DNA from: Tubiluchus corallicola
Taxonomy: Eukaryota > Animalia > Priapulida
Direction: 5' to 3'
Length of the DNA: 64,000 nucleotides
Assembly: GCA_030141605.1 (NCBI GenBank)
Contig: JAQGDQ010000001.1
Location: 1,054,001 to 1,118,000, forward strand
Shown here: in pieces, positions 1 to 64,000 of the stretch
How positions within the stretch are numbered: the stretch's first letter is position 1
How the letters are laid out: every line of letters starts with the position of its first letter
The notes under the pieces: model-generated
What the model was told of the DNA's origin: nothing
Databases searched by the model: none
What the model saw: only the letters and a program-made list of their open reading frames with translations
Position numbers and translations under genes: made by a program

Positions 1-228
1 GCACATTTCCAGGCACCATGTGACAGGGAAAGTTAGTCTTTTGTATTTGAAATCACTGTGAGAGCTTTCTGTTTAAAGAAGCAAGGTTGGAAATATGTAA
101 AGTACAATAAAAATTATGACTACGTCAAATGCATGCAACTAAAAAACACCAAAATTAATTTACACATCACAAAAATTAATCACCGTACATTACCGTTTAC
201 GACTCAGTTTTCATTTAGCAGTACTTGC

Positions 229-314
229 CTGCATTTTCAGGGATAAAGTACACGAAAAGTAATGGAAGACCTGCCAGTACATGGAGAATTAATGTTGGTA
301 TTCTTCTTCCCCAC
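229..314 (-). CDS. SLC22-family (organic cation transporter-like) MFS transporter, internal exon (6th visible; gene continues left of the window)
   Basis: Minus strand ttag|G TGG GGA AGA AGA... = WGRRIPTLILHVLAGLPLLFVYFIPENA, the second MFS 'GRR' loop plus a TM helix. Its phase fits the 675-809 exon. The donor appears to be non-canonical CAG|GCAAGT. Confidence 0.85.
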
Positions 315-674
315 CTAAGCAATTAAAAACCAGTTATTACATGCTTAACTTAGAAAATTACATGCTGTATAAGTTAGTTTTAACACACATTTTTATATTT
401 ATGGTTAATAGAAGGCTGCCAAAAAAGAAACATTTCTATGAGATCCTTCAATGTTGCACACCGTACTACGGACTCTACAATTTAAACATTACACTATATA
501 TGATTATAATTTCGCAGATTTTTAAGATTAAGATTTTGCAAGTATATTCTGTTTCCGAAAAGTATATCTGTAATTTTATATTATAATTATGTATCTAACG
601 TGAAGCAAATTAAACTTGTATTAAATAATTTTCATTGCGTGAGAAAGACAGAAAATAGGTCAAGGTCTACTTAC

Positions 675-809
675 GGCCTAAGAATGTACATGCAAGTGAC
701 ATAGGCCGGCACTTCAATAGCCCCAGATAGGAAAAAATTGAGGTATTTGTTTCCCGCTAATGTGTTTGTTCCCAGAGATAAACCATAATATACTAACGCG
801 TTGACAGTC
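675..809 (-). CDS. SLC22-family transporter, internal exon
   Basis: ttttcag|...|gtaagt. Encodes TVNALVYYGLSLGTNTLAGNKYLNFFLSGAIEVPAYVTCMYILR, the typical SLC22 'vYYGL...GN.YLNFFL.g.vEvPa' TM7-8 segment. 135 nt, phase 2-2. Confidence 0.93.
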
Positions 810-924
810 CTGAAAACAATAACAAATCCATGTAATTAAGTTATTAATTTATGTAGTCATTTACTGAAGCAAAATTGACGGATTTCACAAAGCAGTACAG
901 TAATACATAGTATAGTATGGCATA

Positions 925-1310
925 GTGTGTGGTGTGGTGTGGTATGGTATGGTATGGTATGGTATGGTATGGTATGGTATGGTATGGTATGGAATGGTAT
1001 GGTATGGTATGATATGGTTTGGTATGATATGGTATGGTGTGGTGTGGTGTGGCGTGGCGTGGCGTGGCGTGGCGTGGCGTGGCGTGGCGTGGCGTGGCAT
1101 GGCATGGCATGGCATGGCATGGCATGGCATGGCATGGCATGGCATGGCATAGTCTAGTCTAGTCTAGTCTAGTAGTCTAGTCTAGTATAGTATAGTATAG
1201 TATAGTATAGTATAGTATAGTATAGTATAGTATAGTATAGTATAGTATAGTATAGTATAGTATAGTATATTAGTATAGTATAGTATAGTATATTATCGTA
1301 TCGTATCGTA
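925..1310. repeat. Compound pentanucleotide microsatellite
   Basis: Successive blocks GTGTG, GTATG, GCGTG, GCATG, GTCTA, GTATA, GTATC. Confidence 0.97.
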
Positions 1311-1659
1311 CATATAGTTCGTATTCAATACTATAAATACAACAGTAAAATGCATATTTACGCAATGGCACATTTCGCCAGTGTGTCATTCACCAGTGCA
1401 TAAAGAATGGCTTCAGCGCCATTAAATGTTACTAGTCTTGTGAAAACCTTGTGAAATGCATATTTCATATAGAGCGCCATTATTACTATTTTATATGAAG
1501 CATTCATTAAGTCGAATCCTAAAAACATTTAATATCATAATTATTATGCTTCGTGAAGTATCTTATTCAAGTAGGTTGCATTTTTAATAAAAATCTAACA
1601 TAATTAATGACTATGTTAGATTATTTTGCTTAAAATAAAAAAAGCTAAGGAAACCTTAC

Positions 1660-1887
1660 CATATTAGCACAATTATAATGGCATATGTTCTCAGGTATGG
1701 TGTGAGTAAAACACCAATTAAATTTATTTTTGCTTTGTCGTTGGCTTTCTTAGTAGGGGTCGGAACTTTTAACTTTAAGTCTTTTGGAATGGAGACTTTG
1801 CTGAATTTTGCCAGTTTTCTTATTAAAGCTTCACCATCTTCAACCCGGCCATGAGTGACTAAATAGTGAATGGATTCCGGAAGAGTC
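1660..1887 (-). CDS. SLC22-family transporter, internal exon (PES motif, large cytoplasmic loop)
   Basis: ctag|...|gtaagg. Encodes TLPESIHYLVTHGRVEDGEALIRKLAKFSK...LLTPYLRTYAIIIVLIW, matching SLC22 'PESPRWL...G...A..I'. 228 nt, phase 2-2. Confidence 0.93.
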
Positions 1888-2869
1888 CTAGAACAAAATT
1901 AGAACAAAAATGTTAACCAAGTTCCGTGGTTGATTTGTTTCCGAACCAATAAGAAGCAGTACCAACAATGCGTTTATTTGCTACTTATATACACTTGATT
2001 ACACCAGAAAACACAATTACAACAATTGTAAAAATAATGATAGAACATTAAAAACTGGAAGCTCCCAGTAAAGGGTATTGTTTCCCCAACGAGATCGACA
2101 TAAGTGGAGACAACCGCAAATATGTTTTTTTAATTGAAAAGCAATGTAATTTTATATTATATTTATAATCATAAAAATATCATATTTCTGTTAAAAACAC
2201 AGCCATCGTCATACAGAGATTGAAATTATATGCATTTCAAGGTCAAAGATTGTCACTTTAAAAGACCAACATTCGCAGAAACTACCGCAAACAATGTATT
2301 TTCTGCATCGAGTATAGGACTGTAATTTCCACCTAAAACTTACTAACTGGCTGCACTAACTGATCACTTTACAGTGGGCAAAGCTGAAATGTGCTGAGCA
2401 TTCAGGCTAAAAAAAATTTTATGCAGGCTAACATGACAGCCTCTTATATCATAAGCATGCAAGGCATGCAATTTACTAATATACCTTTCGCTGCTCCAAC
2501 TCACATATTGCTGAAATTTCTACTACTACATATTGTATGCCAAACGAATGTTGATATAATAAATTGACTGAATTGACTAGAATTGACATAAACAACGTAG
2601 AAGGTGCTGCCGCATCTGGTAAAGACGCGCACAAAGTTGCTACTACTATTTGACAAGAACTGAAGCATCCGTTTTCGTGATATGATCATAGGATATGAGT
2701 GATGCCCATTAATGATATGATATTACAGAATGTTCTAGTAGAATGCGGCTATAAAATTGACTTCTCCAGTGGGTACAATTAACGCTTTTGCTTTCACTGA
2801 TATTAGGCTAATTAGGAATTTTGTGTGTGTGTGTGTGTGTGCGTGTGCGTGCGTGCGCGTGTGCGTGTG

Positions 2870-2902
<33 letters not shown>

Positions 2903-3818
2903 ATGTTCAGTTTGCAAAAAATATTGTACACTAGTTTTGCAGAAAAAAAACATTTCCAAGCAGCAATGCATGGTAACTTTAGAATGTGGGTGCACGCAAG
3001 CGTGCTCATGCCCTTAAGGAGGGCTGCACACGGGCAGGTGCGCAGCAGATCAACAGTGGACCAGATAGTGAGACACAGCAGGCTTGTGTAGATAATTACC
3101 AGATCGATTACCACCATTCCAGTGAACACGAATCAGCACGGCTCCTTAACTACATAATTATAGTTAATCCTCTCTACCTGCCTGCACGCGCGCGCGCGCG
3201 TGCGCGTGGTGTGCGTGTGTGTGCTGGACCCCGGGCCTGGGGTAATTATAGACTCGACCAACAACGCCGACAAACACTAACCTCATAATTATACGCCGCT
3301 CGGCGAGCACCTAATTCCATAATTACAGATCACTCGAGTATTGCATTTTATAGAGACGGGGGTACCCGGCAGGAGCAGGGTCCGGGACACCCGGGGGAAG
3401 TTCCTAAACCCTCAAGCAAGGTTCGAAATTCGTGCTCACCCCTGTACAACATTCTCCAGTACCAATCTAATCCCCAAATTACCTCCAGTTACCTCAAAGA
3501 CAAAGAAAATGCCTCAGATGCGGACCAATGCATTCGGACCACAGGGGCGCTAATTGCCCCCAATTAAAGTAATTAAATCAACCAAAAAATAAAACATACA
3601 CATGACTCGCATGCGCATTTGTGTGCATGTGTGCATAAGTGCGTGCGTGAGCGCGTGTATGCGTGCGTATGTGAACGACTCTGTAAATATTGTACTATAC
3701 ATGTATTTGTATATGTGTTATTGTTTACCCGATAAATGTGAAATGTGAAATATCTTCAAACCCAATCGAGTACATACGAAAAAAATGTATTTACAAAGAC
3801 AAAAAATACCGTTTTTAC

Positions 3819-4015
3819 CAAAATCCAACTGCCATAAGTAGCAGTGGTGCAGAAATGATCAACTGCAGATGACGCCAATTACGAACAAAATATGCAATGC
3901 CTGGCAGTATCATCAAACCCAGAGCCCATATAATGTAGACGCCATTAACTGCAAATGCCCGATGCTTAGTGCTGTAATATTCCGATAGTAAGCAGTAGCT
4001 CACAAGAAAACCTCC
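3819..4015 (-). CDS. SLC22-family transporter, internal exon
   Basis: aacag|...|gtaaaa. Encodes GGFLVSYCLLSEYYSTKHRAFA...AYFVRNWRHLQLIISAP, with the SLC22 'E....R' and 'WR.LQL' motifs. 197 nt, phase 0-2. Confidence 0.93.
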
Positions 4016-4276
4016 CTGTTTGAAAAATAGTATCATATTAAATGCATATTAAAATTTAGTACAACTAGTTACGTAACAATGCATGGCTAAATGACGATTG
4101 CAAATGATAATTACAAAAGTAATCCAGATTTACATAAATATTGCTTTTTATTGTAGTATATAGATGCAAATTTTCTGCCTTTTTTATATTGGTAACTTAC
4201 TTTTTTATTCTGAATTTTTTTACACTGGAAATATATATATATATATATATTAGTGACTATATTATTGACTGATATA

Positions 4277-4376
4277 TTATATCATATCATATCATATCAT
4301 ATCATATCATATCATATCATATCATATCATATCATATCATATCATATCATATCATATCATATCATATCATATCATA
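4277..4376. repeat. (ATATC)n microsatellite
   Basis: About 20 units read directly. Confidence 0.97.
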
Positions 4377-4405
4377 TACATATATAGAAGCCTTCTTGTA
4401 CCTAC

Positions 4406-4636
4406 CATGTGTAAGGCAGCCATTATAGCTCGCATGGTGATGAAAAGATAAAAATCATTCACAAATGCAGCAATAACACCAACAATTCCCCAGGTTACTC
4501 CACAAAATATAACCACGTACTTCCTGCCAAAATAATCCGCAAACGTTGGTGCCACCAAAGCACCAACCATCCAAGCAGCCATATATACGGACTGAGATGC
4601 TTGGACGAGAAATCTTTTGTCACAAACCAAGTCCCA
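4406..4636 (-). CDS. SLC22-family transporter, internal exon
   Basis: ctag|TGG GAC TTG GTT TGT...ATG|gtaggt. Encodes WDLVCDK...ADYFGRK..., the SLC22 signature 'EWDLVC' and MFS motif A. 231 nt, phase 0-0. Confidence 0.94.
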
Positions 4637-4773
4637 CTAGAATAGAATAGACGAATCCTTAAAGTTACTCATATCAGTTCCATACAGCTATTTATTTCCT
4701 GTTGTTATTATTTGCGTTTAATGTTTTCATGACTTTCTGCTACTATTTCTTTAATTGTCATTGTTACTGTTGT

Positions 4774-4805
<32 letters not shown>

Positions 4806-5131
4806 GGTGGGTGGGTGGGTGGTGGTGGTGGTGGTGGTGGTGGTGGTGGTGGTGGTGGTGGTGCAATAACACGGTTTTTCAGCAAACGATATGAAAATCG
4901 GTAAGATATAAGTGAACACGAAGAATCAGAGAGGTTATCTAATGGGTGAAAAATTATCAGGGATCACCAAACACTTATCATGCAAGTAGGTATAGAAGTA
5001 CAATTTAATAGACTGAGAACGATCCCATACAGTTGGTGCCTAAAAGACTTATATGAATGTTGTTAGAGAGACCTGGTCCTGTGAACAGTGTGTTTTCAAA
5101 AAGAGTTTAAATACTCTGATACAGTTGTTAC

Positions 5132-5488
5132 CTCTGTAACAATTGTCGATTCATCTTCGTTGCTATACCACCATCCATCCGGGCATTTCTCTATCTCTTT
5201 ACTAGTGAAATTTATCAGTTGACACTTGTCTATTAGTTTTGCTCCCTTACTGTCATATTTAACTGGTATGACATCAGTTGGATCCACACCAGGAGGAACT
5301 CTGCAATGATGGTCTGGAGTTGCTCCAATAAAGGAAATTGCCAGTGTGTGCCATGGGGCTATGATATTGTAAAAAGCAACATGGAGGAACACTAATAGCT
5401 GTGCTCGACTGTGGGATCCAAAATGCTCAAATACTTCGTCAACAAGCACAGGCCTTCTTGGATCGGCATTTTTGCTACATTTTAGCTC
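5132..5488 (-). CDS. SLC22-family transporter, N-terminal exon (TM1 + extracellular loop); initiator exon not identified
   Basis: ttttcag|GAG CTA AAA...GAG|gtaaca. Encodes VDEVFEHFG...PDHHCRVP...CPDGWWY...STIVTE, joining in frame to WDLVC. There is no in-frame ATG in this exon. Confidence 0.92.
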
Positions 5489-6367
5489 CTGAAAATAAAT
5501 AGTAAGTAAAGTGTGCAGTTGCAACAATGCCTAGTTAACAGGCATGTTGAAGAAATATCTAGTTTATTCGACAGCACTTAATAAACAAAACAAATGCTTA
5601 TACAGTATTAATTTAATGCATTGGGTGTGTGTAAAAACTAATGGATCCGCTAAAACGATTCAACACAACATCCCAGTATAACCTGTTTGTTGCTTTTTTG
5701 TGCGAACATACCGTACTTTACTTTTTTCTGAAGTCAATTGTGGCTAATTTTGAATTAACCCTTGTCATTATCCAAGCTGACGCTTTGAATCAGACATCTT
5801 TCGTGAATGAAACACTTAATGATGGGCGATAGCGCCCTTATTTTCAAAAGTGCATTGTGCATAAAACAGTAATCTTGCTCATCTCGAATCGCGATGTCAA
5901 TTTTTATAACCAGGGCCTGGATTCATGTACTGAATTTAACGAAGGTGTCCTTGTCTTACGCGCGCGGAAATATTTGTCTGTAATTCATGTAGATGTCTTA
6001 TCTCCTTAGACGATAAACTTCCATGCGACTGGAAAAGTTAATTCGATTTAAATAAACGTCTTAAGTCGCATTTATTAGGCGGGTAAGTTTGAGCGCACTT
6101 AGCGAGTTAGGACGGTACTCATTAAACAAAATTTTACCTTAATCGCACGCGTAGCTTTACGACGCTTCTAGATTTGTCGCAACACGACGATTGGTGTTGT
6201 TTCTCCTAATATTTCATTTCAAAATTTTGAAATCATCACGTAATATAATTTGGAAAAACTCTAAATGCAGTACCTACTTTTAGTAAATGTCAACAAACGA
6301 TTGACCAGTTGCTCTCTTGAGTCTCTTCTCTGCTCCGGTTTTTTCTCCCTTAATTCTATTCCCTTAT

Positions 6368-6660
6368 TTCTTCTCTTCTCGTTTTTCTCTCTTTTCTTCT
6401 CTTCTTTTCTCTTCTCTTCTCTTCTCCGCTCTTATCTTCTCTTCATTTTTTCTTCTCTTTTCTCTTTTCTTCTCTTCTTCTCTCTTCTCTTCTCTTCTCT
6501 TCACTTCTCTTCTCTTCTCTTCTCTTCTCTTCTCTTCTCTTCTCTTCTCTTCTCTTCTCTTCTCTTCTCTTCTCTTCTCTTCTCTTCTCTTCTCTTCTCT
6601 TCTCTTCTCTTCTCTTCTCTTCTCTTCTCTTCCCTTTTCCTCTTTTCTTCTCTTCTCTTC
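6368..6660. repeat. (CTCTT)n polypyrimidine microsatellite
   Basis: Perfect core about 6505-6631 with degenerate flanks. Confidence 0.97.
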
Positions 6661-7719
6661 CCTTCTGTTTTCCTCGCTTCACTTTTCCTCTTGTCCGTGC
6701 GTTGTATGTTATTTTTAGATTCTAGACCACCAGAAGGAAGGCAGTAGTTTTCGTGACTGAGTTTAATGAAAATTTACATTAATGAACAAGCAATCTTTTC
6801 GTGTTTCGGGATCAGTCCTCCTTTTGTGACACATGAATTTTTGTCACACTAGTATAAAAATCAAAAAGTATATATCAAGTAGCGCAAGCATACACACACG
6901 AAAAATTCATGTCAGTTCGTTAGATTTTTCCTAAGAATTTGAAGTTTTCAAATTTTTAAAAAAATTAAATACCGAAAAAAAATTTGCGTCACTATTGTTA
7001 AAATTTGCAGCAACTGCTCTATGTGTTCACTATTTTCAATGCACCTAAATGAATTCCAATATCTGAATTTCCCTAAATACCTTACTTGTATTTCCTTAAA
7101 AAGTTCTTCATAGGTTAAGACACGCTGGGTGTCTGCTAGGTTAGCGAATCACAAGAGCTGTAACATGCAAGTTAATAAAACTGAATGAATAAAGCCAAAG
7201 CGCGACGTAATTTGCGGACGCCGGTGATTTGTCTTTGTTTTCTAGTAGTCTTTTAGACAATAATTAGTAAAAGAACTGTTTTCGATAAAATTTCTTTATA
7301 CTATAGAGTTGGCAAATTGTAACTAATTTATAATAGGGTTATCTGTATTTTGAAAATCAGAATAACTTTTTTCAAAATAGATATTCACTGCTGAAGAGAT
7401 TTGAACAATTACTGTTCACTCTTTCAAGGTTTCAAAAACAGAAATTTAACCAAAATGTAGAAACCACAAGAAATCAACAGCAAATCGGAGTTTTAATGTG
7501 ATGTCTGCAATAAAGTCTATATATACAAGGATATATATATATCTACAAGGATTCAGATCTGACTCATAATCATAACTATTCATTTATAAATTACATTTGT
7601 GCTTGTAAGTTTAACATTAAAAAAATTTCCATTGCTGTGCTTTGAGTGTTATAAAAATAGTCGCCGGCACCCTACCTTCCCCTTTTGGTCATTCTTAAAT
7701 AGGTTTCTCATCAAATTAA

Positions 7720-8280
7720 TTATTTAAGAACTACTGATCTTTATCCAGTAAGATGTAAAGTCCATCTTTGCAAAGTTCATTGTTGTTATCAAAATGTGAT
7801 TTAAATTGTTTTGGGGTTGCTTTTGTGGGTGCCCTCTATAAACGGCTCCGATTTGAATACTTAATAGTGACTAGTAAGTGATATCCATGGCCAAGTTCAT
7901 TATTTAAGAATTACTGATCTATATTCGGTAAAATCGAAAGACCATTTTCGCAAAATTTCAATGTTGTGCTCAAAATGTGATTTAGATTTTGGAGGTGCCA
8001 CTTTTAGGGCGCCCCTATGTAATTTATCAATTTGAAAACTTAAAAGCGACCAATATGTGATCTCCGTGATCAAGTTCATTATTTCAGATTCACTGATCTT
8101 TATCCAGTATAATGAAAGGAACATTTTTGCAAAGTTTCACTGATGTACTTAAAGGTGATTTCAATTGATTAAGGGGCGCCGTTACACATCGCATTAATTT
8201 GGAAACTTAAGAGTGACTAATAAATGATTTCCATGGCCAGATTCATCATATAAGGTCCACTGGTCTTTATCCAGTTGGGA
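7720..8280. repeat. Diverged tandem array, about 170-180 bp unit, about 3.2 copies
   Basis: Recurring TTATTT..GA..ACTGATCT.TAT.C.GTA...GCAAA...GTGATTT...CCATGGCCA at about 7720, 7900, 8079 and 8246. A reverse-complement relative lies at about 11220-11490. Confidence 0.8.
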
Positions 8281-8359
8281 TTAAAGATCTGTCATTGTTA
8301 CTTTCGAGTTAGAAACTACTTAAATTATCTGCATATTTTCTCAGTTTAATTAGCATGTA

Positions 8360-9600
8360 TTTTATAATTTATTGTTAATTTGTTGGTTTACATTCAAGTA
8401 GTAACATATTTGTTGTAGGTTGTATAGTCTAGTATCTGATAAAAATAGATTCGTATCATCAGCAATCTCTCTGGGATGAAATCCGAAACAATAAACAAGG
8501 TCATTAATATATAAAAGAATTGGCAATGGAGAGAATTTAGCCAAGGCCTGTTAAAGGTTTTTGTTTCTTTTCTGAATAAAATTTTAGTAAGTGCATGACT
8601 GAATAACACTTTATTCGTGGAATCATGCATCAAGCAGGAGAATCATTTATTGTTAGGTCCGTCAATAATAATAATAATAATAATAATTTCTAACCTATTG
8701 CTTAGGTCATTCATAAAAGAGCTTCTTATTCTTAAAGTTATTATTATTTTTAATTTCATTATTACTTTTATATCGAATTATCACTGATTATTATTTTAGT
8801 TTTTGAGCGTTTACTCACTGAGTTTTTAACAATACAAAATATAAGTGATCTGCAACTTGGTACAGTAGTACTCCTAGAATAATACAATTTTTCAAGTTAT
8901 TTGTGTATATGTGATTAGTTAGAGTCTTTGCAATGAGAGTCAATCTGGTTGGTCTGGTTAAGATAAGAGTGAATAGGCTGGAAAAGATCATATTTTAGTA
9001 GATAGATGTGTAGTGATCACCGGCCATGTAGTAAATTATTTCTTGCCTACTAGTGCATGTTACCTTTGATTTGAACTTCGGTAGTGGTAGATATCCCAGG
9101 GAGAGCCTGGGGCGAGTTCAATACCTCTGCATCAGTTTAACTTGGGCGCTTTTAAAATGCGCCCATAGAATGACAATACGTATTTATAATTCATACACTG
9201 ACATGTATGAAAAAGCAGCGTTCGATACACTTTCGTCATATCTTCGCTTATAAAGACCTTGTCCGAAATAGTAAACCCAAGTCAATGGTTGAACTAATAT
9301 TTTTTCCAGCAGCATAAACCTTATCACAGATGTCCGGGCGCAGAAATTTAGCGATAACTGCAGCTAGATTTCCTATATTGGGTCTTTGTATCCACTGTGA
9401 ATTAGCAATTTCTTTTGGGCATATTGGAACTCCATTTTTCTCGCAAACATTTTCCACTATGCTATTGTATGAGGAACTCCAGTTATTTCAATGATGTCCC
9501 TGCATTTATACTCTTCAAGGTTGTTAACTGCTTCATCAACTGTATGCCCTTGTTCTCTAAATAGGTTATGGCTGTTCTCAGTAACGTGTTTTCTTGCTTA
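8360..9600 (-). mobile_element. Decayed CR1/L2-like LINE remnants (RT fragment about 8360-8650; ORF1-like fragment about 9250-9600)
   Basis: SPLPILLYINDL...IADDTNLF resembles RT 'GPLLFLLYINDL...FADDTNL'. IIEITGVP...AAVIAKF resembles the ORF1 RRM 'N.eI.GvP...P.IivkF'. Multiple stops and deletions. Confidence 0.7.
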
Positions 9601-11219
9601 AGAGTGTGGATTGTTTCACGATTTTCTGAAATTTCTTTATGAATATAACTGATTTTTTTATTATTTGGTATGTGTTATGTACTGCCACTGCTTTCCTCAT
9701 TATCCTTACTCGTACCAGTACATAGAAGTGCTGACAAAAGTCAAATTGCGACTACGGAAAGTAGACTCTTGATAAGATGTTCAACAGGCTCCAAAATTAT
9801 ACGTACAGTCTTAACTGTAGACACAAGCGGCAACATTGTAAACTTGGCTGTAATACACATTCGTTGAATATTTTACTTACGTACATACCGCTACAATTTT
9901 CTTTTGCTGAATTCTCTTATCATCAAGGCTGTATTAGATGAATTTATACAATGACTTTCTGTCTCTGTTCATTAATAACACTGAATTTATTAAATCTGAA
10001 TACTGAACTGCTATATTAGCGCCGTCAGAACCACTCTGTTTTCAAATCTTGGCGACGTCATATATTTTACTGGGCCTATGACCATACTCAATAATTTGCT
10101 TGTTATTTTTACATTAGCGGTTTTGACAGGAAAAATCTAGAAGAAAACAGCGGTAATTTTTTGTAACGTGTCGATCGCCGTAGAAGACATTTGTTTATTT
10201 GTTTTAATCGTCGAATTATATATTTAAATATATATATATTTATTTATTTATATAATCTTTCTTTGTTTAAAGTGAAATTAGGTCTCTAGTTAGTCTGAAC
10301 ACCATCTATGACACAAACATATTGCGATAGAGCATTTACTGCATTTAATTAGTAAAGCTTTATTATTATAAAATGATATCATACAACAACAAAGCTGTGT
10401 CAACTATATTATGAATCTTTTGCAGTAACGTTTTTACTAGGACTCATTCTTAACTGGAAATAAGAGGCAACATATACACGTCGGTTTCCATTTGTTACTA
10501 AATGTATTTTAGTAAGAGATATAAATCCATTATCGTTCGGATAAATTACTTATTCCACATACCTTTGCGAAAACGCCTTTTGCTTCGTTCACAGTTTGTA
10601 CAGAAGTACGCAGTTCTTCCATGCAGGCAAGTTATGCAAGCACGTAAACTTCTACTTTTTCATCTCGTCCGAACTCATAACTAGCCTAACAAGTTTTACT
10701 ACTACTTCGTCGGTTGTTTCTTTTTCACCAGGGCATCAAAAAAGTTCATGTGTGCCATAAGATGACTGGGTAATAATAAATTCCGCAGCAAACTTACTGC
10801 ACATCCTAGGTCAGCACACTGTCGGATAAACATAGTAGCCTCTGCGTGTTTATTCTCATTTACAAGGTCACTCAGTGAGACTGGACTCACTAAAATTTAC
10901 AGTGCGACGTTCTCCTGTGAGCTACTTATGTCTTGGTTGAAAAGCTAGGAGAAGCCAGAATAGTTCCAATAGGCACCAGCGAAGGAAGTACTTGTCGCAT
11001 TCTCTTGTGTTCTTAATGAATTCTAACAGGTCGATATTGTGGCTAGCTTTTTACGCTTTACCTTGTAACTTCAAATAACTCACAGATAAGTTAAGAACTC
11101 TACACAGGAGCTAACAGAGATTTACATTACCTCGCGTGCAACAGGTTTGAGTGTTGGAATCCCTTGATAGTCTATTTGAAGTCACTTACTGGTTGGGCTT
11201 AAGCTTTTAAATTGGTGTG

Positions 11220-11418
11220 TTTCGTAGGGGTGCTTCTAAAATGCCACAAAATCACTTTCAGTACATCAATGAAACTTTGTGAAAATGTTCTTTAGATCTT
11301 ACTGAATTTTTCAGTAAGTGACTTCTATATTTCGTAGGGGTGACTTCTAAAATGCCACAAAATCACTTTCAGTACATCAATGAAACTTTGTGAAAATGTT
11401 CTTTAGATCTTACTGAAT
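11220..11418. repeat. Near-perfect direct duplication of about 88 bp (period about 110)
   Basis: tttcgtaggggtg...cttactgaat occurs at 11220 and again at 11330. Confidence 0.9.
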
Positions 11419-11509
11419 AAAAATCAGTAGTTCTTAAATAACGAATTTAGCCATGGAGATTACGTGTTGGTCACTCTTAAGTTTTGAAATTTGTGAATTA
11501 CTGAGTGTC

Positions 11510-12235
11510 CAGACTCTGTATTTCTGCTGAGCTGTTTAAGGCACTGAGTGACACGGGTATAGGCAAAGGACCACAAGTCAACTGACCAGTGTCCTCAGTC
11601 CATCACCCTAACAGGTGCTCCTTTGACCACATTTAAAGTGTTAAAGGTGGCTCCTTGATAGATTGTCCTTTTTTCCTGCTGGCGTTTTGGCCATTGCCCT
11701 TTGACTTATAGGTGGTCCTTTAGCAGCCAACGAATGACACTCAGTTTGCAGTTGTTAGACCGCCTGTTCTGTGCTATGGAAGTCAGGTGAGATTTGCTTG
11801 ATTGCAGAGTCTGCAAGATTATTACCCTTCATAAAAACAATGGTGGTAAGGCTGATATAAATAACTCTTGGGGAATCAGTTTTCCTTCCCATGCAGGAAA
11901 AATCTGGCTCGGTTAAAGGATCGCTCAGAAAGCATTTATGCTGATAGCTAATGTGACTTTGGTAACGGAGGCCAATAATTTTATAGCCAGGTTATAATCA
12001 GATTTTTTGCGTCAATTTATAACAAAATGTCGTTATGTAATCGCATATCATAGCGCAAATACGCTTTCGTGCTTTAGGGTTACAACTTACAAGGATCATA
12101 CACGACTATGATCTCGATGAATACTGTAAAACCAGCACTTAGAGTTATTTAACTAGATTGTTCTAGTAGACGAATTTCCTAACACATCCACTGCAATATT
12201 TTCAACATCTTTATATTGTACTGCAGGGCTGTGAT
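11510..12235 (+). mobile_element. Decayed RTE-clade LINE RT remnant
   Basis: Frameshifted pieces ISAELFKA and KIITLHKNNGGKADINNSWGISFPSHAGKI resemble RTE 'IITLYKNKGDRSDCNNYRGISLLS.aGKI'. A QGC fragment lies near 12225. Confidence 0.65.
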
Positions 12236-12918
12236 GAGATGAAGTGTAATACTGGCAGGGGAATACAGCAGACTTCTCAGGTGTGCGTGTGAACGTGGCT
12301 TTATCTACCACATAGACTCTTATTCTGACCTTGTGTTAGTAGGAGCCACTAGTCACGTGCACACCTGAGCTTATAAAAAGGGTAGGTCTGCTGTAGATCC
12401 TGGTCAGTGGTCGTCTCATCTCAGCTCTGTTCTATTCTGGTAAGCTATTTGCAATATTTTGTAATAAATTGTCATTTTGATTTTATTATTCATTTTGGTT
12501 TTGGTTTGGCATTGACTTAGTTGAGACATGCCGCACGGTGTAGTGTGGTGAATAAATTTATAAATCGATGATTTTCGATATTTAGGTATGAAGTCGCCTG
12601 CCTCCCTGATTGCATGAATAAATTTACAGATGGTGCAATTGGAACTCACCCAGCTGTTAAAGCTCGAATTTAATGACCTGTAAAAGCGTAGGATGCAAGA
12701 AGTAAGATTTATCGTTTGCGTAAGGACACTCTAGGATGCTCAGGATAATTAGCTAATATTAGGTTGAGACGGATGTACCGTTTATAATGAGCTATATGCA
12801 CAAGTTACTAGTAATTAACGAAAACTCTGCGAGGTCACTGTTTCTTGAAGACAAGAGGACGGATAAGTTTTACGGGCGTACGATGACTATGTCCTCTCAA
12901 CTGTCCAATAAATTTTAA

Positions 12919-13525
12919 TGTTGCGTGCGACGTTGCAATCGTGCAAGGTTGTTGCGAGGTTACTTCAATGAAATATAAGCCACGGGTTCGAATAACCCAG
13001 CGCTCGTTCCACCCGATCGTACTGGAACAGATACGTGTAGTGTGTGCGGCAAATCACACAAGGAGGGCTACTTGACAGACAAGAGAAGATTGGGACAACT
13101 TGAGAAGTTCAGCGTAGACATCTTTCTGCGTTCCTAGGATAGTCTAGGCACTGGACAACGAGAGTCTCATATCAACTATTGGAGTTGACCAAATTGTACT
13201 GGGTACATTGTGGTCAAATCCGCAGAGTTAAGTAATCTTAACATATTGGTAAACTGAGAATTAACTGTGCATATCTGTAGTTCGCATAAGTTCACATTGT
13301 ACTATAGGGTAAGTGTAAAGTGTACACCTTAGGTGATAGAATTGAAGAATTGTTCAGAGAGATACTTTTGGAAGCTATAAACTAGTTGTACGCGTCAAAA
13401 GCGCATAAGAACTAATCTTGTAAGCTATCTAGAAGCAGTAATTATTGTAAATCAATAAAGTAATTCTCTTTGACATTTAACGATTGAGTTAATGTATGTT
13501 ATCAGAGTGTTTAACTCAAGCAACA
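12919..13525 (+). mobile_element. Solo-LTR-like segment
   Basis: 607 bp bounded by inverted TGTTGC...GCAACA, with AATAAA about 70 nt before the end. No clear TSD, PBS or PPT. Confidence 0.4.
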
Positions 13526-13837
13526 CTATTTCCGATATACGAATCTGATTAGTTCGCTTTGAATTATCTAGCGCTCATATTGCGGGAGCGTGCTAGGAAA
13601 CTTGAGGGAAATAGACCTTTTCTCACAACGCGAAGGTCAAGGTGAAGTTTAGATAAGACGATCATTGCTTGCTAGACTAAAATCTAAAGCCCTCGGAGTC
13701 AGGTGAAGAATTCACCTTATAGCAATTAGAAATTAAGCGGACATATTAAATTCAATCTATACGATATATAGATTTAAGTCACCTTACACTATACGATCAA
13801 GATTAACGGAAACAATAGGCATTTAAAATAAGAAGGT

Positions 13838-14060
13838 GATAACTGCTGTGGATTTGTGCCTCGAGGTAATTTGCAATGATGATCTGGAGCTAGTCCGAGA
13901 AAAGAAACACCCAGTGCGCTCCATGAGGCTATGAAAACGTAATAAACTACGTGGAAAAAGACGAGTAACTGTGTGCGACCATATCGCCCAAAATATTCGA
14001 ACGCATCGTCTACATAAATTTCGTCTTTCATTTTCAGTTCCTCCACTATTTCTATTGACT
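13838..14060 (-). pseudogene. Orphan, frameshifted and truncated paralogous copy of the SLC22 N-terminal exon
   Basis: EELKMKDEIYVDDAFEYFGRYGRTQLLVFFHV...LGLAPDHHCKLPRGTNP aligns with ELK...VDEVFEHFGSHSRAQLLVFLHV...IGATPDHHCRVPPGVDP. The match continues as TAVI (vs TDVI) only after a 1-nt shift, then stops. The acceptor tttctag is at 14061-14062. Confidence 0.8.
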
Positions 14061-14139
14061 CTAGAAATAAAGTAAACTTGTTGCATCAACGTTCTCTGAA
14101 TCTTCGTCTTCGTCTCAGTCGTCATCGTCGTCGTCGTCG

Positions 14140-14170
<31 letters not shown>

Positions 14171-15321
14171 CGCTCGCACTACTACCTACAATAATATAAT
14201 ATGCATGTAAATTGATAAGTGCCAGCAGCTGGAGGACATTTAGAAAGTTGAAGATGGAACCACTTTCGAATTGTACAGATCCATTTTTTTTAAATTAACA
14301 CACTCGTACAGCTAACTTTTTTTACGTGAAGGATGTCATTTAGTACTTCGGTCATTTACAAACTCAAAAAGCTTTTGCTTATCAGGTGCTAATCACTTCC
14401 AGAAAATGTCTGTCTAAAATTTCAGTTTCCAGCACCAATGAATTTTTAATGAGAGCAATGTTTGTTAGATATCCATTTACCCAAATTTCATTTACTTGAT
14501 GTGAATATTTTGCCCAGTGTTATATAATTTATCTGACACAGTTGGATTAATGCGTGCAAAAATTAACTTTACTGTAAAAAAAAGTTGACAATTTTTCGTT
14601 ACATTTGGAAACACTTCTCTATGTTTCAAATTGACCAACAGGGACAAAAACACCAGTAAGTAAAAAAGTTCTTCCAAGCAGGATGAGTATCAAAACTAAC
14701 ATCATGATGCGGTTCATCATCGGATTACTGTCAATAAAATATTAACTGCTTTAAATTTGCGTGCACTGTAGATCTCTCTTTCACAGGAATTCAGTATGAA
14801 AGATAAACAAAGTCCAGCAGACAGCTCCAACTCAATATTCATTGGCTTCACTAAGCTAACCTGCTCAACAACAATGAAATGGGTAGTAAGACTTATTATG
14901 CAAAACGAACTGCAAATTGCAAAATGTAAAACGCGAAGGAAACTGCAAAAACCTCTGGAGTGTGGAAAGACGCTATGGACATAGACATTATATGCATCAG
15001 CAGTCAGTGTGTCACTCCAAATTAGCATCACGTCATACATCAGACTGTGAAATCTCTCTCAGCATTTTATTCTTTTATCAAGCATCATTGCACAAATAAA
15101 CAGAAAAGCATTTGCAAAGCAAAATGCCTAAAGTCTTACAGTAAAGTCCAATGGAAGATGTTTCCTTAATTCTTTTTATACGGGAATTGCGTTTGAAAAC
15201 TGACTTGTACTTAAATGGCACATCTTAGCTTTTTAAACAATGAAAGGAGTTACAAAATAAAATAACACATAAGAAAACTCAATACAAAAGATATCACATG
15301 CCGCAATAATGCTCTCTCCAT

Positions 15322-15343
15322 CTCCCTCCCCTCTCTCTCTCTC

Positions 15344-15425
<82 letters not shown>

Positions 15426-15440
15426 CCCTCTCTCTCTCTC

Positions 15441-15529
<89 letters not shown>
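15322..15529. repeat. (CT)n microsatellite
   Basis: Read directly. Other (CT)n tracts at 29912-30014, 34699-34726 and 43908-44055 (the last with (CTGT)n). Confidence 0.97.
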
Positions 15530-15531
<2 letters not shown>

Positions 15532-16115
15532 AAAACGTATTCCTGAAAACAAGCAAGCCGAAGAATTTCTGCACCGCGTTTGCATCCGAGCACCAACGCA
15601 CAGACGAGCACCAGCATCTAATTACCCACTACACTGATATAACTGTAACGGGTGAGAAATTAAAAACCAAACATGACGCATCATTTCTGGTAGTATGTCA
15701 TGGGAATGACGAATCGGACCAAGTAATGGAGCCTGAGCTCTGGCCTACTGGAACGCTTGTAAAGCCATTCTATGCGCCTCAATCTGGGAACATACGTAAA
15801 GATAACAAAGTGGCCGCAAAAGATGCTTTCAGATCATCTATTCTCTTATATTAATATTCTTGGTATATATATAAGATTCGAGGCTACAGCCCGGACGAGG
15901 GCACCATTTGCGGCGATCTATATATCAAACGAAAGGTCTCGATCTAGTGTCGTGCCATTGGTGGTTTATTTTTCGAATCGGGCCCAACGGGAGGAACGTA
16001 GTGATCAACCTAGTGACACAAATGATACGACAGATGATGAAGAAGAATCAAACGATAATTAATGAAATTAAAATAGTAAGTTATAACTGCAACAGGGTTC
16101 AATGTACACAACGTT
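15530..16115 (+). mobile_element. LINE ORF1 C-terminus / start of ORF2 endonuclease remnant (CR1/L2-like)
   Basis: KLKTKHDASFLV...MEPELWPTGTLVKPF matches the ORF1 tail 'KL.tky..yaSF.v....p..WP.G..vr.F'. IKIVSYNCN resembles the APE N-terminus 'lkI.SyNc.G'. Confidence 0.65.
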
Positions 16116-17049
16116 GATGGCAGGTTTCTGATCATCAGTGAACGGGTGGATGTGATTTGATTTAAACGCCAGTCATTGGGTTTAATTCAGCGAAGAATTG
16201 TTGATACAGCTTCAATAATCTTAATCTGTAATTCCTTTAAGAATTTCGATTGGTTGGTTTCATTAAAATTACTTTATGTATAGTTAATTTTCTTTTGCCT
16301 CGATGTTCTTTAACATAGGTATAGAGTGCGCTCTTATACTTTGTATATGTTCTGGTTTTCTCGTGTGAATATCTTACAAGTGTAAAATTTACCCATGTAA
16401 AATTCCTAATCATTTCATATAACTACCATGTATTTCGGGAAAAGTGTGAAATATTTTTTTGCTACGTCACTTTCACACTTTACCTAGACATTAAGTGTAA
16501 TAGCTAGGATCTGTATGTAATGCGCAAAGTATAAAATGAACATAATTCGCATTAAATCCAAACTTTCCTAGATTTTTTGCACAATACCTAGGTATTGTAT
16601 AGAATGCCTAAAACGGCTTAGTCAATGTAGCAATTAGGTAATGAGATCAAAAAAGCAGGTGAGTTAAATTGTTTAAGGAAGGCAGGGTGATTTTTCATAT
16701 AATAACCCTTTTCAAGGCCGATCTTAACACGATTAATACTGCAAAAGCGTTTTTGATAATTAAATAATAGATTTTAAAAAATCTTAATTAACGGCGGGCG
16801 AGCCCAACTATTGATGACATCACAAACTACATAATTTTCAACAGCAAAAATATTTCACGAGCGTGTTGCACGTGTTTGCGAAAGCGAAAATTGAAGTTCA
16901 GTGCAACTGTAAGGTATTCAGTGTGTTGTATTAAAACTGTGCATGTTTTAAGATAAAAATTCAAATTTCAAATTTACCGCTCTGCACACACATGAGTTGT
17001 CGAACGTGTGTAATTCGTCAGAAACTAACACATCTGAACTGAGAGGTAC

Positions 17050-17280
17050 AACACCTGTTTTTGTGTAAAGCGTTTCCGAAATGCAGGCGCTAATGCCCGT
17101 CTAACTAGCGAATGGCGAAATGCATGTAACAGTGAAAAACGTGTTGCCCGAACGCGAAATTGTATTTGTGTGGTAATAATTCTTTCACGTAAGTCATTTT
17201 TGAAAAAATAGTGTGTTCCCTTTCAATATTTTAAAGAGTAGATTGTTTTGATCTGCAGTTTAAGATTGGGTCCGGTTTTG
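17050..17280 (+). repeat. Dispersed repeat (probable DNA-transposon fragment), second copy at about 55520-55760
   Basis: Both loci share ttccgaa.tgcaggc...ctagcgaatggc.aaatgcatgtaacagtgaa...ttctttcacgtaa.tcatt. Confidence 0.75.
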
Positions 17281-17544
17281 CTTTAATTGTTTCATTGATG
17301 TTCTAAAAAAACTTATAGAAAATAAAAATGTCACCAAATGGCAACAAGTAAATAACATAGTAGTCGAAATTTAGGATAATAATGGGATTGCACAATCGAT
17401 ATGTTTGTCACAAAGTGTGTCTAGCAGTGCACTTTCTAGCAGCATTTCCTTCTTTTACAGGTGCTGTATGATTGCTTTTCTGTTAGAACGATCGTAACAT
17501 CATACTCCATAGACAATAATGAAACGGCTATTTTTCGCCCTGAC

Positions 17545-17736
<192 letters not shown>

Positions 17737-17980
17737 TAATTGAATATTTAAAATGCATTAACATTAAAAATGGACAAATACATTTTTACATACCTAAAAT
17801 ATTAACACATAAATAGTACATGGTACATACACAATAGGCTATCATAAATAAAACTAAAATCGTATTACATGTATATAACAATAAGCCGTAATTAAATCCA
17901 TAATAAAATTTCTAATTCATTAAAAAGGCTTCTTTATAAAAATAAGTTTTAAGGAATGATTAATTAAAGATATAAATTAA

Positions 17981-17981
<1 letters not shown>

Positions 17982-18055
<74 letters not shown>

Positions 18056-18082
18056 CGTGCGTGCGTACGTGTGTGCGTGCGT
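17982..18082. repeat. (GT)n microsatellite
   Basis: Read directly, trailing into GCGT units. Confidence 0.97.
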
Positions 18083-21067
18083 CATGGAGTATAGTTATGT
18101 GTTTCTGCATCCATCCTGGATGAAACACAAGTAGAATAGGACTACATATACCTTTGGATCTGGCATGTTCTTTTTCCTCAATTAATATTAGGAAATCACG
18201 GGAGGCGTTTACAATTGTCATGTTCCGGTTTTTCGTAAAACTTCAGAATGAGCGTAGTTAGGTCAGATCCATTCATGCATTAGAAAAAAAATCCCAACAG
18301 TGTAAACCACGTATAGGGCTGATCCATTTAACGTGCGAAATCCATTTTAAAAGCATATTTGGGGGCCGTATGGGGAATGTGAAAATCCCCCGTATTAGGC
18401 CGTATTGGGAATGTGCAATGATCCGCAGTATCTTCATGGAAAATTTAAGCTTTCTACAATAAAAACTGGCCCCAACAATGACTTGTGATAGCTTTCAAAG
18501 ATAAATGTGACAACAACACCAACAACAACATAATTAAACTTTAAGGCACTTCGTACCGAATCCAAAGGCACAACACTTCTACTGCAGGCAACATGCGAAT
18601 GAAGTAATCACGTTGTCTAAGCGTTTACTTGAAATCTATCTACTTCTATCTACTTCTATCTACTTACTTGACAAACAAATTTGCAAGTACATAAAATATG
18701 AGTTATTTCGCACATTCTCTGGAACAAAATTGGCTTGATATAAAATGCCTAGGAAAATTTCATCGAAAGTATTGACCATTTGTTTTACTTTCACATTACC
18801 TAAAATTTGACCAACATATTATAAAATGTCTAGAAAAATATATCCGAAACAAAAGAATTGCACGCTTTACCTGGCTTGCTTTGCCACTTTATAAAATGCC
18901 CGGTGTCGCACTTCCCTGTAATTTCTATCTAGTAAATTTTTGTCTAGTATCTAGGACTTTCCTCTGGTAATTTTCCATCTTCCATCAAAATAGTAGTGCG
19001 TATCTTTGAGGTGTCACAAGCCGTCTGACTTGCCTCTTGCATTGTTATGTAATAGCTTTAAGTAACGTTCTACATTTTTGCATAGTAGTTTCATGCTGAT
19101 TTTTGGCGTCTCTTAATTTCGTCTTTACATGGATTCTTTGCTCCTTCAATAGGTTCTAGTTGTATTAACATGTGAATTTCTCGCACGCAGGTTTTTTGAC
19201 ATTGAATTTTTGTCTGTCGTCTCTTTCTCGTTACCGCTGACATTCTTTTACTGCTTTTTTCTTGTTTTTTATACACGGGAAATGTTGTTACCAGTTAAGC
19301 TTGATTGTTTGATGACTACCAGGCTAGTTTACAAATCGGTAGATCTGATGATACCATAAATTTCCATCTCACTGAGGAATTTTCTAATTTTAGAAAAACT
19401 ACTTACTTACTTTGTAAAACCTCATTTTGGTTAGATTCCAACTATGCGATTGATTCATTCATTAAAATTTCTTTCCTTTATACAATGATTCATTCACTCA
19501 TTCATTTATTCATTTATTAGTATTCATTTAATCATTTACAAGATTTGAAATAGCAGGAGGAGTTTGAATAAATAATCCGTTCTTTACTAGAGGCTATATT
19601 TTTCAAAATTAATAGCTTTTAGAATTACTGTTTACTTACTATTCTCAAATAAAAGACCAAATACTATCCAAAAAATACTGGTTTATTTCTCAGTAATTAA
19701 TACGCGTGCCATATTTATATTTTTATGCCCACAGTTTAATCTTGCTAAACCGGAGAAATTATTAGAACAATTGGAGTTGAAGTTTAGTATTTAAAGCATC
19801 AAATGACAAACAGTAATCGTGACATCATGTTATGTTATTCATTCATGCATAAATATATTCACGCATTCATTTATTGTGTGTATTTTCGCAAAAAATGATA
19901 AAATTGGACTCCGAGTTCTTGCGACTACCCGAACGTACTTGCAATTGTTTAAACAACATTATTTTTATGGACTTCTCTCGCGCGGCAGCAATAAACAAAC
20001 ACTATGTCTACGATTACCACACTATTTTGCACAACAGATCCGTTTTAAAAGATAATCTGGTTTGACACAAGCTGCATAATCTAAATGCGTCTCTGGTCAA
20101 ATCGTCATATCTATTTGTTTCAAAAATGCATTCGCACTAAAATGTTAATACAACTGGCATAAACCTTCTGTGCACTTTATGCTAATTGAGATAAAACATC
20201 AATTATAAAACCTGTTTGTGTCAAAATATAAACCAGAAATATGCCTTATCAATCAGTATTCGAGTCAGCCAATGTAAACTGAGAGCAGGATTGGTTAAAA
20301 AGCCTTTGGCATTAAAACTAGGCGCAGTTAGACTAACTTAGCTAAGTTGTAAAAGCTAATACAATTTTATTACTGTATTACTAATTAACATAATTATGAT
20401 GTGAGAGGTAGCTGCAGGCCATGTCTTCGGCTCTATACCACAATCTAGAATGTATCAAGGTCCTAACAAAAAGCCATATATTAATAAAAATTGAGACGAA
20501 TTTATTTAAGGCCTATATAAAAATTCAGTGTTAGGAAACTATCTTAAGCGATTCAGAATGCACGATTTTTGTCAAGAAAGCTGGTGTTACATTTTTTCAA
20601 TTAGCTCACAAAATCAGCAAACGGAATTTAGGTAAAAATGACACAGGTAAAAATAGTACAGGAAAAAAATGGTACATGTGTAAGATTAAAATACACTCAA
20701 TAGGAAGCAGACCTCTATCATGGCCGAGGAATCCGAAGACATGTTAGTCTGATTTTTTGTGACACAAAAAAAAACATAAAACAAAAATGAACAGACAAAC
20801 ATACAAAAATATACATACATAGAATTATATATAGATAATTAATTTATATATAGATTAGTAAAAACGTGGAAAAAGCTACAAAATATTTTGTCATGTAATA
20901 TAGAAATATAATGAACAGAGCATGTGCAACCTGCTTAGTGTTTGTGTACGATTCTTTGGTCCTTTTGGCATTGATAATATAGACTGACAGATAGGGCTAT
21001 AAAACTGAAGTTAGCGTATAAGGTTGTACATAAGCAAAAGTTATAGACAGCGTTACATAATTTTCCA

Positions 21068-21430
21068 AACAAGAACACCTCGGAAATAACTCGTAGTCAT
21101 TCGTCCTGACGGTAGTATTTATTACCTTACCCCATCTTGTACGCTAGTAATTGCAGACAAGTTTCACCTCTTTGCAAAGAGCTCCAAAAACGTATTTTTG
21201 CGTAAGGTCTTTTAAGAAGTTTTGTGAAAAATGAGGAAAACTTTCAATTGGGCAATTTTTTGCCTCTCCCCCGTCACCAAATTCCTCCTACTTAATGCTT
21301 ATCTTGCAAGTCATGCCCAACTTCTCCATTAATTTCGTGGAAATCTATTAAGTAGTCCTTCCGTAATCCTATTAGCAATCAAACCAATAAATCGACGGCG
21401 ATGAAAACATAACTTCCTTGGCAGAGGTAA
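21068..21430. mobile_element. Helentron/HINE-like non-autonomous element nested in a MITE
   Basis: Starts aaacaaga and ends gaaaacataacttccttggcagaggtaa, a terminal palindrome type common in Helentron-associated elements. It lies between the inverted arms (20628-20680 'ggtaaaaa..acagg' and 21480-21600 'cctg....ttttt') of a subterminal-repeat MITE. Confidence 0.5.
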
Positions 21431-21657
21431 AAATAATTAAAATAAATATCTTTAAGAGTAATCATAACCCTAATTCACATTTTTGCCATTTTTCCCTATT
21501 TTTCCAGTTTTGTCCCTTCTTCCGGTGCTTTTCTTTCCTGGACCATTTAACAGTGCCTTTTTCCTGTACATTATTTACCTATGCCATTTTTAGCATACGT
21601 CAAACGACAAACTCACAATGGCGGGACTCACCCACATGCAAGCGGCAAGCAACAACA

Positions 21658-21779
21658 TCCACAAAGTGACTAAGATATTAGAAGGAGCCTGGCCAAGACT
21701 CGGATTTTGTCCTCCTTTCCACAAAGTGACTAAGATATTAGAAGGAGCCTGGCCAAGACTCGGATTTTGTCCTCCTTTC
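21658..21779. repeat. Exact 60-bp tandem duplication
   Basis: tccacaaagtgactaagatattagaaggagcctggccaagactcggattttgtcctcctt occurs twice in tandem. Confidence 0.95.
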
Positions 21780-24102
21780 TCAAACCCGATCAGGAAGGTG
21801 AAATTCTAAAAGCTGGCATTGTTCATCCGTCCAAAGAAACAAACACACATAAATATGCTTGTCCTAAAGAAAAGTATATATAAACAAGAACCAGAGTGCA
21901 TTTACTCAGAGCAAAAGTAAAATTTCCTAAAAATCTAACCCTCTTACAACAAAAATAAGTTTCAATTCTCAATCTGCAATTTTCATCTCGCTTTCAATGG
22001 CTACTTAATAAAATTGATTTAAATAAAGTATAACTATCATACGAGTTAGACACATTTGTCAACTGTCTGGAAACACAAAATTTTATTTAAAGGCTTGGCA
22101 ATTTTCAAGCACGAGTAACCTAATTAAAGCCTGTACATCAGTGAAGCAGCTACTAAAGGACCTTTTCCGATCTTCACGTTTCGCGAGATAAAAGCAGCTA
22201 TAGAAAAACAAAGTAATACAAAGTAAACAAATCTATACAAATTACAAGTAATCCCTAAAGACTTTATTGTTTAATGTTGAACTCGGGGTCGAGAAGGTAG
22301 CTAATCACTGACATAATTATTTTTTCCTGAAACCAACGCGGAACTCTGCATGTTTGCATGTACGTCGCAAAACGACTGATAAATACATGTACCTGGGTTT
22401 GTGCTAACTGAATTCGTGGATTGCCAGAGCATCGCTAAAATAGTAGCACAGTCAGCTAAAGTAGTCGCACAGTTAGGGCCTTGGGCTTAGTAACAACTAA
22501 ATGTAAGGCTCACGGTGGACTTCCTTATTTTACCATTGCTTTTCGCAAATGTTTTGTGCATTGGTACAATCCATGATATCCTATGGAGCTGCAATATGGG
22601 GTCGAAGAGAGTTTTCATGCTTTAATGCTGCCTCATTTTATGATTAGTTTCTAACTAATATATTTGTACGGTAAATTAGGTAAGAGACTCGAATAAAATA
22701 ATAAAAAATCTAAAAATCTACTTTCAAAATCACACATGCAGTGTATTTACAGTGTAATGTCTATGCAGCAGTGGTAAGCCACGAGTAATTATGTATTATT
22801 GACTTCATTTCGGGCTGGCGCCTTCGCCAGAAGTAGCGCATTACGAGTTTAAATAAGTTTGCTTGGTTATCTCCAGGAGGCAGCACTGTTCAGTGTAAAA
22901 TTATTCATCGTATCATCAGTTTTTTACACATCAACCATTCAAATTAAAATTCTTAGCCTCAAAGTCTCACAATACAGTATTTGATAGTTGAAATTTTAAT
23001 TGTATTCGTTTTTTTTGGTTTTTGCTTTACAGATTCTCGATTTTGGAGCAAAAGGAGAGGTCGGCAGTAGAAAAAATAATGTTACTAAAAATTTGATGAA
23101 AAGTCGTCTTCTGAAATTTTTGTCGTCTGACACTTCCTTTCAATAAAAATTTTAATGAATGTAAATCACATACTATCACAAACCCTTTACAAAAGATATA
23201 AGTAGAAAACAAAGTTGTTATTAGCATTACCTAACCTACACATACGTGATGAACTACGACAGCATTTCATTAGATAATATCACCTGATTAGCTGAATAAT
23301 CCAAATCGAAATGGGTTTTAGTAAGTTTTTTTTTCAACAACATTCTACATGCGTGGAACAGCAGACAAACTTATTTGAAGTGGACTAGGCTTTTAATAAA
23401 GCGACGAAAAATAACAGTGTGATTGTTGTAATAAGATTTGTCTCACTTCAGTTACAAGTTAGTACATCATTTAAAAAAATACTTATTGAAAATATATAAG
23501 GATTTATATAGTTATAGCTGATTTATATAGCTAGAGTTAGTGCAAATAGTAAATAAATTGTGCACGATGTTTATAACCTCATTCACTACAAAATCACCCG
23601 CTTCGTTCATTGAACTCAATGACGCTACATAATAGAATAACGTTTTCAACTTCTGCGAGGTTATGGCTGCCATTCTATAACAAATCTACCGTAGACTAGT
23701 GTCACTGAACATTCAAATTCAGTATAATATACCTAATATGGTCAATTCTGTTCAGGTGTTCTAACTTAATAGCAATGTTCTTGCCCTGAATATCTATGTT
23801 TCGAACGTGAACAGGTAAATTGTTCAATAATGCTGTCGTCCTAGTTCGTGCACTGCAGCTTGCTTGGGGCTAATTCATTTTTTATTTAATAGTAGTAACA
23901 AGTTTGTGTTTTTCCCTGCGACTTTGCTACCGTTTGCCACTTGCGTTCATTCTGCATAATGTAAAAACATGTGTAAAATCTCTGAAAGTCGTCAAATTTT
24001 ATTCGTGAGAGGTGCTTAAAGGGCAGAATTTGAAAGAATCTATTTGAGGGAATAGTAATTGTGTTAATAGTATAATTTTTAAATTTTAGTTATAGTAGTT
24101 AT

Positions 24103-24222
<120 letters not shown>

Positions 24223-24777
24223 TTCCAGACACTAATAAATGGAATACCGTACATCTTCTTGACAACCTATTTTACTATTATTATTACATTTACTAGTGTG
24301 TTTAAAAATTTTCTAGAATTTTATGTAAAAAAATATAGTTAAAGAATATTATTCTAGCACACTGTGAGCCAGCTGTGTTAATTTTTGTCTGCCAGGACTA
24401 CTTATTCCAAAGATAAGCTTGAAATTGCAGGCATGCGCACATGGGTACCCGAAGTGTATTGATCTAGAGGTGTGAGTGGCTTCAGTCTATGACTACAGCA
24501 GATGATGTTGGTTTGCTTGCGCGGAGGCGTCTGATCACTCCTCGCCATAACGTTAGATCAATTAACGTTCAGATATTTTGCTTCTCTTACCTACGGATTC
24601 AAGTAGGCAGGTGATAGTAGAAAATCTCAGCATCTTCGTTTCATGGAAAAGGAAATTGCCTACTGCGAATTCGAACTTCGTCTTGGATGTCACTGTGATG
24701 CTTCCTTTGTGTGCACATACTAAATGTTCTCGTTCTTCTTATCAATGTTGTAAAGTGAATAACAACAACTCACTGGT

Positions 24778-25036
24778 ATGTGGACGTTAGAAACAACATT
24801 TGTTTTGCTGTTAGCTTTGACTGCACCTACTGTAACCTTCTCTGTGAATTCACAAAGTCATGCCAATAATGCCGAAGACATGAGCAATAAAGACACTGAA
24901 GATGTTCCCGAGAAAGTCAGAGAGGCCTGGAGCCAAGATGAATTTCCTAATCCACAAGAAAATGTGGAGGAATGCGGCAGGCAGGGAAGAATATCTTGGG
25001 TTTGTGATCCAAACGGCATAATTAAATACACTGAAG
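24778..25036 (+). CDS. TPM-domain / MOLO-1-like single-pass membrane protein, exon 1 (signal peptide + start of domain)
   Basis: ATG, hydrophobic signal peptide MWTLETTFVLLLALTAP..., then W...FPNP...CGR...SWVCDPNGII, characteristic of MOLO-1-type TPM domains. Donor GAAG|gtacaa. 259 nt, phase 1. Confidence 0.88.
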
Positions 25037-28000
25037 GTACAATCCATTGTATATTTTATCTAATTAATCTGGAAACAAACCAGCCATAACATTTAAGAAT
25101 GCGATAATCGTACTACTTAAGTGATTGTATATGGGCTGGTTATATTGTGTTCACCTACATATTAAAAGAATTCTTACGGTCTTAAGCAAGATCAGTACTG
25201 CAGAAGACGCTTAAGAATAGTTAGTCATAGCTATGTCTTAAGTGTTAGTCTGAAGAATGGGAACTTCAGAACTCGATACAGGAATTGACACTAGTTTCAT
25301 ACATAAGTGTCCACTGTGGGTGAAATGATGAGTGTATCAAATGACGTCACAATTTCTTTAAAAAAGAATAATCTTACTATGGAAATCAGAAAATCCTTTG
25401 GCACCGGTTTCGCTGATATGCTAAATTATATGTACAATATCTGGCACTGCTTAAATATAAACGCAAAAAAAACAAATCACACAGATCACCGCATAAACAA
25501 ATTATACTTTTTGCAGTTTCTGGAAGAAAATTGTTACTATGGTGTCTATGTGTTTTGGTTTTCTTTGTGTTTGTGTTTATATCATTCTAAATTCTTTATA
25601 TTCTAGGGTTTCTTAGCAAACGTGAATGTTCTTAGGTCAGCCAAATGTGACAATACAACCTTTCTTGTGGCACAGGTCATCCAAGTGTGCCAATTGGTCA
25701 TACAATTGGTCATTTAAACATAGTCACTTCAAATTCGTCTTGGCTCATCAAATGTGACAAAAGACTCAAAATCGAGGAAACTACTGTTTTTAAGATTTTA
25801 TAATTTGATAGATCCTGACGAGAAGCACACATTTTTGCTGAATGCTTAGGTATACAGCCATTACTGCCGGCTGACTTTTGCATGCAAAACTCAATCGAAA
25901 TTAACTCGTAAAACATATTTATAAATTGACATCTTTTTTGTCAAATTTTCAAGTCAAGAATTCTCTCGCTGGTCATGAGAAATGGCTTTCTGAATGCTGA
26001 TTATATGCAAAACAAGGTAATTTTGTTAAAAAATCATTGCATAACGACTCAGAGCGATAAAACTTTACGATAGATACAAAACATTATGACTTTTTAAAAT
26101 AGCCAAAAAATTCATACGTGTATCTAGCTACCAAGTGCATGCAGATCCTCCCTGAAGTCTGACTACTTAGCCGCCCTGTGGAAATTTTCTTTTTACATTG
26201 CTTCGCGTTGATATGCTTATTCCTGTATTTTAAATACACAGTAAACAAATTGTTTTTGTCTCAACATTAAAAAGGCTTTTGGTATTTCCACGCCTAATGA
26301 GCTGTTTAAACATAGGATGATAACAAATTTATTTATAATTTTGCAAAAATGGTCAGGAATATGTATACTTGTAACTTCAAACCAGCCGTATTTGACTGCA
26401 GACCGCTGTCATAGTTGGATGTATTTGGCTGACTGGTGTCACATTTGATGTTACACACGTGCACATTTGAGTGGAAAAACCGAAATTAACCCGAAGAAGT
26501 TTGCTTTGAGAAACAAAACCTGGTTTTTTTAAATGCTTCTACCGTACAGCGCGGTGTTGTATTTTATGGCGTAATCAATTTATCTGGATCTTACATACAT
26601 GTAGGATGTTTTATTGACCGATAATTAATTAGTTCTAGAATTTTAGCTGCTAAAACAACCACAGAGAGCGATCATAATTCATCCAGAAGATAAAGCACAT
26701 AATGATCGACAGACGTTTCGAGAGTGTCTCTTGCCATTACCTCACTCTCCCTGTCATCAGTGTAAACGTAAAAACATTTCATGTACTCTGCTTATTAGAT
26801 GCATTATTGTCTGAATTAGATATTAATTAGCGTATAGCAGCTGACGTTTAAGATTAATAAATCATGATTCTTATCTTCAGAGGGCAACAATACAAATCGG
26901 CTAGGTGATGACTGGGACGGACAAACAGACAGACAAGCAGGCAGGTAGATAGGCAGACAGCAGAAATTCCAAATTTTGGCGTAACTGTATGACCTATAAC
27001 AATACCAAGTTTCGAATTCATTATTTTAGAAATAGATTTTAAATACCTTAAGGTAGATAGAGCACCGCGAATTTTAGAAGTTTTTCGACCGTTGCTAGTC
27101 AACTATGGTCACCTTCCATGCAATTTTTTAACTGAACAACAACAACTAGAGTTCAGACCCCACCTGTTGTGTAAGCTTTGGCTTTTAGCGGTCACTGAAA
27201 AATAGCGTAAACAGGCAGACAGACAAGCCAACGTACAAATGTGACTGAGAATAAGGATCGACTAAAGCCGTCCAACCAATCGCACATCGATGTACCATCG
27301 GTTTCAAAGCATCGTGTATAGTTCCCCTGTTATCTTTACTAAAATGTACTAGTGATAGTGCTACTCAATAGCACTATCTACTCTACCCTATAGAAATTGG
27401 AAAATGTTTACTAAAGCCGTAATATGTAGTATAATAGTTACAGCTTACATGTGTTGGACCATATATGTATGTATAGTGCTATATATATATATATATATAT
27501 ATAATTAAGCCAATTCAACTATACTAATTGCTACGCCTAGGAGAAGATGACTTTTCGACCTTTGATTTACTCTCAATAGAACTTCGTTCGGAAATTGATA
27601 CTTAAAATTTTGGTTCTATTATCCTAAGAAACATTATCTCCCTGAATTGGCTTATGTATGGTTAGGTTGTAATGTTAATTAAGCCTAGCCCGAGCTGACT
27701 AAGTCTTTGACCTTTAAGGAGGTGCCAAATAAGAAAGCTTAATCTTTGTTCTGAATATACTGTAATAGGTAATAACATTAGTATACAGGTTTGCTTGGTG
27801 TATTAAATTAGGCTACATTTAGCCTTTAGCACTAATTAACAAAAAGAGTTAACACTCAATGACCGAGCTTTGTATGCATTGTCCTAAAGGAACATTTTAC
27901 CACTGGTTCATTTTGTACTCGTGATAATAAAGCGTAAAAATTGGGCGTAGGTAGAGTGGTGGTAGTATAATTGATTCAGGAAGTGAATTTAAGACAGTGT

Positions 28001-29910
28001 CTAAAATCTGAACAAATCTCCAGGTTGATAAAAATCTTTATGCGGGTTGATGAAAAAATTCGGTTACATTATCCGCGCGCGCATGGTTGGTGGATCAAAT
28101 CATAATGAATAGTTAAGCTTCTTTTCTTAGTTTATTTTAGCTAGACATACATTATTGATACCCATAGAGCTACACTTCCTGCGAATTACATGCAGAGAAA
28201 TTACAAAATGTTTACTGGAGTCGCAGCATGCAGAATATATAATATAAATACGTGTAAGCTGCAATTACTAAACTATATCACACATGATAATAAGGCTCAA
28301 ATGTGAATTTTTATGATACCCGTCCCACGTGTTAAGTTATAACAAACTGTTATGATAATAATAATCGTTCGACTTGGGCTGCGTTGCGAATCTTTGAGTC
28401 CACAGGTGCGGCAGCATCAACACCATCGTATTGTTGCAAAAAAGTTATCATATCAATGCGAGTATAAATTCTAAATCCCAGTCTTGTTAATTACATGCCA
28501 AGAAACCAGGTCATGTTGTCGAAAGCAAAAATAACTAAAAACGGGGAAGAAAACACACAAACAAAGGACCATGTTTTATTTGACTTTTTCAAAAATAATA
28601 AATGGATCGGATAGGATTTTGTCAGCTCCCGGATGATTTATAGCATATGGGGATATGGAGCTTATTAGCGTTAAATTTATTCATCCTTCGCTCGGATTCC
28701 TGAAAATTATTGACAAGACACAGCATGTGGGTGAAATACTGTGTATTTAAATTATTACAAACATTCGCCATTCGCGTCATGTCAGCATTAGTTCTCGTCA
28801 GCTATAGGTATACTAGAAGCGGAATCTGCTGTTAACGAGCTATTCAAAGTTTATGTTGAAGGCTTCCAGCCATTTTCTCGCCTGCTATATTGCACTACCT
28901 AGGACTTCATACATATATTACGAAACAATTCGCAGCAGCTTATTTTTATTTCACCCGTATTTTACCTTCAGTAAAATAGAAACACGCAATATATGGCAGG
29001 CAGATTGTTGAGCAACCGCGGTTGAAAATTATTAAGTTTAATAAATACAGTCGTCGTAAATTTATTTGTACTTGAAACAAAGTAAATTTATTTGTTCCCG
29101 CATAAATATCTTATAGGCGTGCGATTGGATTGTACATAATTACATTTACAAAACCTTTCCGAGAAAAGTCCTATTATAAAAGAACTTTAATATTACTTGT
29201 AAAAAGACTGTTAATAATCAGATGTAATATCTTCCAGTTTCTTTTTCCTTTCGCTAATATAAAATTGTTAAGAAAATTCGTAAGTCAAAACGGTTGTTAT
29301 AATTTGTGCGTGGCTGTGCAACACTGTTAACTTCGATAGGTCCGGATTCTTATTTATTAATTCAATTCAGTATAAACAACTTTAAAAGTTAACCAATCGT
29401 TACTGTTTATGCCATAGATTTCTGAAAACAAAACTTCTCTAAACCCTTTATAGTCTTCTACATCATTGCCACTATTTGAATAGAAAAATTGTTCACAACA
29501 AAGCTTAGTTTGACAAAAGCCACATGCCCCTGATCAATTGAACAGTTTAGTTTGTGAAATCGTGCACTTTGTCACCACAAGAAAACGCACACGTCATCTA
29601 ACCCCGTGCATTCATTGTACTGACCTATCATAGAACTTCATAACAATAATGGAAAGTTGCTTTGCTGTACGTGCACAAACACGGCTTTCAAAATCCCACT
29701 ATGAGAGCAACCATATTGACAGACGGGACAAAAGCTTAATGCACTATTGATGGCTAAAACAGTTTGCACTGAGATATCCGTGCAAGAGCTGACTTTTACT
29801 GCTAGATGTGATTGTAATCTAAGCCATAAAGGTCAATCTTATGAGCAGTTTGGTGTATGAAAATATGACCTAGGCTAGGTTATCCGAAGAACATGTACTT
29901 CAATTCACAC

Positions 29911-30016
<106 letters not shown>

Positions 30017-31807
30017 GTGGTAGCACTGAAGTGTAGAACAGTTTGTTCCGAAACGTCTGTGCACGATCTAATGGTTGTTAATAATAAAAAAGCAATCCAG
30101 AACATACGCCAAACGGTTCACTTTGCAATACGAATCGTGGCCTTAGTATGCTGTTTTTATCTCTTAGACTTGCAGAAATCAAAATAACTGTGGAATACTA
30201 CAGTCCGTGGTTGATGAAATAATCTGTAGGTTGATCAAGGCAAATAATGTACATAAATATCTTACAGTGGGATGCCTCTAGACGGAAGAAAGTTACCTTG
30301 GATGTTTGTAAATTGGCTACTCTGCAAACGCAAATTTTGCTTATCTACCATTCAGTCGAGACGTCAATTAGTTTTGCCTGGGGAATTGAAATACTTCATG
30401 ACGAGATCGGAGAAGCGGCAAATTGTGTTTCTCGTTGATTGCCCTGTAGTTGTCCTTCTCTCGACTGTCCAGTCACGTGAGAACGATGTTGATTAAGAAA
30501 TCTTTTGAAGCTCTGTAGTGACACACTAGGTGGAGAGTGAACCAAAAAAAATAGTTAACCAAAAGTCTAGTGTGATATGGGCCGTATAAAAGACTTCTGA
30601 AATGCATTAAGCTGAATAAAAAATCATAATGCACATGTTGTATTTGGTAAACATTTAATAAAGTACAGTATAAGAGGAGAAGCAAGTGTAACTCAATAAA
30701 AAATGTCATTAAATTTGTAAAAAACTGAGGAAAGAACATTATTCTAAATCAGTCAAATCAAAATTACTTATTGTAGAAACTCGTTTGTGGTTAGGGAAGG
30801 GAAGCTTTGCTAAGGATGTAAACACTCAGTATTGGTATTTATTTTTATTCTTGTAATAAGTGGTCCAAACTGACAAATAAACAAGATTGTTCATTTCACA
30901 ATAAACATAGAGCTAAATCCATGTATTTAGTTTGAGGCTGTGTCGTTATTTGTTCATTAAAGTACGTACGTGATCAACTGTGAAATACAGTAAGAATCTG
31001 CAGCAACTATTCAGTTGAATATTTTCGCAGAGTCATTGAAAGTTGAAATCACAACATAAGCGACGTAATCGCGGCTTCGTAACATCTTTCCGGTTAAAAT
31101 AAACTGCAGAGCAATTATAAAGAAGAATCAAAATATTGTACATGAAAATTTATTCAGAAACTTACAATTTAGCCTTGCATACCGTATGACATTGTGGATA
31201 CAACAAGATGTGGTACACATTTTGGAGAATGTATATTCTGAGTGATCATTATTACATCTACGCGCAAAAAATCTCATCTCTTAGACTTAATACGATCTAA
31301 TTTACAAAATATTTGTTTTTTTACTCAAAAGTTGCTTGTATGCTTGTAATGCTGTTACATGTATAAGAAATAGTTGGTATACAAGTATAAAGAAATTAGA
31401 ATTGTTGAATTTTTGTTGATACTTGGGAACCTTAACGGTGCCATATTGCTGTTGTGCAACGTATAAAGTTTGTTGCAATACTGAATGCTGGATCTAGTGA
31501 CTCTAGCCGCTACTTAATCGTTCATCTAGGCTTCACTCATCAACGACGCAGTAATCTCTTATAAGTACAAGTCAGACGCGATTAAGTCTTGGGCTTACAG
31601 CCAAAGCGGGCTTCAAGTCCTCTCTCGTCAGAGATTTATTAGTGTCAGTTGTCGAAGATGGAAGGAAGGCAGACGCCGCACTGATCCACGAAGAACTCTG
31701 CTGGTTTTTCAAATGATTCAGCAGGGAGCACGCAGCTAACGATGATGTTTGCTAAGAAAAACCGACGCTGAAATTGAAACTGTAATTTACAGCTTTCAGG
31801 ATAATGA

Positions 31808-31901
31808 ATTTATTGGGATAAGTTTAATAAAAGTCTTGTTTTATATCTTATATATAATATAATACAAGGCAAGAGCTTTTATTAAACTTATCCTAATAAA
31901 T
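31808..31901. repeat. Short inverted repeat / mini-MITE
   Basis: 26-bp arms atttattgggataagtttaataaaag and cttttattaaacttatcctaataaat (1 mismatch) around an AT-rich spacer. Confidence 0.8.
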
Positions 31902-34695
31902 ATATCTATGTATATATAGGCTATCTGAAGCGAGATGTGTGAAATTCATGAAGTGTATAATGAAACCAATTTCTCACACCTATTTTATCACAAAATTTAC
32001 TAGGTTGATAAGTAAAACAAGTTGCTTGGCTACAGCTAAGAAGTTTGTCATCTAAAAAATGAGCTACATGCTCTGGATAGTGTTAACCAATAACTTGTAA
32101 CTTCATGCAAGCAAAGTTAAATTTGAAACATGAAAAAATCGTGTTTTGGGCGCCATGCTGTCTATTACACCAGAGAAAGACAAATTTTCAAGGCTTAGCA
32201 ACAGTTCGCATTTTGCAGCAGTTGCATTTCTATGTTTTAATTAACACCAGTAAAACGTCAAACGGCAAATTTTCGGTCAAAATCGTTAATCATCCTATTT
32301 AAAAATTTTTATTCCGGGAATTTTGTAATATTAGCATGAAAATATATATCCTATGGTATAATGACCTGTAGAGGAGAACAAGCGTGTTCTCGAAGCGTTA
32401 TTGCTTTCAAAATTTTTGGTCGAGGCTCAACCCAAATTTCTGCTCATCTGAATGTTGTTCTTTTTGGAGGAACAACCTTTCGAAAAAGCTTAGGGCTCCG
32501 CGAATTATGTAAAAATGTTGAACACCAACCCAAAGCTAGTCGGCGTAGTTTTCAAGAAACATTTTATTGTGTAACAACATGGGTAAGATGAGTATGAAGC
32601 TTATATATAAGCAGACTAGAATTCACTCGTCAGTGCCAGGAACCGTACTAAAGTTTTGGCTCACGGTACGGTTCGAGGCTGATTATCAGTATGTGATTAA
32701 CGCCATTGTTATGAGAATCTAATGATTATTATGAGAAAATACAATGGCGTCCGGTTACACTCGCCACTCGGTTTGAAACTTTGTACGAATATACTAGTGG
32801 AATTACACACTACTGTTGCAGTCAAACTTTCAGTGCGCCATTTTGATTTCAAGATGGCGGCGAGAATAATACCATTTTCGAGAAAAACCTTAAGGCAACC
32901 ATTAAATAAAATTCAGCAAAAAATACAAGATTTTTAGAAGATGAGTTATTTGGCTTACAAAATTAAATAAAAGCTCAACATACTTCAAGAAAGGAAAAAC
33001 TGTAGTGGCAGTAAATGTGCGAGCAATGCAAACGAAAAAGCATTTTAATAAGATTAACAAAAATAGTCTTGGTGTGAAAATTACTCAGCGTCAGTGATCT
33101 AGTATCAGAGTTTGGAACGGATACAGAAAAGTATTTCGAAGCATGTTTATCTTAATTAGGAGCAAATTTACACTGCTAGGATACGCTACTATAAAATTCT
33201 TTTTGCCAAGAACTTTTATGTAAAAACTCACAATGTTATTTGTAAACAAGTTCAGCTGGAACTATTCGTCGAGGGAAGCGCTGAACTAGAGGTTGTGGAT
33301 TAGAAATGACGTCAATGCCATCACGTTCTGAGGTGAAAACATTTTCCCTAAGCGGCAGAATTATGTCAAATGGAAAATCCTAGAACGAACATGTCGTGCG
33401 TCACACCTGAATATTCTCAACAATAATTATCATTATTTTTGAGATGAAAGATTTTTGAGATAAGCTTATATTCTTTAGCTGTCTAATCTCACTGATATGT
33501 AGCGTGTTGTACACATAACTCGCTTCGGCAGCTTAAAAGTGAAAATTGGGTGCCTGTGTATCCGTTTTTTCTGCTTCAGACACACCGAAATATATTGCAG
33601 ATAGGTTCGTGTTTCGGAAATCAGGACCATCTGCCCTCTACATCGACGACGCGAACCTTTAAATTCCGGAAATGCTCTAAACTACCGGAATAAGGACGCT
33701 GGTTGCAACAATCTCTTTTGGCTGGAAATCGTTGAAAAATTCATTTGTTCTGCCAAAAGTCATTCGTTGTTGTGTTCGCAAGATTAATGTTTTCTGTGCG
33801 AAAATGTCGTCTATCTGTAAGTAATTAGAATTGTTTCGCTGTTGGTTGATGTTGTCTATGACAGAATTTTGAAAGGGAATCTTACATTGTTTCAAACAGC
33901 GACAGTTTCTTGGCCTTGTGCCAAGCGTAGAGATTTCGTAAAAATGTCCAAACGATTCAAAAATTGATAATGATAATAATAAAGCCAAAATGATAATTTG
34001 ACATACTCACTGTGTGCAAAGTAAATGTTAAATTTGTTTCCAATTACACTTATTTTTCATGTGTATGTTGCGTGTGTCTATTGGTCCAGCGATCTGGTGA
34101 ATATAGGTACATCATCACACTAGAAACTATAAAAGTACATCCCGTCAATCTGTGAAAAATTTGTTAGGATAAAAAGGCTGTTATTGACTAACCTCTGTTT
34201 ACTAGCTACAAACAATATGGCCCAGTTCATTGGTGAAGTCAGTTTCGTTTCGCAATGCTCCTAGTTCACTGACGAAGTAAATTTCGTTTATTTATTTATT
34301 TCACGCGGCATTCACGGGAAACGAAAGTCAGTAAGTAGCATGTTATTCCTGAAGCCCGGTTTAGATCCGATTTTCATCCGATTTTGTCGACCAACAAAGT
34401 CCTGAAGGCCTATCCGACAGCTTTTATTTATGCGAGAATTCAAGCTTTGAACATCTGAAACATTGATATCTGTCACATGTGTACTTACTTGAATATTGCA
34501 TTTGTTACACTTGTTTTGCGAAGACATCCAAATACTACAATTTTTTACAATCATCCTTCAGCCAGGCAGTTTTATTCACGTAACGTAATTTTGCTATGGT
34601 TGCATACTCTAGATTGTATGTAAACTTGTGGTTTTGATTATTTGAAAAACGAACAATGAATAAATAAAGACGAATAAAAAACGAACAACGAATAA

Positions 34696-34726
<31 letters not shown>

Positions 34727-37700
34727 CCCTCCGTCCCTCTTTTTCCTTCCCCTTGTCGCACTTCCTTTCCTTCTCTCTTACCTCTCTTTCTTTACAAGGA
34801 TCACCCCTCTTACATTAACCTACACGTATTTAAATGATTATATAATAATGAATAGCTTTTCACAATTTACCATGTTTTTCGCTATAGTCCGAAGTCGGAA
34901 GGCAGTCGAATGAAAAGTAGAACACCTCTCGACTTTTATCCGATTTCATCCGATGAGTTGATCGACAAGTCGGATTTCCCGTTCACATGACGTCCGCCTC
35001 CATCCCATATTGTCGTCCGATTTTGTCTGGTCGTGTAAACGATTCATACGATTCGGCCATCTTCAGCCGATTTATCCAAAAATCCAATTTGGTCGGATCG
35101 TGTAACCCGGTATAAAGATTCGCTGCAAATTTTGTCAGACTACATCTCTAGGCTATATTCTATAGAAAATATTATTGCTCTTCTTGTCATCTTCGTCGTC
35201 GTCGTCGTCGTCGTCGTCGTTCTGGCTCTGCTGCTTGTTCTTGTTGTCGTTGTCATTGTCGTTATTGTTATCATTATTATTATTATCACTATCATCATTG
35301 TCGTTGTTATTGTAGGGGGAATAGTAAAACTCTTTAGTTGTTATAACAAAACAGATCAAAACTAGGCAAATGGCAATCCCATAGCCATCTTCATTTTTGT
35401 TTGTAGGCGCTTGCCCTGCAAAGGTTGTAATCTCAGAGAGAAGCCAATCAACCCAGCTCGGTTAATGTGGGACGTTCCCTAGACGGCGTGCTGTACAAAG
35501 TGTAACTTTGAAATACGAAGCGATGTACATTTCATTGCAGCTGCTATTTACTGTTGCAGAAAAACAAGCTTGTTGTTAATCGCCCTAAAGCAAAACAAAC
35601 AGGCAGTGTAGATTATTGTATTCATCCCAGCGTTAACTATCCAACAGCAGGCTGAAGCCATTGCCTCCAGTGCACGACTTACTCACTGATAATGTGCGAA
35701 TACTTTACACATTCTTTCCGCCTGGATTATGAACTCACAACTTGAAACATTTTAATGTTTCTCTTGTGTAAGTATGTCATAAAAACTGTAGGATGTTTTT
35801 TCGGGACGCGGACACACAAAGACACACTATATGTAATGCTCAGTCACTGGTAGGCCTATACATTATAGATAAACGGGATACGTATATTCTTTATTGGCAA
35901 TTTATGATTCTATCTTTATTTGTAAAATAATGACACTTAATGTAGCACAATGTTCAATGAAGTTAGGTTATCGTCTTCTTAATTTGCGTAATTCGCTTAT
36001 CAGTAACTTGAATTTTCTGTGCTATTACTTTGGTATTAAAACAGTTCGTTTCTTGTAATTTCACCAAACTTGGTTTCTTGTGCGACCACGGCGAACAAAA
36101 TTCAATTTTATTTTAAAGACATCGGTAATCATATCTTGGAGGATTACAGCCTTGGAAGATGCTATTCTTGCGGCGTAGATTTATTTTATTTGCGTTCAAT
36201 TTGGTATTAACGAGGCTTCTTCGAAAAATAGAGGCATTAAATTATCCATTAATGGTAAGAGCTCACGCAAATGTTTGCCTTGAGAGTTTAAACCGTCATT
36301 AAACGACAGTTGCAGCAAAGTTAATACTTTTTGCAACAAAATAGCGATCGAACAGTTGGTTGACGCTTGCGCGGAGTGAGACCACAAAGGGCTCATTTTA
36401 TGGACAATGGCAACTGTAGCTTGGAAAATAAAAATCAATTATTTTTTAGTTGTGTGAACCTCGTGCGACAGTATCAGGGACTGATAACTCCTAGGATTTA
36501 CACCAGTTTGTAATTTGCGTAGTTGGAACTGGTAAACATGACAAACCAAACGATCAATAATGCACGAACATTCCACAGGGTGTCTGGTTTACGCATTAAT
36601 GATGGAGATAATGAAGACTGGGTTATGAATTGCAAAACTGCTATATAGTCGGCTTAATTGATGTCATGTTGATATTGTTTCTAATGCAATTGAAATCATT
36701 TGAAGCTTATTTATGATGCGAATGATCTGTTGTGCACTTTCATTGTACAAAAGCCAGATTTTTTCATAGATTTCGACCCCTCTGAAATCCAAGCGCTCCA
36801 GAATATTTATCTTATCTGTGTTCTAGCCTATGGTGATCAACTATGCGCGCAAATCCATGTAGTGTAATTGAAGTAACCCTGCATAAAAGCAACGCATGAC
36901 GCAAACATATTTCGAAAGCCGCGTGTAATTGTGTTGTTGATTTAAGCCATTTTTGTTGGTTTTGCACATTTAATTTATTGTATAAACGTTGTAAAGATTA
37001 AATTTAAGTAACTGCGGTATGCCATAAAGCCTGCAAATCGTAGTAGATAAACCGTTTAATTTCGTGCCTGAAGTAAACTTGTGTGAACTGTAAAAAGACT
37101 AAGTATTTTTTTAATAAATTTCAAAGGATAAACTATATGTTCATCCAACAGTTACAGCACTCATCGAATTAAATATGATTATAATTACTTTTAATTATAA
37201 TTATAATTTACCTTTTGTTATTTATGCACATGCAAGCGTAATGTATTAAGCACTATTATCCTAGTATTGAACAAACTCTTCGAACAGGTGTTTTTTTCTA
37301 GGAATTTATATTACGTGTTTGTTTTACTTTCATATCTAAAATATTCAGTTTAATTGGTTCGCTCTGACGTTTCATATTTTTATTCACCGCAGCATCAGTA
37401 TTAACGCACGTTGTATGCTTTTCAAATTATAAAGTAATTGGTTTTAACTTTAGCTTTACTGACACAATATTATACTTTTGCAGCTTAGGACACACATTTT
37501 CAATTAAAGCGCTTCAAACGTTCGGAAGCAAACCGAAATCGTTTGGTTTAAAAGATGATCCCACCAAATATAAACCCTCAAATGTCAGATTAAATAATTG
37601 AATTTTTATATACATATAACGCATCTTTTTCTATTGAATTTCTGTTTGTGAAAGTTGTAGATCACAAAATAACATACAGAATTCTGTAAATGACTCAACA

Positions 37701-38041
37701 GTCAGCAGTACTAGTGAACTTAATTCGTTTGCTGTACACAGACGCGAAAGAAAGTGAGCATATCAGTATATAGAAGCCTGTCAGGCTAGAATTGCCTGTA
37801 AACAACAAGAAAAACTAAAAAAATAAAACAGTTTATTTAAAATAAAGTGCATAATGCTGAGCATTATGTAATTCCTATGAGTGATTACGGTGCAATGGTA
37901 ATCAAAGACAACATACTGAGAACACACTGAGAAGGACATAATCAAACGTATGCTATAAGAAGAATCCGTTCCCATACTGAACGTCCTATCCTCACTAATG
38001 TAAAGAATAAACAAGTCCCATAATTCTCTCTGTCTTTGCAG

Positions 38042-38213
38042 CTAACGCCCTTGATGCTGCTGTTGAAAACCTAAGGAATTCAACGGGATGTCCATGTGAA
38101 AACCTAGACGATACAGCAGAAGATGGGCTAAAAGTTCGGAATGAACCTTGCTCCCAAAAGTCTCACAGAGGATACATCATGGCTATTGCTATAGTACCAT
38201 CCATTGCCGTCAG
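38042..38213 (+). CDS. TPM/MOLO-1-like protein, exon 2
   Basis: tctttgcag|CT AAC GCC...GTC AG|gtagta. Encodes ANALDAAVENLRNSTGCPC...CSQKSHRGYIMAIAIVPSI ('CPC...C...GY.I.vA.V' motif). 172 nt, phase 1-2, matching both neighbours. Confidence 0.87.
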
Positions 38214-41200
38214 GTAGTAAGTACTACATGCTTTCTACTAACACACTAACACGGAGTGGTTGCATGATGTTCAAGGAATGCAAGGTTTGAGACATTCATC
38301 GTGCATGTTTGTTTAGCTATTCATGTTCGACTAATATGCCATATCAAAACATTTAACATTTTTATAATTATTTCCGACTCAGTTTAAAAAAAGATAGTAT
38401 GCGTAGTCTTTATAGATACAGTTTGCTAGATCTAGATCTACTTTATAGATATAGTCTTTATAGATATTTTTATAGATCAGAACTAATCCCGTATAAAGTA
38501 AAGCAATACCAGCCCATGTTACATGGACAGGTGAACAATCGGCGATTCTGTGTTAGCAAGTCCTTCCAAGCAAAAATATACGAGCATAAAAGTAACTAGT
38601 TTCCCGAAATTAGTGTTTTAAAGCCTTTTGTGAGCATTATTATTATCATTTCCGTACGTTGAATATTGATGAGGACTTCAATTTGTTCTGGAGTTTAAGA
38701 ACTAATAGTGTTTTATTTGACACAAACTGTACTTTCTGCCTTTCATTGTTGGGCAGCTTACAGAAAACGAATATTGATAAGATAAAATGTTGTTGCAGTT
38801 TCAAGTTCGGTAGCTACAAGTTTGGTGGTGGTGGGTCATTGGACACACTGATTTGTATACGTCGTAACAATGATGGTATGCAAAATAATAAACACGGTAA
38901 ATACGATACGGCTAAACAAGTATTCCATTTACAAGATCATTCAACTATTTCCGACAGACCAAACAACGTAAACAAAACTATAAACTTGCGCGGGCTTCTC
39001 TCAGAGTTTAGGGATTACTTGGTGCTTTAGTTCTCGACAGTTTTAGTTTAGTGGGTAATGAAGAAACGGATAGCCTTAGCTATAACTGTATACTACTCAG
39101 CTAAAGCGTGCACTGCTCCTCACTTTAACATCGGGGAAAGGGCATAATTATAAAAATGTGTTTTGAACGTGAGAACTGGTTTTATGCAGGCCTTATATGA
39201 GACTACAGCCTTGAAAAGCATTATTTTTCGAGCATAACAATAACTGTTGGCAGGTTGAACAAACGGCATTTTAGCTTAAAGTTGTTTAGAATTAACAAAA
39301 AATACTATAAGAATTTGAAGTAAATGAAAGCCCACATATAACTTGCTATTCGTCCCGAATAGTACCCAAGTGTCTATCTGTAAACGTTTTTTTAGTTATA
39401 AGCCTCCAAAGTGTAGGGCCATTTTTTACCTTTTAAAGCCCCGGCACAGCGGGCAAAAACGCAAAATTTTACAAAAATGTCCAAATCGCTGCTAGAATGG
39501 CCTAAAGAATCATTCCAGAAAGTTTGGCAACTGTATGCAGTCAGTCCCATTTCTTCGGCTAACTTGCCGGATTACTATTATGCACAAGCTAATTTAGAAT
39601 GCCATCACCATATTAACATACTTGGGCGTGTGATTTGATTTAAAACTTCCAGTAGGCATATAAAGCTTTAGTTATTGTTACTAAATATTGTAATTTAACC
39701 GAATCTTCGCCCTCCGCTACTTAATCTATTACGCTCTACCAAATACAGTGATATGTTTTTAGATATGTTAAAATGATTTCATGCCACGTTAAATTATCAC
39801 TCATTACATTAATGCAAATTTTCAGCTTTCTGGTTGGTCCGCCTTGTATCTGACTTGAAAATGTCAACTAATGATGACAAGCTCATTTTGACATGCACGC
39901 AAGCAACTTTTGCTAAAGCGGTCGATTGGCCGAAAATGGCCATTTCTTGCTTCTCCTTTTTCGGTTGCCCTGCATCAATCACTATAAATTACATATCTTT
40001 TATTTTTTTGCATGATATTTTACCTTCAATCATCTATTGATGAAAACGCCTGCATGAACTTCGCTTACATGAGATATTATGACAGTTAATAATTCATATT
40101 CACTGTTATCACACCTGGTATAATTAACAATCTGCAGCACCTTATTAATGTTATAAATCTTTGACCATAACTATTGTAACATGCTGTTATGTAAAGCTTA
40201 GTTGATGTTGATACTTTCTCATTTATGTGATTTTATTGGGAATCAATTCAGCCATATGCAGTCTTGCTCAGTCGTGTGGTATTTTATTGATTAATAATTA
40301 ATTTTGCATCATTATTTCACATGTTAGTGCATATCGCTGCTGCAGTATAGCAACGGCTTGCATCTCGTCACGTCGTAATATGAGACAACGGAGAGAAATG
40401 TTTTTAATTATTATACAGCTAATTTTTATCCTGCAGCACAAACTCTTTTATAACGATAATACTCGTGATCAAACTACATGACTGTAACTTTTGTAGCTTT
40501 AATTATTTCCCTTAATACACGTTATATTATAGAGAGATTATTATATTCAGTTCTGCATTAGAAACATAAAAAGCGAAAATTGTTTCCGCTGTGCCCGAGC
40601 TATGAATTCAGTGTATTTTGTCCCAAAATATGCTGTAAAGGCACCAAATGCAGGCCTGCATATTTAATACTACATACATAATGTAGGCCTACGCTTGCTT
40701 ACATAACATGAAATTTGGCCTACATTTCCATACAAAATTTCGCAAGTTTTTGTATAATATTCAGGCTTGTATGTGATTTGATGAAATTTTGTTTTTAGCA
40801 TCAGTAGTAAGCCTGTGTGCAATCGAATTGAGTCCATGCTAATATTAAAAATACCCGAGTTCATAAAGTTAATTAAGTTAGGTACATGCTGTTTTCTATT
40901 CATTTTCTTAATTGATAAAAATTACTCCAGAAAATCAAAAACTCGACCTTTAAGTTAATTGGATGTTTGGGAATCAGTATTTCATCTAGTTTTATTGCAC
41001 TCTCATCAACTTTTCGATCTATTTTATGAGTGATGCAAAATTTTATTCAAGTCGAGTTCTAATGAATTCGATTCGTGTCATTTATATGGAAATTTAATTA
41101 GCAGAGAGTTGCTGTAATATTATAAAAGGCGATTTTTCTGGTGCCGTTTGCCGAATTAAAATAAATTTCCTGCGCAATTAAATATTTTTCATCGATTTTA

Positions 41201-42568
41201 TTTCACAGATGGTATACAATACTAACAGTATCGTTTCTCACGAAATACTCTACGTTATCATTTTTTTGAGTTTACGAGCTTATTTCATAAAAAGGAATGT
41301 AGGTGTTCTTGCTCTTATCTCAAGAAGCAAAGCTTCTATGTAATTACACTCCCCGCCTCCAAATGAAAGCAAAAACCTGTTTAATGAAAGAAAACCGCGA
41401 CAAGTCCCAAGACGAGTTTGAGAAGCCTTGTCCTGCTCTTCTGAAGACTGTCAGTACGTAAAACACAACGAATAGGTTCGGGCAGTCCATAAAATTTTAT
41501 GGGAAACACTTTTTCAAAAAATGAGCTTTTTGATGCCCTGGATCCTGTAATGAATGTAAATATAGCATTGTACATATAACGGTCACAAAAAAGGAAGGAA
41601 AACATCGTAACTTGATTAAAATTTTATGTACGTTTGTCCTTGAGTATTGTTTTACACGGACTAATTTTAGGAAAACAATACACGTTCCATTGTGTGTGAT
41701 AAGTGGAACCACTTGAATGGAATCCATCTTATCTTTTACAGAAATTGTGAAACCTTTTTCAGTTTCGTCAGGCGTAAAATTTTGTAAGCCTGTGTGAGCA
41801 TTAGCGTGTGCAAAATCTTTTTAACTTTCATCCTTTCTTTGTCAAGTAAACCGTTCTCGACTTGAATGACCTTCAAAAGAGGAAAGTCTAAAAGCTATAT
41901 TGTCTATAACTCTTTATTGGGTTTTGTATCTGTAATGGAAACTGACGCAGAACTAAAATAAGAAAGTCTGGGCTGTTGGCATGTAATGTTGTGAAACAAT
42001 GACTTATTACCCATCAGCACAAAAACGATTTACAGGCATTGCTCTATACGAAATCAGTATACTTGTCTCAACGGTCAACAGTACCGCGTGACCAGTCCTA
42101 ACCATTGTCTACGTTAGTAATGTTAATATAAACCTGCACAACATAAGCCTAGTCTATTACTACTATACATGTAAGAAAAACGACTTTACCATTTTGTCCA
42201 AACACAAGTTTAGACTTGAAAGATCATAAACATGAAAATAATTATGGTATTTTTTCTTGACTGAAAGTAAGTAGCTGTAGAATAGCTGCCAAAGATCAAC
42301 CAGAGCAGCTTTTCAGTTTAATACAAATCGCCCTAAACAAGATCAGATTCTACTCAAAATAAAGGGATGCAGCAAATGGAAGAGATATGATTAAATGTCC
42401 AGAGAAATAAAACTCTGCGTCATTTGCAAGTGGTACAAAGTGTCTGTTCGTCTTGAATCGTGAGCTTATTTAATAATCAATGAGATCATGTCTAATGACT
42501 CCATGAGCTAAGTCACTAGCTAAAGTACTGGTTTTTCTACTTAACAGTAATAAATTTTATCACTATAG

Positions 42569-42722
42569 TGACATACAAGATGAAATCGGACTGACAGATG
42601 ACAAGGTGATGATGACAGAAAGGCAGACGGTGAAGTTTGCTGACTACCTGCGCTCAAAGAGCTGGAGGTTTGGAAAATGCAACGAAGATATTGTAGTCGT
42701 GCTTTCTGTGCGAGATTCCCAG
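42569..42722 (+). CDS. TPM/MOLO-1-like protein, exon 3
   Basis: tatag|T GAC...CAG|gtaaat. Encodes ...KFADYLRSKSWRFGKCNEDIVVVLSVRDSQ, the TPM 'FA..L...W.fG.C..d.v...S..Drq' motif. 154 nt, phase 2-0. Confidence 0.88.
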
Positions 42723-43907
42723 GTAAATATAATTAATATCGTGATTACCAACTTCATCATCAAATGACACAGATATTTCGTGTGACAGATGTTTAGTTTC
42801 CGTTAACGCGTATATATGAGAACACGTGTTCGAAGAACTTCAGAATCTATTAAGTTGGAACTTGGAAGCAGCTCTTGGCACTTAATTATATAAATGATTC
42901 AATTTCGCCTGTTTAACCAAAGAATTTCGTTATCAGACAAATGTTCTTGATTTAATTTTCATTTTATCATTCTTATTAGCCTCGTAGTAGCCTTGTAGGA
43001 ATCAATCACCACTGCCAACTCTTTCAACCCACATCATCACTGAAAATAACTAAAATTAATTGTGTGCGAGTTCACACATGTATGGTGTATTACGAGAGAA
43101 TACTTCGTAGTGAAAGAAGAATCAAGAACAGACAGTGACCATTCATTATGGAGAATACTTCATACTGAAAAGCATCTTCAAACTTCTACTTCGAAATTTT
43201 GTACAAACAAGCTCTGCTTTCACACTCTTGGAGACTTCGCTTCAAACTAACGCAGACATCCGAGAAATGAAAAGATGTTTTATGGCAGCTTAAAGGGTAT
43301 ATAAATCTTTTCTTCTCCGGGTATATCTCTAATCATGACGATAAAAGCTCGTATCAAACAGCAAGCAAGAACAGATATTTACATCGTCTACATGTTGAAC
43401 ACGTAATATTGAACCCATAATTATTGTTTGATTGTGTGGTTTTGTAGGTCCGTTTTCTCGGCAAAGTCATAATGGTTAATATAGAATGTAATTCGAATAA
43501 ACTGTGTCTCGAAGATCTCTTCGTTTAATTAGAACACTGTTACATTGTACACAGTAAATATTAGGAGTAGACATTATTTAGTAAACCAAGTAAAAAGTAT
43601 CTAAACAAACATTTAACAGCGCAGTTCCATATTTTATCATCTGATACTATAAACGAACTATAATAACCGAAAGTACCGGTTGGCAATCGAAAACTAAGTT
43701 TATAGAGTTATTTTTACTTTTTTAAAAATTTGGAAAGATTTGGTGTAAACATATGCATAACGACGTAAAGTTAAAAACAATACTCTCTCTCCTCTCTCTG
43801 TCTGTTTAGTATTTTCGTGTTTGTTTGTAAATAGTATCTATAATTTGTGTGTGATTGTGTGTGTTATACTGTACACCTTGAGTGTGAAATAAAAAGTTAA
43901 ATTCAAA

Positions 43908-44021
<114 letters not shown>

Positions 44022-44831
44022 GTGTCTCTTTCTCCATCTCTCTTTCTCTCTCTCCCTGCGTTTTTACATTCAGTAAAAGTGAGTGTATATTTAGGGCTCT
44101 TTTACATTTTGTAGTGAGAGGCTGCAAATGTTGCATTTTTGTTTGGTCTTAACGAGCAGATGTGATCTGCGTCAAGAAAGATTACTCTGGCTAACTATAA
44201 CCTCAGCCTGATATTTCTCTTGTTTTGCGACACATCATTTGGTTGGTGTTTGAATCTATCTTGCCCAAGAGGAGATGCCCTCTAGCTGGCTGCGGCTATA
44301 TTTAGGCTATTACTTTTGATCCATGTATTTAGTATAAAGCACTCCTGCTGCTGTTTGTATTTTAAGCAAAATTGTGTTAATTTTCTTGTATTTTCATTTA
44401 TTTCGACAACTGTCCAAGCATGCCTGCATCAGTATCTGTCGCTTTTCTGCTACGAGAAATTAGATCTTATACCTTTGTTTTATTTAAGAAACCAAAAAAT
44501 CATTTAAACTTGCTACATTTTTTGTGTTCAAGCATAACAAGCTATTCCTTCTGCTCTGCAAACATTCTACTTTAATTGGTAGGAAAGTTTTATAGAAGTA
44601 CAAGTTGTATTCTGTTTGGCCTTGAAACCTCTTAACAAAAGTGCCAGAAATGCTTTGGTTGATATCCCACTCAAGTCTCCTTTGGCGAATGTCATGCGCT
44701 GCAAATATATAATTGGTCAAATATTGCAAAATGTTTCACTGTTTAATTCACGTTTTTGATAATATTTATAAAACAATAGATGTAAGCAATTACTTTCATC
44801 ATTTATAAACAAAATCTTGATTTTGTTTTAG

Positions 44832-45215
44832 TTACATACTTCAGCTGGAGCTCGAGCTCGCAGGCTTCTCAGCAAAGAAAGAATAGATGAGATTTTCGAC
44901 ACGACCAAGATGAAGTTTCGACAAGGCAGGTGGGCGGATGCCTTATTAGTCACCGTAACATCGTACCGGGACGTACTGACCGGCCAGTACCAGAGTCCCC
45001 TGGCTCCTGTAGTGGACATAGATATGGGATTATACATTGGGGCAGTGTCCATAGTAGTTATGATAGGTACAATTATATGTGTGGTCTGCGTGCGTTCCAT
45101 TGGACAGAAATTTAAGCCCAAGCGACGAGGTTTGGAAGCCCAAGGTTCTGGTATGTCAGCCGCTGCTACTCCTGCCATGTCTTGGATGGGATCGGGAGGT
45201 GGAAGTCAGTTGTGA
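44832..45215 (+). CDS. TPM/MOLO-1-like protein, exon 4 (end of TPM domain, TM helix, cytoplasmic tail, stop)
   Basis: ttttag|TTA CAT ACT TCA GCT GGA. Encodes LHTSAGARARRLL...KMKFRQGRWADAL..., a TM helix LYIGAVSIVVMIGTIICVVCV, then a basic stretch and SQL-TGA. The spliced CDS totals 969 nt = 322 aa. Confidence 0.88.
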   Translation, partial: LHTSAGARARRLLSKERIDEIFDTTKMKFRQGRWADALLVTVTSYRDVLTGQYQSPLAPVVDIDMGLYIGAVSIVVMIGTIICVVCVRSIGQKFKPKRRGLEAQGSGMSAAATPAMSWMGSGGGSQL

Positions 45216-46299
45216 CGTCATCACTTTGCTAATTACTTGCGCCTGTGTAGGTTAGTCTTTCAATCCGTGTTAAAATTCGATTCTACATTTACTGTCCATA
45301 AGAAAATAAGAAAAACTCAACGTGACGGTTAAATATTTTACTTGTGGATTGTAGCTGTTGCTAGAAATTTTCTGTGTCCATTTTTCCTGTGGCTAGAAAT
45401 CATACTTTTGTGCTGCACGATTTTTATAGCGAAGCAGTAAGAGTTGATCAGAGTATCCTGGATTATTTGTCATCAGCCTGCAGATTGTCGTCGAATTATT
45501 CTCATTCCAATCAAGATGATCCCGGAGAGACACTAGGCTTGTCCAATGATTAGGTTCAATTGAGTAGTGTCAATGCAGTGAAGGAATAGAGTTAATTTAT
45601 CTACTCTGAAGGACGGGCAACTTACGTAATAAGCAACTTGCGTAATCATGACCATTGCCATATATTTGTATCTATAATTAAGGAAGCTTTCGTTAAAAAT
45701 AACGATTTTGTTTGCTGCTAAGTTCTATAACATTTAATACATGTTCTTTGTGCAATTACTTTGATAGACCCAGTATTGCTAAAACAGCATTATTGTATTT
45801 TTACAAAGCGCTTTAGTAACGTAGCAACGTTTTTTCACTTTGCCATTAATGGCATACTGCAATTTGAAGACATTATTGCTATCTCTATTCACTTTAGCTC
45901 AAGGATCACGTGGCGTGTTATGATAATCAGCAGTTAATTCCAGTTCTAATTATTGATTCCAATTTCCACATTAGCGCAATTAACTCATGCATTATACTTC
46001 TTTGCCATTAATGTCGCATCGTCAGGTTTGTCTACTCAAATTCTAGCTACTCCTAAAATTCAATCAATTTCAATTTCAATAAAATTCAATTTAGTTGCCG
46101 TGCTTTCAACGATAGCAGTGCATTTTGCTCTGCTTTCAACAATAGCAGAATCCTAACTCTGCTGACACTAAAAAACTAATCTAACAAAAGCCTTACTACT
46201 ACTTCATCTCGTTTTCATTTCATCATCATTATCATCATCAGCATCAACATCAGCATCATCATCATCATCATCATCGTCATTGTACTCACCATGCTTATG

Positions 46300-46680
46300 G
46301 TCAACGTAATCATGATTACCATAAGCATCATCAAGCACATGTTTGACAAGTTTCAATTCTTCGTTCATTAAGCTTTTGTGATTTGTCATAATTGTTACTC
46401 TTTCCAAAAATATCACAGTGGGTTATTAGCAGTTCTTTGCGCACCGTGCTCGCTCTTGATTTTTGGCAATTCACAATGGCGACATGATTAGTAAGTGCAG
46501 ACTGGTTTAAAAAATTCGGAAAACTGTGCAACTGCTTCAAAAAATCTCCTTGAAAACGTTTCGTTTAAATTAAAGACAAAAGTTTAATTTCTGCCAGTCT
46601 TTCAACTTCCGATCCATTTTGACTTATAAGGCTTTATTGCTAAAATGTCAACATAGTCTACGTGCAAATTGTATATATTT
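46300..46680 (-). mobile_element. Possible decayed Penelope-like RT remnant
   Basis: Fragments YVDILAI and IFLERVTIMTNHKSLMNEELKLVKHVLDDAYG loosely resemble PLE 'YVDD' and C-terminal 'EL..vk.vL..NGY'. Heavily disrupted. Confidence 0.3.
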
Positions 46681-47771
46681 TGGTACAAAAACAATGACAG
46701 AGTAATGTTGAAAAACCCAGTATGTAAATAACTAACTTGAACGAGATGTTGATTCAGTTGTTGTTTATTAGTAAAATATGTATTCTGTGTTATTAGAATA
46801 TTCTGTACATATATAATATTATATTATCTAAGGGATAAGTAATGTTTTGGTTAAGTTGGTAGGTTGCATGATCTAAATTTTATTGTTTTAAACATAGGCG
46901 AAAAATTTATGGAAATCGCTAGCAGTAGTATAAATTTCTTAAATTTATTCTTGCAAATCTAGCAGGGGTGTTTTGCTAGTAAACCTAATTACGGGATTTG
47001 CCTGTTTTTACTTTGAGTATGCATAACGCATAATCAGCAAATGTGTGTAAATATTACTTATAAAAAGTTATTTTAATACATGTATTTAAAGTTCGGATAC
47101 TTATAAATAAGATTAATTACACCCTTATTTGTAAGCGCAGCATAATATGAATTGCATATGGCTTTTAATTGTGTCAGAATTGTACAGAAAAACAGGTGGT
47201 TGTTCTCCTTGTTGGTGGTATGCGTTTCTTTAGATATAATTTCACCTAGACAGTAATTGTACACAAAAATTTATAAGAGATTTTAACACTGAAATGATAT
47301 ACGTAGCGTATAACTAATATTTTTGCGAATGCAGCGAATTATATGTATGCTTGAGGTAAGTATAATATATATGTCTAGCAATACTTCCATTCACTGTACC
47401 GCCGTTTTGTCTCAAACGTTAAGTTAAACAGAAAGCAATTAGATCAGAACAAACCTTTCTTATTATATTCATTGTAATTATATGATTCCCTAGTCAAAGT
47501 GGTGAGGTGGCGCCACTGCCCACGTAGATCTGAATTGACTTCGCAATCTGACTGCATCGCTACATGTACGGAAATTAATCCGTAGCGCATTTGTTTTAAT
47601 AGTTTTGTATGCGTCTAATATATATATATATATATATATGCCGACATCAGATCGTTTACTTCAGGACTGTTGTAAGGTGAGAAACATTTCCCATTTTTGC
47701 AAGAACTATTATTAAAATCTAAAAATTGGTTGCTTTGACAAAATGCAAAATTTGCGAAATTACTTGGCGGG

Positions 47772-48035
47772 TAAGGTGGCGGCGTTTACCACGTATCCAG
47801 GTAAGGTGGCGTTTACCCCATGTCGGGTAAGGTGGCGTTTACCACATATCCAGAATGCATTTATGCGTTAGCCAAATGCGGAATAGTGTCGTATAAAATA
47901 TCAATAGGAAATAGCTGCAGAAAAATAACTTATATCGCAGGTCTGATAAACGGGTGCATTGAAAACATTATAAACCGATGTTATCTATTCCGCATCCACA
48001 TAACACATTCCGGATGTCTGGTAAACGTCACTTAA
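47772..48035. mobile_element. PIF/Harbinger-type MITE with triplicated left end
   Basis: TIRs 47831-47857 and 48006-48032 (22/27 identity) are flanked by TAA on both sides. Extra left-TIR copies start at 47772 and 47802. Confidence 0.75.
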
Positions 48036-48849
48036 GATGTTACTGTTCGATTCCATAACAACTTCGCTTATACATGTATGTGTTTACAGTACTTCATCAG
48101 TGATTTCTTTTGATCGTTCTGGGCCTTGTTTTAGTTGCCACAATTTTGGTACAGTGATGTATTGTATCGAGGAAACAGTGCACAGTGAGAGCAGCTTTGG
48201 TGTACAAGGTTGATTTTACGTACATAATATTAATTTATATTTTCTGTTATATTGTGCATACTACGTAGGCTTAAAAATAAAAAATGACTAATTCTTGTTA
48301 TATTGCTGTTGTTATTATCAACGTTGTTGTTACTTCTCGTTCAAGACGTTTATTAGCACTTATTTGTCTTTTCAGTTTAGCTGTATGTAATAATATCCTG
48401 CACATCTCATATTTTTGGATTTTCTTAGAGGCCGTGTACTTACGTTATTTAAAGTAGTCTTATATACTGCACACTTGTGCGCTCTTATTGTGTCGATTAC
48501 CAATGAAAATAAAATAATTGATCGTAAAACATCTTTAATCTATTATGGCTAACGGTGTTTTTTTGTTCTATTTTGATCAATTTAAGAAATTTGCAAGAAT
48601 AAAATTAGTTGAAATTATTGTATAACGTATCAAATATACTGCAATATTTAATTTGCAAATTTGACTTATAATTATAGTGTTCTACTTGTACGACATTTAC
48701 AAAATTACTCTCATTTCAGTAATCTAGATTTGCTCTCCCTGCATAACAGCCTATGAAAGGTTCTTTTTACAAAGCTTTCGTATAAAAAAACTAGAATGTG
48801 GGCAAGTAGGTTTATGTTTCAGGCCCTGTAATTTTGTCGGTAATAAAAT

Positions 48850-50742
48850 GCCAAGATTCTAACCACCAGAATCCAGGCAACGGTCAAGCTCAACCCACTC
48901 CAGAGAGCCTTCCAACCAAGAGACGGCTGTTCCGAAAACCTGACTCTCCTAAACACCGTGATTCGGCATGCCCGAGCAAGTCATGGGGAATTAAACATCG
49001 CATTCCTCGACTTAGCAAAGGCGTTCGACACGGTTCCTCACACCTCGATCGTGAGGGCAATGCGAAGGTTCGGCCTTCCAGAGCAGGTTCAGCAAATCAT
49101 TGGGGATATGTATACGGGTGCTGCTACACGGATATCGATACCGGAAGCAAATACCCGCCGTATTAGCATCACGTCAGGTGTTAAGCAGGGATGCCCGCTA
49201 TCACCCCTGCTTTTCAACCTGGTAATCGACGAACTGATCTCGAAAGTCGGTTCTCGATTTGGCTATGGGATCGACGAGCACCAAGTGGCTATAGTTGGTT
49301 TTGCCGACGACCTAGTCCTAATGTCAGGCTCAAAACATGGCATGGGAGTTTTGCTGGAGACAGCCAATGGCTTCTTCACGAAACGAGGCATGGCTTTAAA
49401 CGCCAACAAATGCAAAGCCATGAGACTAGTCAAGGCATACCGGCGAAAGGCTATGAAAGTGCTAATAGAACCCACATGGGAGATCAGCCAGACTCCTATT
49501 CCAATGCTGGGAGTCAGTGACGCATACAAATACCTGGGAATTCCTATGACTGCTAAGGGACGACCCACCATGGACACCAAGTCTCTTAAAGCATGGCTTA
49601 TAAGAGTGGAAGGGGCACCACTCAAACCTCAACAAAAGGTGGATATGATCAGACAATATGTGATTCCGCGTCTGACATACCACTTCCGTATATGTGAGGT
49701 TCATATGAATGGCCTCAAGGGAGCAGACAGGCTTATAAGATCAAGCCTAAAACGTATACTTCATATGGCGACGGATGTCCCGAATGCATTCTTCTACATG
49801 CCAATGAAGAAGGGAGGGCTGGGATTTTCTTGTCTTGAAAAGGATGTTCCTTTGATGAAAGTCAAGATGCTCAGCCGATTGCAGGCCTCACCAGATCCGC
49901 TGGTGAACATGAGTGCATCTGCTCCAGTGTGGAATAGGGAGCTTGCGTGGGCTAAGAGGGTGGCGAGCCTCGAAGCCTACAGTAACGCAAAAGACATAAA
50001 TCGTGCAAAAAGGGATAACGATCGCAAACATCTATCGGCATTCAACGGTAAAGTGCATGGGAAGGGTTTTGCAGCCGTGTCTGCTGACCCACTGAGTACC
50101 CATTACCTACGTAGCAGCACACTCCTGAGCGGGGGTGATTATATCTTGGTTCTCAAGATGATCACCAACTCTCTACCAGTTAGAGTTAACACCACGAGAG
50201 GACAACCCAATGCAATCAGGAGATGTCGCAGGTGCGGGAGACATGCAGAGAGTCAGGTTCACGTACTTCAACAGTGCATAACAGTAAACAATGCCATATC
50301 ACGAAGGCACAATGCACTGTGCGAGGTGCTCGCCGAAGCCTTGAAGGGGCAGGGCTTTACGGTCGTCAGGGAACCTTGGTTCGAGATCAACAGAACAAGG
50401 TACCACCCAGACATCCTGGCGACCAAAGGTGGTCATACGTACGTTATCGATCCGACCATCTCGGCAGCAGGAAACATCTACTCGCTTAGGGCCAGGTGCA
50501 GGGACAAGGCCCTGAAGTACGAACCGATCCTCGATGCCGTCAAACAGCGGTGCGGCTCTGCCACTGCCTCGTCGCACGGCATCTGTGTGGGCTTTCGTGG
50601 GGAATGGGCAGGAGGAGAGAACGACGTTCTCCTGAAGACACTCGGTCTTCTGAACGTCAGAGCCAAACTAGTCCGCTCGGTGATTAGAGGCTCATGTATG
50701 GTGTTTAGAAAGTTCCTGGGAAGGCAAAGGAGGGAGACCTAG
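48850..50742 (+). CDS. R2-like polyprotein fragment: reverse transcriptase, CCHC zinc knuckle, restriction-like endonuclease
   Basis: Open frame from AKILTTRI...QRAF...DGCSENL (upstream of the listed ORF start). Motifs: AFLDLAKAFDTVPH, GVKQGCPLSPLLFN, FADD, YKYLG, R2-diagnostic APLKPQQK..IPRL, GGLG, CRRC..ESQVHVLQQC, RRHN, REP...PDI...VIDPTI...KALKY. Confidence 0.92.
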   Translation, partial: AKILTTRIQATVKLNPLQRAFQPRDGCSENLTLLNTVIRHARASHGELNIAFLDLAKAFDTVPHTSIVRAMRRFGLPEQVQQIIGDMYTGAATRISIPEANTRRISITSGVKQGCPLSPLLFNLVIDELISKVGSRFGYGIDEHQVAIVGFADDLVLMSGSKHGMGVLLETANGFFTKRGMALNANKCKAMRLVKAYRRKAMKVLIEPTWEISQTPIPMLGVSDAYKYLGIPMTAKGRPTMDTKSLKAWLIRVEGAPLKPQQKVDMIRQYVIPRLTYHFRICEVHMNGLKGADRLIRSSLKRILHMATDVPNAFFYMPMKKGGLGFSCLEKDVPLMKVKMLSRLQASPDPLVNMSASAPVWNRELAWAKRVASLEAYSNAKDINRAKRDNDRKHLSAFNGKVHGKGFAAVSADPLSTHYLRSSTLLSGGDYILVLKMITNSLPVRVNTTRGQPNAIRRCRRCGRHAESQVHVLQQCITVNNAISRRHNALCEVLAEALKGQGFTVVREPWFEINRTRYHPDILATKGGHTYVIDPTISAAGNIYSLRARCRDKALKYEPILDAVKQRCGSATASSHGICVGFRGEWAGGENDVLLKTLGLLNVRAKLVRSVIRGSCMVFRKFLGRQRRET

Positions 50743-51100
50743 GTCATCTCCTGCGCAGGATGTCACTCGAGTTCTTACATCCAAATGTGTGAAAGGTTTA
50801 TACCTAGGGGAAATCCGACTACTCTATGAGTAGCCGGTGGATACCGTACCTTTACGGTATCGAAAAGGCGAGTTTTGTTGGGTCTGGAGAAATCCAGTTC
50901 CCACGGAATTGACGGATTCCGTATCTTTACGGAAGAATTTGGAATTTGGCAAGTTTGACTCGAGTCAAAAATCACACAGGTGAACAGATCCGACGCCTGT
51001 GAAATCTGACAAAATAAAATAAAATAAAATAAAATAAAATAAAATAAAATAAAATAAAATAAAATAAAATAAAATAAAATAAAATAAAATAAAATAAAAA
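48850..51100 (+). mobile_element. 5'-truncated R2-clade (restriction-like endonuclease) non-LTR retrotransposon with 3' UTR and (AAAAT)n tail
   Basis: Abrupt shift to a GC-richer composition, a single ORF with RT + CCHC + PD..D..K..KY, a 3' UTR of about 270 nt and about 18 AAAAT units. Both flanks are AT-rich non-rDNA sequence. Confidence 0.93.
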
Positions 51101-54100
51101 TCTTTCTAAATAGCACAAAAGACAATTATTTATTACTTTTATTTATTTATTAGGTGTTAATCATTTATTTATTAGGTATTGATTATTTATATACGAAGCA
51201 CCATATGCAATTACTTGTTGTGCGCATGCTAGCGTGGGCGCATTATTTAATATACAAACCTACAATATAATATATGTGTAATTATATAGATTAATTGCAG
51301 GGCACGTAAATTGGTCCAGTTTTTAATGTGCCAAATCCGCTACCTCGCATTGGAGTAAAACGACCAAGAAACAAATGGCAGAACCTTCAACAAAAGTAAA
51401 AGAAGGATCCCTCTCTCTCTCTGTGTCTGTCTCTCTCCCTCCCTTCCTCTCTCTGTCTCTCTCTCTCCCTCCCTTTCACTGTCTCTCTTTCTCCCTTTCT
51501 CAGAGAAAGAAAGAGAGGGAGAGAAAAATCAATAAAAAATGCTTTACTTTTTTACATAGTAGGCAGCCCATCACGCAGTCAGCTAGCCTCTTTCCTCAGG
51601 AAGAACAATAAAATTTTATTTACAAGAAAACTGAAGAAGTATTTGCAAGTACATAATACAAACTTATTGCTACAATTTTTTTCCTTTTCATGAAATGTTT
51701 TCAGTTTTTTTAAACTAATAATTGCTTTTAATTGAGATATTCTTCTTTTATTAAAATTGCAAAAGTGATTTTGGCTTATCGAAATTGCGCGTATGCCAAC
51801 ATTATTGGTCAACTTAAGAATATTATTATTACAGTCAAAACCCCGCTCAAAATTTTGTAATCATCCGCCGTTTGACGCCGCAGCCGCTAATCGCAAAAAC
51901 GAAATACGTAACAATAGCCTTATTCGTCACTTCCTCTTTTACACTTTGTTACAGTGCGGCTTAAGCGCATGTTACGAAAAATGGGCTTTATAACACAGCA
52001 GTCATGATCATGGTTATCACGGTACCGCCTTCTATTTGTCGGCCACGCGCATGTGACAAAAAGGCGCCGCTGCCAATCTTAGTAGATTCAATGAGCCGCA
52101 GGTAGCTTTGAAATTTGAGTATCCGAGGTAATTATTATTTAATATAAGCTTTGATTTAAAATAAGCTATTGTAGTTTTCAATATTTTAGAGCATTCTTTA
52201 TTCTGAACTCGTGTTTACACAATCATCCGGTTTTCCTTTAAAGTAATGACGGAACAAACCTCCAATTTATCATTATCATTAATGAAATAATGTATCATGT
52301 GCGTCACTTTTATATCTGAATAAATATTCCATTTAAATCTACTCAAGAACAATTACATTAGCATTCTAGTCCTTGGAGAAACTGAGAATACATCATTGCA
52401 TTGATGCAGCATTATCAAAACTTTCTCCATCGATTAAGAAATTATGTTACAGCTAGACTTGTCTAATTAGTTAAACGAGTTGCTTTGCTTTAAAGACACT
52501 ATATTTGTGATACGTATGGCGGATAAACTGAAAAGACAAAGTAACTTATTTTCACAGATTTATTTATTTTTAAGCTGGTCAACAGTAATGGCGGATGCAA
52601 CCTCAGATAGAGGTCAACTTCTGGCCAAGCTTTAAGAAAATTTATTAAAAAGGCTAACAGAAAAGAATTCATTCTTTGGGAGCACAAATTATCAGTGTCC
52701 AGTTAAACTGTATGTTTAAACTCATCCCTGTAAAAATGAACAAACAAGTATTGTGGTATTTGATATTTAAGGTTACATTTGGTAATTTTCTTTGGTAATC
52801 TGTTGCCTGAGAACTGACTTACAAAATTCAGAGACAACTTTTACATTTAATTATCAATATACATTGGCATTTGAACTACAAAATTGATTTATTATAACAT
52901 AAGTGTAAAGAAATGTAGTTCTTATACATGCATTTTGTTCTAGCTACTAATATTTGGCTTTTGCATTTAAAATGGGATTCAGAATTCTGTGTTATAATGA
53001 ACCACCTGTTTTCTATTTACTATTTTGCAAACAATACTATTTGACAAAAATCGAATAAAAATACAATTACATTTTGATGATGATTATACTTCAGACAAAA
53101 CTACATAGCAAGTATTAAATACAGATGCAACAGATTAAAATAGCGTTATTTCCGCCTACAGATGGCAGCACGAACAAGAATTTGTTATGAACTGCTGCTC
53201 TGTACAGTAAGTTGTAATCTTGACTATTGAAGCTTGAGCAGCGACCATAGAAAATGATCATCATTCCACAAAGAGATTTATTGAAGCAAAACAAATCAAA
53301 ATCTTGGCTGCTATGAGAATTTATGCTATAATCAGACAGTTTTTTTATTTACAATCACAACTTCACGTCACATTAATAACACACATACATTTACAATGAT
53401 TACTGTTGAACTGACCAAAAAGATATGAAAAGATCAGCATGCGCTATCATCAAAGCACGAAAAGTATCAAAATTAACAAAGAGAATGCTTTCAACTTGGT
53501 ACTAAAACGTTTTCTGTGGTTTTCTGTGCGTTTGCTAGTTGTTTTTTTTCTGTTAATAATGTACAAACATTTGACAGTTTGACATTTATCATAATCTTTA
53601 TCCTATTGCTTTTAGCATTTTTAAGCTTAAAATTACCACTGTGAAGTTGTTGGCAATGAAAATCACCCCAAAATTATTACAAATAAGGTATACCAGTAAT
53701 TGTTAAATTACATATTTAGGCTTTCTACATCCTACGGTCAACAATTTTATATAGGCCACCTTTGGGCAACACTCTATCCTAGAAATGTGTACTGGCTAGC
53801 TAGCTAAAACTTGCACAAGCGACTTTTGTTTTTTTCTGATATAACTGGAATTCTAACACGCTGCATTTTCCATTAAGAACATGTAACAAAATGAGCAATG
53901 AAACAACCACATTGTGGCATTAACATCATCTTAATTACTTTAATGAGTAACATAGCCAATTGGCTCACAAAAACAATCAAACTATAAAATAACTTCTGTA
54001 TAACAAACAGACAGTGACCATTTCAGAATGACTTAAAGTATTCAGAAAAACCTGTGCAAAATCAAGGCATCAACATTGAATCTCTACATAAATTACTAAT

Positions 54101-54714
54101 GAAATGACAAATATGTTATAATCAGATCATTTAATAAAAAGCACAGTCAAGTCAATTTATAAAACACAACGATTAGATTCTATAATGTATATATAGATAC
54201 GCCATCAGCTCACTCAAAATTTTTATAAATTTCGTTTGCGGTATAAAGCTTCATTCAAATACATTTGACAAAGGCAGATTTCACGTTACTCATATAAAAG
54301 CATCAGGAATAGTTGCCTACATGAACAACATTCAGAGCTAAACAACAATAGCTGTTACATTTTAGAAGCAGTGAAAATGCATTTTAAGACAATAAAAATT
54401 AAATTTACACTTTTCCATCATAGTTGCACAGCATTGTGTAAAAAATTAATTCATACTTCAAAACAAAAAACTTTAAGATGCAGACTCATAGTAGAACTTT
54501 AAATTAGTAATAATCTAAAATAGACATTGCTATGAATGAACTTAGTACAATAAAACACCACACACCCACAAGTCCCAGAATTTTTAAATTTTGATTATTT
54601 GTCTCAAGAATGGAAAAAATGTAAATGACCTTAATTTTATAAATTCAGTACTTAAATATCAAATCTGCCAAATTGAATATAAAGATGCAGCCTTCGATGA
54701 ACAATGAGCCAATA

Positions 54715-54887
54715 TTACTTTCCTAGCTCTATGTAGCTATTATAATTAGTAATATTGCGCTTAAGTATTTCAGAGCATGGTCCTAATACACGCTCAAAAC
54801 GTGCACGATCCAACTTCACACATTTTAATGTACCTACTGCTTGTACTGTAGCTGCCCGTGGCTTATCAAATATGAGAGCAATCTCGC
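54715..54887 (-). CDS. PRKAR1: cAMP-dependent protein kinase type I regulatory subunit, last coding exon
   Basis: ttttag|GC GAG ATT GCT... Encodes [15 protein letters not shown]...[39 protein letters not shown] (CNB-B phosphate-binding cassette). Confidence 0.95.
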
Positions 54888-56807
54888 CTAAAAAATAAAT
54901 AAAACACCAATGAAATGAAATATTTACATCTCAGAAAACAGTAACTGTGACAAAATGAATCATGAAATTTAATAACCAGGAGCTTAGTTCAGGTGAACAG
55001 TGGTACTTTTGGCCACACTTAACAAAGCGCATGTTATGCAAGTTATAGCCTCTACACATTACACTATACTATGTTCCTGGTCTTCTAGTAAATCAGAATG
55101 CATTTGAAAAATGTCAAAGCATAGGTTACAAAGATACGTGTAACTAGTTTTGTACAATGATACTAGAACTTATTTCAGTCCCACAAACTAAGCCCAATTT
55201 ATAAGATGCAAGACTCAATTTCTAAATGATAGTGACAATGTTGCATATCAAAAATAGTTTTTCACATCACAGGGTCACATACTAAATTCAAACTTGGTTA
55301 ACTGCCGTTGAACAGGAATAATTTTGGGGTTAGTTCATGGAAAGAGGATATAAAGAGGACCGTCTTTAAAGATATTAATAAATAAACAGCCATTAGCAGG
55401 CTTAGCAAACTCTTATCTCTGAATGACTGCAATTCACACAATATACTCTGCTCGCTCTAGGTTAACAAGTGATGTTTATAGGAATAAGCGCACAACACCA
55501 CAACTGAATTGATAGGTACAGCGCTGTTTTGTGCAATGCATTTCCGAAGTGCAGGCTCTGGTGTCCATCTACCTTACTATCTAGCGAATGGCAAAATGCA
55601 TGTAACAGTGAATAATTAGGTACTCGAATTAAAATTAATATTTTTTCTGCAGTAACAATTCTTTCACGTAAATCATTCTTAAAAAACAAAGTATTCTATT
55701 CCAATATTTCGAAAGTTACAGTGCTTTTAGTTATTGTTTATAACTGAGTCCAGTTTTCCATTAACTAAACAAATCATCCGAGTACTGACCAAAGCTAGCA
55801 ATTCACACTTTAAGGATACTAGTCTGCTAAGCAGCAACTAAGCTGCGAGCACAAAACTCAGCACTTTTCTAATGCTTTAACTGTAACCTTTAATTAATGA
55901 CTGCAACTGAAAAACTGGAAAGAGTTGCTGCAAGAACACTTGGTACACTTAGCAAGTTAGCAAATTAGTACTGCTACATACATAATAATACAGAAAATGT
56001 TAAATCGATCCGTCAATTTAACATAACCACACTTAATCAATTGCATGCTTCAGAATGTTTATTTCTCATCGGTTATAGATCCACTGTTATTCTATTACTT
56101 AAGCACACAGCGACGTATTAACTTCCAAAATCAGTCATGAAAGTGACGATCATTTTTTTATTTGCTCCACTGACTAACCTCTAGGTAGGCAGTGTGTGTT
56201 TAATGGATAATATTATAAGGTATCCACAAGCTACTTGAAATAGAAAATTTGTAAGGGATTTGCAGCTGCTTTGCCAGTTAAATGTTTGAAACCTTATGAT
56301 CATCTTCCTTTCTGTGCTCGAAAAATGTTTCCCTTTTATTTTTGCTAAAATATCAAAACTCTAGTTTTGTACTTTATAATCAGTGATATTTAATAACTAT
56401 TGGTTGTCAATATCTGAGCATATAATTATTTACAACATACAAGCAAAAATAGCTAATCCTAAGGTGCATTAGAGAATGTTATCACTCCTAATTATCTTGG
56501 CTCACTCCACTTTGCTCTCCAGAGACATTTTGTTTTTTCATGTTTGTCTAATTACGTAATAACAGCTGTCTGTCTTTTGCAATTAGTGTGATTATTATCA
56601 CGGTAATTATTTATATAATGTCTTTTTTATCCCAAATCTTGAACAAATGCACCTCAATAGCAACTTTTCTCAATCCATAAGGAAATTAGTTGAAAAACAG
56701 TACAGCGACTTCATAATTATAGTGGATTGATCCACGCCATAATTATTATTATTAAAAATAGTAATGATATGATAAAGTGTGACTGCAGTTGCAAGCAAAT
56801 GGAGACC

Positions 56808-56990
56808 GTTAATAAAGTCACTGGAAAAAAGTCATGGAAAAAAGTCCCAATTTTGGCTAGAAAGTAAGTCAAAGGAAAAAGTCACAATTAATTTCGGCTA
56901 GGGTTAGCATTAGAGTTAGGAGTTAGGTTAGGGTTACTTCTTTTTTCCTGTGCCTTTTATCCTCTGAGTTTTTCCTTTGACTTTATTAGC
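56808..56990. mobile_element. MITE with TIRs, subterminal ggaaaaaagtc repeats and a central TTAGGG-like tract
   Basis: Inverted ends gttaataaagtca and tgactttattagc. Internal ctagggttagcattagagttaggagttaggttagggtta. Confidence 0.75.
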
Positions 56991-57111
56991 TGGATTCAAG
57001 CAAATACTCAGGTTATTGTTATTATGATAAGCAACAAATGGAGAAAATTCATTAGCTGATTTCTATATGTGTTGAAATGAAAACAAAAGGGAAAAAGGAA
57101 AGAAAATTTAC

Positions 57112-57193
57112 CAAAGTAATCTGATCTGCCTAATCGCCCGACTTCTAATGGTTCAGCTCCTTCAGATGGACGTTGAAGCACAACAGCATTACC
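57112..57193 (-). CDS. PRKAR1: PKA regulatory subunit type I, exon
   Basis: ttaag|GGT AAT GCT...TTT G|gtaaat. Encodes [28 protein letters not shown]. 82 nt. Confidence 0.95.
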
Positions 57194-60100
57194 CTTAAAA
57201 ACACAAAACAATTAACGATAAATTTCAGTAAAAAATGTGTTACACATATAATTCTGTCAATAGCAAAAAACTGCTAATACAGATTCACAAAGTCAACCCA
57301 TTGTTATGTCAACTAATGGAACTTTAGAAAAGGCTGCATACTTATCCTAGTAACGCAATGTCAAAAGCAAAAATTTAAACTCCAGTGTTAGATACACCAT
57401 TTTAACAAATGGTCGTTCTGTTAAAAAATTGAAAAATATCCTTGATACATTTAATTTTGTAAAGATTTGGCAAAAATACTTTACATTACTTTGTCAACAA
57501 TTTACAAAGAGAACAGAATTACTGCCAAAATGATTCCTACACTTAAAAATAAAAGCTCAAAAACCAATTAACACCCCACAAGAGCATCTAGCAATGCCAA
57601 AAACATCGCCACTCAGTATATAGTCCCTATGCTAGAGCATGATTTCATCAGGCTACTTTGAAACAGTGACTAGCTATGTGAAGTTATGCATCCGAGAAAC
57701 AGGAATTGTTGTCCAGCTAAGACGATACTTAGCTACAAACATGTTAACATTAAAAATCTAACTAACTAATGTAGGCTACTTCTTCAATCATTTTAAATTG
57801 TAAATAATTTTTATACAATAAACTAAATGTGCTTTTCAGATACTATGGCCCATGCATCATTCTGAGCTGATGTCTAAAACTGAGAACTGTTCCTTTTAAT
57901 TATTGTTCTGAGGTTCTGCTGCATGCTTGGGATTGTGGATCTCTGCTGTCATACAATTTTTTGGCCATTTAACATTTAAATTATTAAGATTTCTCTTTTT
58001 CTCTAAATGAAGTCACTCAACTAAGAGTACCACCAGCCGAATTAAATTATCTTATTTTGCGATTTTAAACATGTTTCTACATTTCACTAACTGTCTCCTT
58101 TAAACAGTATTAAAACCACTCAATCACACTTAAGTCCAACAAGACAGCATACATCTTCTAATGAAGCATCACCATGGTAGAAAAACGACTTAAATGCAAG
58201 AGAAATGTGTTTTCCTACAGTAATTTACAATAAGTCTGTGGTTTTATGCACTTCTGTAAGTCGCTAGCGTCCATAAACAGGAAAGCCTAATCTCATAAAC
58301 TGGCTATGCTTACTCTTCTGAGAATTGTGCATAAATTTGCAATAATCCACAGAAAATTTTGTATGCATAGGCATTCATCAGTGTTTGAGCAAAAAAACCA
58401 GTTCACATCAGTCAATGCCAATGAAATTAGGAATTATAGTCTCCCAAAACAAACTTAATTAATTTTCATAAATTAGCATCAGCATCATTTCAAAGATTAC
58501 AAACCTTTTTTCCTGAATTGCCAAAATAAAATCACTCTACATAAGTAATTTAATCTACAAAAAATACAAAAACGAAGTATACTATACAGAAAACAATCAA
58601 CAAGAAACAGTACACATCATCACCATCAGCAGGAGCAGCAGCAGCAGCACCTGCGCCACCAGCTACCACCACCAACAATACTATCATCTACAGCACATCT
58701 ACAAAGCCCAGACACAAGCCGTATAACATCAACTGCAAGACTTGCACTGTTTAACAGAATCGAAAAGGGATAAAGCAAAAACAAATCGACTAGGGAAGTA
58801 ATCTTTTTAAATATTTTTTATTGTGACTTCATTAAAAGCAGTCACTTCAAGCTGAATCAGCAAAACACTCAAAAATCAAATGATAACACAACTTGATATT
58901 CCCACACTCAGCCTTCACTACAAAGCATTGACATGAAGAAGAGCTATATATGCCACATCTGATGCAACTTCACTGCAAGATTTATTAAATATTTAGCCAA
59001 TGGAGAAAGGAAATGACCTTCAGTCCTTCCTGACTACGATTTAGTAGGATTCTAAGATTCAATTTACCTGCTGAAGGAGATATATTTCAACAGGATTCGC
59101 TTCTTGTTTTAAGCCATTAGGATACGAATAAACAGAAAAGCAATGAAATATTTTATAAAGCAGGTGTCGGATGTTTTGCATTAAAGTGAAAGAAAACTTA
59201 ACAATACAACAGTGACCTCATCAAGGTCTCATACACCACAACTGATGACTCACGACTAACTGGCTGACTGACCACAAACACTCGCTCAAGTTTTAATGCA
59301 TTTATGAAATCTTTGACACATTGCGAATTTATTTGTAGAGGATAGAATAAATTCAAGTTCAAGATTTTAAAATCCTATTTTTATAATAGAGCAAATATGA
59401 ATATATATTCTTGTTTTGCCATACACTATTTCATTGCATGCATAGGCTAAAACACTTTTTGCATAAAAACCTGGAAAGAATAAACTAGAGATCCCAAAAA
59501 AGTATAACTGCATGCAGTCTATAACCAACACTGACAATGCAGAATATAGAAAACTTGATCTATATGGTACATGTGGCAAAATCTTGTCTGATGGATTTGA
59601 AGTCACTTAACCAGTGCAAAGCTGACAGGATACACAAGGGAAACGAACTGATTTCAAGAATTTATGCACTGGCTGATTTCTACACAAAATCAATAGAGTT
59701 ACGCAGAGGGTAATGTCTGAAATCATGAAATTTTAAAACTTTCTACTGTGCTTCCCATGGCAGTGATAAAGAGACATTACGAAATTTAACAAAAACATCA
59801 TAGGGTAGGCCTTCTTTGCAGTGGTTAGTTTCTACGAAGATTATAAGCAGCAAGGGACTTAGCAAATTGAATGCCTCGTGAACAGACTAAAATATGCTGA
59901 GCAGAATCAGTTTACCAGGTTATTTATTCTTATTTTTTGTCAACACTGTTATCAAGTTCAAAAACTTTAAAACTAAGATAAAAATCTATATGTTATGTAC
60001 AGGCAACATCACTAAAAGCAAATATGTGAGTGTGATCTAACAGTGTGATCAAGGAACACCTGAAGGTCACATGACTACTACAGCCATCCCACAATAAACG

Positions 60101-60262
60101 TCAAATGCACATGTTTTGAAACCTTGAATATTTTTCTGTTAAGTGATAAACACAAAGAAGATGGATGAGTAAAAAGCTTCTTGTGATTCTTTTCTCGTGT
60201 TTGACCTTACGAGTTGGGAAGCATGGACACTAGCTGAATACCGAAATAGAACAGTTACATAC

Positions 60263-60384
60263 CTCAAGAATAATGAAAAAGTTATCTCCTTGGTCTCCTT
60301 GTTTAACTATTTGATCACCATCTTTATACTGTGAGGGTTCCAAGGCATCAGCAATAGTCAAACGTTCCCATTCATCCATACTCT
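60263..60384 (-). CDS. PRKAR1: PKA regulatory subunit type I, exon
   Basis: ttgtag|AG AGT ATG...GAG|gtatgt. Encodes ESMDEWERLTIADALEP...IVKQGDQGDNFFIILE. 122 nt. Confidence 0.95.
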
Positions 60385-63093
60385 CTACAAAAAAGAATTT
60401 TATCAAACCTGTGACCATTAGTTTGCATTTAACACCTTTTTTCAGACTAATAGCATTAATTAACAATGCGACTGGATGGCACTTAAAGTTGGTATTCCTG
60501 AATGACACTCTAAACAGATAAGAATAGCATGTCTAGACTATCGAGACTATCTTTTTGGGTGTTGATATAAATCAGAAAATTAGTACGATTGCAACTGTAA
60601 CTGGTGGCTGATTTCAATACATAACCACTAGTTAACAGGCTAATATACAAGGCCATTCACTGCTGTTAGATTTCGAATGATACAGAAGCCATCGGATATG
60701 ATGCACTGCATATGAGATCATTCTGTCTAGGCTAAGTTTTTGCCTACTTCATTCAGTTACAGAATTTTCTGTTGAATGGATGTCTACCCAGGTCATTTTC
60801 CCCTAGTCAACATACATCCTACATTTCTTCAGTTTGTCATATGTACGATACACGTTTTGTCTATACATTTTATTTTGGCATTAATGGCAAAATTCTGTTG
60901 ATGTGCGATAAGAGAGAATAGTTAAATGCACAATGTATGAACATCTTTTACATAGCACCAGGTTGACTCCGGAGTGAAGTAACTACCCTGACTATACTTC
61001 TCCATTTAGAGAGAAGTTTTCAAAGCATTGGTGAAACGTTCATACAGTGGTAAAGGCCGCAACATCCTGGATAAGCTATTCGGCAGTAGCGGAGACGCAG
61101 AGGCACAACTACTTGTAGCGTGCAAGGACCCCTTAGCCAGATTAATGTTCCATCTTAAAAGACTGTCCTTGATAATGAACTGGATTGATATCTCACCACA
61201 ATCTTCTGCCTAAAGTTGGCTTTGCCTTTGGGTGCTGGGTATCAGCTGTAGCCAGGATACAGTACCCAGCTGTTCTGCGACGGTTCTCTTGAAACACCCT
61301 TTCTGCACAAATTTTATAACTTGGATGTTAAATACAGTGAACCGTTATAAAATGTGAACAAAACTGAGTTGAGGGTGTTTGCCGGATGCAGGATGGGGTC
61401 GGGGTTCGGGTAGGGATCAGTGGTTCAGGGTCGTGGTTCAGGATGTTAATTCAGTTCGAGGTCGAGATTTTACAGGGCTTAGGGATCAAGTGATCGGGAT
61501 CAGGGGTCGGGTCAGTGCGAATTGTTCAGGATCAGTGTTACAAAAAGGCAAATATCAGTAAATGGAGGTAAGAAAATTACGCGAAATTCCACAGCCTTAG
61601 CTCCACCCTGTTAATATGGATAACTGTGACATGATTTACTTCACCTGTACGTTCAAATAATGCTCATTTCTGATATTTTCATATTTTTCTTTTAGACAGC
61701 ATGACTTCATAAATTCAATAATTGTAGATTTATTTCATTAACTTGCAGTTTCAATAAGTAACTAATGACACGCGAACAGACTGAACCAGCAGAAATTAAT
61801 TAAATTAAACTATGGCATAAGCACCTGTCATTTTACGATGTGACATCCACTGATTATTCTAATAAAAATTGAAGAAAGAGCGAAATTTGAATAAATTTTA
61901 TTTTATTTGAAAAAACAAATGCATTGGTTTATCTGGTCACAAAGGTATAAAGGCCTAATGTATGCACAATAATAGTTTTAGCTTCAAATTCTCTGCCATC
62001 TTTCCCATTAAATAAATTAGGCAGTACTTGACTACTTGCTAGAGTTAGCATTAGCAGCCCGGAATCCCTAGATTGCAGAAAGCATTAATGGAATTAGGGC
62101 TGGAATTAGAGATGAAAGTTTTGGTGCAAGCTTTTTAGTTACCAAAAAAAAAATTAGCTTTAGAGTTATTAGCAAGTAAAGTAAAAAAGATACTCCTTAA
62201 AGGAAAAAAATCTATAAATTCTCACAGTAGAGGCTAATATAACTAAATGCAGTAAAATGCATCAGCAGAAAATCCAATATTAGGCTTTGGGTTCCAAAAA
62301 TATCTCTAAATCAGCAAATATGACAGTTTCAAAGTAAGTAAATAACAAGATATCAAAGAGCTAACAAAACCTGAATGGAAAAATTAGTGTATCTCAACTA
62401 CATAAAATTCTAAATTTCGGTAGCTAAAAGGTCTTTAAAATGTAGGAAGAGATTGATTTTCGGTGCTCTGCCCCAAGACACCACTAGTTTACAGAGTTTC
62501 CCCAGACACCCTAGCTGTTTTTAAATCCTTTCACAATTTCTGGCTAAACCCTGCTTAGAATATGTGTATCTTGCATAGATTTATTTGTTTACTGTTTTCT
62601 TTTTGAAAATAGCAACTTGGATTTTCCCATTTTTAACAAAATCATAATCTTTATAATGTGTCAAATTTTATAAACAAAAAAATTCAATGCTAAAAAATGT
62701 ATAGACAAAAAACTGCCAAGCTGTTAATAAAGTGCAGGAAACAAAACTATGCATTATTTGCATCATATTACTAACAGTCAGTCTATGCCTATTGCAAAAA
62801 GGATGTTTCCTTGTTTGCATAATACATTAATGCAGACTCCTGCAAGCAGTTTTAATGGTATACATATGGCGGCATTAATAATGCAAATATACTTTGTGAG
62901 CTCGTTTCTTTTGCAGCATGGAATACATCAAACATCATTAGTTCTCTTCAGCAATTTGAAACCAGTGCAGGTAACTATATATAGGTAGTAGACGTCCATT
63001 ACAGTAGCAAAATGCGATGCAGATTAGGTGGAAAATTCGATCATTTACAATTTTACGTGTTCTATTATAAAGACCTTAAAACAAATTATTTAC

Positions 63094-63154
63094 CTAATAT
63101 TGGGACCTTATTCAAAAATTCTTCATACATCTTTCGTTTTCGCATTGTTGAACC
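63094..63154 (-). CDS. PRKAR1: PKA regulatory subunit type I, exon (gene continues right of the window)
   Basis: tgcag|GGT TCA ACA...TTA G|gtaaat. Encodes GSTMRKRKMYEEFLNKVPIL, the RI-type 'GSTLRKRKMYEEFL'. 61 nt. Confidence 0.95.
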
Positions 63155-64000
63155 CTGCAAATGAAAAAAATCACTTTTGATAAATTAGGAATTCTATTGT
63201 ATAAAATATTAAGAGAAGCACCAAATTCGTGTATTGCAAGAATATGCAACTATGCAAGTATTGCAACTACTACTTCACTGCGATTTTCTCCATTGTCTGG
63301 ATCAACTACACGCATATGAGAATTAACTTTGCAAAAAAACAGAAAACTAGAAAATAAAAAACAGTGACCAGTTAAATTAGAAAGAAGGAGCATAAGAACA
63401 GAAAAATAAACAGATTTGAAGAAGCACTTGAAAAACTGCCAAAGGATATTCCTTAAAAGTAATACTTAATAGCATTTAGCAAATTTATCTCAGAATAGTT
63501 CCATGAAGCGAAGGGTGTATAAATTGCTAAATAAACTAAACTTTAAGATGAGGAAATAAAGTGAATATGTAAACTTAACATTGTCGCATGTGAAACTCAC
63601 TCAACAGTGCATTAATTAAGGAACACATGTACAGCACAACCAGATAAATGGATTTAACTTACTGCAAGAAACTCTCAAAGGCTGAAATGCATAGACAGCA
63701 AAAGCTACAACAGATCCTATATTTACACAAGGGAAACATTCAAGTTCTTTACTCAAGAACATTCCATAAACTGCAGTTTATATACTTGCCGCAAGTCACT
63801 TCAAATCTGTTTACATTATTCAGAACAAAACACAGGTTACACACACCAACACTAAAATAAGAAACATCTTTATGCAGATATCAGAATTAGAATTAGATGA
63901 AGCAAGTGTAATGGCTTTCACGGCAGGCACTTATAATACAATTACCTACAAAAACTACAACATCAATATTAATAATATAAGAGCTATTTAAAAAACTACT

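What the first reader, a model, noticed from the sequence alone, without database searches (positions are those of the whole stretch)
48830..51125. Young R2-clade retrotransposon outside rDNA, at an AATAAAA site matching its own (AAAAT)n tail
Seen: the protein has R2-type motifs (APLKPQQK, CRRC-H-C knuckle, RHN, PD..D..K..KY). Neither flank is 28S/18S rDNA: left ...gtcggtAATAAAAt|gcc, right (AAAAT)n aaaa|tctttctaaatagc. The 630-codon frame has no stop or frameshift, so the insertion is probably recent. Established: most R2 elements insert at one 28S rDNA site (TAAGG/TAGCC) and usually end in poly-A; a few R2 lineages have lost or changed specificity, and Dong/R4-type RLE elements target (TAA)n microsatellites. 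Inference: this may be an R2 lineage retargeted to AATAAAA/(TAAAA)n or poly(A)-signal-like sites, possibly by tail-target pairing, with AATAAAA(T) as a short TSD. It could equally be a non-specific R2 family. Either would be a candidate new RLE target specificity.
Basis: partly seen in the sequence, partly recalled or inferred. Interest (0 to 1): 0.85.

Follow-up and report, generated by a model that had tools for sequence, protein, structure and literature searches.

The report
R2 retrotransposon that left ribosomal DNA
This is a shortened, likely recent copy of an R2-type jumping gene that sits outside the ribosomal RNA genes such elements normally target; sister copies lie at unrelated sites, its relatives include elements inserted in 18S ribosomal DNA, and it likely starts each insertion by pairing its own (AAAAT)n tail with A/T-rich DNA rather than by recognising one new fixed site.

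Summary
The element is real: a 5'-truncated R2-superclade retrotransposon at 48848-51099, with an open 631-codon RT/zinc-knuckle/RLE frame, a structured 3' UTR and a pure (AAAAT)n tail, in non-ribosomal DNA. Contigs from two samples show a low-copy family of near-identical copies. Six other 5' junctions and two other 3' junctions are all different, none is rDNA, and none of the six ends in AATAAAA. Strict retargeting to AATAAAA is therefore not supported, although the match at this copy exceeds chance (0.1-0.7%). Trees place the protein in lineage A, inside a group holding two elements inserted at one 18S rDNA site (R8-type); grouping with canonical 28S elements was rejected (AU p=0.006). Best reading: a dispersed family of relaxed specificity, likely descended from 18S-targeting elements, whose tail likely pairs with A/T-rich primers, as lineage-A R2 proteins are reported to require. 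Caveats: full-length copies were not located and could sit in 18S; only 24 of 67 loose ends were shown; Hydra R8 itself was not in the tree. Non-site-specific R2 families are already described (R2NS, BLAG, sponge elements), so this is a new variant.

The parts
48842..48849 (+). Tail-like word AATAAAAT at the 5' junction: candidate short target-site duplication or priming site; the last AT is shared with the element (microhomology)
   Evidence: (table 7)
48848..50742 (+). 5'-truncated ORF (frame open 48847-50742, 631 aa); lacks the N-terminal zinc fingers, Myb and the start of the RT, so this copy cannot itself be autonomous (inferred)
48865..49542 (+). Reverse transcriptase core (Pfam RVT_1, residues 7-232), FADD at about 49300-49311
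49615..49638 (+). APLKPQQK motif; the 28S-flanked L006 has APLKPRQR, the Utopia-like loci have SLLAPWQK
50224..50277 (+). CCHC zinc knuckle (C460, C463, H472, C477)
50305..50607 (+). Restriction-like endonuclease: RH 487-488, E509, PD 521-522, K554..KY 557-558, RG.W, all intact
   Evidence: motif roles from PMC4838377 passages
50743..51010 (+). 3' UTR, predicted to fold well (z -4.75, 0 of 200 shuffles as stable), with a duplicated 19-nt hairpin at 50839-50857 and 50914-50932
50905..50916 (+). 12-nt word identical to 18S sequence just downstream of the site used by relative L005; possible relic, weak evidence
   Evidence: exact word p about 0.003, gapped score p 0.09; no SSU hit
51011..51099 (+). 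(AAAAT)n tail, 17.8 units, 100% pure; two other copies carry about 2-4 units before unique flank

Best explanation
This is a 5'-truncated, likely recent copy of a low-copy lineage-A R2 family whose truncated copies lie at many unrelated non-ribosomal sites, which likely descends from 18S-rDNA-targeting (R8-type) elements and likely primes reverse transcription by pairing its own (AAAAT)n tail with short A/T-rich stretches at the nick. Shown: anatomy, multiple near-identical copies, diverse non-rDNA junctions, tree position, and 18S flanks of two relatives. Inferred: an intact copy elsewhere supplies protein; the RLE nicks with relaxed specificity; outside rDNA no read-through rRNA supplies the few primer-pairing bases that lineage-A proteins are reported to need, so the tail would supply them and favour sites like AATAAAA(A)T; reverse transcription stopped inside the RT region and the cDNA joined the upstream flank over an AT microhomology, leaving a 0-8 nt duplication that cannot be told apart from the tail.
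For: Single-contig depth over the element is about 9-13x the flank in X1 (1713-2369 vs 183) and about 6-9x in X3 (rough, the tool warns depth is not copy number). Six other 5' junctions (48868, 49282, 50410, 50455, 50776, 50962) and two other 3' junctions (51023, 51029) are mutually different and none reads as rDNA. The 50962 junction lies on a 1763-bp contig at flank-level depth, 12.5 vs 11.7. All three 3' junctions seen begin with an out-of-register A-run plus T. Tail-like junction word p 0.1-0.7%. Careful IQ-TREE of 41 rows: the query lies in a 99/95 clade of 22 rows holding both L001 and L005, whose flanks are 18S by Rfam at adjoining model positions 1033-1144 and 1146-1198. AU test rejects query plus six canonical A2/A3 rows, p 0.006. 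Closest full-length relative P0352 has CCHH/CCHC/CCHH fingers and a Myb-like stretch. Avian lineage-A R2 needs a 3' tail that pairs with the primer, and its off-target sites share little except that pairing (PMC11371274 passages). Listed variants are 24 of 32 third-position and 22 of 32 synonymous, as expected for a family under selection.
Against: No full-length copy was located, so master copies may sit in rDNA. One search showed only 24 of 67 loose ends; one search masked the tail and dropped 4 more. Tail pairing rests on 3 3' junctions, no empty site was seen, and 0 of 6 other 5' flanks carry a tail-like duplication. The query is a long branch (0.83; at most 37-39% identical to anything found). 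With Utopia as outgroup the root fell inside the 18S-containing group, and the query's subgroup with L005 had only 84 SH-aLRT (quick tree). The AU group was named after seeing the tree. Targets are known for only 2 of the 22 rows in the clade, so 18S ancestry is parsimony on two points. Resemblance of the flanks to the 18S site was not significant (p 0.06-0.10).
Confidence: 0.6

Rival explanations
1. The family is still an 18S-specific (R8-type) element whose intact copies live in rDNA; the window copy and the other dispersed junctions are leaky off-target insertions that persist because they escape rDNA turnover.
For: Relatives on both sides in the tree sit in 18S. The 18S site continues (T)AAAGG after the junction, so a TAAAA tail could pair there too. 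RT-region depth leaves room for several unplaced long copies. Two of seven flanks resemble the 18S site at 11/13 and 11/14 positions (scored by eye). A 2026 review warns that extant locations can mislead (PMC13580325 section 7).
Against: No 18S junction among the 24 loose ends shown or the 4. Seven distinct non-rDNA 5' junctions across two samples is a large share of a family of roughly 10-20 copies. The flank resemblance is not significant.
Confidence: 0.25
2. The lineage has been retargeted to a new fixed sequence, AATAAAA or (TAAAA)n microsatellites.
For: Junction match at this copy p 0.1-0.7%. One other 3' flank begins with a tail-like AAATAAAAT. Microsatellite-specific RLE families exist (HERO, Togen; PMC4640811 passages).
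Against: 0 of 6 other 5' flanks end in AATAAAA or carry AAAAT repeats, and two other copies pass from 2-4 tail units into unique DNA, so the repeat is a tail, not a target array.
Confidence: 0.08
3. A stray copy of an ordinary 28S-specific R2, or a wholly random inserter whose AATAAAA match is chance.
For: Some 28S families have off-site copies (R2-1_CGi, PMC5035012). AATAAAA is frequent in this 65% A+T window.
Against: AU test rejects grouping with canonical A2/A3 rows; no 28S junction seen; the chance explanation needs an event of under 1%.
Confidence: 0.07

Closest known systems
R8 (R8Hm-A/B, Hydra; R2-A clade, 18S rDNA-specific)
   Same: Lineage A; the query's clade holds two elements in one 18S site. 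That this is the Hydra R8 site is recalled from Kojima 2006, which I did not read; papers read say only that R8 is in 18S and in R2-A.
   Different: All 7 5' and 3 3' junctions seen for this family are outside rDNA, and it has an (AAAAT)n tail.
R2NS-1_SMed (planarian, R2D) and R2NS-1_CSi (liver fluke, R2C)
   Same: R2 families with young copies at unrelated non-rDNA sites (PMC5035012 text and S1 Fig).
   Different: Different clades (D and C); this family groups in lineage A, so it would be an independent loss. S1 Fig lists flanks only, so tails could not be compared.
BLAG 1-6 (cockroach) and sponge non-site-specific R2-homologous elements
   Same: R2-like, low copy, unique flanks (PMC7650587 sections 3.3, 3.5; PMC13188248 passages).
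   Different: BLAG is a sister clade to the R2 superclade and the sponge elements are described as neither lineage A nor D. Neither was in my tree, so relatedness is untested.
Avian lineage-A R2 (R2Tg, ZoAl) and turtle R2
   Same: Best PDB hits; reported need for tail-primer pairing, the model for the mechanism proposed here.
   Different: 28S-specific; pairing bases come from read-through rRNA; separate clade.
Crocodilian Utopia with weakened U2 preference
   Same: Precedent for relaxed specificity leaving target-like words at junctions (PMC4640811 passage).
   Different: NeSL clade; separated from the query by a 100-support branch; relic target preference here was not significant.

Membership tests
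R2 superclade | Single ORF with RT, CCHC knuckle and C-terminal RLE | tested here: met
R2 superclade | Groups with R2 rather than NeSL/Utopia in an RT-RLE tree | tested here: met
   (100 SH-aLRT against three Utopia-like rows); R4, HERO, CRE and BLAG references were not included
R2 superclade | N-terminal zinc finger(s) plus Myb domain | not testable with these tools
   copy is 5'-truncated; only 30 nt of upstream element seen; closest relatives have them
R2 superclade | 5' HDV-like ribozyme | not testable with these tools
   5' UTR absent from this copy
Canonical R2 (28S-specific) | Inserted at the conserved 28S site | tested here: not met
   0 of 7 5' and 0 of 3 3' junctions seen
R2 lineage A | Tree position among three-finger (CCHH/CCHC/CCHH) elements | tested here: met
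   finger count inferred from relatives, not from this family
R8 (18S-specific) | Inserted at the 18S site | tested here: not met
   no 18S junction among 24 of 67 loose ends shown; full-length copies unplaced
R8 (18S-specific) | Clade with 18S-site elements | tested here: inconclusive
   99/95 clade with L001 and L005, but not a clade when rooted on Utopia; Hydra R8 not in tree
Non-site-specific R2 (R2NS type) | Near-identical copies at unrelated flanks | tested here: met
Non-site-specific R2 (R2NS type) | No rDNA-resident copies | tested here: inconclusive
   43 of 67 loose ends not shown; no host assembly held
Microsatellite-specific RLE elements (Dong/R4, HERO, Togen) | Target repeat on both flanks of most copies | tested here: not met
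   0 of 6 other 5' flanks carry the repeat

The most novel reading that the evidence does not exclude
An 18S-targeting R8-type lineage escaped rDNA by gaining a self-contained (AAAAT)n tail, possibly together with captured 18S read-through sequence in its 3' UTR. The tail replaces the rRNA bases needed for primer pairing and now steers insertion to AATAAAA-like sites: a natural case of an R2 retargeted by its own RNA tail.
Probability: 0.25. Interest if true: 0.75.

Novelty: new variant of a known kind. Interest (0 to 1): 0.45.

Why it matters
R2 proteins are being developed for site-specific gene insertion, and how a lineage loses or changes its target is an open question with few natural examples. 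A young lineage-A family with intact catalytic motifs, dispersed copies and 18S-targeting relatives gives a natural comparison for separating protein-based DNA recognition from RNA tail pairing. The two 18S-inserted relatives found in metagenome contigs also suggest that R8-type elements, attributed to Hydra in the papers I read, may be more widespread; their hosts are unknown. If the family proves to be just another generalist R2, it adds one independent loss to a short known list.

Tried and rejected
No host genome is held, so copies could not be enumerated. The second read-laying run, aimed at more 3' junctions, masked the tail and gave none. Relic 18S preference in flanks: seven flanks scored against the empty 18S site (six by eye, one by script) gave 9, 8, 7, 5, 4, 4, 5 against a window null, p 0.06-0.10, not significant. 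18S relic in the 3' UTR: exact 12-mer p about 0.003 in 1000 shuffles but post hoc and one of three flanks tried; gapped score p 0.09; no SSU match by Rfam; an unrelated element, L015, holds a 14-nt 18S word by apparent chance; kept as a weak lead only. L081 looked closest (52%) but only over 130 conserved RT residues; its family (P0019) falls outside the query's clade, its first 900 nt have no Rfam match, and its source record holds no further copy. Viral contigs gave no R2-like relative (L085 looks like L1). Of 80 metagenome loci only 4 had rDNA target words at junctions: L001, L005 (18S) and L006, L009 (28S). No other copy or fragment lies in the window. Host placement failed: one search found nothing, one search gave only unnamed eukaryote clusters. 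Look-ups gave a species name to 2 of 30 proteins (turtle R2, Macrostomum). Earlier-scan searches for similar findings returned nothing. No structure prediction was run.
Full report
Observation. The window holds one open frame of 631 codons at 48847-50742 on the + strand. It has an RT core (Pfam RVT_1, E 2e-31), APLKPQQK, a CCHC knuckle and an RLE with RH, PD..D, K..KY and RG.W intact (roles of these motifs from PMC4838377 passages). The five best solved-structure matches are R2-type proteins (E 1e-76 to 1e-82), far ahead of LINE-1. A 268-nt 3' UTR follows, predicted to fold better than all 200 shuffles (z -4.75), then 17.8 perfect AAAAT units. The element is about 50% G+C in 32-35% surroundings. 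No Rfam family matches the window at gathering thresholds, and a recalled 28S target word is absent at up to three mismatches. It lies between a TPM-like exon (+, 44832-45215, weak Pfam hit) and a cNMP-binding exon (-, 54718-54930); whether it is intronic or intergenic was not established.

Boundaries and copies. No host genome is held. Four public runs from two samples hold the element, and their contigs were laid on 48300-51030. All four show the element continuing upstream of 48848 as in-frame RT sequence, so this copy is truncated inside the RT and the AT at 48848-48849 fits both flank and element. Single-contig depth over the element is about 9-13 times the flank in X1 and 6-9 times in X3; the tool warns that depth is not copy number, so I read this only as a low-copy family. 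The window copy differs from the majority at about nine listed places in 2.16 kb (29 substitution rows and 20 indel rows were not shown). Of the four such differences in the ORF, two are synonymous. Of 32 listed minority variants, 24 are third-position and 22 synonymous. With the open frame and pure tail, this points to a young copy of a family under selection (inference).

Target sites. One search showed 24 of 67 loose ends. Setting aside adapters, the element's own upstream part and a diverged subfamily, six are other 5' junctions (48868, 49282, 50410, 50455, 50776, and 50962 in two runs) and two are other 3' junctions (51023, 51029). The 49282 end is only 52 nt and could be chimeric, and the 50410 junction may lie a few bases further up. 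All differ from each other. None resembles the 18S flank of L001/L005 or the recalled 28S upstream flank, and none of the six 5' flanks ends in AATAAAA. The 50962 junction lies on a 1763-bp contig at flank-level depth. The two other 3' ends pass from 2-4 tail units into unique DNA, so the repeat is the element's tail and not a target array. All three 3' junctions start with an out-of-register A-run and a T. At the window copy a 7-8 nt tail-like word ends at the 5' junction, which happens at 0.1-0.7% of background positions. Every reconstruction of the empty site contains AATAAAA(A)T, with a duplication of 0-8 nt that cannot be separated from the tail. No empty allele was seen: the X1 contig crosses the junction unbranched.

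Relatives. Three protein searches found nothing above 39% identity over the full length. A FastTree of 338 rows put the query in a clade of 67 (0.993), sister to a group whose full-length member has CCHH/CCHC/CCHH fingers and a Myb-like stretch. L001's 5' flank matches SSU model positions 1033-1144 (E 4e-24), and L005's 3' flank matches 1146-1198 (E 5e-16), with the same upstream word at its 5' end. Two others, L006 and L009, sit at the canonical 28S site and group elsewhere. A careful IQ-TREE on 41 hand-picked representatives placed the query in a 99/95 clade of 22 rows with both 18S-site elements; its exact sister is unresolved. Forcing it with six canonical A2/A3 rows cost 34 log units, AU p 0.006 (group named after seeing the tree). 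Against this, a quick tree of 72 rows rooted on three Utopia-like rows put the root inside that group and gave the query's subgroup with L005 only 84. Targets are known for 2 of the 22 rows. That this 18S site is the Hydra R8 site is recalled, not checked.

Mechanism. Shown: truncated RLE-type element, element-borne tail, diverse non-rDNA junctions, lineage-A position. Inferred: standard target-primed reverse transcription by an intact copy elsewhere, with relaxed nicking specificity. Zhang et al. (PMC11371274, passages) report that avian lineage-A proteins need about 4 nt of template tail pairing with the nicked primer, and that their off-target sites share little with the rDNA site except that pairing. 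An element outside rDNA gets no read-through rRNA to supply those bases, so its own tail would do so and favour short A/T-rich sites. That explains the match at this copy without a fixed new target. The same tail could pair at the 18S site, which continues (T)AAAGG, so the leaky-R8 rival stays alive at 0.25.

Leads tested and found weak. Two flanks resemble the 18S site, but the seven scores together are not significant (p 0.06-0.10; six scored by eye). A 12-nt 18S word in the 3' UTR has p about 0.003 as an exact match but p 0.09 as a gapped alignment and no Rfam support; an unrelated element carries a 14-nt 18S word.

Known kinds. Kojima 2016 (PMC5035012; parts 1-4 of 5 and S1 Fig read) describes R2NS-1_SMed (R2D) and R2NS-1_CSi (R2C) as non-specific and R8/R9 as target switches. 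Zagoskina 2020 (PMC7650587; abstract and sections 3.3, 3.5) describes BLAG. Hassan (PMC12247875, abstract and two of three Results parts; PMC13188248, passages and a search of 12 of 16 supplements) describes non-site-specific sponge elements; the query's peptide word was not found in those 12 files, and 4 unsearched files may bear on this. A 2026 review (PMC13580325; passages and section 7) says few R2 are generalists and that specificity is probably a continuum. PMC3581529 and PMC4640811 were read as passages. Nine searches returned no paper on a dispersed R8-related family or an AAAAT-tailed R2. The library lacks most subscription papers, and Kojima 2006, Gladyshev 2009, Fell 2025 and Repbase were not seen.

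Verdict. Observation confirmed; interpretation partly supported. This works like a non-site-specific R2 and fails the insertion-site test for both canonical R2 and R8 on the junctions seen. The new elements are its probable origin in the 18S-targeting branch of lineage A and its pentamer tail. New variant of a known kind, interest 0.45.

Noticed in passing
L005:1-54 and 2193-2246; L001:1-107: Two metagenome R2-like elements inserted at one 18S rDNA site (R8-type); their proteins are distant from each other and their 18S flanks differ, so hosts differ; hosts unknown.
   Followed up: partly
L081:66-449: Lineage-A R2-like element (three fingers plus Myb) as a likely eukaryotic contaminant in a bacterial MAG; its 5' region has a roughly 215-nt duplicated module with no Rfam match. 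The related P0064 cluster has 15 members on long contigs, hinting at another dispersed family.
   Followed up: partly
PMC13188248 supplement file 7, Table S2: The trout 28S-flanked R2 (R2-1_OMk) carries about 37 nt resembling this same 18S site near its 5' end.
   Followed up: no
window 49050-49260, 50401, 50551, 50625: A second, diverged subfamily (about 90% identical where laid, mostly synonymous changes) is present in both samples.
   Followed up: partly
window 5096-5530 (-): Exon of an SLC22/organic cation transporter-like gene (best PDB hit OCT2, E 2e-5).
   Followed up: partly
window 44832-45215 (+) and 54718-54930 (-): TPM-domain plus transmembrane exon (MOLO-1-like, name recalled; weak Pfam hit) and a cyclic-nucleotide-binding exon flank the insertion convergently.
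   Followed up: no
L003, L004, L007: Utopia-like elements (SLLAPWQK); L004 has U2 snRNA-like sequence at its ends (recognised by eye); used as outgroup.
   Followed up: partly
window 47781-47853 and 21658-21779: A 26-bp unit in 2.7 copies and a perfect 60-bp tandem duplication.
   Followed up: no
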